64,000 nucleotides of DNA from Auanema rhodensis (taxonomy: Eukaryota > Animalia > Nematoda), in the NCBI GenBank assembly GCA_964057225.1, contig OZ059898.1:8866001-8930000 (forward strand), written 5' to 3'. Under the pieces are notes generated by a model that ran no database searches, was not told the DNA's origin, and saw only the letters and a list, made by a program, of their open reading frames with translations. The stretch's first letter is position 1, and each line of letters starts with the position of its first letter. Both the position numbers and the translations under genes were made by a program. This document shows, one piece after another, positions 1-64,000 of this stretch.

Positions 1-3000
1 CAGCTTGACCTGTGCCGTCCGAGTAACATTGAAATCGTAGCGAAAAAGAATTATTTTATGGAAGTTGATATGCCACGACACGTTTACATAAACGAAACTG
101 TTTCTGTGAAAATTTCAGTTTCAGCTTTAAAGCCACAACGCGAAACTAAGGTAATATTAGATTGTTCAATAAGTTAATTCCAGCTCAGTACGCATACAAA
201 TATACACATATAAAGATATCATAAACAAGTAACAAAAAATGTTTTGAAAACGTACATATGTTACTAAATGTTGAGACATATTTCGCTTAAAACTTACTAG
301 ACCATTTAATATTCTAAAGAATTGCTGAAAAATAATTTGTTTTCATTAGCTTTCCGTATGTATGGCTGATTTGTCAAGAAAAGTATGTGCTGATTTGGGA
401 GCATTTGGTAGATATGGGGAACCTGTATACTCTAGGTATATACTCAATTAAATAAAATTCATCTTAAATAAATGTTTAGAGTGATTGTATCTCCTAGCAA
501 AATGACTGATAGTAAAACTTTCACAATGAGATTCTTAGTTACTGGTCCTACAACAGTTCTTTTCCATTTGAGAGAGTATGTTTTCCTGGTTTGAGAGTTA
601 TTTTCATGAAGAACCTTTAAGAGAAACATCATTTCCTGGAAAGCATCATTGTGATATTGGTCAAATTTATGATTCAGTGAAACTCGATATAAATATCGCT
701 GTAAGTATAATAATAATATGTGAATAATATAAATAATATTATTTATAGAAAAGAGCGGAAACAGAGGAACATTATAAGAGATTAATATTGAATGCTGACA
801 AACCTTTGAGTAATGTCGTGCTACTCAATGATGACCCAGATGATGTCAAACGATTTAAAGACTTATTCCGAACTATGCCTCATGCATATCCAGGATTTTC
901 AACAAATAAAGAAATAATAGGTATATTAGTTAAATATTAATTATAAAAATAATAAATTTATAACTTCAAGAAGTATTTGAACATCGTTCATCAGATGACG
1001 CTAATGCTGTTGTTACCGAGATTCATACAAATATTTTGGATACTGATGCTGTTTATAGTTTCACAGTCGATATATCCAGTATAATTAATTACAGGAATAA
1101 CTCTCAGAAAAATTATATTTCATTTTAGAATTTCTACCAAACACTATCATCTCTGACTCACTCAATCGAGTTAAAAGAGGAGTTCTAGACTATGGTAACG
1201 CATTCTTAACGGATATTATCAGAAAATTGTCAACTGAGTTATATCAATTTAAAAGACTTCGGACTCAAGGAAGTATTGATATAAGACAAATACAGACATC
1301 AGAAAACAAAATTGGATCATGTATGATTACCCTAAACATTATAATATATATTTCCATATATTATAGTGATATCTGATATGCTTCGATTTTCTGATTGTGG
1401 TCTCAATCAAACTTCTTGTGGTTTCTCAGAATTTGGACGTCCAAAAGATGAATCAAGCCGTTCTCCAATGTATATATTACAGTTTTCTGATTTGATGAGC
1501 AATAATTATTTTACAGATTATCATCATTAGCTGCTTCTCTATTTTGTGAAGCTTCTGCTGATGAAAAATTGGCTTGTGGAACTATTAAATACATTCAGAA
1601 TTTTATCATAAATGGTCTAAAAACTAGCGATGTAGATATATCGGATATGATTGATATTGTAAATCATTAAGTTCAAATTAATTAAACAAATTTAAAATTA
1701 TTACAGGATAGTCCAGTAGATCGTCAATGGCTTTTAAATGCTTTGTTCTTACAAGTTTCCAAAGATTGTGCTGCTTTACAATGCATTGTATGTCCATAAT
1801 ATTCTTAAAGTTTGAATTATTTTTATTTTCAGAAAAACGATTTAGCATGGTCTAAGCTCTATTTCAATTTTTATGATCTGGATGAAACTTGGAGGTGTTG
1901 ATTCGACATATTTGTACTGAACTAATTATATGATACTTAGATTTGATGATCGAACATTGGCCGCCTTAGCCTTTATGGGAACAAATTCGACAGCTGAAAT
2001 TATGAGAATTAAGATGATGGAAAATATTAAAAGTAGTTTATATTGGCTTATGATAGAAAACAATTTTTTATTATTTTCAGAAGATATGCTTCCATTCTGG
2101 ACAGCTGGTACATCTAACGTTAAAGAAACCAAAAATAGGCTAAGCTCATTTGATGATATTTCTCGTGCAAGACGTCTTAAAGTATTATTGATTATAAATA
2201 ATGTAAAATTACATTATTTTATATTTTAGAGTGGTGATGTACTTGTTAATGCTTTGGGTATATTATCATTCGTTGTTCCTGGAGCAGAAGGACAAAACCT
2301 AGACTGGGATCCCTTAGCAAACTGGTTGTACGAACAGCAAGAAGAAGATGGAACATTTGTTGGAGCATTGGTAAACTGTTTTCTCATAATAGTATAACTA
2401 TAAATTTGATTTTTAGGAATCGTTCTTTGCCTCACGTGCTTTATATGAATATCGGTATCGAAAAGTTGAAAACATGGTTGATAATAATTTACAAGTTACT
2501 TTGACATGTACCAAGTGTCCTACATATGTTATCAATGTAACAGATACTGCATCGGAAATATATGTAAGAATTCTACAATGCTTTTGTACAAAATCATATT
2601 TATTAAACTTCAGCTTCCAACACATATTCGAAACTTAACATTAACCACAAAAGGTCATGGTAAAGTGAAAGCTGGTGTAAGAATACTTGCTACAAAAAGA
2701 CAAAGGTAGATAAAGAATTGGACAAATAAAACAAATTCATATTTTAATTTTCAGATCAAGAAGAGGTTTAACACAAGAAGATTACTATCCAGTTCGTTTT
2801 AGTGTCGAACAAACTTCTATTGCTGATGGAATATTGAAACAAACTGTTTGCCTCAGGTAAAATACATAAATCTATGAAACTCAGAAAAGATATTTTTCAA
2901 TGAATTTAGAATTGGATCTATTAACATTCGTGAAATTGAGATTACACATGGTATATTCACAGGATATTCTTCTAAAGTTAGCAATATATACATCTTATCC

Positions 3001-4077
3001 GTAAGTATTTTTATTTATTTCATATGTATAGTGAACTATAACATTTTATTATTTTTAAAGAATTCATCAGACACTTCTATCGTGGGATTACCTACTATTT
3101 CTTCTTATGCTGCACATTTTGTGCTTCAAGGTATACCAATTTATATAATAAGTATGTCTACTTTTTATTATCAGGGTTGAAATTTAAAACTCCTGTATGC
3201 TATGAAATTGGAATTACTGAACCTGGATATCATCACGAACCTATAAATCTAGCTCCAGTAGCTATTCAAGCCAGACATCCAGTTAATGGTATAGTTGGAA
3301 TGGTACTTATTGCCCATCCTGACCAAGTTCCACGATTCCGAAGAAACAGTTTTCCTATTAAAATTGAAAGAAAATTAAAACGAGATCCGAGAGGAATTGT
3401 TGATGAGTCTATCGATACAGTTTGTTTCAAGGGAGGTAAAACAAGGTTAATCGTTTTTGTTCTCTTATTAAGATATATTATAGGAGCATGTGCTTGTGCT
3501 GAAACTAGTTGCTCTGTTCAATGTGGAATGTGCGCCAGAGATTCGGAAGAAGAGTTACATAATCTGATCAGCAAGAATGAAAATAATTTTGGTGATTTTT
3601 TTTCTCTCTGGCAGAAAACCGCTATATTCTTTATTTTATAGCTATTCTCGTTACTGTTATGGGATCTAGTCAGGCAAATAGTGGAGGTACTGCTTACACT
3701 AGAATTTTAGCCGATGTTCGAAACAAAAAAGGATATAGAAAACAAGCTGTATCTGGTTTGATCTACTGTGATAATGAACATTTAACTAATGTTTTCAGAT
3801 CAGTTAACTATATGGCTGAGAGAATGTAGTAATCGATGTTTGCCTGAAGAGGATGTACAAAACTCACAAAGTTATTTCTTAATCGGAGACGTGGATGGAC
3901 TCTCTGTAGATGCCGATGGACGGTAAAAACATATATAGTAGCAAATAATAATCAAAATTGATATTTTCCAGGCAACATTATATCCTCAGAGATTCAGATC
4001 GATTCGAAGAAGCCACGAAGGAGTGTGGAGATCTCGCTAAGTTCATGCTTTTAACAAGTATTGGAAGCCATTTCTGA
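1..4077 (+). CDS. Thioester-protein (A2M/complement C3-like) family gene, 5'-truncated, multi-exon; MG6/7-CUB-TED-MG8-anchor-C345C(NTR) architecture; thioester motif absent
   Basis: Hand-spliced GT-AG exons keep one open frame to TGA at 4075-4077. Motifs are collinear with C3/A2M: LCRPSNIEIVAKKELFYEVDMPRHVYINETVSV (C3 [33 protein letters not shown]); NWLYEQQEEDGTFVGALESFFASRALYEY (TED end); LTLTTKGHGKVKAGV (CUB); IEITHGIFTGY (MG8); IDTVCFKGGACACAETSC (C3 LNKLCRDELCRCAEENC); SYFLIG..HYIL..DRFEE..EC.DL (C345C). Confidence 0.85.
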
Positions 4078-4338
4078 AAATTGCCAATTCGTTTGTATTG
4101 TATTTCTAATTGTAAAATTAATTAATTAAACTTTTTCATGTTTCCGAAACTTCAAGATATAGAATATTTAAATTATATGTATGTATATAAATCTTATAGC
4201 TTTCTTTAAGTAATCAATAAAATGTTAGCTATATAACTAAAAATAATGTTAGCTTAAGGAAACACTTATCTTAAAATTAAAACAATGATTTTCTAACAGA
4301 AAACAATTCTAATAAACTTTATATCGTTTTGCAAAATC

Positions 4339-4729
4339 TGTACTTCAGTGGGTGGTATGGTATCGTCAACAATTATCAGTAGCAGAACTGAATTTGTCAT
4401 CATCAGTACTTCCTGGGAGGAATTGAACACTAGACCCTCCCACACAGTTGCGCAGGCAACCAAATTGCCACACGTCCACTTGAATGGATCGTATTAAAAG
4501 ATCATCATCTCGTATGAAGGACTTTTTGCCAATACGTTTTTGTTCTACCTTTGTGAGTAAAATAAGAGCAAGTGACGACAATTAGGAAAATGTGTACTAT
4601 TGGCGGAAAGTGATATTTCGCAGTTCAGGTCCTTTATTAAGGTTTCAATACACACCAGGTACTTATGATGACAATTTCAGTTCTGCTACTGATGTATATT
4701 GACGATACCATACCACCCACTGAGGTACA
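4339..4729. mobile_element. MITE-like non-autonomous DNA transposon with ~75-bp terminal inverted repeats
   Basis: Left arm tgtacttcagtgggtggtatggtatcgtcaa...atcagtagcagaactgaatttgtcatcat..gtac (4339-~4416) is the near-exact reverse complement of 4655-4729. There is a TA at both outer ends (4341-4342, 4726-4727). No transposase ORF inside. Confidence 0.8.
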
Positions 4730-5201
4730 TTTTTTTAAAAATTCTATTAAATTCTATATTATGTTAAATCATCAACACCTTTGAACTTTAAATTGCACAG
4801 TATAATAAACATATCTTGAAAAATATATATATATATATATATCTAAACAGCAAAGCATTTATTACAACTATATTAGATCACATCACTCGCATAGCCTATA
4901 TATATATATATAGTGGCTTCTCTTATCATAATTAGTATATAAATAATAGTAATAAAACAATTTAAGCTATGATGAATGAGACATTATAACAGAAAGGGTT
5001 GGGGTTTACAAAGCTTTCAATAGATGATAGAGGGTGAGCCGAGACATCAACCCTTACACGAAAAACATGGAGCAATGCTCCCGGAATGGGCAATGCCAGA
5101 AACCGAAAAAAAAACATATTATTTCTATCTGAGTTGGCTGCCGACACCAAATCAGAAGATAAAATATGTTAATTTAACGGCCATTGAGAATAAAATTAGA
5201 T

Positions 5202-8200
5202 TTAACTCTGGAAGAGTGCATGGACGAACTGTTCGTAGTCCAAACCACCCTGGATAGATCGTCCAGAAATAGCATCTGTGAAAGGCTTCATTCTCTTGAT
5301 ACAATACTCTGCCTGTTCCGTGGTGAGGTTCTGAAAAGGAGAAAAATGATGCTTTTATATAAAATAATTTAATAATAAAACATACGGCATAAAGCTCCTC
5401 GGCTGTGACGTATGGTCGGAACTCCTTTGAAAGAGCTCGGAAAGCCATCTCGATTTCTTCCGAAGATTGAATATTTTCGGTTTCCTTGCTGATCATGAAA
5501 GCCATATATTCTTGCAAGGTTACATAACCATCTCTGAAATTTTTTAAAGTTAGACGGACTAACCAAAATAATAATCTAATACCTGTTATGATCAACAATA
5601 TCAAGAATTCTTTGGAATTCAGGTTCGGGTTGTCCTTCATCAACCATAGGCAAATCATAACCGAGGGCTCGCAGACAGCTCTTGAACTGTTGATGATCAA
5701 GACGACCGGACTTCTCCTGAGCAAGTTGTTTGTTAAAATATATAGAAAAATCATCGAATACCTTATCGAAGTGTTTGAACATCATGGAGAATTCTCTGAG
5801 GGCTTCTTCGGTAACACCTGATTGGTTGCGGGCCTGGATCTGCTGCTCTAAGTTATGTTGCATTCTCATAGCTAACTGATCTAATTGATCCCAGGCTTGG
5901 GCTAATCCTACGGTGGAGTGTTCAGTGTACCTTAAGAAGAAACAATTATATAATAAAATTTTTTCTTAATAATACCTATTGTCAAGGATGAGATTTCTTT
6001 CAAGCATGGCTCCTTGTTCATCAATTCGCCTCAATTGGGATTTATTTTGCCTAATGTCTTGTGCGCGACGTTTCAAAACTTCTAATTGTTCTTCAAGGGA
6101 ACCGCTGGCTTCCATCATATCTTGGCGGGTAGTTGTGAGCCATTGATGGAAGTGGTTAGCGAGCTTAGCGAATTCTCTTCTTAGGCGATCGTTCTCTTCT
6201 TGTCGAGCATTTTCCTTTTGAAGTTCAACCTCACGTTCCTTGATGATTTTTTGCAAGTTACGCCAAGTGTCTTCGAGGGCATCCATGGTAAACCAGGTGT
6301 AAGGGTTTGGTCCAACGTTGAATGATTTGATCTGGCGGTCGAGAGCCTGGAGCTGTCTGAAGTCTTCTTCAGCAGAAGATAGGGATCGTTGGAATTCAGC
6401 GTGGGCTTCACGGAGAGCACGGATTTCTTCAATAGAATTGCATCTAACTGGGTCGGTAAGATCTTCCTCAGCATTCTCAAACCAAGAATTGAAGGTAGAT
6501 GCTTTCTTGGCAAATGCGAGGTACAGCTCCTGAAAATTATAATATGCATGTGTATTCAATGGTATAGCAAACCTCGATTTGTTTGTACTGTTCTTGCATT
6601 TTAAGTAATTTCTGCCTGCGTCCCTCAGAATTGGCAAGAAGATTCTGCCATCTAGTGATAACATTCGAATGGCGACCTTGAATGGCAGGAGCTTGGTGAT
6701 GTTTGCTATTAACAAGTTGATCCTTAAGTTCAGTAATTCTATAAAAAAAAAGTATGTGATAACATTCAGTTGGAATTTGAACCTTTGAATTCCTTCGTGT
6801 TCAAAAGCGTTGAGTCCAGCATCAAAAGCTTCTTGCTTAGTCAAAAGAATTTGAACAGAAGACAAGTCACGTCCGAAATCATCAGAGCGTACTTGTTGCT
6901 CTTTCTCAGCAATCCAACTTTCAACAACATCACACTTCCACATAAATTGGAGGTATGCAGAACTGTCACGAAGTTTCTTCAAACGATGAGTAGCCATAGT
7001 TTCGATGTCACGGAGACGATTAACCAGTTGTTCACATCTGGACTTGATGTGAGGAGCATGGTGATTGCCAGAATCAATGAGCTGAAAGCAAGTAAGAAAT
7101 ATTCAGAAAATAAAATATTTTAAATACCTTTTGGCCTTGCGTAATAAGATCAGCAACACGTTGTTGATGAAGCTGGAGATCAACTTCGAAAGTATCGTGT
7201 TTTTTCAGAAGTCCTTGAACAGCAGCCATATTGTCACCGAAATTGTCAGACCCGATAATTTGTTGTTTCTCGTTCATCCAAGCCTCCTCTTCTTCCACTT
7301 TTCCGAGGAATTCTTGGAAGTCTTCAGATTCATTGAGTTTCTGATGGCGATTTCCAGTAAGGTCACGAATTTGGCCCCAGCTTTTCTCCAACTCAGCCAT
7401 TCTTCTTTCGATCTCATCTTTTCCAATACCAGCAGCTTCAGCCGAGCGAATAAGCTCCTCTCCCTTTTGGCGAACCAAAGTAACTTGAGGTTCATGACTC
7501 GCCAATTCTGTATCAAGACGACGATGCTTACGACGAAGATTTTGGACTCCGGGAAGGTCGCGTCCGTAGTCATCAGAAGAAACCAAAAGTTTTTTCTCCT
7601 TAATCCAAGACTCTTCATCATCAATATCTCGGAAGAACTGGTGAACGTTGAGAGCTTTATGGAGCTTATCACGACGATCTTTTGCAGAATCCTTAACACG
7701 GTCGTAACGATCCATGATAGCCTTTCTTCGCTCAGCAATTTGAAGGCCTGCGAATTGGTCATTCTCTAGCAGAGAATCTGCTTGGTTGTTCATCTCAGCA
7801 ACACGATCCTGATGAGCCAAGATATCGGCTTCCAAGAGCTGATGCTTCTTCAATAGATTCTCGATTGAAGCAAGATCCTATAAGTATCAGATTAATTAAT
7901 GCTATTCAGCGTAAATTTCACCTTTCCGAAGTCTTCGGATTGAAGGAGAATTTCAACCTCTCCCAACCAGAACTCCAAATCCTTGACGGCAGCCATAAAG
8001 CTTTTCTGCTTATTTGCTTCCTTGAGGCTAGAAATAATAAACAATAAAGGAAATCAATTTCGTTAACCGATACCGATAACTTTTTTCGTTAGTAGTTTTC
8101 ACAAGAAGTTCCCATTGGTCGTTGAGAGCCTTCAGGCGAGCACTAACTGCTTCTTCGCCACCAGCACACTTAGCGCTATCGATAAGATTTTGTCCAGCTA

Positions 8201-11200
8201 AATTTAATAATTAGTTTCGAATTAAACGATATGTAACCTGTAATTATAGTAGCAATGCGATCAGCATTGGCTTGAAGCTCAGCTTGGAAGGCTTGTTGCT
8301 TTTGATGTTTTTGTTGGATATTGGTGGGATCACGGTAGTTCTCTTCCTGAGCAATCTGAAAACACATATAAGTAAAAAATTCAAATCTTATAGTGCTTAA
8401 CCTGGAACTTCTCGGCAATCCAGTTTTCAATTTCATCAGCATCGCGACTGAATTGTTGAAGAGTTTGGCTCTCACCAAGTTTACTACGCTTCTCAATAAG
8501 AGCAGACTTCAGACGCTCCCATCTATCAAGGATCTGATTGATCTTATTGTTGACAGCATTTTTGTCATAATGATCACGATTTATCAATTGATTAGCAAAT
8601 TGTTGAAGAGCTCCAATTTTTTCTTGTTGACTGTTGATTGCCTTATCGAAATCTTCGTGTTTCTTGATGAGAGATTCTACGTTGTCTCCGGTAGGATCTT
8701 CCTGGGCTAAGAATGCTTCACGAGCAGACATCCAAGTATCGGCTTGTTCACAATCACGATAGAACAATTGAAGTTCCAAGCATTCATCAAGTACATTACG
8801 TCGGGCAACCCAGGCGTCTTCGAGACCCTTACGAGCAGAGTTGACATCTCCCATACGTTTAGCAATGTCCTCACTAGCATAATGCTTATTCTTCAGAAGT
8901 TGATTTCCAAACTGCTCAAACGCAAGGAATGTAGCAGATCGTGAATCGATCTCAGTTCTATATTCTTGATGACGTTCCAAAAGAGCTTCAGCTCCAGTGA
9001 CGTCATTAGCTAACTCCTGACTACTGACTAATTGATTCATGGCAGCAATCCATTGTTGAAGGTCGCGGTAGTCTGATAAGAAGCGTTGGTAGTCGTAAGA
9101 ATCGAGCAATTTCTCTCTGCGGTTGTTAGCCTTTGCCGTAAGTCTGAATTTAATTAGTTGGAAAATTATGATAAATACAACTAAGGTCACCTATTCCATT
9201 GGTCATTCAATTCACGTTGAAGATCATATATCTGTTCAGCAGCTTCTGGATGAGTCAATCTAAGCTTGCTAGCCTTTTCATCCAATGATTTTATCTTATC
9301 TCCAAGAGCAGCCAAATCACGCTCAACTCCATCGTGCTTTCTCTGAAGAGCTTGAACCGAGCGGAGATCACGACCATAATCGTCAGAATCAAGAGCATCA
9401 TCTTTTTCTTGAATCCAATCACGGGTCTCATCAACATCACGGTGGAAGCGTTGAACCTCATGAGCAGAGCCAAGTTGTTGCTCGCGTTGCTCAGTCTGTT
9501 CCTCGAGAGCACGCCATCTAGAGAATATAACATGAAAACTTATTAAAGACCTTTAACTCTACCTGGCATTGAGATCTTCGATTTGCTGACGAATTCGAAC
9601 AGCCGTTTCAGTCTGACCAACCGAAGTAAGAGCAGTTGCTATAATAAAATATATAGGAAATGTATTATGCAAATATTATACCGATTTGATTCATTTCTTG
9701 CAAACGAACTTCATTTGCCTTCAAGTCACCCTTGAAATCATCGAATTTCTTTTGAAGAACTTCGACTTGCTCAAGATCAGTTCCAATTTCTTGTTGAGCA
9801 GCAACAGCTTCCTAAAAACAGAAATAGATTAAAACAGTACATAATCGTGATGTCTTTAACAAAGATATATCATCAAAATGAACACAATTAAGCTGAACTT
9901 GTCACAAAATTGTTCACATCTTCACTACTATCACAAAACTTTACAAAAAGAAAAAAGTTACCTGAGCCATAATGGTCTAAAATAATATTATCATAACATT
10001 TGAATATTTTTTGATTCCCCAGTATACCACTCAAAATAAATAAAAAACCAACCCTGCTCTTGATCCATTCAGCAAGATCATTAGCTTCACGAAGTAATTG
10101 ATAACCTTTACATGCTTCTTCGAGCTTTCTTTTACGAGCTTCACCCAGCATAATGAGTCTTTGATATTTATCTTCAATCTCATTTTGCTTGCCACCAATA
10201 GAGTTAACCTTAAGACACAAATATGATTCACAAATATGATCAAAAGAAATCTACCTGCTGTTGGCTATGTTGTTGAGCAGTTCCTGGTTCGATGCGTTTA
10301 ACGTAAGCTGCTGGTACAAATCCTTGACGATCATTAACTTCGACTTTCCACCAGTCCTTGTTGGAAGCATTAAGAAGAGTAAGAACATCTCCTTTTTTCA
10401 TTGAAACTTCACGAGGAGATTTCTCCAAGTAATCATATAATGCCAAGACACAGTCTCGACCAAGTTGTCCAACAGGTTGCTCTTGATACTTGCATTGGGC
10501 AGCTTGCTTGCGCAGGTCATCGATAGTTCCTCTGAAAGCTTCCAGATCTGACATCATGGCACGATGTTTCTTAAGGAGAGCTTCGGCAGAATCTTCATCT
10601 TTTCCATAATCAGAGGAACCAAGGATAGGCTCTTTCTCAGCCATCCAAGCTTCAGCTTCATTTGCATCAGCCAGATATTGATGAGCCTAAAATAATTGAG
10701 ACGTAACTTGAACTCATAACAAATTTAACACAGATCATTTAGGAATTATAAAAACATACTTGGAGAGAGTCATCCAATTCTGAACGCCTCTTATCAGCCT
10801 TTGTTTTCAGGATACGCCAGTTATCTCGCAGCTGAGCAAGCTTGTCACGAATTTCAGGAGCCAGGAAATGACCCTTAATATTTTAATAATAAATAATCAG
10901 TTTTAACTAAATATACCTGTTGAATCATATCCTCAGCAGCTTTGGTAACTGCATCAATCTGACTCTCATGATTAGCAATTTCAGCAATCAGAGCTTGTTG
11001 CTTCTTGATCAAATTTTGAACACCGATCAGATCACGTCCTCTATTAGTAGACGCAGCAATCTGCTCTTTTTCCCGAATCCAAGCAAGTTCATCCTCGATA
11101 TCGCGGAACAATTGATTTCCTTGAAGACTTTCGCCTAGCTTTTGTTTTCTCTTTTCAAGAGGACCTCGTACATTCTAAATCATACTCAACAATATAAGAA

Positions 11201-14200
11201 TATATTATCTTTTAATTCTTACATTGAAGCGAGAGCTAAGTGCTTCTTGCTTGCGAACAATGACAGGAGCGTTGAAATGTTCTTCATCGTTGAACTTGTT
11301 AGATAAATTGCGAATACCATCAATACGGTCATTGTGAGCAAGATAATCACTTTCCAAGAGGGATATCTTCTTTTGAAGATTTTGAACAGATACTAGATCC
11401 TTTCCATAATCTTCAGAAGCAACCTAAAAATTTTAAATTTTATATAGCACAATAAATATTATATACTTGTCCTTCCAGCTCACTTAACCAAAGTTCGACA
11501 TCTTCAATATTTCTATTGAATTGTTGTTCGTCCCCAGCTTCACGGAGCTTGGCACCTTTCTTATTAGCAGCATCAACGAGTTCATTCCATAAACTATCAA
11601 CTTCATTCAAACGACCACGAACCTATATATATATTCTTTTATTTAACTGTTTCATGCAACAAATCTTACATGATCAGCAGCGAAGTGACGTCCCTGAATG
11701 ATTTGTTCTCCAGTAGCGTTAATATCATCAAGACGATTGCGGTTTGCTCTAAGCTCCTGTTCGAAGTTAGTATGCTTTTGAAGCTTGCCACGAATATTAG
11801 TGGGATCCAGGTAGGAGTCATCTTTAGCAGTTTTCAGTTTCTCCGTGATCCAGCTAACCATTTCATCGCAATCGCGATCGAATGTTTGGCGCTTATAGCT
11901 ATCCTGAAGGTTGCGGGCACGTTCAGCAGCTCTGTCGAGAAGACGATGACGTCTATCTAATAGAGCTTGGCGGCGACGACCAACATCTTCAGCAGCATAG
12001 TGCTGTCCCTAAAAATTTAGCATACATTATAAGTAACATAAATCTAACAACCTGAATGAGCTTGGTAGCGAACTCATCGAGGGCATTGATCTTTTCTTCT
12101 TGAGCAGCTAAAGATTTTTCGAAATCTTCGTGCTTCTTAATAAGAGATTCAACTGCATCCATAGAATCTCCCAAATCATCGTTGTTCAGGAAAGCTTCCT
12201 AAGATTAAAATGGTATTCTAGAAAAAAGTAAGTTGCTATACCTGTTTGTTCATCCAGGTTTCTGCTTGCTCAGTATCTCTATAGAAAAGTTGAAGATCCA
12301 TGCATTGCTCGTATAAGATACGACGTTCTTCCCATAAAGCAAGAAGGCTTGCTTTTTCTTGAGCAAGATGTTCTAATTTTTGACGAACTTCATCGCTCTC
12401 AGGTACTCCGAGGTCGAGAAGATATTGTCCAGAAACAGCAGTTTGGTTAAAACTATCTTCACGAGCGTCGATTTCTCCCTTATGTTCCTGATGAATTTCG
12501 AGTAATGCTTCAGCTCCCGCAACATCCTTGGCCAATTCATCAGCAGAAATAACAGCTTTCATATCACACATCCATGTGCACAGATCGCGATAATCAGCAA
12601 GGAAACGATGAAGCTGGTAACTACGATCCAATGCTTCTTTGCGAGCTTGGGCCTTGTTCTTTAGAGCATCCCATTGGTTCTTAGCTTCCCTCATTTTAGC
12701 GGCGATAGCATCAGATCTATCTGGATGTGTTTCGGCCAAGCGAGTAGCCTCCTATAAAAAAAAGATAAACAAGAAAAATTAATCCAAAAGCGAACCTTTT
12801 CAAGCTGTTGCATTTTTCCTTCGAGAGCAGCAAGATCTCTTTCAGTACCCTCATGCTTTCTTTGCAAAGCTTGAACATTATTTAGATCACGTCCATAATC
12901 ACCGCTAGAAAGAGCGGCATCCTGAAAATTTAAAATATAATAACAAAAGTACACTTTGAAAATATACCTTTTCAGCAATCCAGGCCAATGTTTCGTCGCC
13001 ATCTCTATTAAATCTCTGGACTTGATGAGCTCCGAAAAGACCTTCTTTTCTAGTAGCTGCAAGTGTATTCAGACGATGCCAAGCTTCATTGACTTCATCA
13101 CGTTTCTAGAATCATTTTTTAAGATAAATATGAAATATAAACCACGTTACCTTATAAATTTGTTCATGCTCGGTGTGTCCATCTTCAACCAATTTATCAG
13201 CTCCTTGACTGATCTCGTTAATTCTACACAATATTGTATATATCATACATCATATTTAACCCTACCTATATTGATGGTTTCCCAACTCTTTCAAAAAATC
13301 TTCGAATTTTCTTTGCAATACTTCAACATGCTCTAAATCCATTCCCATGTCGTCGGCAGTAACATAGGTTTCTTTATCACGAATCCAGTATAAAACTTCA
13401 TCACACTGTCTGACGTATTGCAAAAGCTTAAGGGCTTGCTGCAGCTTTACTCCTTTGTCGCGGAGCTTGAAGAACAACTTATCCCAAAGAGCACGGAGTT
13501 CTTCCAAACGACTCTGCAATTTTTTCTTATACCATCATTTTCAGCATTACACAAACCTTAATAGTATCGCTAGCATAATGACCATGTTGAATCATTTGAT
13601 GTCCAGTTCGTTCGAGGACAATAATAGCTTTTGAATGAGCTTGAACCTCAGCTTCAAAGGCTTCATGCTTTTGAATCTTTGCCTGTAACATAATTTATAA
13701 TAATTCATACGTGTAACAGTTGTACTTTTTATTTTAAAAATTTTAAATAACAACGATCTGTGCTTCAGTTATTTTCCCCTCTTTCAAATAAAATCCATTT
13801 ATAGAGACTGTTTGATAGACCACTCAACAGTTCGCAAACACATTGACTTGAGAAGCAACGTAAATTGGAACAAAGATCTAAGACAGCACAACGCTAACCA
13901 GATCAACATAAAGCATTAGAAAATCTAGATATTCAGCTTATGTTAGATCAGCATTGACATTGTTGCAAGTTTAGGCCCCTAATTATTACAAATAACCTCC
14001 GATATATTAGAAGGAGATCAATCCAAGAACTGTCATAACTGATTTTTCTCAGTCGAATAAGATGAACACCGTTCATATTTCCTATCTCTTTTCTCTAAGG
14101 TGATCCTAGATAGCCACATTCTGACATAATCCCGAGCCACAGTGCGACGCCGACACTCTGATGAGTATCATATGGGTCAAGGATAAAAAGTGGTCAATCT

Positions 14201-15994
14201 AACTATAACAACTGGTACGTTATAAAAGTTCAGATCTTATAGTACATTATTTATCAAACGGATATAGATATACAAAAAATCTCAAAATTTTAAACACAGT
14301 AACAATTTGCAAGTTTCCTCTTGAAACAGCAATTAAAAGTATAGAAATAAAAACTGTACACAATGCGCTCATTTTTCTATCTAATAACTTAGCCTCTTCA
14401 CAGCCGTTGGATCCCCTGCTCAGTAAGCTGACTCATTCTAGTTCTCTTCTTTCACAATGCTGTAAACTTAAGCTAGCAGCTTATTTCGGTCTTTATAAAA
14501 GAAGATCAGCCTTTACTAGAAAAATTTAACGAGCAAACGACAACTCCACTAATTATTCTTCTTCAAGAACTCTTCAAATATCGACAAATCTTTCTAACGG
14601 AGCATGTGACGAAAAAAAATGCTTTAGAATTAATATTCAAAACTTATTTCTGTCACAATGTAAAAAATCGAATAATAAACCAATGATACTGATATTACGA
14701 AAAAATGACTCAGGACTCAGGACTCATACGTTTATGTTATCAATAGCTATCAACAGCTTTTCAACGGCTTTTCAGCCCAGCCCTGCCCTTCCTAATAATA
14801 ATAATGCGCCCTTTACAAACTGCGGAGAAAAGGAATGTCGCTTATCTGTTTTTCTGATGTTATCGTGCGAGCGGGAATAGGAAACAATCTCAACTGGCAC
14901 AATTACACGAATATGGGAAATACTATAGATTTGTTTTACAGAATTTTTACAGTGTAATGATGAGTAGCATATCAATGTACATATACGACATTTTTTCTCT
15001 CAATCTGTTTCGCAAATCCCAGATGGTAAGCCTAAGCGCAAAGTAGCCGACGAATACTGCATCAGCAATTCATTGTGGCCGAATTCAATTCTCTGCGGAC
15101 CATCTGGGTCCAAGTCGAAATGAAACGACAGCAGCTCTCTGTGAGATCGATGAGAAACTGCGACCAGCTCGCTGGTAGGACTGCAACATTTTGTTTAAAC
15201 GCCCTATACAAGGATTAAAGCAATGCGAAAGATGTATATTTGAAGCGCACATGATGTCTTGAGGTTGGCAGTTGAACAATACAAACTAATTGTTCAAAAG
15301 AACAAAACATTGAAAAATCACACTTTTTTCCTTGTTTGAAAACAAGAAATATAATACGAGTCCTTTTTCAGGTGGAAAACCAATGACAACAAAGAAGAGA
15401 ATTAGTTTGAGGACAAGTCACTTTTGCGACTTGAGTCAATATTTCTCTTCAAATTGAATCAGAACGTGAGGGTTAGGTCAATAAAACATCAACAAAAAAA
15501 TCAGCAATATATCTCAAATTCTCATGTCTCATGATTATATGACGGAGAAGAAAGTTAAAACAAAATACCTGAAGATTTGTGGTGTCTTTATATGATTCTT
15601 CTTGAGCTGTCTGAAGCTTTTCCAAAATCCATACTTCAAGTTCGTCGGCATCTCTGTTAAAATCATATATTAACTAACTATAATTTATAATACCAACCTC
15701 TTGAAATATTGAAATTGTCTAGCTTCTTCAAGCTTGTCTCTTTTAGATTTGGCAATGTCTTTGAACTGTGAATAGTGCCCCAAGACTTCTTGACGGCGAT
15801 GCTAAAAGAAATATGAAATACTCATGAATCAGTAATAAATTGCAAAGCGTATAATAAGCGAATCGAAACTTAAAAGTTAAAAAAAATGTATATTTATTAA
15901 CCTGGATATCATCTGCAGTCTCGAGAATCCTAATCTCCTGTGGAGGTGGAATTTCCATTACTGGCTCTGGCGGTAGACCTTCTTCAGCTGACAT
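5202..15994 (-). CDS. spc-1: Alpha-spectrin (complete, multi-exon)
   Basis: Starts [31 protein letters not shown]. Has many spectrin repeats (e.g. [25 protein letters not shown]), a central SH3 ([50 protein letters not shown]) and C-terminal EF hands (FKHFDKEKSGRLD; [10 protein letters not shown]). Ends [15 protein letters not shown] with TAA at 5202-5204. Confidence 0.98.
9962..9976 (-). other. Candidate 15-nt cassette microexon of spc-1 (TIMAQ)
   Basis: Minus strand reads attattttag|ACCATTATGGCTCAG|gtaact inside a 241-nt phase-0 intron (9812-10052); inclusion preserves frame. Confidence 0.6.
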
Positions 15995-16504
15995 TGTGAG
16001 ATCGGGGCACTAACTTAAATGAATAAAATGGAAAGGTATAACAAAAAAATGAAAACGAACGACATGATTAAAACGTTCAATTCAGCAAGGAAATGAAATG
16101 TAAATCAACACTAGCGTGCTATTTTACGTAAGTTTTAAAAATCAATAATTCAAGAATATTTAAGTAATATCCCATGAAAAAAAAGTAACAAATGGATTGT
16201 GGAATATTGATCGAGGTTATACAAGACGCCAATGCCGAGCGAGGACATTCGCATGATCAAGAGAAAAAGAAATATAGGTTAGGGTATGAACCATATAAAT
16301 CTGATAGAGATCAAATGAGAGGAAATGTGGTTAATATGAACAAATTTATAAGCAATATAATCAACTTTTTGCAAACTAATTTTGAAAACTAATAGGAAAG
16401 TAATATAACTGTCGAGATTTATTCGCGTTACACCATCACTGACGCATCAAGAATTGATGAGGACGAATTAATGCCTGTAGATGGATTGATCGATACAGAC
16501 GTAC

Positions 16505-16541
16505 GAATTGAAGTTCCACGGAAATAAAGCTATTGATATAT
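16505..16541 (-). other. Possible non-coding 5' exon of spc-1
   Basis: ttgattcag acceptor and gtacgt donor flank 37 nt. An acceptor (tttaag) lies 19 nt upstream of the spc-1 ATG, at 16014-16015. A CT/GA-rich, GC-richer promoter-like region follows at 16570-17000. Confidence 0.3.
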
Positions 16542-17485
16542 CTGAATCAACACAATGTATACACATACAAACGGACAGAAGAGACAGATAAATCGAAAAG
16601 AGAGCCACATATACTAAAAGAGAACTAGAGAAAGACAGCCTATGACTGCAGTCGTCAGCCCACACGGAAAGAGAGCATCGAAGAGGAGGGAGGCGAAGGG
16701 AGGCAGACAAACAGAGAACAGAAATCAATAAACTGACACAAGGGCACCCACAGCCGCTCAACCGCGGCCACATATGCAGTGATGAGCCTCCTTCGTCCTC
16801 TCTCCCCCAATTGCTTTTAGACAACCTCCAGCAAACAACTGGCCATAGGGCAACGCTAGATGCCGAGACTGGCTCGAGGAGGGGGGGGGGGGATAGTGAT
16901 GAAGGTGGACGAGGGCCAGCTGTTATCTCTCGAAACTAGAATGAGAGAACGGAAACGCTAAAAGAGAATGAGTAAACGAGATAGAACGAGAAGGGAAACG
17001 TTAAGGGACTTGCTAGTTACAGAACCTAAGAAACAATAAGAAAGAAACATTTGTTACTATGTAACCCACAAAGATTGAAGATAGCGAACAACTCTTTAAG
17101 TATACAGAAAAGAATAAGTTGAGCAAGCTGTCAAAATCGTTTTTTGAACTTACATTGGCAATTCTAAGAGCGATCAATTCCAGGAAAGGCTTCTTTTTTA
17201 TAGACTAATCGATAACAAGTCGCCGAAAGAGTACTTTTTCGCTTTAAAATAGAGATTTTGTTCGAAAAACTTTTTTTCATGAAAAGAGAGATATTTGCAG
17301 AACCGATGAAACCGTTGATGAAAAGTAACATTGAAAATAAAAAAAATGCTGATAAAAGACATTTATAACAGTACACATAGGCTCATATTAGAACACCACG
17401 CAAATGAGTCACACGTTAGAAATGAGATACAACTAATGTGATAATATGAAACAAAACATAAAAACGAAGTGAAAGGAGCATCAAA

Positions 17486-17912
17486 TCATTTTCTATTTTG
17501 AGCTATCTCCTTGCGAGAAGCATCTTGTAACAACTGAGTATCAACTTGCTCAGCAGGCAATTGCACGTATCTAAATAATCTATATTTAAAAAGCAGTAAA
17601 ATAATTATTACGCATACCTGACAACCGACCCCCGAATGAAACAATTCTTAACAGACATCATATGTGGAAACCTGTCAGCATCAGGAACAGTGATATCAGT
17701 AAGTTTCATGTTGAGGTATTGATCAACAGAATGCAAAGTACCACAGATACTATCAAACAACAGTATTAAGATATTTGGAGAACCGATTGACAAACCTTAG
17801 ATCGTTCTTCAGTTCAATTACCACATCCTTGCCAACAAGAGACTTGAAGAAAGAGAAAAACAACTAAATGTCAATATTGAATGAATCGTTGCGAGAAAAA
17901 AAAACATACCAT
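17486..17912 (-). CDS. lsm-2: U6 snRNA-associated Sm-like protein LSm2 (C. elegans gut-2 orthologue)
   Basis: ATG-only first coding exon (17910-17912). Then LFFSFFKSLVGKDVVIELKNDLS|ICGTLHSVDQYLNMKLTDITVPDADRFPHMMSVKNCFIRGSVVR|YVQLPAEQVDTQLLQDASRKEIAQNRK*. Confidence 0.96.
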
Positions 17913-18056
17913 TATATTGTATGTACTAACTAAAGGATTCTGCCTGAACCAAGAAAAAATAAAGAAATAAAAACAGTAATAACCAAATAATACCAAAGGC
18001 ATTTACCCCTAACCAATAAAAATAGGTGTGTTTGAAAAAAAAACAAAAAAAATTTA

Positions 18057-19234
18057 TTAGAATGCTTTCCACCATTGTATTGTCATATAGTGGGGAATAT
18101 GATTGTCACTGGACACAAATGCTAATAATACCGTCTTCTTCACCTGTGTGGCTACTCGAGAAAGACTAATTAATTCTGTTGGAGCAATTGAATCATCACT
18201 GTCTGCACATTTCACCAGAAATTTCGCATGTACTTCGCCAGGTAATCCTGCGAAACATTGTCAAGTAAGCATAAATAGCACAGTTATACCTTCGTAAGCC
18301 AAATAGTTACAACCAAAACGCAATCCTGCAGTTAAGTAAAAACCTCTTCTCCATAAATCATGAAATACTAGACGTTTAATTCTATATTCCCTCGTGCAAG
18401 GAACTGGTAGATGGAAGGAATCAAAATATTCAAAACTTTCGCTTTTATTAGGACCTGGAAATTACTATATATATAAAAAAGACGTAAAACCGTTGCTTTC
18501 ACTTACAAAAAGGTAAATTGATCCTATCATCTACTATTGCTGATGGCTCAAATTCATTCAGAACAGCATTGACTTCCTCTTCAGTAACAGCAACGCCATT
18601 CAGATCATTGGCTTTAATCTTAAAAAAATCTAATAACCTAACAAACTTCTGAACCTACTTTTAACGCTTTTGCATTTCCTCCACAATTCATCTTACGCTT
18701 TAGTTCTTTTGCTTTTCTACCAATCGCAATCTTTCTAGCTTTTTCTAGACTACACTACAAATATTATAATAATAGAAGTAAAACATTACTTTTTCTTACC
18801 TCCATATTTTGCTTTTTATGAGCAGTAGGTTTGAACAAATCTGCTTCATACTCGTTTTCGTCCTTCAATTTTCTGACAATTGCATATCCTAAATAACAAC
18901 TGAAACTAAATGAAATATACAAGTGAAAGTTTAAAAAAGTAAATACCATATTGCAGAAGGGTTAAAACTTGTTCACTTAAAAGCTTAAACGGTGGACTAG
19001 GTTTATCATCTGACGACACAGCTAAGGAAAGCGATTCGAAACACATTCGGAATTTGAGTTTTAAAACATCAGCATCTTATATATAAGTGTAATATTTATA
19101 ATATTCACAAATCCACAATTACCTTCTTGATTAAATAAAAAGTATGAATCATTTACTAGGTCTATGGTTACTTTTCGATCGGGTGAAGTATCAACAGGAA
19201 TATAGTTTTGTGGAATACCTGCAGCAACTTCCAT
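18057..19234 (-). CDS. tsen-34: tRNA-splicing endonuclease subunit Sen34
   Basis: C-terminal catalytic domain DLWRRGFYLTAGLRFGCNYLAYEGLPGEVHAKFLV...RVATQVKKTVLLAFV..PHYMTIQWW keeps the Tyr/His/Lys triad. N-terminal PFKLLSEQVLTLL resembles Sen34 PLLLMPEEARLL. ATG follows a ttcag acceptor. Confidence 0.85.
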
Positions 19235-19361
19235 TTTTCTGAATTCAAAATTATTGAAATTTAAGTAAAACGATATTAAGACAATCTATACAGTATAAAC
19301 GAAAAAGGTTAACAAAACTGAAGCTATGAGAATGTTGTTTAAAATGCCATTTTCATGAGCA

Positions 19362-19572
19362 CCGCCCCTTCTGCCGATTTGCGCATACTTTAGTTGACAC
19401 TAATATACCATTTAAAGTTTTGAATGAAGAAAAATTAGGTTTTCAAACATAAATATTATAAACATACATATTTTATAAATTGTTTACTATGGGTGATTCA
19501 CATCTAATTTGAAGGACAACGCTTCGATACTTATGGTATGTAAAACTTTGCGCAAATCGGCAAAATAGGCGG
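19362..19572. repeat. 24-bp inverted repeat pair (MITE relic or promoter element) upstream of tsen-34
   Basis: ccgccccttctgccgatttgcgca (19362-19385) versus tgcgcaaatcggcaaaataggcgg (19549-19572): 21/24 reverse-complement matches with a 14-bp perfect core. GC-rich arms, AT-rich spacer. Confidence 0.75.
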
Positions 19573-20623
19573 GGTTGTAATATTCATCCTTCACTGGAAT
19601 ATGTATCGAACTCATGTTTTAATAAATATTAAGTTAGTCTACTGTTTTTTTCATCTTGGTTTCCAAAGATGAAATTCAAAAAAACTATTTCCACTGATCA
19701 GTGAAGCTTTTTATAGTAAGAAATGCTATTATTCTTCGTTTCTGCAACGAAGCGCTGTATCAAACCAACTCTCCTTTTTCCTCAAAAAAAATCTAAGGGG
19801 AATTTAGAGCTGTTTTTTATTTCATAAAAATAGAGTCTTCTACACTTCAGAGCTTTAATAAGCGCACATAAAAATTTACTCCTTAAAAAAAATGAAACTA
19901 AATACATACAGTCCTGTGCGATGAAGGTTGCACACCCACTAGAAACCCTTATATCTTTTCAGACAAACGACAACAATTCAGAAAAAATATATTTTGAATG
20001 TTAAAAAACGATAATGAATTCAGAAAAAATCTTCAAAGTTTTAAAAATCATGTTTAAGAGTATTTTCTGAAGTCTCCGAAATTTTCATAAACTGCTTAAA
20101 GTCTTTTTTCATGAATTTCAGAAGTTTCATCAAGATTTCAGAAATAATCTTTTGGTAGAATGTTAGGAGTACACTAAACGTCTATATTTCATTTGAATTG
20201 GAGAATTTGATTGTACGTTAACCAAGTTCTCTTTATAGATATTCAGTAAGATTCAGATGCTGAAGCTTACTTGTTTGAAGCTATGCCATAGGAAAAACTT
20301 GACTGTACATCTGTGCCTCTGCTAGGATATAAATACTTAACACTTCCGAGAAGACAACTTAGAAAATCTTTATAAAGTGCTATTATTGTAAAAATTGCAT
20401 AAGAAATTTCCATAATGTTCTATAAAAAATGAAGACAAGAGGTGAGTATTAAAAACATTAAAATTAGTATCATCAATACTAAATACAAAGCTCTACTTCA
20501 TGTTATGTCATGTACCCGAAACCCAGAACATAGGGTTAGTTTAATCACAATAAGAAAAATAGATAAACTCTATCCCAATATACAAATATACAACATTAAG
20601 ATAAATATAATCTTTAAGCCAAC

Positions 20624-23395
20624 TTATAAACTTTTTTTATCAATTACTTTCATTTCCGTGGGGCTCAATTTCAAAACCATGCCCATGGCTTTCAGGATAT
20701 TTTTAGCACCAGAAATATTATTACAGCTAAGGTACTGTACAAAAATATTTCGAAGATACTCCAATTCACCACCAGACGAAATCAGTTTCAATTTGTCTTA
20801 AATAAAAATCCTATTAGGTATAAGACCTAAAAACATACTTTCTAAAACTCTGACATGTTCATTTAGTTTCTCAACCGTTTCATGACTACTCAAATCTTTG
20901 CATAATGATGATTGTTCTAACTCACGAATACGGAACTCGAATTTATGAAGCGAATTTCTGAAAACAACATATATGAAAACATCATCATGATAATAGTACC
21001 TCATTTCTTGAATTTCTTTTTCTTTCTTTGCTAGTTCTTCTTCATAATAAATATTTCTAGTTTCATTAACATTTGGTAATGAAACATCATGAAACTCTGA
21101 GAAGGAAAATATTATTAAACAATAAATTTTGAACGTGGAAGAACCTCCAGAAGTTCCTAATATATCAGCACTGGAAACAGAAACAGCATCTAAACTTCGG
21201 CGAGAACCACTGCTATATTTCCGATCAACAAATTTCTTATATTCACTTGATTTTCTTTTAGAACTTCGACCAGTAATTTGGGCAGGATCGGCGGGAGCTG
21301 TGTTTAGCTGCTCTGATCTTACAGATACTAGTATAGATCGAAAAAAGTTATGTTTACAAAAAGATGATAGATTAGAAATAAACCTGGTCGCTTCCAATTC
21401 TCTCTCCTTCTCAGCCAAGATTTCCAGAGTTCGGTTTCTCTGTTTCTGCATTTCGGACTCCATTTCAGCAACTAGAGAAATATTATATTTGGAAATTTAA
21501 CAGACAGCTTAAAATACTTTTTCCTTGCATTTCTTTACGCATCTGGAGTCGACACATTTCTTCACTTCTCTCTAGCTCAGAAATTCTTTCCCTCATATTT
21601 CGAGTAGTCTAAGATTATAACAATAATGTGTACGGTATTTTTAGCTAACCAATTCGTATTGCGCCTGATCAGTAGAATGAGCAACTTCTAAGTTTCTAAT
21701 TTTGTCATGCAACTGACTAACAAGAGCCCTCAGACCTGTGTCATCCTTTTCTTCTGGAGAGGACGACTGGAAATCAATTAACAAAATTTTATAATCTGTA
21801 AAAAATCATACTCGAACTCTTAGGACAGCTTCAGCTTTCAACTTGTATTTCTCGAATTCATCCGACAATTTGTCAAATTTAGATTTAATTTCAAGATGGT
21901 GAGGATTAGGATCTAATATTTCTGAAAAGAAACATTTTACAAAGCATTAAATGAAGAAATATTTACCAAATATGTCAGTTCCTTCTTTGAGTAAAGCTTT
22001 ACCTAATGATGAAAACTGCTTCCTTAGATCCTGATCACAATGTGAATGAGCAGAAGTCTCCATTTTCTCAATCAACTAAAATAGTAAATTACACACTTTC
22101 TAAACCGTAGTATTACAATTCTTAAATCCTTGTTTTCATTAGTTGATTTACGCAGTTGCTCAATTGCTTCATATTTCTCGCGCTCACATTCAGCAACCCG
22201 TTCAGTCAACCTTTGAGTAGCCTCCTAAAAAGAAACAAAGAGAGTTCAAGAAAAAGAAATTAATTATGAATGTATAAATTATTGAAAACGATATACCTCC
22301 AACTCCGAAATTCTCAAATTAACTTGCTTATCCAAAGAAGAACTACTTTTTCCTAAGGATAACCGTTCTTCAAGCTCCTTTTTAAATTCAACCTTATAAA
22401 ACTATCTTTAGTATAACTATAATCATAATATTCACCTTTAAGTTTGCCATTTGATCTTGTAGCAGTTGTACAGTAGGTGATCTGGCTGCCTTTGCTTTCC
22501 ATTCCTCATTTTCTCTTTTTAATTTTACTATATGTTCCTAAACATTATAATAGTAAGACATTGTATATTGTATATATAGCGTTACTTGGAACTCTTTTTC
22601 TTTAAGTTTGAAATTGGAAGGAAGATCATTTTTTTCTTGAAGTTTTTTATATAACTCCACAATCTGCAAAACGTACAACACGTAAATAAAATCACTACAC
22701 AACAGCACCTGAGAATGAGCGGATTCGGCAGAAAGTTTCTCTTTAGCAAATCTTTGTTGCATTTCAGCAAGAACATTCCCATGATCAGTTAGCTCACGCT
22801 CTCGGTCTGCTTCTATCCGTTTCACTTTTTGTGATAAATCCTAAGCATTTGTTATACATTTTGTTATTGTTGAAAAATTACTTTTATAATCTTCTCCATT
22901 TTTTCTGCTTGGCCTTCAGCATCATCAGCAGCCTGTTTAATTTTTTCTTTAAGGTTCTCGTTTTCTCCCTGGAATATAAAAGTTTGAAAACTATAAATAT
23001 ATTAACTACTGACCAGCAATGCTTTTTTATCTTGTTGTAGGGCAGATTCTCGCCTAACTTTTTCTTTAGTCAAAACAGCTAATGCATCTTTAAGCCCCTG
23101 TACAGTGTTATGCTGAAACCCTAATGATTAAGAAGCAATATAATCTATATATACATCATGTTCAGTCGATACAGTTGAGCCTTCCGATTGATCAGTTAGT
23201 TCTTCTTTTTGAAATGATTCTACAACGCTTTGCAAGGCATTTTTTTCAGATTCCAAGCTTTTATAAGCTCGAACAACATCTAGAAATTATCATAAAATTA
23301 AATAATATAAATTTAAAACCTCTAAGTTTTTTTTCATATAAATTAAGTTGTTTATGCTGCTCCTCTAATTTATTCTCTAATTCCCTTTTACTCAT
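20624..23395 (-). CDS. gcc-1: GRIP and coiled-coil domain golgin (GCC1/GCC88-like)
   Basis: N-terminus MSKRELENKLEEQHKQLNLYEKKLRDVVRAYKSLESEKNAL matches the GCC1 DVVRAYKSL motif, followed by long coiled coil. C-terminal GRIP domain ELEYLRNIFVQYL...ILKAMGMVLKLSPTE; TAA at 20624-20626. Confidence 0.88.
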
Positions 23396-23605
23396 CTAAA
23401 ACCACAATGTTTATATAAATATATAAAAACTGAGAGTTAAGGTATATGCAGATTTAACTGAGTGTCTTGAAGAACAAATCGAATACAAAAAATTTATTAT
23501 CATATGAAACAGAATCAACATTATTAAAACTAGAAGTAAGAACTAGGGAATTTTCGATAAATTAATGAACATAAGTTAATTTAAATTAGAAGGAAATGGA
23601 TAAAA

Positions 23606-24082
23606 TCAATATACGTGAACCATACCGTACAAGAATACCCAGAAGAGAATATAAGTAAATAAACCTCCCACTAGAGAATGTGTCAACGATAGTGATCTAT
23701 CAACAAAATAAGATTTCCATTCAAACCCTGCCTTAGCTTCCCAAACAGCACCCTAAAATGGATAAATTATGTTTAAAAAAAAGAATTACAAACCTGAACT
23801 AGCACTGTGATAAAATAAAAAATAAATCCGTGAAGACTAGTTAAACCCAATACTCCTAAATAAATCGTTAAAACTGGATTTCTCAATTACCATACCTGCA
23901 GCAATTCCAGCGGCAGCAGATTGGCATGTTCGAGCATATTCCAGAGAACTAAAGTTATTACGAATAGCAGTTTCACTAAAGAAATGACGTTTTATTAATA
24001 AATAAATATGAATGAACCTATACACAACCGAGTCTTTTAGTTTATCAGCAGCAGGTTTGCTTATAGATTTCTTAGGTGCCAT
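23606..24082 (-). CDS. emc-6: ER membrane protein complex subunit 6
   Basis: MAPKKS...[29 protein letters not shown]|[14 protein letters not shown]..|[16 protein letters not shown]...[20 protein letters not shown]; the C-terminus is the EMC6/Rab5ip family signature. Confidence 0.95.
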
Positions 24083-24287
24083 ACTGTTTAGCTACAAGGG
24101 ATATAATAAAAAGCTTAAAAATATGAATTCTGGCAAGTTAAAATATGAATAAATACAAGGCAATTAATGATCACCAATTACGATTTGTTATAAAATAATA
24201 AAACAATCCGAGAACATATCACAATCAGCAAGAGGAAAAACCGATTTATAACTATAAATACAAGTGTCGCGTATATAAAATAGACGA

Positions 24288-24302
24288 CAATGGAGCGCGT
24301 TT
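24288..24302. promoter_or_regulatory. CAATGGAGCGCGTTT promoter-like motif upstream of emc-6
   Basis: Rare CG-rich word in very AT-rich DNA, ~200 bp upstream of the emc-6 acceptor. Resembles the TGGAGCGCRYTT motif recalled from C. elegans germline/housekeeping promoters. Confidence 0.45.
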
Positions 24303-27300
24303 CAAACCAAAATACCATATAAAGCTGTATAATTCTATATATGTATATATTATACTTTGTTTGGAATTACAAAAATACCAAATGGAATAAACGCATAAGC
24401 GTTTTACTAAAACACAAAGATTTTTTAAAGAAAAAAAATAGAGTATTATTTATTATTATTATATTTTAAACATTATGGCTTTGTTTGAGTTGGCAGACTT
24501 CAAGCTTTTTCGAAACCCCTATTCTTTAATTGTTCTTTAATATAGAGAATAAATGAAATCTGATCATTTTATTATGACAAATATATTGGTTTGTTATGTC
24601 AGACAATATTTTAAATTGTAAAATATTACATACTAATAAAATTCTATTTTAGCTTTTCACCTACTCTACTTTTTCAGAATATTGGTGGTTCTTGAAATAT
24701 AGACAAAAATTGGATGTCATTGTATACGAAACTGAACGCTTTTGAGCTAATTCACTTATTCAGTGAAAGCTCCCTATGAATTTGCAAAAAAAAACAAAAG
24801 GCAATGCATCTTATTAGCTAACAAAAAGCTCTTTACTGCAAATGTGTCTAACCCTAAACCTATTTTCGCCCTGTGTTTACTGACCATCTTACACACACTG
24901 AGCATCCTTGTGAGAATGTCTGAATCAATTTTCCGGATTGATTCGTTTGTAGTCATTTCTTCTGCTCAAAAAATCTTTTTTGCAGTTCTTATCTTATTGT
25001 TTTTCAGAATTCTGCTTACTAAATGTAGTAGAAAAGAATTTTTTCCTACTGGTAATCTAGTCTATTTCTCAGCCCAGTGGCTCTCACCAAATTTCTTCGT
25101 GTTTTGAACACTTTGTTTTCTATTGAGTACGTATGAACACAAGTTCTAAGCATACCTCAATTTTTTCAAAAAAAAAAAAAAAAAAAAGTACTTCATTATT
25201 GTCTATGAAACTAATGACGTGTTATAAGAATCAATCATCATTTTCAACAATATAATTTATTATTTAATTTATCCAGTATTTAGATACTCCGTATTTCAAA
25301 GTTGAGTAGAATCAAATATAATCTCAAAAATCTGGATGCAATCCAAAAACATGATGTGTGATCCTGGAAAATTTTAAAAGTTCTTTCCGCCTCTTTTTCT
25401 CTGAAACAAAAAGAAAAATGTGTTAAAGATGAAACAAGAGAAAACAAAGATAAAATTGATGCAAAGCAGAAGACAGAAGACGAAGTGAGATACCTATTCA
25501 GATGTTGTAATTTTCGATTTGTCACGAAAAATTAACGGACTGATGAAAGGAAATTATTTTCACCCATTATATTTTCCTCACACATCGATAAGATTTTTTT
25601 GCAAATTGAAATAGTAAAAGTATGATTTATTTCAAAATTAAACCTCATTTTAGTATATATTTGAGTACTTTTTTATATAATAAATAATAATATATCTTAT
25701 TGAAAGGCGAGTGTCGAATAGACGGAACTACAACATATAGCAATAATAGTTAGTTTCTTTGATAAAATAACTTTGTTAACTTTTTCTTATTTTCTATATT
25801 AGATCTTAAAAACATACAATTTTCCCTATCATACATTCATGTATATATTATGTATATAAGAGTCTCAAATATATTTTTAAAATAATGCTTATACATGAAT
25901 ATATAGCTTTATAGTCCAAAACCGTCTTATTAAACTAAAACAAGCAAGAAGAAAATCGAAAATAAATATTCTATTCTTCAGAAAATCTTTAAAAATTATT
26001 CTCCGTCATATCAACACTTTTCCCTATTGTCTGATTCTTGATAAAGAACAGGTTAGGATGCTTATGAAAAATGATTTTTAAGTTTCGTATACAAGGCTGT
26101 GTCAATTGCCAGATTATAATTACTCTTCTTCTCATCAAACATATCAATACATTTTCTTTTCCATGAATCTGTCATCATATCTTTATTTCTACCCTCCAGC
26201 AGTTGTGTCAAGTAGGCAGACAAAAGAGTTACTTCATTGTATTATTTAGAAAACTATACATAAGTCTCTTATAATTACTGCTCAAATTCCCTTTGTCTTC
26301 CATATTTGAGCTAATTCAATTATAACATACACCCATCCATAGGATAAACTCATGTTTCCCAATTGCACTATCAGTTTCTATGCTATATATATTGTATGTA
26401 TAACTAAAACAATTTAATTGTTATTAAGTAATTATAATAATTATAATTATAAATTTGAAAAAATTATAATTTTTAAGGCATAAATAGATGTTTATGCGTG
26501 TCTCGAATTTATGAATTTGTTCTAAGTAATCAAATATTTATCTGTATGATTTCATGACTTCTTTTATTCTTAAGATATCCTTCAAATAAACTAACTATTT
26601 TTTTCAAATACTTACAGAATATTTCTTAATAGTTATAAGAAAGAAATATTTTATAGCCTTCAAATCAACGCCATTGAAATTGCTGTTTCAGATGACCTAC
26701 TATTCCGATTTTTCAATTTGTCTCTGACTAATCTTAGGCAGCTTTGTCCTCCACATCTGACCTCTTAGACGTTATCCGTTTCGAGTGAAACGAAAGCTGG
26801 CTCTTCGTGAGCTTAGCAACCACCCCAACTGCAACAATCGCCACTACCACCAGTAATATCACCAGCCATCAACCGACGAGTCTGCCCCCACACCCTGCCC
26901 CACCCACTCCCCCCGGGATCAAAATTGTGAAAGAGCCTTCAGAAGACAGCAATTTATCATTTATGCTTGTGCTCAAAGCAATTCCTTTCCTTCGATATTT
27001 TATCCTCTCATCCCATCCATTTAGCCATTTTGTCTTCATAGGGCAAAGACCATAAATAGAAACGCCTAATGCTTCTCCATATGCTAATGATTTTTCGAAT
27101 GGTCATGAATAGCTGATGAAAGTGCCATTCTGAAAATAAATTCTCAAAGTAGAAAAAAGAAGAAGAAGAAAGCTGAATAGATTTTGTATAAATCTAATAT
27201 TCTTTAAATATTCTAGGCTAAATAATATGTATTTTATGTCATAATCTTTTTCTTTGTTTTCATCAACTTCAAGTTTTTAGTTTTTCCTTGTCAGTAATAC

Positions 27301-28381
27301 GATGAAGCATATTCATCTTCAATTTCTTTATTCTCTGAACTATAAATAACGTTTATTGCCATTTTCTTTTAAAATTGGTTTCTTGAAATTAAATTTCATT
27401 GTTTTCTGATGTTTGTACATTTTTTTGTTTGTACCATAGCTTCATATGTATGTATATATGTATGTACATACATGTTACGTATAAAGAATATTGTTATCAC
27501 TTAGAAGACATATTTGGAATTTTAAAACTATCTCAAAAATGTTTTTCAACACAAATTATCTTTCAAGTATTAAAGGAAATATCTTTTTTTCTTCACTAAT
27601 TTTGAAGAAGATTGTGTATCATCTTCCATCTGTTTTCTAGAAATCGTTCACAAATCTAACGAAACTCAAGTAGATGTTATGATAACAGAATTCATATTTC
27701 ATTTATTTCGAAATTATGACCGCCTTCAATTAAAAAAAACTTTCTTATTTCACATATCGGCTGAATTTCGTTTTCAAAACTTTCTTCTTCCTATGATTCT
27801 CTGTGAATTTTAGTTTTCTTTCCATCTCTAATTTCTATCTCAATGACCGTTTTGAAAGATAGATGTTTGCTCATGTTATCATCTCATAATGGCTTGTTGA
27901 CACGTTGTCTCAAACTCCTGTCGCATTATATCCTTCCAATAATTCTTTTCCATTTTTCAATGCTTTAGTTTAATTTTAATTTTATTTTTTTGTTTGAATC
28001 CTTTTCTGTTTATCCGTAATTTGTGTATTTCTTCGTCTAAAAGGTTTCTTCAACATTTATATTTTACTTTTTTCAAAAGAAAATTGAGTTGTAGTTCGGA
28101 TGTTTTCCCAAATGTCGTTCTAGGCGTTGTGGATTTCTTTATTCCTAGGGGGGTTAACACGAAAAAATCCGGTGAGTAAATTCAGGAACAAATTACAATT
28201 TTTGAAGACGAATTTCCATATTTTTTCGTACTTATTCAAGAAAATATAACGTGATCAATTCTGTGAAAATGTTGACCTTTTCGTTATATTTTGATCCCAA
28301 TCATATTTTGAATAGCTTGATTTAAGTGAAAAAGCAGTCGCAACGAGATCGTGTGAAGAGCCATAGGCAATGATAGAATTG

Positions 28382-28383
<2 letters not shown>

Positions 28384-28415
<32 letters not shown>
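28384..28415. repeat. (TC)16 microsatellite
   Basis: Perfect dinucleotide run read directly. Confidence 0.95.
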
Positions 28416-28418
<3 letters not shown>

Positions 28419-31400
28419 CTCCCACTCCTGCAAACTCTCTCAACGTTAATTTCGAAATAAGCTTTCAAAATTTTTATTTCTTTCACTTATTTCTTAACTT
28501 TCATATGCTTGATCGTTCTCTTTAAACTTAATGTTTTTGAGTATTAAATCAAATGTTAGAAGTGGTGTACGTAAAAACTAAAATCTGAAATGCCACTTGG
28601 CATTATATGAGAATCTATTCATGCTGTTGAAGGTTTTCTTGGTTTTATCTCTCAGATATAAATCATAAACTGGATAGTTATCCATTTTCTTTTATATTAA
28701 TATAAATATGTCTGTGCATATGTATAGTTTCCTTTATTAAAATGCACTATGACTTCACCTCTCTATCTGTCAAAAGAAAACATCATGTAAGCTTGAAAGA
28801 TACTGGGAAATGCCTATATTTGCCCATAGGGAAGGTAATTCCCTATAGGATAAGTGGCTCTTCAGTTCAGCGATTTCTTCCACCCAATCTCTTCATCCGA
28901 TTCAATTCGATGCTTCAGCTTCATCTCGTCTCTTACAAGTCGTATGTATTGGTTGTATCTTATACATATTGGCTTCTGTACTTTTTTATTGTTTTCAGAA
29001 ACTTTTCACATACAAAAAATTATATTAGCAGTTTTAAAATATTCTTTTTGAAACAAATAAGTGTTCCAAATGTTCTAAGGGCTTGCGTTCGAGATCTGAT
29101 CTTTTATTCAAATGATTCAAGCATTAAGATGGAAATACTCACATAAACACTTTGATGAATACAAAGATGATGTCAAAGGGAACTTCAACTTTCAGACTTA
29201 TTTGCCTCTAAGATGATGTCTTACCGCATTGCTGCACTAAAAACTGAAAAATGCTCTTCAAGGAACCAAAAACTGAGAAATAGGTCAAAATTTTGTTTTT
29301 TGAAATAATTGTTTGGTGAAATATTCCGACTTCTTTTTTTTATGCTTTGAAATAATCTGAATATTTTACTCATCTTCTCTTTAATTGCTCTTCTTTAAAT
29401 TGGTAAACAATCTTTTCATTTCCTTTTTAACTGATTATATCTTGCTTTTGCATGTCTTTTATCTTTTTGTTTTTTGTTGTTTATTTGAGTGAAAATCATT
29501 CAATAATTATTTTTTCCTTATATTGCTTCGTATCTAATGATTCATTGGCTTACTAGTCTTCATCATTTAACTGATCAATGGAGAAAAATTAACCAAATAA
29601 TTCTGTGTTCGGCGCCTCCTCTTACTTTTCGTGAGAATATTCTAGTTTTAAGCAAATTAGCCTGCTTGCTCCAACATTTTCCTATGATTTTTTCCAATTT
29701 TGGATATTTTTACACAATAAAAGTTGAGTTTTATCAAGTTGTTCAAAAAATAATGTGGCAAAAATAAGTCTTCACTGAATTCAAGTGGCAGGAAATGTGA
29801 TGGCACCTTCATATTGAATGCAAAAAGGACTTTCTCTTACTAAAATAGTGTGTTTCTAAATGAAGACAATACGAGCATTTTGTGTTTTTTCTTCTCTTTA
29901 AGCCTTTTTTCGAAACCAAATACCCTCGCGAGCCAATAGATAGATCACCTCTAGTTGTTCTCTCAACTCGTGCCTATCAGATATGGAAGTAAATCTTTTA
30001 CTCTTCATATTGAGCTTTTCGAAGACTTTTCGTTATTTTAAATATCGTCTTGTAAGGTTGAGAAAACGCAAATTCAATGCTTCGTCTTAAATAATCGCTA
30101 ATCTTATTTATTATAATTATTATTAAAATAGATAAGTTGTATGTATATTGCATATTTTTGAATTGTGTAATGATTATCTATTCCTTCTCTATATATTCCT
30201 AACTCTATCCTTCAAAAATTCGGTTAAATTTAAAAATATGGCTTACATTGATACATTTCAAAAATTTGTGGTCAATAGCTCATCAACATCTGTTGTGTGT
30301 GTTTTCAAAACTTGAACTTCTCTGAAGTCAAGCACTTTATATAGTAGAAAGAGAGCAAGAGATAGAAACAGAGATAGAGAGAGAAAGAGGGAGAAAATGA
30401 GAGAAGAAAAGCTTTTTAGAGCAGAACTTTTACAACTGCTGTAGCTTGTCTATTAGTGCTTAGCAAGTCAATACTTCATTGAGCAATCGCTGGCCGAACA
30501 TTTGCCTAATTAGGAGTCATTTTGTCATCGCCTGAGCCTAGTTATCTTTCAAGTTTCCTTGCAAGTTCTCTCATTCGTTCCGTTCCGCTTCTCTGTAATC
30601 TTCTCTCTTTCTCTTTTCTTACTCACCCATCTGTCGTTGGATTTCTATTGTCACCCAATTCTCTGCCTTGAATCTGCGTCTTTTTCACTGGCACAACTTC
30701 TTCATCTTTCTTTGCTTCATGCTCCTCCGTGTTCCTGGATTGTCGTGGCTGATGTCGCGTTAGCTAATGCCGTCATCATCGCCGTTGACATCGTTGGTGT
30801 CGCCGTTCAAGCTAACAGCGCTGAGCGCCAGCCATGGCTTCCTGAAACCCTAATGAGCAGTTTGTAAGTCTTCAGCTCTCTATTCATCCATTTCAACTGG
30901 TTCCAATATTTATACTATACAACTTATATCATTTTTTACTTTCAATAATTGTCCGTTCAAGATGTAAGAGTGTAATTTGAGTATCACAAAATTCCTCAAT
31001 ATTGAAATGAAAATTTAAGAAACTTTTTCTCTAATCATACTATGTGTATATTTCTCATTTGTCACAAGGTTTTTAGCGTGTTTTTCTAGCAAGGGATTGA
31101 GACTTCCGTTCTTTAAGTCTTCAATTTCTTTTCTTTTAATCTTTCTTCGTTCGGCAAAATTATTTGTGTGCCAAAAGAACCACTTCTGTGTTTTTGTTCA
31201 TGAGATCAGGCATTCATTCAGCGTATCTGATCAGATAACTATGTATGTATATGCATATTTGGTTTTAAAATAACTTATACGTTTGTTTTATACATTTAAT
31301 CCAATATATATATATATATAATACATTGAGTTATATAAAGATTATTTTATTTATAATATAATGCTATGAAAATTCTGTTAACTCAATATAAAGCAATTGA

Positions 31401-34146
31401 ATTCAGCATTTGCCTGAGAAGCTTGCAAGGATTGCCATAATTATTTTCATTTAGTTCTCACGTGACATGCGTGAACGAGCAAATTATCATCAATAAACGT
31501 ACAAACGGTTTGCTGTTCTTTTAAATTCAAATCCCTTGCCATCATTTTTTAAAATTTTCTAATAGCATAACTAAATCTAAATACTGAAAGTATATGCTAC
31601 AAGTTATTTTCAAATAAAATTTCGTCATGTCTCTACTCTTTGAACTTTCAAAATCTCTTTTTATAAATTTATTATACTCGTCGACATAAACTTCAAGTCG
31701 CCTACTCAACATCGATTCCGAGCTGTGCTCATATCATGCAAGTATCTTCAATCTATAGTATATGTAAAGGAATATGTACATACATGTGTAGATATGTATG
31801 TAGGTGTGGGCAATGTTCCGATTCAATGTTATATTAATTTTTCGTACAAAATGTATGTTAATCTACAAATAATACCAAAAGATACATATTAACACCTTGT
31901 CAATAATTCCATTCATAGCATATCCTTCTGTTTAAGTCGCATTCCTTCCTTATAAGGAGTCGAGCAAGTTCTGATCTTTTTACTCGCTTCCTGCTTTTCA
32001 CTCTCTCGACTCTCTTTATTTCCCTTATATTTCACTAGCCGTTTATTTCTTGCTCTCTTTATTCCTCACTCTCTATCTGCTCTCATCCTCTCTAAGTTCT
32101 CTTCTCATCATTCGTTCTTTTCCTTCTTAAAAAGAATCATCTATTCGCATTATACATGAGCTAATGATTCTGCTAGTTCTCTACTTGAGCTTATCCTATT
32201 TCTATTCTTCGGACTATCTTAGTCTCAGTGTAATGGTTTGCTTTTTGTTCCAACTTGTTTCTGTTAATTTTCTATTTTCTTTTCGACTTTTCTAATTTTC
32301 GGTGATATGAACGCTGTAGCTTCCTCTCTCAGTATTGTCAATATTCTCTTCAAATTTACAAGCAAAAACGAGAATAAGCATACTATTCATACATAAAAAA
32401 GACAGAGAAAGAGAGAGAAAGAGGAACAGAGATTATAGAGAATAACAGAGAGATTGTGAAATAAAGAGATATAATGGATTTTCTAAATGAAATATAGAAT
32501 TAGGGTTTAGACGAGGAAAAGTTAAACGGAGTAAGATGAAAGAAGTAAAATACATAAATTTGTTTATACCGAATCTAAAAAAACGAATATAATTTAAAAA
32601 ATTAATCTCTTCTTTTCAAATAAAAGTTTATACACAGTGAAATCTTAGAATTTATTCATAGTTTCTGAGATTTTTCACAGAATACTTTTACGTATTTGCA
32701 TCTATGCCTCTGGTTCTCTGACCTTCCACTAAACTTTCTGCTTGTTACTCAGCTTCAGAAATCATGGCAATTTGAAGTCACGATTTCCACTGGTCATAAG
32801 ATTTGCGGATATTTTGCTTTGTTTTTGGTCCGCTGACTTTCTTAGTTCGTTCGTTCGTTCCTATTCTTTTCTTGTTAAATGAAGCGTAGGCATTCTATAG
32901 ATTCACCAACTCTCTGGAAGCTTTCATGATTGTTCTTTGTGAACGGTTATCCACTTTTTTTTTCATTTCAGGTCGTTTTACTAGTATATCTTTTTTGACC
33001 ATGTCACTTCATACATATATTCCACCCTAATAGCCTTCACTATTAAAAGTCAATGCGAAATTTATTGCAAATCTCAAACACTTTTTGATTGCAATTTTGA
33101 TTGAGTCAATTATATACATCATTTCTCTTAAACTTTTAGTCAGTTTGTACATGCACTGTCAATAAAACTACCGCCAGCTAAAACAACTTAATCATCCTGC
33201 ATTCTTTCAGTTTAACAAAAAAACTTTTATTTCAACTACGTTTTTTTGCAGATATATGTATGCCCATTTCACGTTTTCTAATTTTCTAAAGAAAGGCATG
33301 TGTTACATAAAGCTAAAACAGAAAATCGAATAGAAATCTGATTTTTTTATTTAATTTTTGCTAAATATTGATTTTGTGGTTTTATTTCACATAATGAATC
33401 TACAAATTACTTCTCTAATGTTCTTATAAGATTTTTCATTTGTTGCTAAAAGAAACCTTAATATTTGAGAATTGTAGCATATATGTATGTATGTATATTC
33501 ATACTTTTTGCTCTAAATTTTAATATTTTTAATATAGAATCGTACTTGTTTTATGTTACTTCTTATACTTGACGTTCTTTCGTCTCTTACATACACCTAT
33601 GACTTACTCTACTTCCACTATTCATATATCATTCATTCATGCACATATTCTTCCAAAATTTGATTCTTTTTTTTCAATTTTAATGTACAATTAACAAATA
33701 ATATATTTCTTTATAATTAATTGTTATATTTTATACATTTTAAATATTTTTAATTTCAACAAACTTTTCTTCTTCTTTTACTTAATATTCACATAAAATC
33801 AATTGGACTGCCTACTCTCAGTACATTTATCTCGTAAGCCGTAATCGGCATAAGTGGCCTATGTTCCTGCAGCTGTTCCTAGAACCACTATTTCTGTTCA
33901 TGTGAACTTTGAAAAATTTTCATCAAAACTAATATCATCAAATCAATGATTGTATCACAATTATCATTCTTGGTTTCTTCAGATACTACCAGCTGCAACT
34001 TCATCGTAATTTCACCTGCAATTTTTCCTTTTCAAAATATTTTATTTCGTTATTTCGGTTTTTTTGAATGTTTTTCATTATGTACATATACATTTGTTTT
34101 GTTTTTAAAAAAAACTTTCTGTTCCAGTTGATGATAATATTATGAT

Positions 34147-34897
34147 ATGGGATGCCGCTTGACGCGTACGGATTCCACGGAGCTCTGCGAAAAGGTAGGT
34201 GCTTTCTAGATACTTAATCAAACTTGATATAAAATCAATTCTTGATTATAAAGACTTTTTACGAACAAGAACTTATAGTCCGAATCACCATCCGGCAAAA
34301 ACAGAGGGCTTCCCGACAAGAGAGGTCTAGTATCAAACGGAAATTCAGGACTTCATCGCAGGGATACTCCACACAGAAATACAGATTCACAAAGGTTTTT
34401 CAATTAGGCTTTTTTTTTTTATATTTAAAAAATTTTTCTGCCTATCTTTGGTTTTTATTTATTTTGATTTATCTAAATTGTATAATGAAATTCTTTTTTT
34501 TTTATTTTTTAAACTTAAGAAATAATGTTTTTGAATTTTCTATGAATTTTTAAGAATTCAGAATTTTCTCTTTGTTATCTTCTATTAATGTTCATACATA
34601 ATTCAAATTATTTTTTCTCAGAAATGGGTCAGGAGGAGCACTATCTGTTCCAAACAAACCAATAGGGTAAGGATTTCATGAAGAATTTGTTAAAGATTAG
34701 ATTTTGTATTTTGCAGAGAAATAGAAAGCGCCAGCCAAGCTGATTTTTTCCGAATGTTGGACGATAAAATCCAAAATGTGAGTTCGTTTTTCTAATTCAA
34801 TTTTTCTCTGTTTTAATCTTTTTTTTAACAGTTTCGGAATGTCTAATAAAATTAAATTTTTCAGGGTCCTGATCTAGATTCAGAATTTGATGATTGA
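34147..34897 (+). CDS. C1orf21/DUF4612-family small protein (100 aa), probable N-terminal myristoylation/palmitoylation
   Basis: Exons 34147-34194, 34279-34394, 34622-34666, 34717-34777, 34865-34897 (303 nt, GT-AG) give MGCRLTRTDSTELCEKSESPSGKNRGLPDKRGLVSNGNSGLHRRDTPHRNTDSQRNGSGGALSVPNKPIGEIESASQADFFRMLDDKIQNGPDLDSEFDD*. The C-terminus matches human C1orf21 SESQQEFFRMLDEKIEKGRDY, which also starts MGC. Confidence 0.9.
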
Positions 34898-37800
34898 AAT
34901 TATTCAAATTAACTGTTTCATATACCTATTGTTAGAAATGATTACAACTTTCCACTTCATACATATGTATTATTTCTTGAATATTGTCTAGTCACCTTTG
35001 TGAATCTTCAGCATTTTCCTATTTTTTCTTGTAATCCTGCCGTTTCAATAGTATTTTTTTGACGACGTTACAAAATATTTCTATTAACCTAATGTATTTT
35101 TTTTTTTTGAAATTTTGAAAGTTTAATCGGGTAATTTTTCTTGTTCTTGCTTTCTTCAATTTCATAGTTTTTGTAGTAGAAGGCAAAAAATCTGAATATA
35201 TCTTGTGATCTTTTGTTCTCGGAATCTGTATACAAATGACATCATAGAATAGAAATTTTCTTATCTAGAAATCATATAACAAACCAATCTTTTCTCTTAT
35301 TTCTTATTTGCCTATCTTTATGTAATAGATAACAAAATGAATATTTTATAATTTAATATTAATTTTTATTGTTTTAATAGTAATAAGTAGCAAAGATTAT
35401 ACATTGTATTTAAAATGAATTATATAAAATAATGGATTATGAAGATAAATATATAAAATCCTTACATACATATCTAATAAGACAAATTGAATATAAAAGA
35501 GGTTTCATTCATTTATATATTTAAAAGGATCTTCATATAATTTCATTTTGTATAATGAGAAAAGCTTCAACTGTTTCAATCTAATTTACTAAATCTTTTT
35601 AATTTACTGTCTGTTATTCTGTTTGAAATTTGAAATTTGTTTCCAGCACTTTTTGAGAAAAATGGTCGAATACAATCTGGAAGAAAAATATTTATAATAA
35701 GTAATCTTATCACTAATTGTTCATTAAGAAATGATCTATAAACTATTCACATCATTTCAATATATCATATAAAGACTTTTGAATTTGAATCATTCATTAA
35801 TAAGCAAAAATGCAAGATAACTGGAGAAATCCCTCAAAATCTGAAGAAGTTTTGTAAGAGAATAGAAGAACACGACTCAATCATTTTTTAAATTTCATTC
35901 TTCTTGATATATATTTGAAGTTAAAGCTTTGTTGAAGTTATCTCTTCCTTCCGATTTCACCTTTTTTCAGTAACTGGGCCAATTCAATTAATCAGGTGTC
36001 GTTCAGTCGTTTAACAGGTGACGATGATATGTAAACATAGCGATATCTTTCTCTTATATACATCTTTGAAAATACTTTAAAACAACAGTTCGTTACCATT
36101 AAAGAATTATGTTCTTTAAGACTAATATATATATATTGGTTTTTTTCAAATATAAATTAAATATATAATTATAATTATAAATAATTTTAAAAGATTTAAT
36201 AAAAAAGTTTTTAATCTGTTCTGTGACGGATGACCTGTTGGTTAATGCACACATCATTTAATCACTTTGCTCACGAGGTTTTTGAATTTCCAGTAAATTG
36301 TCTGCTTTTTTTTCATTGAAACCAGAAAAAAGTCGTCTTCGTCAGAAAATATTTTATCTTTTCTTTTCGAAAAAATTCTCAGAAATAACTTTGGAGATTG
36401 TTTGAATATGTAACTAAAACTTTAGTAAAAACTAACCATTTTTTATGTGTATAAAGAATGGAAAAAATACTGTGACGAAGAATTAAAAAAAATGTTTGGA
36501 CTTATGAAGTCATTTCAAACAGGCGTTTTTTCATAAAGTTTAAAATTTTTTTTGCTTCCCAATAGAGTTAATCGGAGCAATAATAGATGTAAGAAAAATG
36601 AACTGAAAGTCCCAACGGCTTCTGGACAAACGACTATTAGCCATTCCAGAATTTCCATCTGTTTCAGTTTTGCTTTTCTTTCTTTCCATACTTTTTCAAA
36701 TATATCGCATTACGCAAGCCTACACATGATCCCGTCAATCATAAATGTCCTCAGAAATTCTTAAAAGTTGAATGAAATTCTATAGTTTTACATGTCATTA
36801 TGTTTTTAAACCTTTTAGTAGTTTTCTTCATACTGACTTATCTTCTCAGTCTCTCCAGAATGCTAAAATTGATGTCCAAAATGTTTCCTTGCTAAGAAGA
36901 TTTATAATCCGGATGCTAAAAACATTCAGCCTCAAGGGATTTATATTATTTACCTTTTCAAGTTTTTGTTGCACCAAAATTGAGAACTAACTCAGTTCTT
37001 TTTGATTTCAGCATATAGTTTTTTGATTTTTAGACCTCAGTGATACAAAATATGTGTCTGATATCCAATTGTTTTCACATTTTATCAAGGAAAATCTCGT
37101 ATTTTATTTATAACCAGATACATTAATTCAACGTATTTATCAAAAAGCTTTGGTTTTTTCATTTATCCGTTGTTTTTCTTTTTCTTTTTTTTCTTTTCGA
37201 CATATCTTAACGCTTCTGAAAGCAATGTAGGAGGAGCTTGATAGGCGTCATCATTTCCGACGGACTCAGGAGAAGTAGATGAAGATGTGCCAGACAAAGC
37301 AGAAGGTCATCACGGAGCTCTATCGTTCCTTTTGACAACAGCTGCTGGCCGCTCAGCATCTCATTTGTCTGTCCCTGAGTAGTTCAATCTGCTTACTCTT
37401 TCAAATAAACTATTTTCATGATTATCATACTTCCTGCGTCCTTGTCTTGAGTCTTTTTCACAACGATCTATGTTGTTGTCATCTTCTTTTAAATTTCATC
37501 ACTTACAACATTCTCCTAGATGTAGTGAGCTAATTCATTTACTTTTGCTTTATTGTCAAAATATTATGACAAATTTATAAGAAAATAAAATATTAATAAG
37601 AAATAAATATAATTAGATATTATTAATTATTATTTCATGTAGTTAATATCATGTTTTTCAAAGATTTAAACCTTTCAACAATATGTATATTAGTATAAAC
37701 TTTTCTTGGACTTCTTCTAAACATTTCGAAATGTAGATCCTTTCAATTTTCATTTTAGTCTGTTTATTTCTCGAATGAGATTATCTATATGGTTAGTTTG

Positions 37801-38843
37801 TAGAAATTTTATAATAATCATCTTACATTTTCTCCAACATTTCTTTCATTTACAAGCTTATTGAATAACTTTGAATTAGATTATATTTGTTTTTATATTT
37901 CATAGTGAACGTTTAAAAATAAAAGATAATCGTCATCAATGATGATGACATTCAATTCACTTTCAATTTCTTACTTCCTTCCTTGTGCTTTTATGCATAT
38001 GCTTTCATTTCAGTTTTTTCAAATTAAAAAAAAAGTAACTGCACTCCAAAACCAATGCATAAATGAGATGAATTTCAGAAATACATGTGTAATTCATGCT
38101 TAATACAACTTTTCTTTGTCATTTTATCTCAAGAACATTCGCTTTATGTATTGTGCAAGTTTGCAAGCTCATATTGATCCAATCGTATGCTGTTCAGTTA
38201 TTTACTAATTGAAAACTAATTCTCATTTTTTGTGAATTAACTTTAATCTTATGGAAAGTCAACGTTTGCATCGCTTTATGAGGTTAAAAGAATCTTCACT
38301 ATTGTTCAGGTTTTTCCATATTTTCTTGAGCTTTTGTTGTTGCTTGTGGGATTCAACGCATAAGAAACTTGGTCAGTAAAGTCGTCATAAGCTAATTTTC
38401 TCGTCATTTCATCTCTAGATTGATTCAAAATTTCCAAATTAGGGATGAATCATATGAGATGATTGGAACTTTATAAGTATATACATATGTATATAGTATA
38501 AATATTATATATATATATACTATATAGTGTATTTGAAATTCAAAAAATAGCTATTTTCATGTTTTAAAAAAAATGTTTTTCTCTCATTAGATTTTCTTTC
38601 ATGAATGACGTTTTCTTTACTATGTATGTGGAGGAATAATGTTATAACATTCATTAATTATGTAATTCAATATTTTATATTAAAGGATGTCTTTTAATGA
38701 ATTATAAAATAGTCCTATATTATATACTTATACAAACTTTTTTTTTTATATTACTTGTTTACTTTTATAATTTTGTCTATTGTTTCTAATTATTTATACA
38801 TACATATCTATATCTATATAAACACAAATACATATGTCTTAAG

Positions 38844-39744
38844 ATGATACGTAGCTATGAACAAGGATGTGGAAGGTATAAACCTACACTTCGTGTAAGT
38901 TTTTTCTTTTTTTTTTTTGAAAGAAAAATGTTTTTTTTTCTTCTAGTTGACTTGTGCTATCATATCGTTTGCTATTACATTATCCGAGTTTTTACTTGCT
39001 ATTTATGAATATTTGGAATCAAGAGATGGAAATATGTTAGCTGCTATTCTTACTGGTATTTATCTTATTTATAATAATAAATCTTTAATATATTCTTTAG
39101 GTATTTTTGTATTTCATGGATTTATGTCTTTTTTATATTTTTGTGGAATAATACGACAACGTGTTGCTTTATTGTTACCATTTCTTACATTTCAAGTAAA
39201 CATTACATTATAATGATTAATATAAAATTATTTGTTTCATTCTTTTTTCAGCTAATAGGAGTTACTACATTAGGATTGTTGGTGATAATATGGTGGATTG
39301 CAACTATTTTAGCAGCTTTTGATTTAGTCGAATATAAGAGTCCAATAAGTAAGTATTTTTCTTTGTTATTTTGAAATTTGAATATTGACGTGAAGCGTTT
39401 TTTGAGCTTCACGTACATTAAAATATTATGATTTCAGAACGGTTGTCTCTTATAAAGTATAAAAGTATATTATTTTAAACAATATTGTTTGCAGAATTAT
39501 TTTCAACTGCAGAATTTTTTGTGATATCTGGAATTCTTCTCATCGTGGTTTTTGTTATCACTGCTAAAGTATCAATGATCCTCTATAAGGGTTATAAACG
39601 GGTTGAAAAAGAATATTTGTGCAGGTGAATAGACTTAACTATTCAGAATGACATAATTTATTATAATAATTCAGAATTCGTTTTGGAGTTCGAATGGAAC
39701 GAAGTTTATCAAGGTGTACAACTATTCCACCAACTAGTCTATAA
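38844..39744 (+). CDS. Four-transmembrane protein of unknown function (LAPTM/tetraspan-like topology)
   Basis: Six exons: MIRSYEQGCGRYKPTLR|LTCAIISFAITLSEFLLAIY..MLAAILT|GIFVFHGFMSFLYFCGIIRQRVALLLPFLTFQ|LIGVTTLGLLVIIWWIATILAAF..|..FFVISGILLIVVFVITAKVSMILYKGYKRVEKEYLCR|IRFGVRMERSLSRCTTIPPTSL*. Four hydrophobic segments; GI...LLLPFL..Q pattern between TM2 and TM3. Confidence 0.8.
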
Positions 39745-39981
39745 CTCGTACAATTTAAGTAAATAATTTTTAAAATTATTATATTTAATATAATATAATA
39801 ATTAAAATATTAACAAATATATTTACATATGTATATTAATTTTGTATATATTATATACTAAAATATCTAAATGTATCATATCAAATTATTATTATTCTAT
39901 GTGAGAAAGATTTCTAATATTTACATAAATTTATTTTTGGAGAAAAGTATTTATTTACTTATATAAAGCAGATATAGACGA

Positions 39982-40444
39982 TTAATTGTCCCGATTGAAG
40001 ATATTTTGTTGTTCTCTTCTACGGTTCCATCGGCTTTGAGGCCAGCACCAACAGTAAAAGAAGATGAGTACTAAATTAAATTATATTATATTTATTATAT
40101 TTTATTATAAATGTCATTTACCTAATATTAATGGCAAAATAGATATTAAAAGTGTTAATAACACACCAGTATGAATTGGAAATCTACAGCATGATGGTCT
40201 AAAAGTTTTTCACAATTCTGTTTTATAACAATTTACAATATAACTTATTATTTCCTAAATAAAAATGTGTACAACAGTAGCTATATTCATCTGGATCAGT
40301 AGGTGTTGGACAATACGGATGATGAGCTTCAGTAAGATGTTATGTTATTTGTCTAATTAGTTAAAAAAAGAAAGAAAAGTTACCACGTCCATCCGGGCAC
40401 CAGTTCACCGATCGGCCACTCATAACTCCAGGAATGTGAGACAT
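39982..40444 (-). CDS. Small Cys-rich single-pass membrane protein, Shisa-like/STMC6-type (~102 aa)
   Basis: Exons 40444-40384, 40326-40245, 40198-40122, 40070-39982 (309 nt): MSHIPGVMSGRSVNWCPDGRAHHPYCPTPTDPDEYSYCCTHFYLGNNKPSCCRFPIHTGVLLTLLISILPLILVLIFFYCWCWPQSRWNRRREQQNIFNRDN*. C-C-CC-CC ectodomain, one TM, juxtamembrane CWC plus basic patch. True start uncertain because the frame stays open ~31 codons upstream. Confidence 0.8.
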
Positions 40445-43400
40445 GATGAAGCAAGTAATGTTTAACAATCTTGGAGCACTTCTTAAATAAATAAAGCAAT
40501 CGATTAATAAAAGTAAATGAAAAGAGAAACAGTAAAATCAATAATTCAAATAAAACATTTACATAGTATCAGAATAAATCTATGCTATAACTCTGTATGT
40601 ATTATATATAGCAAATCTTAAAGGTCTTTCTGACACCATCTGACTCAACTTTACAATGACAATGCCTGAATACAGAATATCAAAACAAAAAAAATTGAAT
40701 AATATCTAATAATCGTTTGATATTTTTATTGTATAAGGTTAAAATCTTATTCATTTAAAAAATATATATTGTGTGCTTGATACAGTAGGAGTGTTTAAGC
40801 TTGAGTTGATTAAAATTGTAATATGAATGTCAAATTGTATAAATTTTATATAATAAACATCAAACTTAGAACTTTTATAATCAAAACTTCTTCTTAAATT
40901 CTTATGTATTCAATTATTCTTTAGTAACATCATCATCTGGTCATCGTCATTCAGAATTAATTAGGAACATTTGTTCCTAGCTTTCATTTAAGCTTTAAGT
41001 TGTATCGTTCAATTGGAAAAAAGAACGGAAAGTACTACAACCATCTAGATCCTCATCTTTTGTTTCTTTTTTTTTCTTTTTTTTCTGCGCTATATACATT
41101 TCATTCTGTCGTGCAATGAAAAAAAAACTATTTTTCTAAAAAGATCGTTCATGTTTTCGACCAAAATGGTTAACCGGAACGGACTACAGCCAGTAAAATG
41201 CCAATTCGACTGATATTTTGAAGACTACACAAGTCATCTAGCTATCATATTGGCCTATTATTCTATTCATTGTGTTTTTTTTTTCAATTTTAGGTCGAAT
41301 ACCAAAATCTTTATTATGTACATATGTATGTATATTTACATATCTATAATATATTTTTAAAAGATTAATATTAGTATTTGTTTGGGATGTAGTATATATG
41401 TATATAATGTACGAATCTTCTTCCTTTTTCAGTATTACTTGATCATTTGTAGAATTTGTCATCAAGTATTTCAACTTGTGCAAAGTTTTTTTTGTTTTTT
41501 AAATTAAAATATATCTGATTTCAATTCAAAAACTTTATTTCCTAATGCTTTGTGTGTGATGATTAGTTTGCCTTTGTCTTCTTTGTTTCAGCAGTTCAAT
41601 ATGATAGCTCTACTGTTTATGTAGTATGTTTGTAGTCTCTCTTCTTGATTGAATTCAATTTTTTTTCACAATTACTTATCTCAGCAATAAAGTTCAACTC
41701 ACTTTTCTTCTTTTACATTTAAAATAATTTCATTGTCAATGCTTTTCCCGCGGTTGCTCAACATTGGTTTTCAAATCCAATTCAGTTAATTTCGATTTCG
41801 AATTTGACCGTCACACATGATTTTGAGGGAATAACTAAAGTGAATGACATAATCACATTCTTACTATTTTCCTAATTATTAATTTTATTCTTTTTTTTAT
41901 ATTCATTACGAGTTCTCTTCAAATACAATAAGTTCTATTATTATATTCTTCTTGATATAATTTTTTTAATAAAAATATAATTAAGGAAACATTTATATAA
42001 ATTGAATAATTTTAATTGTTTAAAATAATTATTAATATTATGTAGTTTAAACATCAAATATTCGTTTGAAAAGCAAAAGCGTTCTTCAGAAACCAATTGA
42101 AAAAAGAAAATTGTCTCAAGCTTGTTCATGAAACTTCTAAGTCATTAGTCATTTATCATATTTATATCTTTAAGATGAAAAAAGAAAGGAAAGATAAAGA
42201 TGGAAGAAGATGATTCATCAACTTTAAATCCAGAATATACACATGCACCCTGTCATGGTCAAAATGTACATCTTCAGATTTCTATGGCATTTGCTTGTCT
42301 ATCTTTCAAAAATCTGACAATTCTTTGTCTATAATAGATGACAAGATGCTTTTCCTTATAAAGCTTATTCCTCATATTTATAACATATCTGCATGTTTTA
42401 GCCGACATATCTCCTCAGAGATTTATAAAATAATATCAAATCTGTTTATAAATTTGAATTTAATTATTCTATGTAATAAACATCCTACCTTAATTATATA
42501 AAACTTCAAAATGATATAACAATGGATATACAACATGTACATCTTTCATCAAATTTGAAGAAATACTTAAGAAGCCAGCTGTTCAAAGAAAAAACTGAAA
42601 CTGTTAACTTCCATTGTTGGATTATACAAGAAGTAAAGATTTCAATAGGATCATTGTTGTTTGAAATTGAAACTAAAGTCTGCGAACACATGTCTTCTTC
42701 TCTGAAATGCAAAGCGACACGGCTTTCATGTGATGAGAACAGTGAAGACGATGGCGGCGTCGGCGACACAGCTGGCCAATTATGTGTGTTCAGATGAATT
42801 TCCTATTCTGTCTGTCTTCTGTCTGAGGCCCTGAGGGAATTTCTTGGTCTCTTCCCGAATTCATTTACTTTCTAACTCTTTCTTTCTTTACTCTTCATTT
42901 CAATTTTCTGTTGCAATGTCTCTACTCTCTTATTTGTAATTCTCTCTTTTCCTTATATCATCCTTCTCGGGATCCTAAACACCAGGAGGATAGTGAAACT
43001 TAGTCAGAGAAACTTCATAACAGGCTAGGTCCCTCAGCCCATCTTCTTTCTATAGCTTTAGTTCGAAAATTCAATTTCGTGTCCGAAACCTGAAGTGTCC
43101 TTAGTGCCTTTTCTACTCTGCTCTTGCCTCAAGCATGACCTGCCCAATCTCCAGTTCCTCTGCCCATTTCCTTGAAAACCTTTACCTCGTTTTCCTATGG
43201 CTCACTCGCCTTCCTATTTCTCACTTATACATTCGTCTTTCTCTTGTGCACCCCACTTCAAAACCCAATCCGTTCTCATATTTTGCTTTTTCTGGTAACA
43301 ACAATCAGACTTCATATCATTTAGTTTTTTCTTTTTTCTTAGCAAACATCCTAATAACAAATAAATTTTATGTTTTTATACGATAGGTATTTACATAGAT

Positions 43401-46400
43401 TACAATACCTAGAAAACATTCAATGCTAGATCATTTGAACAAATCTCTCTCTCTCTCTTTGATTTCTAATCTCCCCTACCCTCCATTTTGCCTTCTGCTG
43501 CTTATTCATCTTTCTATCCTTTGACATCAAACTGTCTTTTGAAAAAGAAACGGAGGTTCAACGGTCTCTTTTAGCTGTCCAGTTTTGAGATGTCAAGATA
43601 CACAAGGATTACTTAATCCAATCACCCCCAGAGAAAAATTTTCCATGTTATGCTCAAACTCTTTCCATGAATTTTTATGACGAAATGAATGAAGAAATGC
43701 AGGAAATTATTAAAAATGACAAAACTAACTGTCAATGAGGGATGCTTTAAAATTATTTTGTAAATGAGATTGTAAAACAAAAAAAATTTGATGAAGTCTT
43801 TGAAAGAAAAAGTCGTTGAATTTGAATTCTATTATAAACATTTTAGTGAATCGCCTATAAACATTTACAACTTGTGAATTATAAAGATTAGTAAAGAATA
43901 AGAAAGATCATCGACTATGAAAAAGGAAGTTAATGATGGCTATGGAGTTCTAAATGAAAGAGCGAAATACGAAGAACTTAAGTTTATCATTTATCTCTTA
44001 CAAGCAGTATTTCCCATTATTTTCATTTCGGACAAGGTAATTAAGAACTTCCTCAAATAGATGCAAAATGAAGAAAGAAAACTCAAATTGATTGCAATTG
44101 AATTAAAGCTGTAATTGTAATTTTTTTTCTATTTCGAGCATTTCCAATTACTATTTTAATAATTTTTCAGTTCGAATCAATTATTCATTTAATATATATA
44201 TTATATATTTTATTTTAACAAATACTGCCTGTCTATATAATTCTGAAGTAAGAGTGCTAGTGCATCATCTTTATAACTTCGTAAGCTGTTGAAGCTTAAG
44301 ATCATATATCATCGTCAATGATAATGATGATGAGAATGAAGATGAAGATAATATTTATAATTACAACTATGAGGAAATGAGAGAATTAAAAGATAAATAG
44401 GAACTTTTAATCATTAACGAACTCATAAATTACATCACCTGCGATAGTTAAAAGCTGTGGCTCGTGTCTACTACTACTAAGTGACTAACACTTAATGAGC
44501 ATTGCTGACAACATCAGTCGACCTCATCATCTATCTCTTCTAACTATCAACGTAGTTGGATAGGACTAACATGAAAGAGAGGCCGAGAGAAAACGAAATA
44601 GAGCGTAAGATAAAGAAGAATATCCAGGAAAGCCAATTGTCATTTTAGAAATAAACTGAAGAAATAAAAATTTCTTGTTGTAATATATAATTTATTCCTG
44701 TGTTCTGAAGATTAATATCATAGTATTCATAGTTATTCAACAATTTTCTAACTATATTATATAATAAAAATATTAAGTACTAAACAACAACGTCAACAAG
44801 AATTTCTTTAATACTATTTGAATTTAATGAAATTTAATATGTTTAGTTATATGTTAGTTATAAAGTTAAACTACTTCTCTATTTTTTTAAAGTTTAATAT
44901 ATATATATTCGTCTATTTTTGTTTTTTATTTATTTATTTATTACTTCAACTTTATTACGTATATTATATTTATTTTTTCTGAAATATATATTTGAATCAC
45001 ATCATCAAAATCAACGTTCAATAACAACTTGAGTTTCTTATGTTTAATACGTTTGTGATTGTCTATCTACTATAGTTAAGTTATATATTTTAGTTTTAGA
45101 TTTATATATACATGTGCATGTGTATATACAGGATATATTCTGATCTCAATAGAAATATTATAAATGATCATATGCTTCAGAGGCAAGTAGTATCTTATGA
45201 ATACAAATGTCTCCTTGTATGTATACGCCATCTACATACATATATGGAAGATCTTATTGAAAGATAAGCTTCCTCGTTATTCTTCACAACATAAATCTTA
45301 AAACATAGCTTTTCAAATTGACTTCAACCGAATTTCTCCCATCATGTCACTCAATTATTTTGAAAGAAAAGCCGGGAGTTCGTTTACACGCTTTGCTGTT
45401 TTTTCAAATTGTAATAATCATTTTGAACGGTTGTTTGAAAGATTTTTTTATACACTACATATGTATATACTATATATATATATGAAGAAAATGAATTTAA
45501 TATAATGTTTTTAAAAAAATTCTTTTTAATTCATTAGCATATGAATAAAAATCTTTTTAATAATAATTATATTCATTATATGATATATAACCTAAATATT
45601 TTATATTATAATAAGAATAAAGTAAGAATACTTTTTTCGAAATCAACTAGTTTTATCTTTTCTTTCTTTATGTTTTTATGTTTGAAATTATTATCGTAAC
45701 CATCTGATTACATAGACATCAAAACCAATTTACGTACATACTATATCTATCTATCGACATGCAATGTTATTACATTAATTAATTTGATTTATTAATGTTT
45801 TTTTCTTCGAAATTCTTAATGCTTCACTATGTCTTCATATATTTTGGAAAGTTTTGCCGCATAGAAGTCCACTAATCCAAGTGGTTTGATAAACATAAAA
45901 CACATTCTTTCGCCATTTATTCATCCACCTACAACTAACTACATGTAGCTCTTCATGAAATATAAGCAAACTGCTCTAACGTTTTGGTAAATAAGCGAGA
46001 AAATCGCACCAAGGTTCTCTTTTTCGAAGCTCGTTCTTCTTCTAATGTTCAAATAGTTGTTGCTTGGTTATCACACTGAGCTACTTTATTTGCATTTGTC
46101 CTTCTCCTTCTAATTTTCTTTTCTCCGTCTATCAGTCTTAATCTGCCAATTTTAAGACAAAAACTTCAACTTTATTTCACACTACATCAATAAAAACATT
46201 TTTAATAGAGGGATTGTGCTAATAATACTAATAAATATTCAAGTTAACTACAAAATATAAAAAGAAAATGCTCTTTTGATATTAAGTATTCAACTTGCTG
46301 CGTAGCATCTTCTTAGTGTTGATCATCTATACCTGTCATGTTGAAGAGCCTGCATGAGATATGATCCGGATTTGTTGAAATCCGGAATACTTGCAGACAC

Positions 46401-46969
46401 TTTTGAATATTCATAATCATTTGATTAAGAATTTTATTCTAAAACTCTATGAACATTTTAAATAAATGATGTTAATCTATTATAATATGTCATATAAATT
46501 ATGTGTATTATATTATTTTGTATATGTGAATATGCTTTGAAGTTGAAACTGCTAATTTAATCTAATATTCTTTAATATCGCTAATTTATAAATTGTTAAG
46601 TTTAATGATTCTTTTCAGTTTTAATTTTTGACCAATTTTTGATCGAAAAGAATTATTTTACTACAATTTTGTATGCGAACACTTCTTTTTTTTTCAAATA
46701 TGAATGAAAACTAATATTCAGTGAATGCAGATTAGGATTTACTTAGCGTTTGATTTTTTTTTTCTGAAAAAATTTTAACTTGAAATTGAATATTATTTGA
46801 ATGATATTCTTCAGATGCTGAACTTGAGGCCATTTGAGAATCTACAAGCGCTTTTCATTAGAAATCTGAACATTATTAGTTATTTTACCATAAAATAAGA
46901 CTGAGAAAGCTCAGAATAATAGTAATTTTTATCAAAGATTACACATATACATATATGCACATGAATTTG

Positions 46970-46973
<4 letters not shown>

Positions 46974-47047
<74 letters not shown>
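46974..47047. repeat. (TA)37 microsatellite
   Basis: Perfect TA run read directly; it generates the spurious YIYIYI ORF. Confidence 0.97.
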
Positions 47048-47051
<4 letters not shown>

Positions 47052-50000
47052 CACATGCTTCTTTTTCTGTTCTTCTTTTTCTAATTCAGAAACAAAAAAT
47101 CCTTCTTTTCCGTTTTGTTGGCTCATTTTGGTAGGCATTATCGCCATATATTTATGGTAATATCGAAAGAAAATTTTGAAATTAGATTAATTTTTTCTTT
47201 GTCATTCACTTATTTTCAGTCTTTTATATGAAAATTTTAAGAATAGGAATATTTATTCGTATTCTCAAATACATATAACATTTTAACATTTTTGTATTTT
47301 TATATACTATTACAGTACTTAATTTAAATTATTTTTAAAATAATATACATAAACATGAATTATATATACTGAATTATATAATATATATATATAGTTTTAT
47401 GTATTACAAAGTAGTGCATACAATTTTCTTCAATCAAATAGTTTAATTTTTATATTTTAAAAAATACCTGCAATTGAAAAAATTTAAATTATATTTGATT
47501 ATTTGGAGAAGCATTCCTCCTGTATCATTCATACTTGTGTATATTATATAAGCCGTTATTCGTACATATATATATATATATATATATATATGGTAGAATA
47601 TTTTCAATATTAAAGGATTGGGAATTAAATGAATTCAATTCCATTCATGTGGGTGGTTCTTCTCTTTTCTTCTTTTTGATGCCCGTCGATCACGAGCTGT
47701 CCAGTTGGAAATCTTTCTGGTCAGTTCCTAGTAGCTACTTAAATCCTTTTTTCTCATTTAGTTTCTATGACTTGAATGTTGAGAATTTTTTAAAACTTTT
47801 TTTGACGTAAAGATATACGTGTCAACATATCCCATTGTATTTGTTATTATCACACAATGTGGTTGCATCAATTCTTTCTCAATTACTTCGTTTAATGTCT
47901 CGAACCGAGTTTAAAAAGCTGAAAACAATTTATAACAATTGATTATTGTTCCATATTTTTAAAACTTTATTTTGAATTCAACTTAAATAAAAAACAATTC
48001 AATACCAAATGTATGAAACAGTCTGCTTAAAAACATTTATTTTTCTATAATTTGAACTTTTAAAAAGCCACGTCAATATCAAAAATCCTTTTATTTATTT
48101 ATCTTGATTCTTTTCACACTATGTATATTTTATCCTACAGCTGTCATGATTATAGCTTTAGCAAACAGCCTTCACTGTTATTCAATTAATTTACTTTTAG
48201 TATCCAAGTCATTTCAAATCCTCTACTTTGTTCATAAAACCTCATAAAAGTATGTCTTACGTCATATTATGTATATGCTTTTACAAATTTTATTATTTTA
48301 AAAAAATTTTCGATTCTTCATATATCTCAATTATGCATTTTCAAAGCTTCCAATAGCTCTAACTTTTTGAATTACGTACAATTATCTTTTCAGCACCTGG
48401 CATATCAAACTGCCGAACAATGTTCGGTTTTTCTTCTAATACATCCAGCGACTTGCTGGTTGTAACAGAGATGCTGAACTAATAGCGAAAGATGAGAAAA
48501 GCGAATTTGAGAAAATCAGCCTTAGAGCACACTCATGTGTATCTAACTATAAACAAATTGTTTTTTTTTTCTTGTGCTCTACTAATTTTACTTGATAAAG
48601 ACTAATTTAGTTGATTAATAAGAGATGTGAACAAATACAGAAATGTCACATATTTGACTAACTTTAGATTTTTCAATGTTTTTTTTTATTGTTTTCATCA
48701 CTTTCCTTTTGCTTCAAAAACAAAGTTTACATGTTTTTTTTTTCTGTCCAATCGGGTTAGATTTCTTTCAATATAAGGTTGTTATCATTGATCTTCTGCA
48801 TATCTTCATTTGATTCCATGCAAAGCTGCTAAAATTTAGTTATTGTCAATATATACGACAATATAGAAAATCACATATTCACTTTCTTTTTTTTGTTTCT
48901 AACATAGTGGTCCAAAAGCATTTTAGCCCTACTACAATCATCAAAGACTTCGTCTCTGCTTCAGCATTTCAATTCCCTGTAGCCGAGGTGCTCCTTTCGT
49001 CCACTGTTTGTTTATCTGCTAACCGATTTTCAGTTGTTCAATCCTAATTTGGTGCTTCTTTTCCGTTCTCTGGCTCCCTTCACACACAGAGCGTTTCTCC
49101 CTTTATCATCCATATCCTCATTTGACTATTCTTGAGCTTCTCCTGTTTAAATAATTTGCGTTCACACGCCTGTCTGTCAATTTGTCGTCCGTCTTCCACA
49201 TCATCAACATCGTCGACGTCTTCACCGACAGGGATTCAGTCGATAACGTTAAAGCAACGTTTGAATACTAGCATTTTACATATTCCAAGATAAGCTTCAT
49301 GACCTCTGATTTTGTGATATAAGTTTGCAACAATTGAAGAAATGCTCAGCATTATAATTTTCTATATAGGATTTCTAATAGAATTCATAATTTACTTTAC
49401 TATAAATGTGTTAATAACTTAATTTTCAGTACACATTTGAAGAATTTATAGATTATTCAGAATATTCTCAGTAGTCGTATCAAGTCTAAGGATTCGTGCT
49501 TAATTCAGATCTAGAGAGAAATCCTAACGATTCAATTATTTTTAAAAGTTTGCTCTGTAATTTATTGCATTTTGAGCAGTTTTAAAACAATTAAATAGAT
49601 TAAAAGATTATTGTTCAAGGTTTTACATGAGGACATATCGCGTTTTCAAATCCTTTTGCTGTTCTCATAGTAATCCTTAGTTGGTGCTCATTGCAAGCCA
49701 ATACATAACGAACATCTTCATATTTAGATCAACAAAACTCAAAAATATGTACACATATTTAATATGTGAAAAATATTATTTAGCTTGATAGATCAGTTGT
49801 TCCTTGATTTCGTTTTGTTTTGTTTTCGTACAACTAAAATTTATCCATTTACTTATTGCATAATCTGCATATGTCGCTTTTCCTTCAAATGGCCACTGGT
49901 TAGACTCTGTCGTTTATCATCTTTTTTCTTTGTTGAAATACGAGAACAACATTCTGACTTATGTTCAAAGACTTCTTTCAATCACAAATTTTAGATTTCT

Positions 50001-53000
50001 ACAATCACTCCCTCCACCCGCTTTTTTGATTTTTTTCTCTCGTCTTCTCTCTTGCTCATGCTTTCATGTTTCCCTTATCCTTTCTCTGTTTTTTTTCTCT
50101 CCTCTTTTCCCTCTTTCCTTTTTCTCTTCTCTCTCATGGGTATATCTTCTTACATACCCTCCTTCACACGTCACTTACATCATACAAGTATATGCCGTAT
50201 ATAGCTGCTCTCCTATACAATCAACGTATGTATGTTCGTTTAGATGATTTTTGAAACTTTTTTTTTAAATTGTCTTCGGCTCTTCCATCCATTTCGATTT
50301 CCGTCTTTTTCTACGCTCTTCTGTCTTCTTTTAAAATTATAATTTTCTCCTTCTTCCGGTCATGCAGTTCAACTGATAGCCAACTCAACTCAATTAAGTC
50401 ATTACTACTCATACAAATCAATTTTTCACTAACTTATACACATGAAAGTCGGACTATTTTCTTTACAAGCCATTCTGTGCTAGATTCCTCTCAAATCTGA
50501 TTTGTTCGTCCGAGACACTCTTCCGATAACCAAATTTGTGCTCTTTCATCCTATTTTCAGCTTTACTCAACCACTCTTTTGTTCGAAAAAGTAGACTTAG
50601 ATATTTATTTTGAACTTTTCATTATTTATATTATATATTATCTCTTGCTTTTTTAATATTTAATTAATATATACGTATTATTCAAAAGTGCATAGTATAA
50701 AAAATATTTAGACTTCAATTTTAAAACCTTCAAATATTACCTCTAAATAGTGAAACTGTCATTCAACTATGAAGCAAAAACCCTTGATCAATATAAATTT
50801 CAAATACATTTGGTCGGAAAAAAAATTAAGTTTTCGTTGATGAAGTTTGCATAATGAGTAAGCTTGATCTATTACGAAGAAAGCTGCCTCAACATATAGG
50901 ATAATCGATGTTCTATTGTTTTTATGGAAGTTATGTTATGACAATAATTTTAGTTTGAAAACGGCTTTATATTATTCATTATATATCAAGAAAAATCATG
51001 AAGTATCCAGCTTTAGTCAGTAATGAATACTACTTCAAACTCTCAAAAACGGCAACATTTGCCCTATAAGTGCATGTGGTCTTTCGTAGACACTATTGTC
51101 CAATATCTCATTCAATCATCGTGACCTTCTGCTCAAATATACTTTATTTGATACCCAAATGCCTTTATTCTAAAAATCTTTATCGCAATATTTTTTCGAA
51201 ATCTTTTTAGAATTTCTGTTCGTTGAACTGTTAGGTCTAAAGATTCTACATTGATTCATTAAAAGGTTTCAGAGCTGAAGAGAAAAAAAATTAAATTTTC
51301 TGGCTTTGATCGTCATTCCTTATTCACATTTACGACTAAGTTTTCAGATTATGAGAATTCTGAGCAACCATTTCCTACGATCATCAGTTTAATAAAACTT
51401 CTTATGGTTTTCTTTATTCCCCCCTTTCAACACAAATACTATACTTTAGATTATACTGCATCTTAACCAGTTTGTGATATCAAATAGCATTTGGTTGATC
51501 TTTTTAACACCATTCAGTTAACATTTTCTTATATCTGGTATTCGCTTCATATCTCGATTAACAAATAGTTTCAAGTTCTGAAAAACATCTGCTAATAGTA
51601 TGCCAAGAAGTTTTATAGTAAATGTTTCTAAATTTCTACTCAATAGCTTCTAGGTTGATAAGATTGTAATGTTTTATCATTTTATCTTTTCCATACTTTA
51701 TCATCTGTACTTCCATTTTTGAAACTTCAATTTTAATTGAGCCTTCTCTGAGTTTTTATAATCATTTCTACATATCTCAATATACTTATATGTATATTGA
51801 AAACTTATGTGATAGATCTCATATAATTAATCTTCTATACTTAATAATGTCAATCATTTAAAATACCAATACCACCATCTAATTCGCTTATGTTGGATTG
51901 ACCTCAAACAGCACTATCCATTATAGACAGATGATCGAAAGACTTCATCATCATCGCTTTTATTTTCTTCTTATATCATTTTCCCAGATCATCACTAACG
52001 TGCTCCTTGTTCTTAAGTACTGAGTATAGCTTATCCTTCTATTGATACAAAGTTGTCAGTTGTCATCTATGAAATCTATTTTGATCAGATGAATATAGCT
52101 GTAGCCCCTTCCTCAACACTATTAAGCCACTTCTCTTCTTCTCGTTTCGCCACTTCTGGATCTTCTCATCCATTTCCTTCTTGGCTCTGCCTTACGCTAA
52201 CTATGCGTTTGAATTTTCCGTTTCATCTTCTCAACATTGAATCTTTTTCTCTCATTCTCTCCTTCAACTATCTGTGGCATTCCCTTACACTCCCTTCTTT
52301 TTATTAGTATATCCTTAGCTGTTTATGCTTATATAGCTTATGTTGCAAAATATTCCTTTCCCATCTTTTTGCTAGCGTTTGGCGATTCTTTTCGAAGTCA
52401 TTTCAATGTGTAGTTTTGTGTGTTTCGCTTAATATATGTATACTTGCTTGCCTAATCCTGTATGGATCAACTTCATTCGGAAACTACTTGCTCTTTTCAA
52501 GACTCATCTCATGACATTTTTCTCTTTTCATTTCAGGACTTCCCCCCCCCCCCCTTTTCTCTCTTGAATTCTTTCTCACTTGTCTTGATCTCAGCTTGGG
52601 AGAAAAAGGGCTTTGTATTGTGACAGCTCTCTTTTTTGTGTAATTCACTTTTACCATTTGAGAACATAATACAACATACAATTCATCAAGATAACTTCAA
52701 AAAACGTAAAGATGGTAATAAATTATATTTGTGTTTTTGTTTCAACGTAAAATTCTTAAACTTTTAGAAAGATTTGTGTAACGCATCATTTTCAAATGTG
52801 TTCTCTTTTTGGTTTCTCAAAAACAATGTTGACTGAACATTATGGTCATCGAACCCAAATGAAAAGTTTACGTTAAAAAAAGTTCAAACTTTAAATTTCT
52901 GAACCGAGAAATACTGAAAGTCGTGGACCTCAGGAAATTCGAATCTATGGTATATCAAGTTATTGAATTATTCCTGAGAGCCTTTCTTGTTATAGATTCA

Positions 53001-56000
53001 TAATTATTTAGTTCTTGAGTTTATTTTTATAAATATTTCATATCTGCTAATATTTCGGGCATTCCTTGAAGCATCTTCTCATAACTTGAATTCTTATTAT
53101 ATTCTAAATGTACTTCTGTTTTTACTCTAGTTTCGTTGTGAAACCATTTATTTTATAACAACAATATAATAATTTACATTTTCTGTCTTTGTATATACAT
53201 CAGTTATTTCATGTATTCTATATAAAAAAAGTCAGTTTTCTTTAATATAATTTTTCCTCTTCTTCAGTTAGATTAATTTTATTTTTTTTCACAACTCGAA
53301 CTAGCAGTTTCTCTACACTCTTATCTTTTCGTCTTGTCTTTTCACTGTGCTTACAATTAAATTAGCATATTTTGTCTGTTGCAGATTGATCGAGCAGGAG
53401 TCTCCCGTCTGCTTTCCCTAGTTTACTCCTGATGATGGCAGACTAGAAAACGGGACTCTCGCATAGTGAAATGAAAGAAATTCCTAAATATTCTCTGCAA
53501 TACCATTAACAATTTTTCACGTGAAACCAAATCACGCTAATATCGTCTAAACCATCTGGTTAAGCAGTACGTCATTTTCTAATTTTTCTTCTTTTCTTTT
53601 TTTATAAAATGTTCGATTTTTCATTCAATTTCTTTAAGCTTTGACAAGTAATATGTAAAATCTTTTTATTCGATTTTTAAAGGTTTTTTGTTTTTATCTA
53701 AAAGAAGTTCCATTGGTTTATACAATTATTTATTTATGTATTTTACCGTCAGATAGAGTACATCAGCTTTCCTTTACGAAAACAATATTTCGTACTGTGA
53801 AAGGCGTGCTTGTTCTATTTTGATTCATCCAAACTTCTGGTTTCCAACCCGCCTTCTACTTTCTCTATAGTAGTTACCGTCCTTAAGGTGTTTCTTATCT
53901 AGTCCTATAGCTATCATAATGATTCAGAAACTACCAGCTTTTATCGATCAATCAAATTTCTTTATATATAAATAGTTATGCAATTGATTTCTAGAACAAT
54001 TTATTAGTTTATTTTGAAATTGTCTAAATATAAGCTCCAAAATGTTCTTATTATCCATTATTTTGTTTTTTCGGAAGCTTTCTTTTAGGAAATTGAATTG
54101 GAGCGTATATTTTTATTTACTATTTATTTATCACGATAAAAATAGATAACATGATCACAATTACTTCATATGCTTCTATAACGTTAACCATTCTCTAAAT
54201 GCTTAAATAACTATATAAGTAAATATTGTTATTAACATATTTAATATTCTCACTTATATTTCAATCAATGACTGTTCATATTTTCCTGAGAAATAATGTT
54301 TCTATGTCGTGTCAACTTTCTACTTCAGCATTTATATTCTGTTTTCATATTTCTCTTATAAATTTCTCTACTTCACGTGTAGCTGGGATCAAATATCGTC
54401 ATTCCACACGATGCCCTTCTAGAATTATCGCCTTGATATATTTGTCTATACAGCTTATAATACATTGTCATTACTAACTCCTTAGCACGTCAATTGTATG
54501 CATAGATCGTTTTCATTTCAACATATTTTTGGAAAGAAAATAAGACGATGGTCGAAGTGTGATATCGCCTATTTGAGATATGATATTATGCTGCTGCTAT
54601 CTAATCGTTTCATAATATGCATGCGAGAGGCTATTCATATCAAAATACAATGAAAAGCTCAAACACCCTAATAACCTTTGGAATATAGGCAAAGCAGATG
54701 AATCAACTGTAGATGATAGAAAGAGAGTGAGCATGACTATGTCATAGATCATTTGCATATCCTGCTGAGGACACAGAGTACTCATGCAGGATATAAAGCA
54801 ATATTGCTCAGTTTTTATAGACATATTGTCTCCTTCTCTTTCTAATAATCATATTCTCAATCTAATAAAGAGTATTAGATTTTGACATTTATGGAATTTC
54901 AGTACAAAATTTGATGAATTATGTTACGAACGACAATACTCTAGTCGATTCATCTTTATGTTTTTTTGTTATTTGCCAAATAAGTTCTCTCACTTAATAT
55001 TATACGAATTATTAATTATTTCAATTTATTATTCTTTGAATGAATTGGACCTAGATCATTCTAGTATGACCCTTAGATGCATTTAAGTGAGATGTATCGA
55101 CACTTTGCTAGGAGTAACATAAAGTAAGAAAGAGTGAGAAGCGGATAAAGTTTGCTAAAATTGAAGACGACAATGTAGACGAGAAAAACTTTATTCTTCA
55201 CTCTATCCACTATGGCCATCACATCTACTTTCGCTCTGCCGCTAAAATATATCTTGCCTAAAGCTGTTAGCATTTTCTTGACAACGTTGTTACGAACCCT
55301 ACTTGTACGTAAAAATTATGTTCTTCGTTTCAAAATTAATGTCTGAATTTCTATAAAACAACTATTGGTATACTACTATAATTATTTGATGAAATAATAC
55401 TGGAAACACAAACAAGTAGTTAAAATTCAACAAAGAAAAGTTTGATCATTACTAATGGGTGAATATAAGATTCTTTTATTTATATGCATGCACATGTACT
55501 ATAATAAAAAATGAAAGTAAGAATAAAAACGAGATAGAGATAAATTTGGGAAAAAAAGGCGTCAGAGTCATGAAATAATGTAATTTGTAGTCTAGACTAT
55601 CCACTCACTTTTTGGCTATCTACATGTCTGTCCACGTCTTTTATTTTGTGTTCATAGCTTCTCTCTTCAATTTTCCTTTATTCGCATTGTGCTGCTTTTT
55701 AAATATATTTTCAGTGTTTTTCAGTTAGTCTTGTCATATAGTTTATTATACTTATATATCAAATATATATCAAATCATAACTACATATTTTCTTTTTTGA
55801 TCGCAGAATAAATTTGAATATTGAATATGTTTGTAAGAACAGATCATTTTTTTAGTTAAACTCATGATCTGCGTTTTAAACAGTTAACATTACTTTGATA
55901 TTCTAAAAATAGTTTTACTTTTTAACCAGATCAAGAAAGAATTGGAAATATATTTCTTTAATATTTCTTTATCCTAGTTTTTTGAATGAAACTAAAAGAA

Positions 56001-59000
56001 ATACCCAAGGTGTCTAAACCCGCTGCAAACGAAATAGATTGGTTTTTGGAATTCTTTTAAACCTCATTCGCTGTTTTCAAATCAGTTTTGTTCCTAATTT
56101 TCTGTTCATTTTGTTTTTTTTTTTGAGCTTCTTCTAGAAAATAAGAAGAAAAGGTCGTTGACAATTTTAATGAAAATGATGATAGAAAAAATAAAAAACG
56201 CTAATACCAGAAGTATGTTGTTGTATTATGATGGCATGTTGGGAGTAATATATAAATATTATTCCTTACTCATATTGGACGCTTTTGTACTTTTTAATTT
56301 GTATTTTATGCTCAACCTTTTTCTCTATATTGCTTTTCTGACCTTAAACAACCAGCTGTCAGCGTTGTTCAGCATCCGGATCCTCTTCTCTTTCTCATCT
56401 TCATCATATGTCGCCCTCATCCTTTTCTTGTTCTTGTTCTTATCGTCCTTCTCCTCCCCCTCCTGATCCTTCTACTTCTTCTCCTTCCTCTTCTGTACCT
56501 TCTTATCTCCTTCGTAACCACACGGCTCATTTAGAATAAGGCTAATCATGTATTCATTTTATGGTATTTCATCTGTGTTCTGTCGACTGCTAAAGCAATA
56601 TCAACGCCTGTTCAACTTTCTCTTACTCACGAACAAGTTTCACTTTCCTCTCTTGCCTTTCTCGTCGGTGTTTGGTCATCAATGAAAAAGTTGTTGTGTG
56701 CAGAGCACTCTTCTTCTGAAGTTGCTTAACCTTCCCAATACGCCACTAACTGACAGTAGGCTTTCATCTTTTTCGAATTGACTTTCTGAATTTGAAGATG
56801 AATAAAATGCTAATTAATGTGTGTATGCGTATTGTTTATCGATTTCTTTACATTGTTTTCAGTTTGTTTTGAAACCTCCAAACCTGATCATATCTTAAAT
56901 TAATACTTCCGCTCCCACATGAAATCGTCATGCATTATAAGAAAGCCACCAATATTTAACTATATTTAATATATTTTTTGAATAAGATTAAATTTGTTCT
57001 TCAATAATTGATATTATTTACTCTTCAGCATTTCTTTCATATATGTAGAATTAATTCTGGAAAGTTTATATCTAATAGTATTATAAGTATATTTATGTGT
57101 TGTGAGCTCATGATGATTTTCTAAGATTCTCTTTAGAACTTTTGCATTTCTACATTTTTTAAACGACTCAACCTTGAAATTAGCTGAGAAAAAACATTCG
57201 TCTTATTAGTTTCTTCAGATCTTCGACTCATCCTTTGCAGCTCTTATTTTTCGATGTATACTAATGCATACGCGTTTTTCTTTAGCTTCGTGTCTTTTTT
57301 TATTTTTGCCTTTGTATGTGAATATATTTGGATGCCGATGATGTAGTTATTGAGCCCAGCATTTGCTGTTGTCTTCTCCCTTCCTTTTCACTCTTTGAAA
57401 ATGATAAGCTCTATATGCTATGAATGTGCAAAAGTATTTCTCTAATTTCGTTGCCAGTTACTTTTTTTTAAGTGTATGTCTCCTGTACCTTGCAAGAAGT
57501 TTTTATGTTAGATTGTTTTCTAGAGCTTCGATTTTACTCAGTATTATGCTGCGAGTAATGAGAATCTTGAAATAGTTTATATGTTATATAAGTCTTCTGT
57601 CCTTGTCTCTCTCTTTCTATCTTCATATCTTTGTTTGTTTGCTTTAATTTCAGTTATACCTTATTTCTTCCCACGGTTTCTTTATCTTTTTTTTCGTCTA
57701 TCTCTCACCACAGTATGTTGTATGATCCATTACAAGTTTGTGTACTGTTTTCTCTGGGGGGTTATATGAGTTTTTTTTCCGAATAAATGTTGTAGTCTGT
57801 TCTGAACCTTTGCATATCTTATATCTTGCCAAAAGCAAAATTATTTTAGCTGTTTTTTCTTTTTCCTCGTTTATCTTTGCACTTTTCATGAAACATATTT
57901 TGTACTATGAAGCAATAACTTGAGCTAGTTCGTTTTACACAAACATATATGATAAGTGTGAATCACAGCTCTTATTACTATGATAATCATATATGCTTTT
58001 CTTGATCAACATCGTTTCGTCATCTATATAATTATATTCTACTCTCATATCGTTTACTCGTCTATCTTTTCATTCAGTTCATTTGTTGTACTTTGAACAC
58101 CCCCTTATGTGCATAGGAATTTTCTTTTCTACATAATATATTTGCTTTTTTTTCTTTTCCTTAATTTTTTTTGTTTTTATTCCAGAGCGATGTTATAAAG
58201 TGTGCGTGGCCTTTTTAATCACATTCTTTTAACAAATTATTTTTTTCGTGTAGGGAACTGCGTTATCATGTATAACCTGACCTTTCCTGTGAGCCTTTTT
58301 TTTCATTCAATATGTGCTGAAATAGAAGAGAAAAGAGTCGCAGAGAAAGCGACTCATCTGCATTTTTTATTCCCTTCATGTCTATTCTATTTTATGCCCA
58401 TGTATTGTCATTGAAGAGATATATCCGCCAGATGAACACTCTGACTCATATTCTCTTTCATTTTGTTCCCACAAAGCACTTTATGGTCTTAATTTAAGTC
58501 TGTTTATGTGTATGTATATAAATAAATAAATATAAATAATATTATATATATATATATTTATATTTAGATATAATTTATTTACTACGTATATTTTTTTAAT
58601 ATATTGGATTCCACGAACAATGTCTCTAGTAATATGATCGTATGTTTACATGCTTTCTTATCATTTTAATATACTCTATCTATCAATTTCTTTCCTCTGA
58701 TCAACTTTTTCTTTTTCCAAAGTCATTTAGTCATAAATCGAAAATGAGCTTTCTTTATTCACTAATGTTCAAGAAACAATGAAAAGTGATGATATACATG
58801 CTTGCTCATAGCCATTGTGATTCTTTTTATATGGCCATTTTCAGTTGTTATCCATTTATATTTCGCAAGAAGAATGTCATAATTTCTTTTGTCACTTTTC
58901 TTAAATATCTTACGTTATCAGTTTCTAAATAAAACTTCTATATGTGTTCTTATCCTTTGACTTAACTTACTTAGATTAGTTCTTAATCTTAATAGGCATT

Positions 59001-59998
59001 CTTATTAATTTCAATATATTTTCAACCATATCAAATTTTCATACATTTTCTTATTTTCTAGTGCTAACCACAGAAAGTAAGCGATTTCTATTCTTTCCTG
59101 TTCTCGAGCTTTGAAGTACGATTTTTCTCTTCTCGCCTTTCAATTTCCGCACACAGACGATTTTTCTATCTCCCCTTTTAAGCGTAGTGCCATCTTCTAT
59201 CTTTCTCAACACTTCTCTCTTTATTTCTCAATATAAATGTACTGCTTGCAAGCCCTTTCTATATCAATTTCTCTATATTGTTTATTGTATATAATAAGTT
59301 CCAAATATCTATTTATATTTTGATATATTACTTACTTATCATTGTATAATTAAAATATAATTTTATAGTTTTCATTCTCAATTGTTTTCTCATTATTACA
59401 CCTTGTTAGAATATAGTTAGGTTTTCATAAATTTCTAATTGTTATCTTATTCTTGCTTTCTTGCTGCTCATTGTTTTATGATTTCTTCTTGATTAATTTC
59501 ATGCTCACTTTTCCTCTATCTAGTTCATATGTTTTGCGATATAGTATTGTTGTATTGTCGTGTTCCTTCATTTGCCAGGGGGTAGTTTTTTTCTGTGCTA
59601 TGAAGCCTTCCTCCTTTCGTTTTCTAAATGATCCAGATCTTCAAATAGAGTTTGTCTTCTCTCTCATCTTTTGTTTTCAAAATGAGCGTGAGTCTAGTCC
59701 TTTAGTTATTTGAACCCATCGCCTTTGTGGCCAGTCAAATTTCATTCGATGTCTTGTTTCTGTTTTTTTTTGTTTCGTTCTCGTTGTCATCATCCGCTTT
59801 TTCTTCGTTTTTTCCTCATGCATTTGTATGTTACGTGCTCCTTGTTCTTCTTTCAATCATATACTGATGCCGATAGATTTTGATTTCATCTTATTGTTTT
59901 CAGCTTTTTCTATTCATGTGGTAATAGCAAGTGATTTCTCCATCTATTGACTCCATTAATTATATTATTTATTCTTTGTCATTCATATTTATATGAAA

Positions 59999-62900
59999 AT
60001 GGCAGTAGCAGATGATTGCGCAAAAGTTAAAGTTGCTGTTCGGGTTCGACCCTTCAATAAGAGAGGTAAGATCACTTTCTTTTCATATTTTTATAATGAG
60101 ATAGCTAATGATTAGTGTGAAATTAAAATGATTATTCTTTTCAAAATGTTGTACTCATATTTGATCAGAAATGTTGATAGAAAACCACCTATCCCATCAT
60201 TGAGCAGTTTGAAACGAGCGTATTGAGGCAGCCATCAACAATTCTTCCGTTTTGCCGATTTCTGCAAAATTTATTCATTTCCGAATAAGATCGTACTTTT
60301 CTCTATTAAGTCGTCAATTGCCTTCAGTGATACAATTCAAATCGGAAAATGAAGCGAACAAGATGAAAATGAGAAGAAACCGCACCAAATAGAGAAGAAG
60401 TAGAAAATGAATGAAAATGGTTACTAGAATAAGAAATAGTTGAAGTTTAAAAGTGTCGTCTATTGTTTCATTCATTTGTTGGACTGTTTCATGACTGACT
60501 TCCATTTGAAGACTAAGGCTTATGTGTTAGCGCACTACTCATCAATGTTTGTCTTTTTGGTTCAATTAGACATTAATGGCATCATTAATCCTAAATAATG
60601 CTTCTATTTATTTGGTTGATATAAACATATATGTAGACATTGATGTAGCCTTTTTAATGAGAAATTGATTAAGTGGCAAATATAGTTCAATGTTTACCTG
60701 TATGTAATGTGAAAGAAGTAAGAAAACATAAATGAGCTGTTTTTAATCAAAATGAATAATCCGTTTACGAAATTTTATTTTCAGAAATAGATTTAAAAAC
60801 CAAAGGAGTCGTGCGTATGTGCAATGGACAAACTATATTAGAACCATGTTCGGATGAGTATGTTATATATTTGCATTATATAATATTCAAATGTTTTTTT
60901 ATTTATAGTAAACAAGTCAAGACATTTGCATTTGATCATTCATTTTATTCGCAAGATTTTGATGCTCCTAATTATGCCAGTACGTATGAGATTTGTTTTT
61001 GTTAAATAGAAATTCTGGAATGAAGAATTCTATTTCCTAAACAGGAAGTATGAACTTGCATTGAAAATTTCAGGTCAAGAAGAAGTCTTTCATCATCTTG
61101 GAACAGGCGTTTTGGAAAATGCCTTTTCAGGATATAATGCATGCATTTTTGCTTATGGGCAGACGGGTACATCAATTGTTTGTTGTTTTCACATTCAACT
61201 TTTTTTCTTTTTCAAGGTTCTGGTAAATCGTATTCCATGATGGGAACAGCTGATCAGCCAGGAATTATTCCGCGTTTATGTAATGAAGTGTTTAGAAGGA
61301 TAGAAGAAACTTCTTGCGAAACTCATCAATATAAAGTAGAAGTTTCTTACATGGAAATCTATAACGAACGTGTTAGAGATTTACTGGACCCAAAAAAGTA
61401 TGTGAAAATATTTAGTTGATTTCTCAGATAACAAATATCTTTAAAGATCCAATAAACATCTTAAAGTTCGCGAACACAAAATTCTTGGCCCAATGGTTGA
61501 CGGTTTATCGGTTTTAGCTGTTTCTTCTGCTGAGGTTCTTCCTATTTTCTCTTAACTTTTTTCACAAATGTTGATTATTTAGCAAATTGCCTGCCTGATC
61601 GAAGAAGGAAATAAGTCGCGAACAGTAGCAGCTACTAATATGAATGCCGAAAGTTCTCGCTCACATGCTGTGTTCAATATAACTATTACTCAAATATTAA
61701 AAGATGATACTAGTGATGTACTATTTTTCTTATTTTTCAGTTTTTTATTTAATCTTTTAGTTTTCCGGAGAGAAAGTATCAAAAATATCTCTAGTTGATT
61801 TGGCTGGTAGTGAAAGAGCTGGAAAGACTGGAGCCATGGGCAAAAGATTAGAAGAAGGAGGAAATATTAACAAGTAAGTAAAGGGAATGTACTTTTTGGA
61901 GATATTGAGAGCAAATATTTATTCGATTCTATCATGTTTATATATTATTCTATATTGCTAAATATTTTTCAGATCTCTAACTACATTGGGTATGGTGATA
62001 TCAGCATTAGCCGAAAGATCGAACGGCAAAAAAGAGAAGTTCATACCTTATCGTGATTCTGTTCTCACATGGTAGCTTTTATACTGAGTTTTCTCTTTTA
62101 GCTTATTTTTCCAGGCTTCTGAAAGATAATTTGGGTGGAAATTCCAGAACTGTTATGATTGCCACAGTATCTCCTGCCGGCGATAACTATGAAGAAACAT
62201 TATCAACTCTCAGGTATGATTGTGTTCTGACAAGATTATTTACCTCAATTCCAGATATGCTGATCGTGCTAAGAAAATTGTTAACCATGCAGTTGTTAAT
62301 GAGGTTAGTTTTCGTAATTTCCACCAACATTCCCCTATCCCTCCCCCTGGGGTTCCAATTCGTGTCACCATACTTACAACAGCAAAATCGCCGGATGTCA
62401 TACATCTCATGAGAATTCATTGGAAAATTGAATGTCACGATCACTATAGGTTTTATTGTCAAATAAAGCTCAATATTAGGGTATTAATTTGAAATTTTGA
62501 TGATACAGAACTATGTTTTGTTGGACCCAGCTAAGAAAGGCACAATAAAAAGAAAGGGATCATTTTATATTTGGATGATGTTGCAAAACTAGCTATGATT
62601 ACCACTCAAACCTATCATAAGAGTTTATAAAATAACTATTTTTTACACTAAATATTCCAGGATCCAAATGCTAGAGTTATTCGTGAACTTCGGGAAGAAG
62701 TTGAGACATTGCGTCTTCAAATCAATCAGACACTTAAAGAGCAATCTGTAAGTGCTTTGTCCTATACTTACTTTTAATGGAACATCAATTTGATAGGAAA
62801 CCGAAGAACTTCGTGAACGCTTAGCTGAAAGTGAACGACTTGTGGCTCAAATGAACAAGTCTTGGGAAGAACGATTGAAGGAAACTGATACATTGAACAA

Positions 62901-64000
62901 GGTTTGTCTCCCATTTCTTTGTTGCGTGAAACTTTATAACTATAGGAACGACAACGAGATCTTGCTGATATTGGTATATCTATTGAATCCAGTGGCATAA
63001 AAGTTGAAAAGGATAGATTCTACCTTGTAAATCTTAATGCAGATCCCTCCTTGAATGAACTTCTGGTGTATTATATCAATGTAGTTTCATTATTATATTA
63101 GCAATATATACATCTTCATAATTTTCAGGGAACGGGTATTATTGGCAATTTAGATGATTTTGAAACTAGTCAAGATTCTGGCCTCGGAACCTCTATGTAT
63201 GACATTGATAAAAAGGATCAGGAACGCACTTCAATTATTCTGCGAGGACTAGGAGTTATGAGAGAGCATGCTAAGCTAACTATCAGCGAAGAAAGTGGAA
63301 GACAACGAATGTATGTCGAACCTCTTTGTCCAAATGCTAGGTAAAAAAAAAGCACAACTCTTACAGGATATGTACTTTTCTTTTAGAATTTGTGTAAATG
63401 GAAGGCAAATTTCTGAGAAAACATTGCTCAGACATGGTAATCGTTTGCTAATTGGAATGAATCATTTCTTCAAAGTCAATTGCCCTAAAGTAATATTATG
63501 ACAAGTTTTGTGATAACATACGTTTGTTTTCAGGAATTAGATCAAATGGCTCAGTCAGTCATGGATGATGGCGTGCTTTTTGATTATGATGATGCTTGGC
63601 ATGAAGTTAATGGCGATGGATCTAATCCCATTTCATCTGCTGTTGATCAGTACATGGAACAAGTTACCCTGAAACATCAAGAAGATAAGAAAGCTGCTCT
63701 TGAGCAGCAATACGAAGCTTTTGAGCGTTATATACAGAGTTTGACTGCTGGAGGGTAATTGGTTGTGAAAATTATAAAACCTGATACCATGCACTTGCAG
63801 ATTCACTCCGTCAACTCCAATGACTCCAGCTTTCGGATTTGGTGCAACTCCCTTAGCTACTCCTGCAACAGGTTTACCACCATTCCCTTTCCCAGCTAAT
63901 CCGAAACAGAGTGTTCGCAGTAAATTTTTTTATTGGGCTCAGAGAAAGTTCGTATCTGTTTATATCATAGTTTTATTATGTTTGTTTAGGGAAGAACTTT
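59999..64000 (+). CDS. klp-4: Kinesin-3 motor KIF13-type (5' part; continues past window)
   Basis: [23 protein letters not shown] (in-frame ATG also at 59993); P-loop FAYGQTGSGKS; switch [12 protein letters not shown]; switch [11 protein letters not shown]; [23 protein letters not shown]; neck [20 protein letters not shown]; FHA region [18 protein letters not shown]...[15 protein letters not shown]. Confidence 0.95.

Follow-up and report, generated by a model that had tools for sequence, protein, structure and literature searches.

Positions 1-4077 of the window, a stretch of 64,000 nucleotides from Auanema rhodensis (C6:8866001-8930000, genome G000), hold the 3' part of an intact, spliced, and transcribed gene that by its sequence belongs to the alpha-2-macroglobulin/complement (TEP) superfamily and encodes a predicted secreted protein of ~1,700 aa. 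In its layout, MG1-MG8, CUB, and a TED-like domain precede an anchor of the C3/C4/C5 type (C-x-C-A-E-x-x-C) and a C345C/NTR domain. The evidence supports a C3-type architecture, and sequence comparison identifies the gene as the orthologue of Caenorhabditis elegans F13D2.1; this explanation as a whole, with the orthology and the mechanism proposed below, is in our view probable. Descent from the C3 lineage is, on the sequences and models compared, plausible and unproven.

The preliminary description of this DNA had called the gene intact, and the transcripts bear this out. The frame stays open across the 24 joined exons, the first stop being at 4075-4077. Four public runs of one study yield spliced transcript contigs that are 100% identical to the gene, with no mismatches, and that extend from TED across the C345C exons and into the 3' UTR. 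In these contigs, fifteen junctions appear as GT..AG joints, and the remaining eight were set by contig record arithmetic, GT-AG ends, and the open frame. The features are as follows:

1-4077, + strand: last 24 exons of the TEP-family gene (transcript contigs, open frame).
1-150, continuing from upstream L003:9916-10000, + strand: exon, part of the A2M domain, MG6/MG7 region (Pfam PF00207, E 3.4e-4; RNA joint 150/350; genome-wide PF00207 match).
350-435, 480-575, 622-700, 749-920, 971-1078, and 1129-1320, + strand: six exons, MG7 and CUB-like, up to the TED-like start (GT..AG transcript joints; tblastn to homologues P0001, P0005, P0016, and P0030).
1367-1469, + strand: exon with the degenerate thioester site (direct sequence reading).
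1517-1658, 1707-1787, 1833-1894, 1941-2032, 2081-2181, 2230-2370, 2417-2563, 2614-2705, 2755-2856, 2910-3000, and 3061-3130, + strand: block of 11 exons (1517-3130), rest of the TED-like domain, second CUB half, and MG8 start (RNA joints, record arithmetic).
3175-3435, + strand: exon, MG8 end, two dibasic motifs, and anchor start (DTVC, 3414-3425) (transcript piece 3173-3433, 100% identical).
3484-3591, + strand: exon, anchor CACAETSC (3489-3512), CxxC (SVQCGMC, to 3533), and first C345C helix (motif in homologues; hhalign, PDB hmmsearch).
3642-3755, 3799-3922, and 3972-4074 (last exon to 4077 with the stop), + strand: three exons, main part of the C345C/NTR-type domain (open frame, transcript length; homologue fold).
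4075-4200, + strand: stop codon (4075-4077) and 3' UTR (transcript contigs extend to 4193-4200).

A frameshift near 575-597 was ruled out, the transcript showing a 46-nt intron at 576-621. The strings on which the preliminary description was built are in place: DESIDTVCFKGG ends exon 3175-3435 and ACACAETSC opens exon 3484-3591, and the motif DTVCFKGG-ACACAETSC is real and crosses a verified splice junction. SYFLIGDVDG lies in exon 3799-3922 and HYILRDSDRFEEATKECGDL in the last exon, and the tail from anchor to stop is about 150 aa long.

The window holds only the last ~940 aa of the protein. Ten further exons lie within 1.85 kb upstream of its start, and exons for a signal peptide and MG1-MG2 are found ~27-28 kb upstream, past a 25.3-kb intron; they have a signal-peptide-like start and a phase-0 donor. 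Homology and splice phase suggest that this intron joins them to the rest, as transcript contigs stop short of the junction. An N-terminally truncated TEP, considered when 18 kb of upstream sequence held no MG1-2, was dropped given these exons and their matching phase-0 donor. The whole gene has about 34 exons over about 32 kb, positions 1-4077 of the window being its 3' two-thirds.

The evidence on the tail comes from folds and profiles of homologue proteins. An AlphaFold model of the C-terminal 157 aa of homologue P0005, which is 34-54% identical to the window gene in the tail region, reached pLDDT 92.6. Searched with Foldseek, this homologue model returned C3, C4, C5, or cobra venom factor (CVF) at all of ranks 1-50 (best E 1.7e-6, TM 0.68). 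VIA-align placed it on residues 1479-1637 of C3c, the anchor and the domain together, at Z 12.8 and on other C3/C4/C5 chains at Z 8.4-11.6, against 7.6 for the NTR domain of PCOLCE and 6.6 for TIMP-3. At the sequence level, hhalign matched the tail to the C terminus of fish C3 (probability 81%, E 1.2e-5, 133 columns), and an hmmsearch of the tail profile against PDB gave as its only matches at E <0.1 the anchor and C345C domain of CVF (E 0.011); taken alone, these two values are marginal. Both methods aligned the nematode anchor to the C3/CVF anchor, and the tail aligns collinearly with C3 and CVF. The pattern C.C.E..C occurs in all nematode homologues covering the region, reading CACAETSC in the window and CICAEENC in fish C3, and a family fragment from Mesorhabditis belari carries the automatic UniProt name "NTR domain-containing protein."

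Pfam was less responsive. The NTR profile (PF01759) matched no full-length homologue at E 0.1 and no window exon at E 1, and a genome-wide scan with it gave no match at the locus. Pfam detected A2M on exon 1 and A2M_BRD, A2M, and TED in homologues and left NTR below threshold. The homologue-tail fold and the profile matches nevertheless provide the NTR/C345C resemblance whose absence would have refuted the preliminary description, and together with the conserved anchor motif they support, on modeled structure and sequence, an NTR fold of the C345C type that follows an anchor of the C3 type.

The early and terminal C345C cysteines, described beforehand as lost together, are indeed both absent from the window gene. 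Within the family, seven nematode homologues have both, positioned as in fish C3, and at least nine have neither, a pattern that supports coordinated loss across the family. Four other cysteines in the tail are nematode-specific and absent from complement C3/C4/C5, and the CxxC within SVQCGMC is nematode-specific.

Membership in the TEP superfamily is seen in the PF00207 match at exon 1 and at the locus, in the A2M_BRD, A2M, MG2, MG3, and TED matches of the orthologues, and in the matches of the full nematode profile to CD109, C3, A2M, and C5 in PDB at E 1e-17 to 1e-20. Against fish C3, the full-length profile gave an end-to-end alignment of 1342 columns that extends to position 1632 of 1654. 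When the window exons themselves were searched with Pfam, the sole match was A2M on exon 1, with none for the tail. TED_complement matches in homologues were weak; a TED sub-profile matched A2M best in PDB (E 6.6e-5), with C4, CD109, and C3d matching only at E >0.01, and an MG8/CUB sub-profile gave no PDB match; neither sub-profile tells the lineages apart. At the thioester position, where canonical TEPs have P-x-GCGEQNM, the window reads FSDCGLNQTSCGFSEFGRP (FSDCGLNQTSCGFSEFG), with no Gln and a new Cys pair. The family consensus there is FSDC(x4-7)CG[FY]xE[YF], and neither GCGEQ nor CGEQ was found among about 23 family members, fish C3 having PMGCGEQNM. Loss of the thioester is tolerated in accepted TEP members such as C5, which also lacks GCGEQ; the nematode family has a Cys-x(4-7)-Cys-Gly loop in its place.

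Two further hallmarks of C3 that the preliminary description had proposed to look for were not recovered. The anaphylatoxin profile ANATO (PF01821) matched no orthologue at E <=0.1, and a genome scan gave no match at the locus. The place of ANATO is taken by a conserved hairpin with two helices and four cysteines and then a variable linker, and the pattern of four conserved and two variable cysteines differs from the six cysteines and four-helix bundle of ANATO. A model of the linker region had pLDDT 65.9 and was confident only for the two-helix hairpin; a Foldseek search with it gave no match at E <=0.001, desArg-C5a at E 9.6 being noise. A vestigial anaphylatoxin domain is conceivable here. 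For the beta-alpha RXXR site, no basic motif is conserved from the Cys hairpin to IRxxF.EVWLF in an alignment of 13 sequences. Furin-type dibasic motifs occur instead between MG8 and the anchor, in the window as RFRR (3333-3344) and KLKR (3372-3383), and 21 of 23 homologues carry one or more [KR]x[KR]R motifs in the segment from "HPD" to the anchor.

Outside the tail, the body has no C3-specific affinity. With the tail removed, the nematode profile scored 138.2 for fish C3 and 140.7 for mammalian A2ML1, and the full profile scored CD109, C3, A2ML1, A2M, and C5 in PDB alike, CD109 being nominally top. In language-model space the top neighbor was a "CD109 antigen-like" cluster, and of the ten atlas clusters nearest to the family seven were C3/C4/C5. 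The body scores and the top neighbor, along with the preference of the TED profile for A2M and the absence of ANATO, thioester, and beta-alpha site, are what would be expected of a non-C3 TEP from the CD109/iTEP/A2M lineage whose NTR domain was acquired separately, perhaps through shuffling of exons from netrin or from some other NTR protein of nematodes, its likeness to C3 being convergent. Convergence would, however, have to reproduce an anchor conserved residue for residue with C3/C4/C5 ahead of the NTR fold, a structural alignment that takes in anchor and domain alike and outscores the non-complement NTRs (7.6 or less), and an early/terminal cysteine pair at the positions of fish C3; with the seven complement clusters among the nearest ten, we judge this origin unlikely.

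The same neutral body could mean that the anchor and C345C go back to the ancestor of a TEP group broader than C3/C4/C5 and that nematodes keep an old layout outside the C3 clade. To our knowledge, no TEP outside C3/C4/C5-like proteins has been reported with such a tail. The one TEP-1-like paralogue that the same genome has besides this gene, which has PFGCGEQNM and three alternative FPETW exons, showed no anchor motif within ~16 kb beyond its last matched exon, and this also speaks against an ancestral tail. C3-like genes do date to Cnidaria and have repeatedly lost domains (PMC8960428), as an old layout would allow, and we still regard it as very improbable. A pseudogene, a misassembly, or an artefact joining a TEP to the NTR exons of a neighbor, as the extreme divergence (MG8 and NTR below Pfam thresholds) and the truncated or chimeric database models of several relatives, such as the Auanema model, might suggest, is effectively refuted by the uninterrupted frame over 24 exons, the identical spliced transcripts from TED to 3' UTR, and the invariant cysteines and common architecture across the family.

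Apart from one fish C3 and one rodent A2ML1, nearly everything that word-index protein searches found was a nematode orthologue. The family extends across Rhabditida clades III-V, with the same architecture in more than 20 species and orthologues in Auanema, Caenorhabditis, Diploscapter, Mesorhabditis, Pristionchus, Strongylida, Steinernema, Anisakis, and Gnathostoma. The C. elegans member, F13D2.1 (UniProt K8ESF0/K8F7Z5; NP_001263969/70), shares the architecture and the lack of GCGEQ; its anchor reads CSCAETTC, with RRRR ahead of it, and its tail measures 144 aa. Its identity to the exons of the window gene is about 30%. Its annotation reads only [quoted passage not shown] and no article naming it was found in the literature searched; the C. 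elegans orthologue is thus an uncharacterized one.

Among the closest parallels are C3/C4/C5 and CVF, taken with the C3-like proteins of vertebrates and invertebrates, which share with the nematode protein the order of MG1-8, CUB, and TED and the anchor followed by a C345C/NTR domain of ~150 aa, and which are the best structural matches of its tail. Many nematode members also keep the early/terminal C345C cysteine pair of C3/C4/C5, whereas the family differs from them in having no detectable anaphylatoxin domain and no conserved beta-alpha RXXR. The C-terminal chain predicted from the dibasic sites, ~165 aa, falls short of the 281-290 residues that the C4 gamma chain has in PDB chains. TEP-1 (ZK337.1) of C. 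elegans and CD109 belong to the same superfamily as F13D2.1. TEP-1 carries GCGEQ, occurs in a GPI-anchored isoform, and lacks a netrin/C345C domain (bioRxiv 10.1101/2025.10.23.684198), and in the first and last of these it is the opposite of the window gene. By their description, the gastropod "type I" C3-like proteins (PMC8960428), without ANATO and thioester, show the same combination of losses; they come from a different phylum, and the losses were probably independent.

Without a thioester, the protein would be incapable of covalent opsonization. By analogy with the thioester-less C5 and the gastropod type I proteins, it is probably a large conformational scaffold. Furin-type convertases would cleave at the conserved dibasic sites that lie after MG8 and ahead of the anchor and give a C345C chain of ~17 kDa, held to the body by anchor disulfides, and the tethered C345C would serve as a docking module for a partner. 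The disulfide pairs to be expected are an anchor Cys with MG7, and the last Cys of C-x-C-A-E-x-x-C with the cysteine of WLR-x-C. The variable linker before IRxxF.EVWLF may be a bait-like region or an activation site. We infer the cleavage, the disulfide tethering, the secretion, and any binding partner.

C3-like genes have been described as lost from Nematoda (PMC8960428), Caenorhabditis is said to encode none of C2-C5 (PMC1896004), and current C. elegans work treats TEP-1, lacking netrin/C345C, as the worm's only C3 relative (bioRxiv 10.1101/2025.10.23.684198); the first two accord with the starting remark that C. elegans is generally described as lacking C3. A conserved, expressed second TEP with a C3-specific tail revises this picture, and in the most tractable genetic model. 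Tentatively, and with low confidence, we propose that rhabditid nematodes, C. elegans included, kept the C3 lineage as a cryptic F13D2.1 family, C3/C5-like, thioester-less, and anaphylatoxin-less, whose furin-released, disulfide-tethered C345C would recruit a partner in a noncovalent complement-like extracellular module, perhaps with the factor-H-like CFH-1 and TEP-1 (recently tied to glia/cilia biology) rather than in classical immunity. The claim is tempered by the lack of C3-specific signal in the body, by the three other C3 hallmarks (thioester, ANATO, beta-alpha RXXR) being absent or undetected, and by automated annotation already marking an NTR domain in one relative. As to a complement partner, a genome profile search, taken over its best candidates, found no factor-B-type gene (CCP, VWA, and serine protease), sushi and VWA matches never lying closer than ~300 kb; this is weak evidence that such a gene is absent from the genome. 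F13D2.1 could reveal what a convertase-free, thioester-less, C345C-bearing TEP does, including any interaction with CFH-1. The closest relative of the window gene that was found comes from Auanema sp. JU1783 and is 60% identical to it across MG8/anchor.

The C3-type architecture of the gene at 1–4077 (+), an anchor followed by a C345C domain, stands. The anchor motif quoted in the preliminary description proved real: DTVCFKG-G|ACACAETSC spans the splice junction 3435|3484, and C.C.E..C is found in all nematode homologues covering the region (CICAEENC in fish C3), followed by 141–160 residues in nematodes and 159 in fish C3. We ran searches exon by exon and used homologue proteins for folds and profiles in place of the window's spliced protein. 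In hhalign, 133 columns of a profile of 16 tails (A1; anchor to stop) could be aligned to the C-terminus of fish C3 (probability 81%, E 1.2e-5), and in the whole PDB its only match at E <0.1 was cobra venom factor (CVF; E 0.011), covering anchor and C345C end to end. The closest complete homologue tail (P0005:1520-1676) gave an AlphaFold2 model with mean pLDDT 92.6 and pTM 0.88, for which Foldseek ranks 1–50 were all C3, C3b/c, C4, C5 or CVF chains (best E 1.7e-6, TM 0.68). A second, independent structure search (all-against-representatives) placed model residues 2–157 on C3 1479–1637 (C3c, Z 12.8) and other C3, C4 and C5 chains at Z 8.4–11.6, against 7.6 for the PCOLCE NTR, 6.6 for TIMP-3 and agrin NtA and about 6 for generic OB folds. 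By this ranking the predicted tail domain is more than an NTR and is nearest specifically to C345C, anchor included. The UniProt automatic name of a Mesorhabditis belari family fragment, 'NTR domain-containing protein', is an independent NTR detection, and the family's tail is thus not wholly invisible to databases.

The four cysteines of the anchor, a 'core' cysteine (WLR-x-C versus PHC) and the near-end K/E-x-C are in register with fish C3, while a V-x-C-x-x-C pair and an N-x-x-C are nematode additions. The early nematode cysteine lies a few residues away from C3's K-A-C, while the terminal one is aligned to F-G-C. The suggestion that these two were lost coordinately is borne out by the family: both are kept in seven members (Mesorhabditis spiculigera, Pristionchus, Anisakis, Gnathostoma, two Steinernema and one more) and both are lost in at least nine (Caenorhabditis, Diploscapter and one more) and in the window gene, with two or three sequences discordant or odd. 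This joint retention or loss argues for equating the pair with the disulfide that, in C3, is taken to join the start of C345C to its end.

The C. elegans member, F13D2.1 (1637/1659 aa), is annotated as uncharacterised, and a literature search by name gave no article with that name in its text. With the MG8/anchor exons as queries, a search of 1.84 billion cluster representatives yielded 21 proteins, nematode nearly throughout, including a relative with 60% identity in Auanema sp. JU1783. As homologues came from strongylids (Trichostrongylus, Angiostrongylus, Dictyocaulus, Nippostrongylus), Caenorhabditis (bovis, tropicalis, angaria, auriculariae), Diploscapter, Mesorhabditis, Pristionchus, Steinernema, Anisakis and Gnathostoma, the family extends over clades III, IV and V of the Rhabditida. 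The non-nematode matches P0008 (Euphydryas editha, 916 aa) and P0021 (ENA, 2482 aa) covered only the Cys-rich anchor stretch (query 97–131), in 12 and 5 repeated stretches, respectively; they look like cysteine-repeat proteins, not TEPs. The Pfam domains named beforehand were recovered in part: A2M matched window exon 1, and full-length members matched MG2, MG3, A2M_BRD, A2M and, weakly, TED, with A2M_recep, NTR and ANATO all unmatched.

In 21 of 23 members, the segment from the MG8 end ('HPD') to the anchor contains one or more [KR]x[KR]R motifs. The window gene has two such dibasic motifs:

3333–3344, +, RFRR, between MG8 and anchor
3372–3383, +, KLKR, between MG8 and anchor

Cleavage there would free a piece of about 165 residues consisting of anchor and C345C. 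Since the C4 gamma chain is longer (281–290 residues in PDB chains), we infer that the site does not correspond in position to the alpha–gamma site of C4.

Other features depart from C3. GCGEQ is in no family member, the thioester site reading FSDC-x(4-7)-CG[FY]xE[YF]; its absence excludes covalent tagging. The upstream search for an anaphylatoxin domain and a beta–alpha RXXR came back negative: ANATO was undetected in Pfam searches of homologues and the genome scan at the TEP locus, and aligned members have no conserved RXXR between MG6a and the conserved IRxxF.EVWLF, a stretch in which a conserved module of four cysteines and an optional C-x(6-8)-C pair precede 20–70 variable residues. The linker model was confident for a two-helix hairpin only, and its structure search gave no significant match. 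Minus the tail, the family profile had scores of 138.2 for fish C3 and 140.7 for rodent A2ML1; once the tail was included, the fish C3 alignment grew to 1342 columns and its score to 179.2. A PDB profile search placed CD109, C3, A2ML1, A2M and C5 all inside 10 bits. Because anchor and domain adjoin each other, are collinear with C3 and share its cysteine framework, C3-lineage descent is the most economical, if unproven, reading.

As a literature precedent, the 'type I' C3-like group of gastropods comes nearest, having lost alpha–beta site, ANATO domain and thioester alike (PMC8960428). The F13D2.1 family qualifies the published statements that Nematoda, like some other phyla, lost C3-like genes (PMC8960428) and that Caenorhabditis encodes none of C2–C5 (PMC1896004). 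Judging from the protein's anatomy and the working of C5 and C345C domains, the product may be a non-covalent scaffold that is secreted and processed by furin, and its tethered C345C domain would dock a partner, the trigger possibly being cleavage within the variable linker. The factor B-like partner sought was not seen in the genome search, Sushi and VWA matches always lying at least about 300 kb apart. Four Sushi/CCP exon clusters, none near a VWA match, are candidate factor-H-like (CFH-1-type) multi-CCP proteins:

C6:11584738-11591189, +
C4:9532343-9534695, -
C3:9137935-9142061, +
C3:15985932-15991730, -

The second TEP locus of the genome (contig C3:~9279000-9287100, -, ~9.28 Mb; loci L009/L011/L014-L016) has a thioester exon with intact PFGCGEQNM and three tandem alternative FPETW exons (RRNFPETWVW, RTEFPETWIW, RSFFPETWVW), whose sequences suggest mutually exclusive bait-region splicing. 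The C3-type anchor motif is absent from the ~16 kb searched past the last matched exon, and the locus, a TEP-1-like paralogue, is probably the tep-1 orthologue. TEP-1 of C. elegans is described as carrying GCGEQ and lacking a netrin domain, with one isoform GPI-anchored (bioRxiv 10.1101/2025.10.23.684198).

The gene is intact, as first described. The window is C6:8866001-8930000; the genome (181 Mb, 112 contigs) is AT-rich, with GC ~0.29–0.36 in the gene region, and a six-frame reading of 1–4077 gives short coding blocks on the + strand. Transcript contigs (four public runs, one study) cover 1–4200 at 100% identity with 23 joints, GT..AG in the 15 of 15 listed. These joints set 15 exons; the other eight junctions were placed from contig coordinates, GT-AG ends and open frame, two-way ties being settled by homologue match. 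The resulting 24 exons are in frame without interruption up to the TGA at 4075–4077, and the introns, within 151–3971, are very even (43–60 nt in 22 of 23, 199 nt in the remaining one), with GT..AG ends in all 23, eight of them placed under that requirement. An apparent frameshift near 575–597 was rejected, a 46-nt intron lying there.

Ten more exons occupy the 1.85 kb upstream (L003:8152-10000, the stretch adjoining the window; splice sites read by hand), and a further block of exons at C6:8837650-8838868 encodes a signal-peptide-like start, MG1, MG2 and the first part of MG3. The latter block ends with a phase-0 GTACGT donor fitting the phase-0 acceptor at L003:8150-8151, and the join misses zero residues relative to full-length homologues, which points to one 25.3-kb intron; transcript contigs end ~110 nt within the first exon downstream of the gap, so this junction is placed from splice phase and homologues. 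Nested in the putative intron is a separate + strand gene (…LELAPPYHNLPNTAYFRNAHIVPPPI…; L003:7127-7970, C6:8863127-8863970). Its counterpart is fused (aa 2–111) to the TEP body in the Auanema sp. JU1783 model CAI4233102, from which MG1–MG2 are absent and which is probably a chimera; the order of nested gene and TEP body is common to both Auanema. On the - strand at 5152–7000, ORFs resemble by eye the alpha-spectrin C-terminal end, with spectrin repeats and then EF-hand-like sequence.
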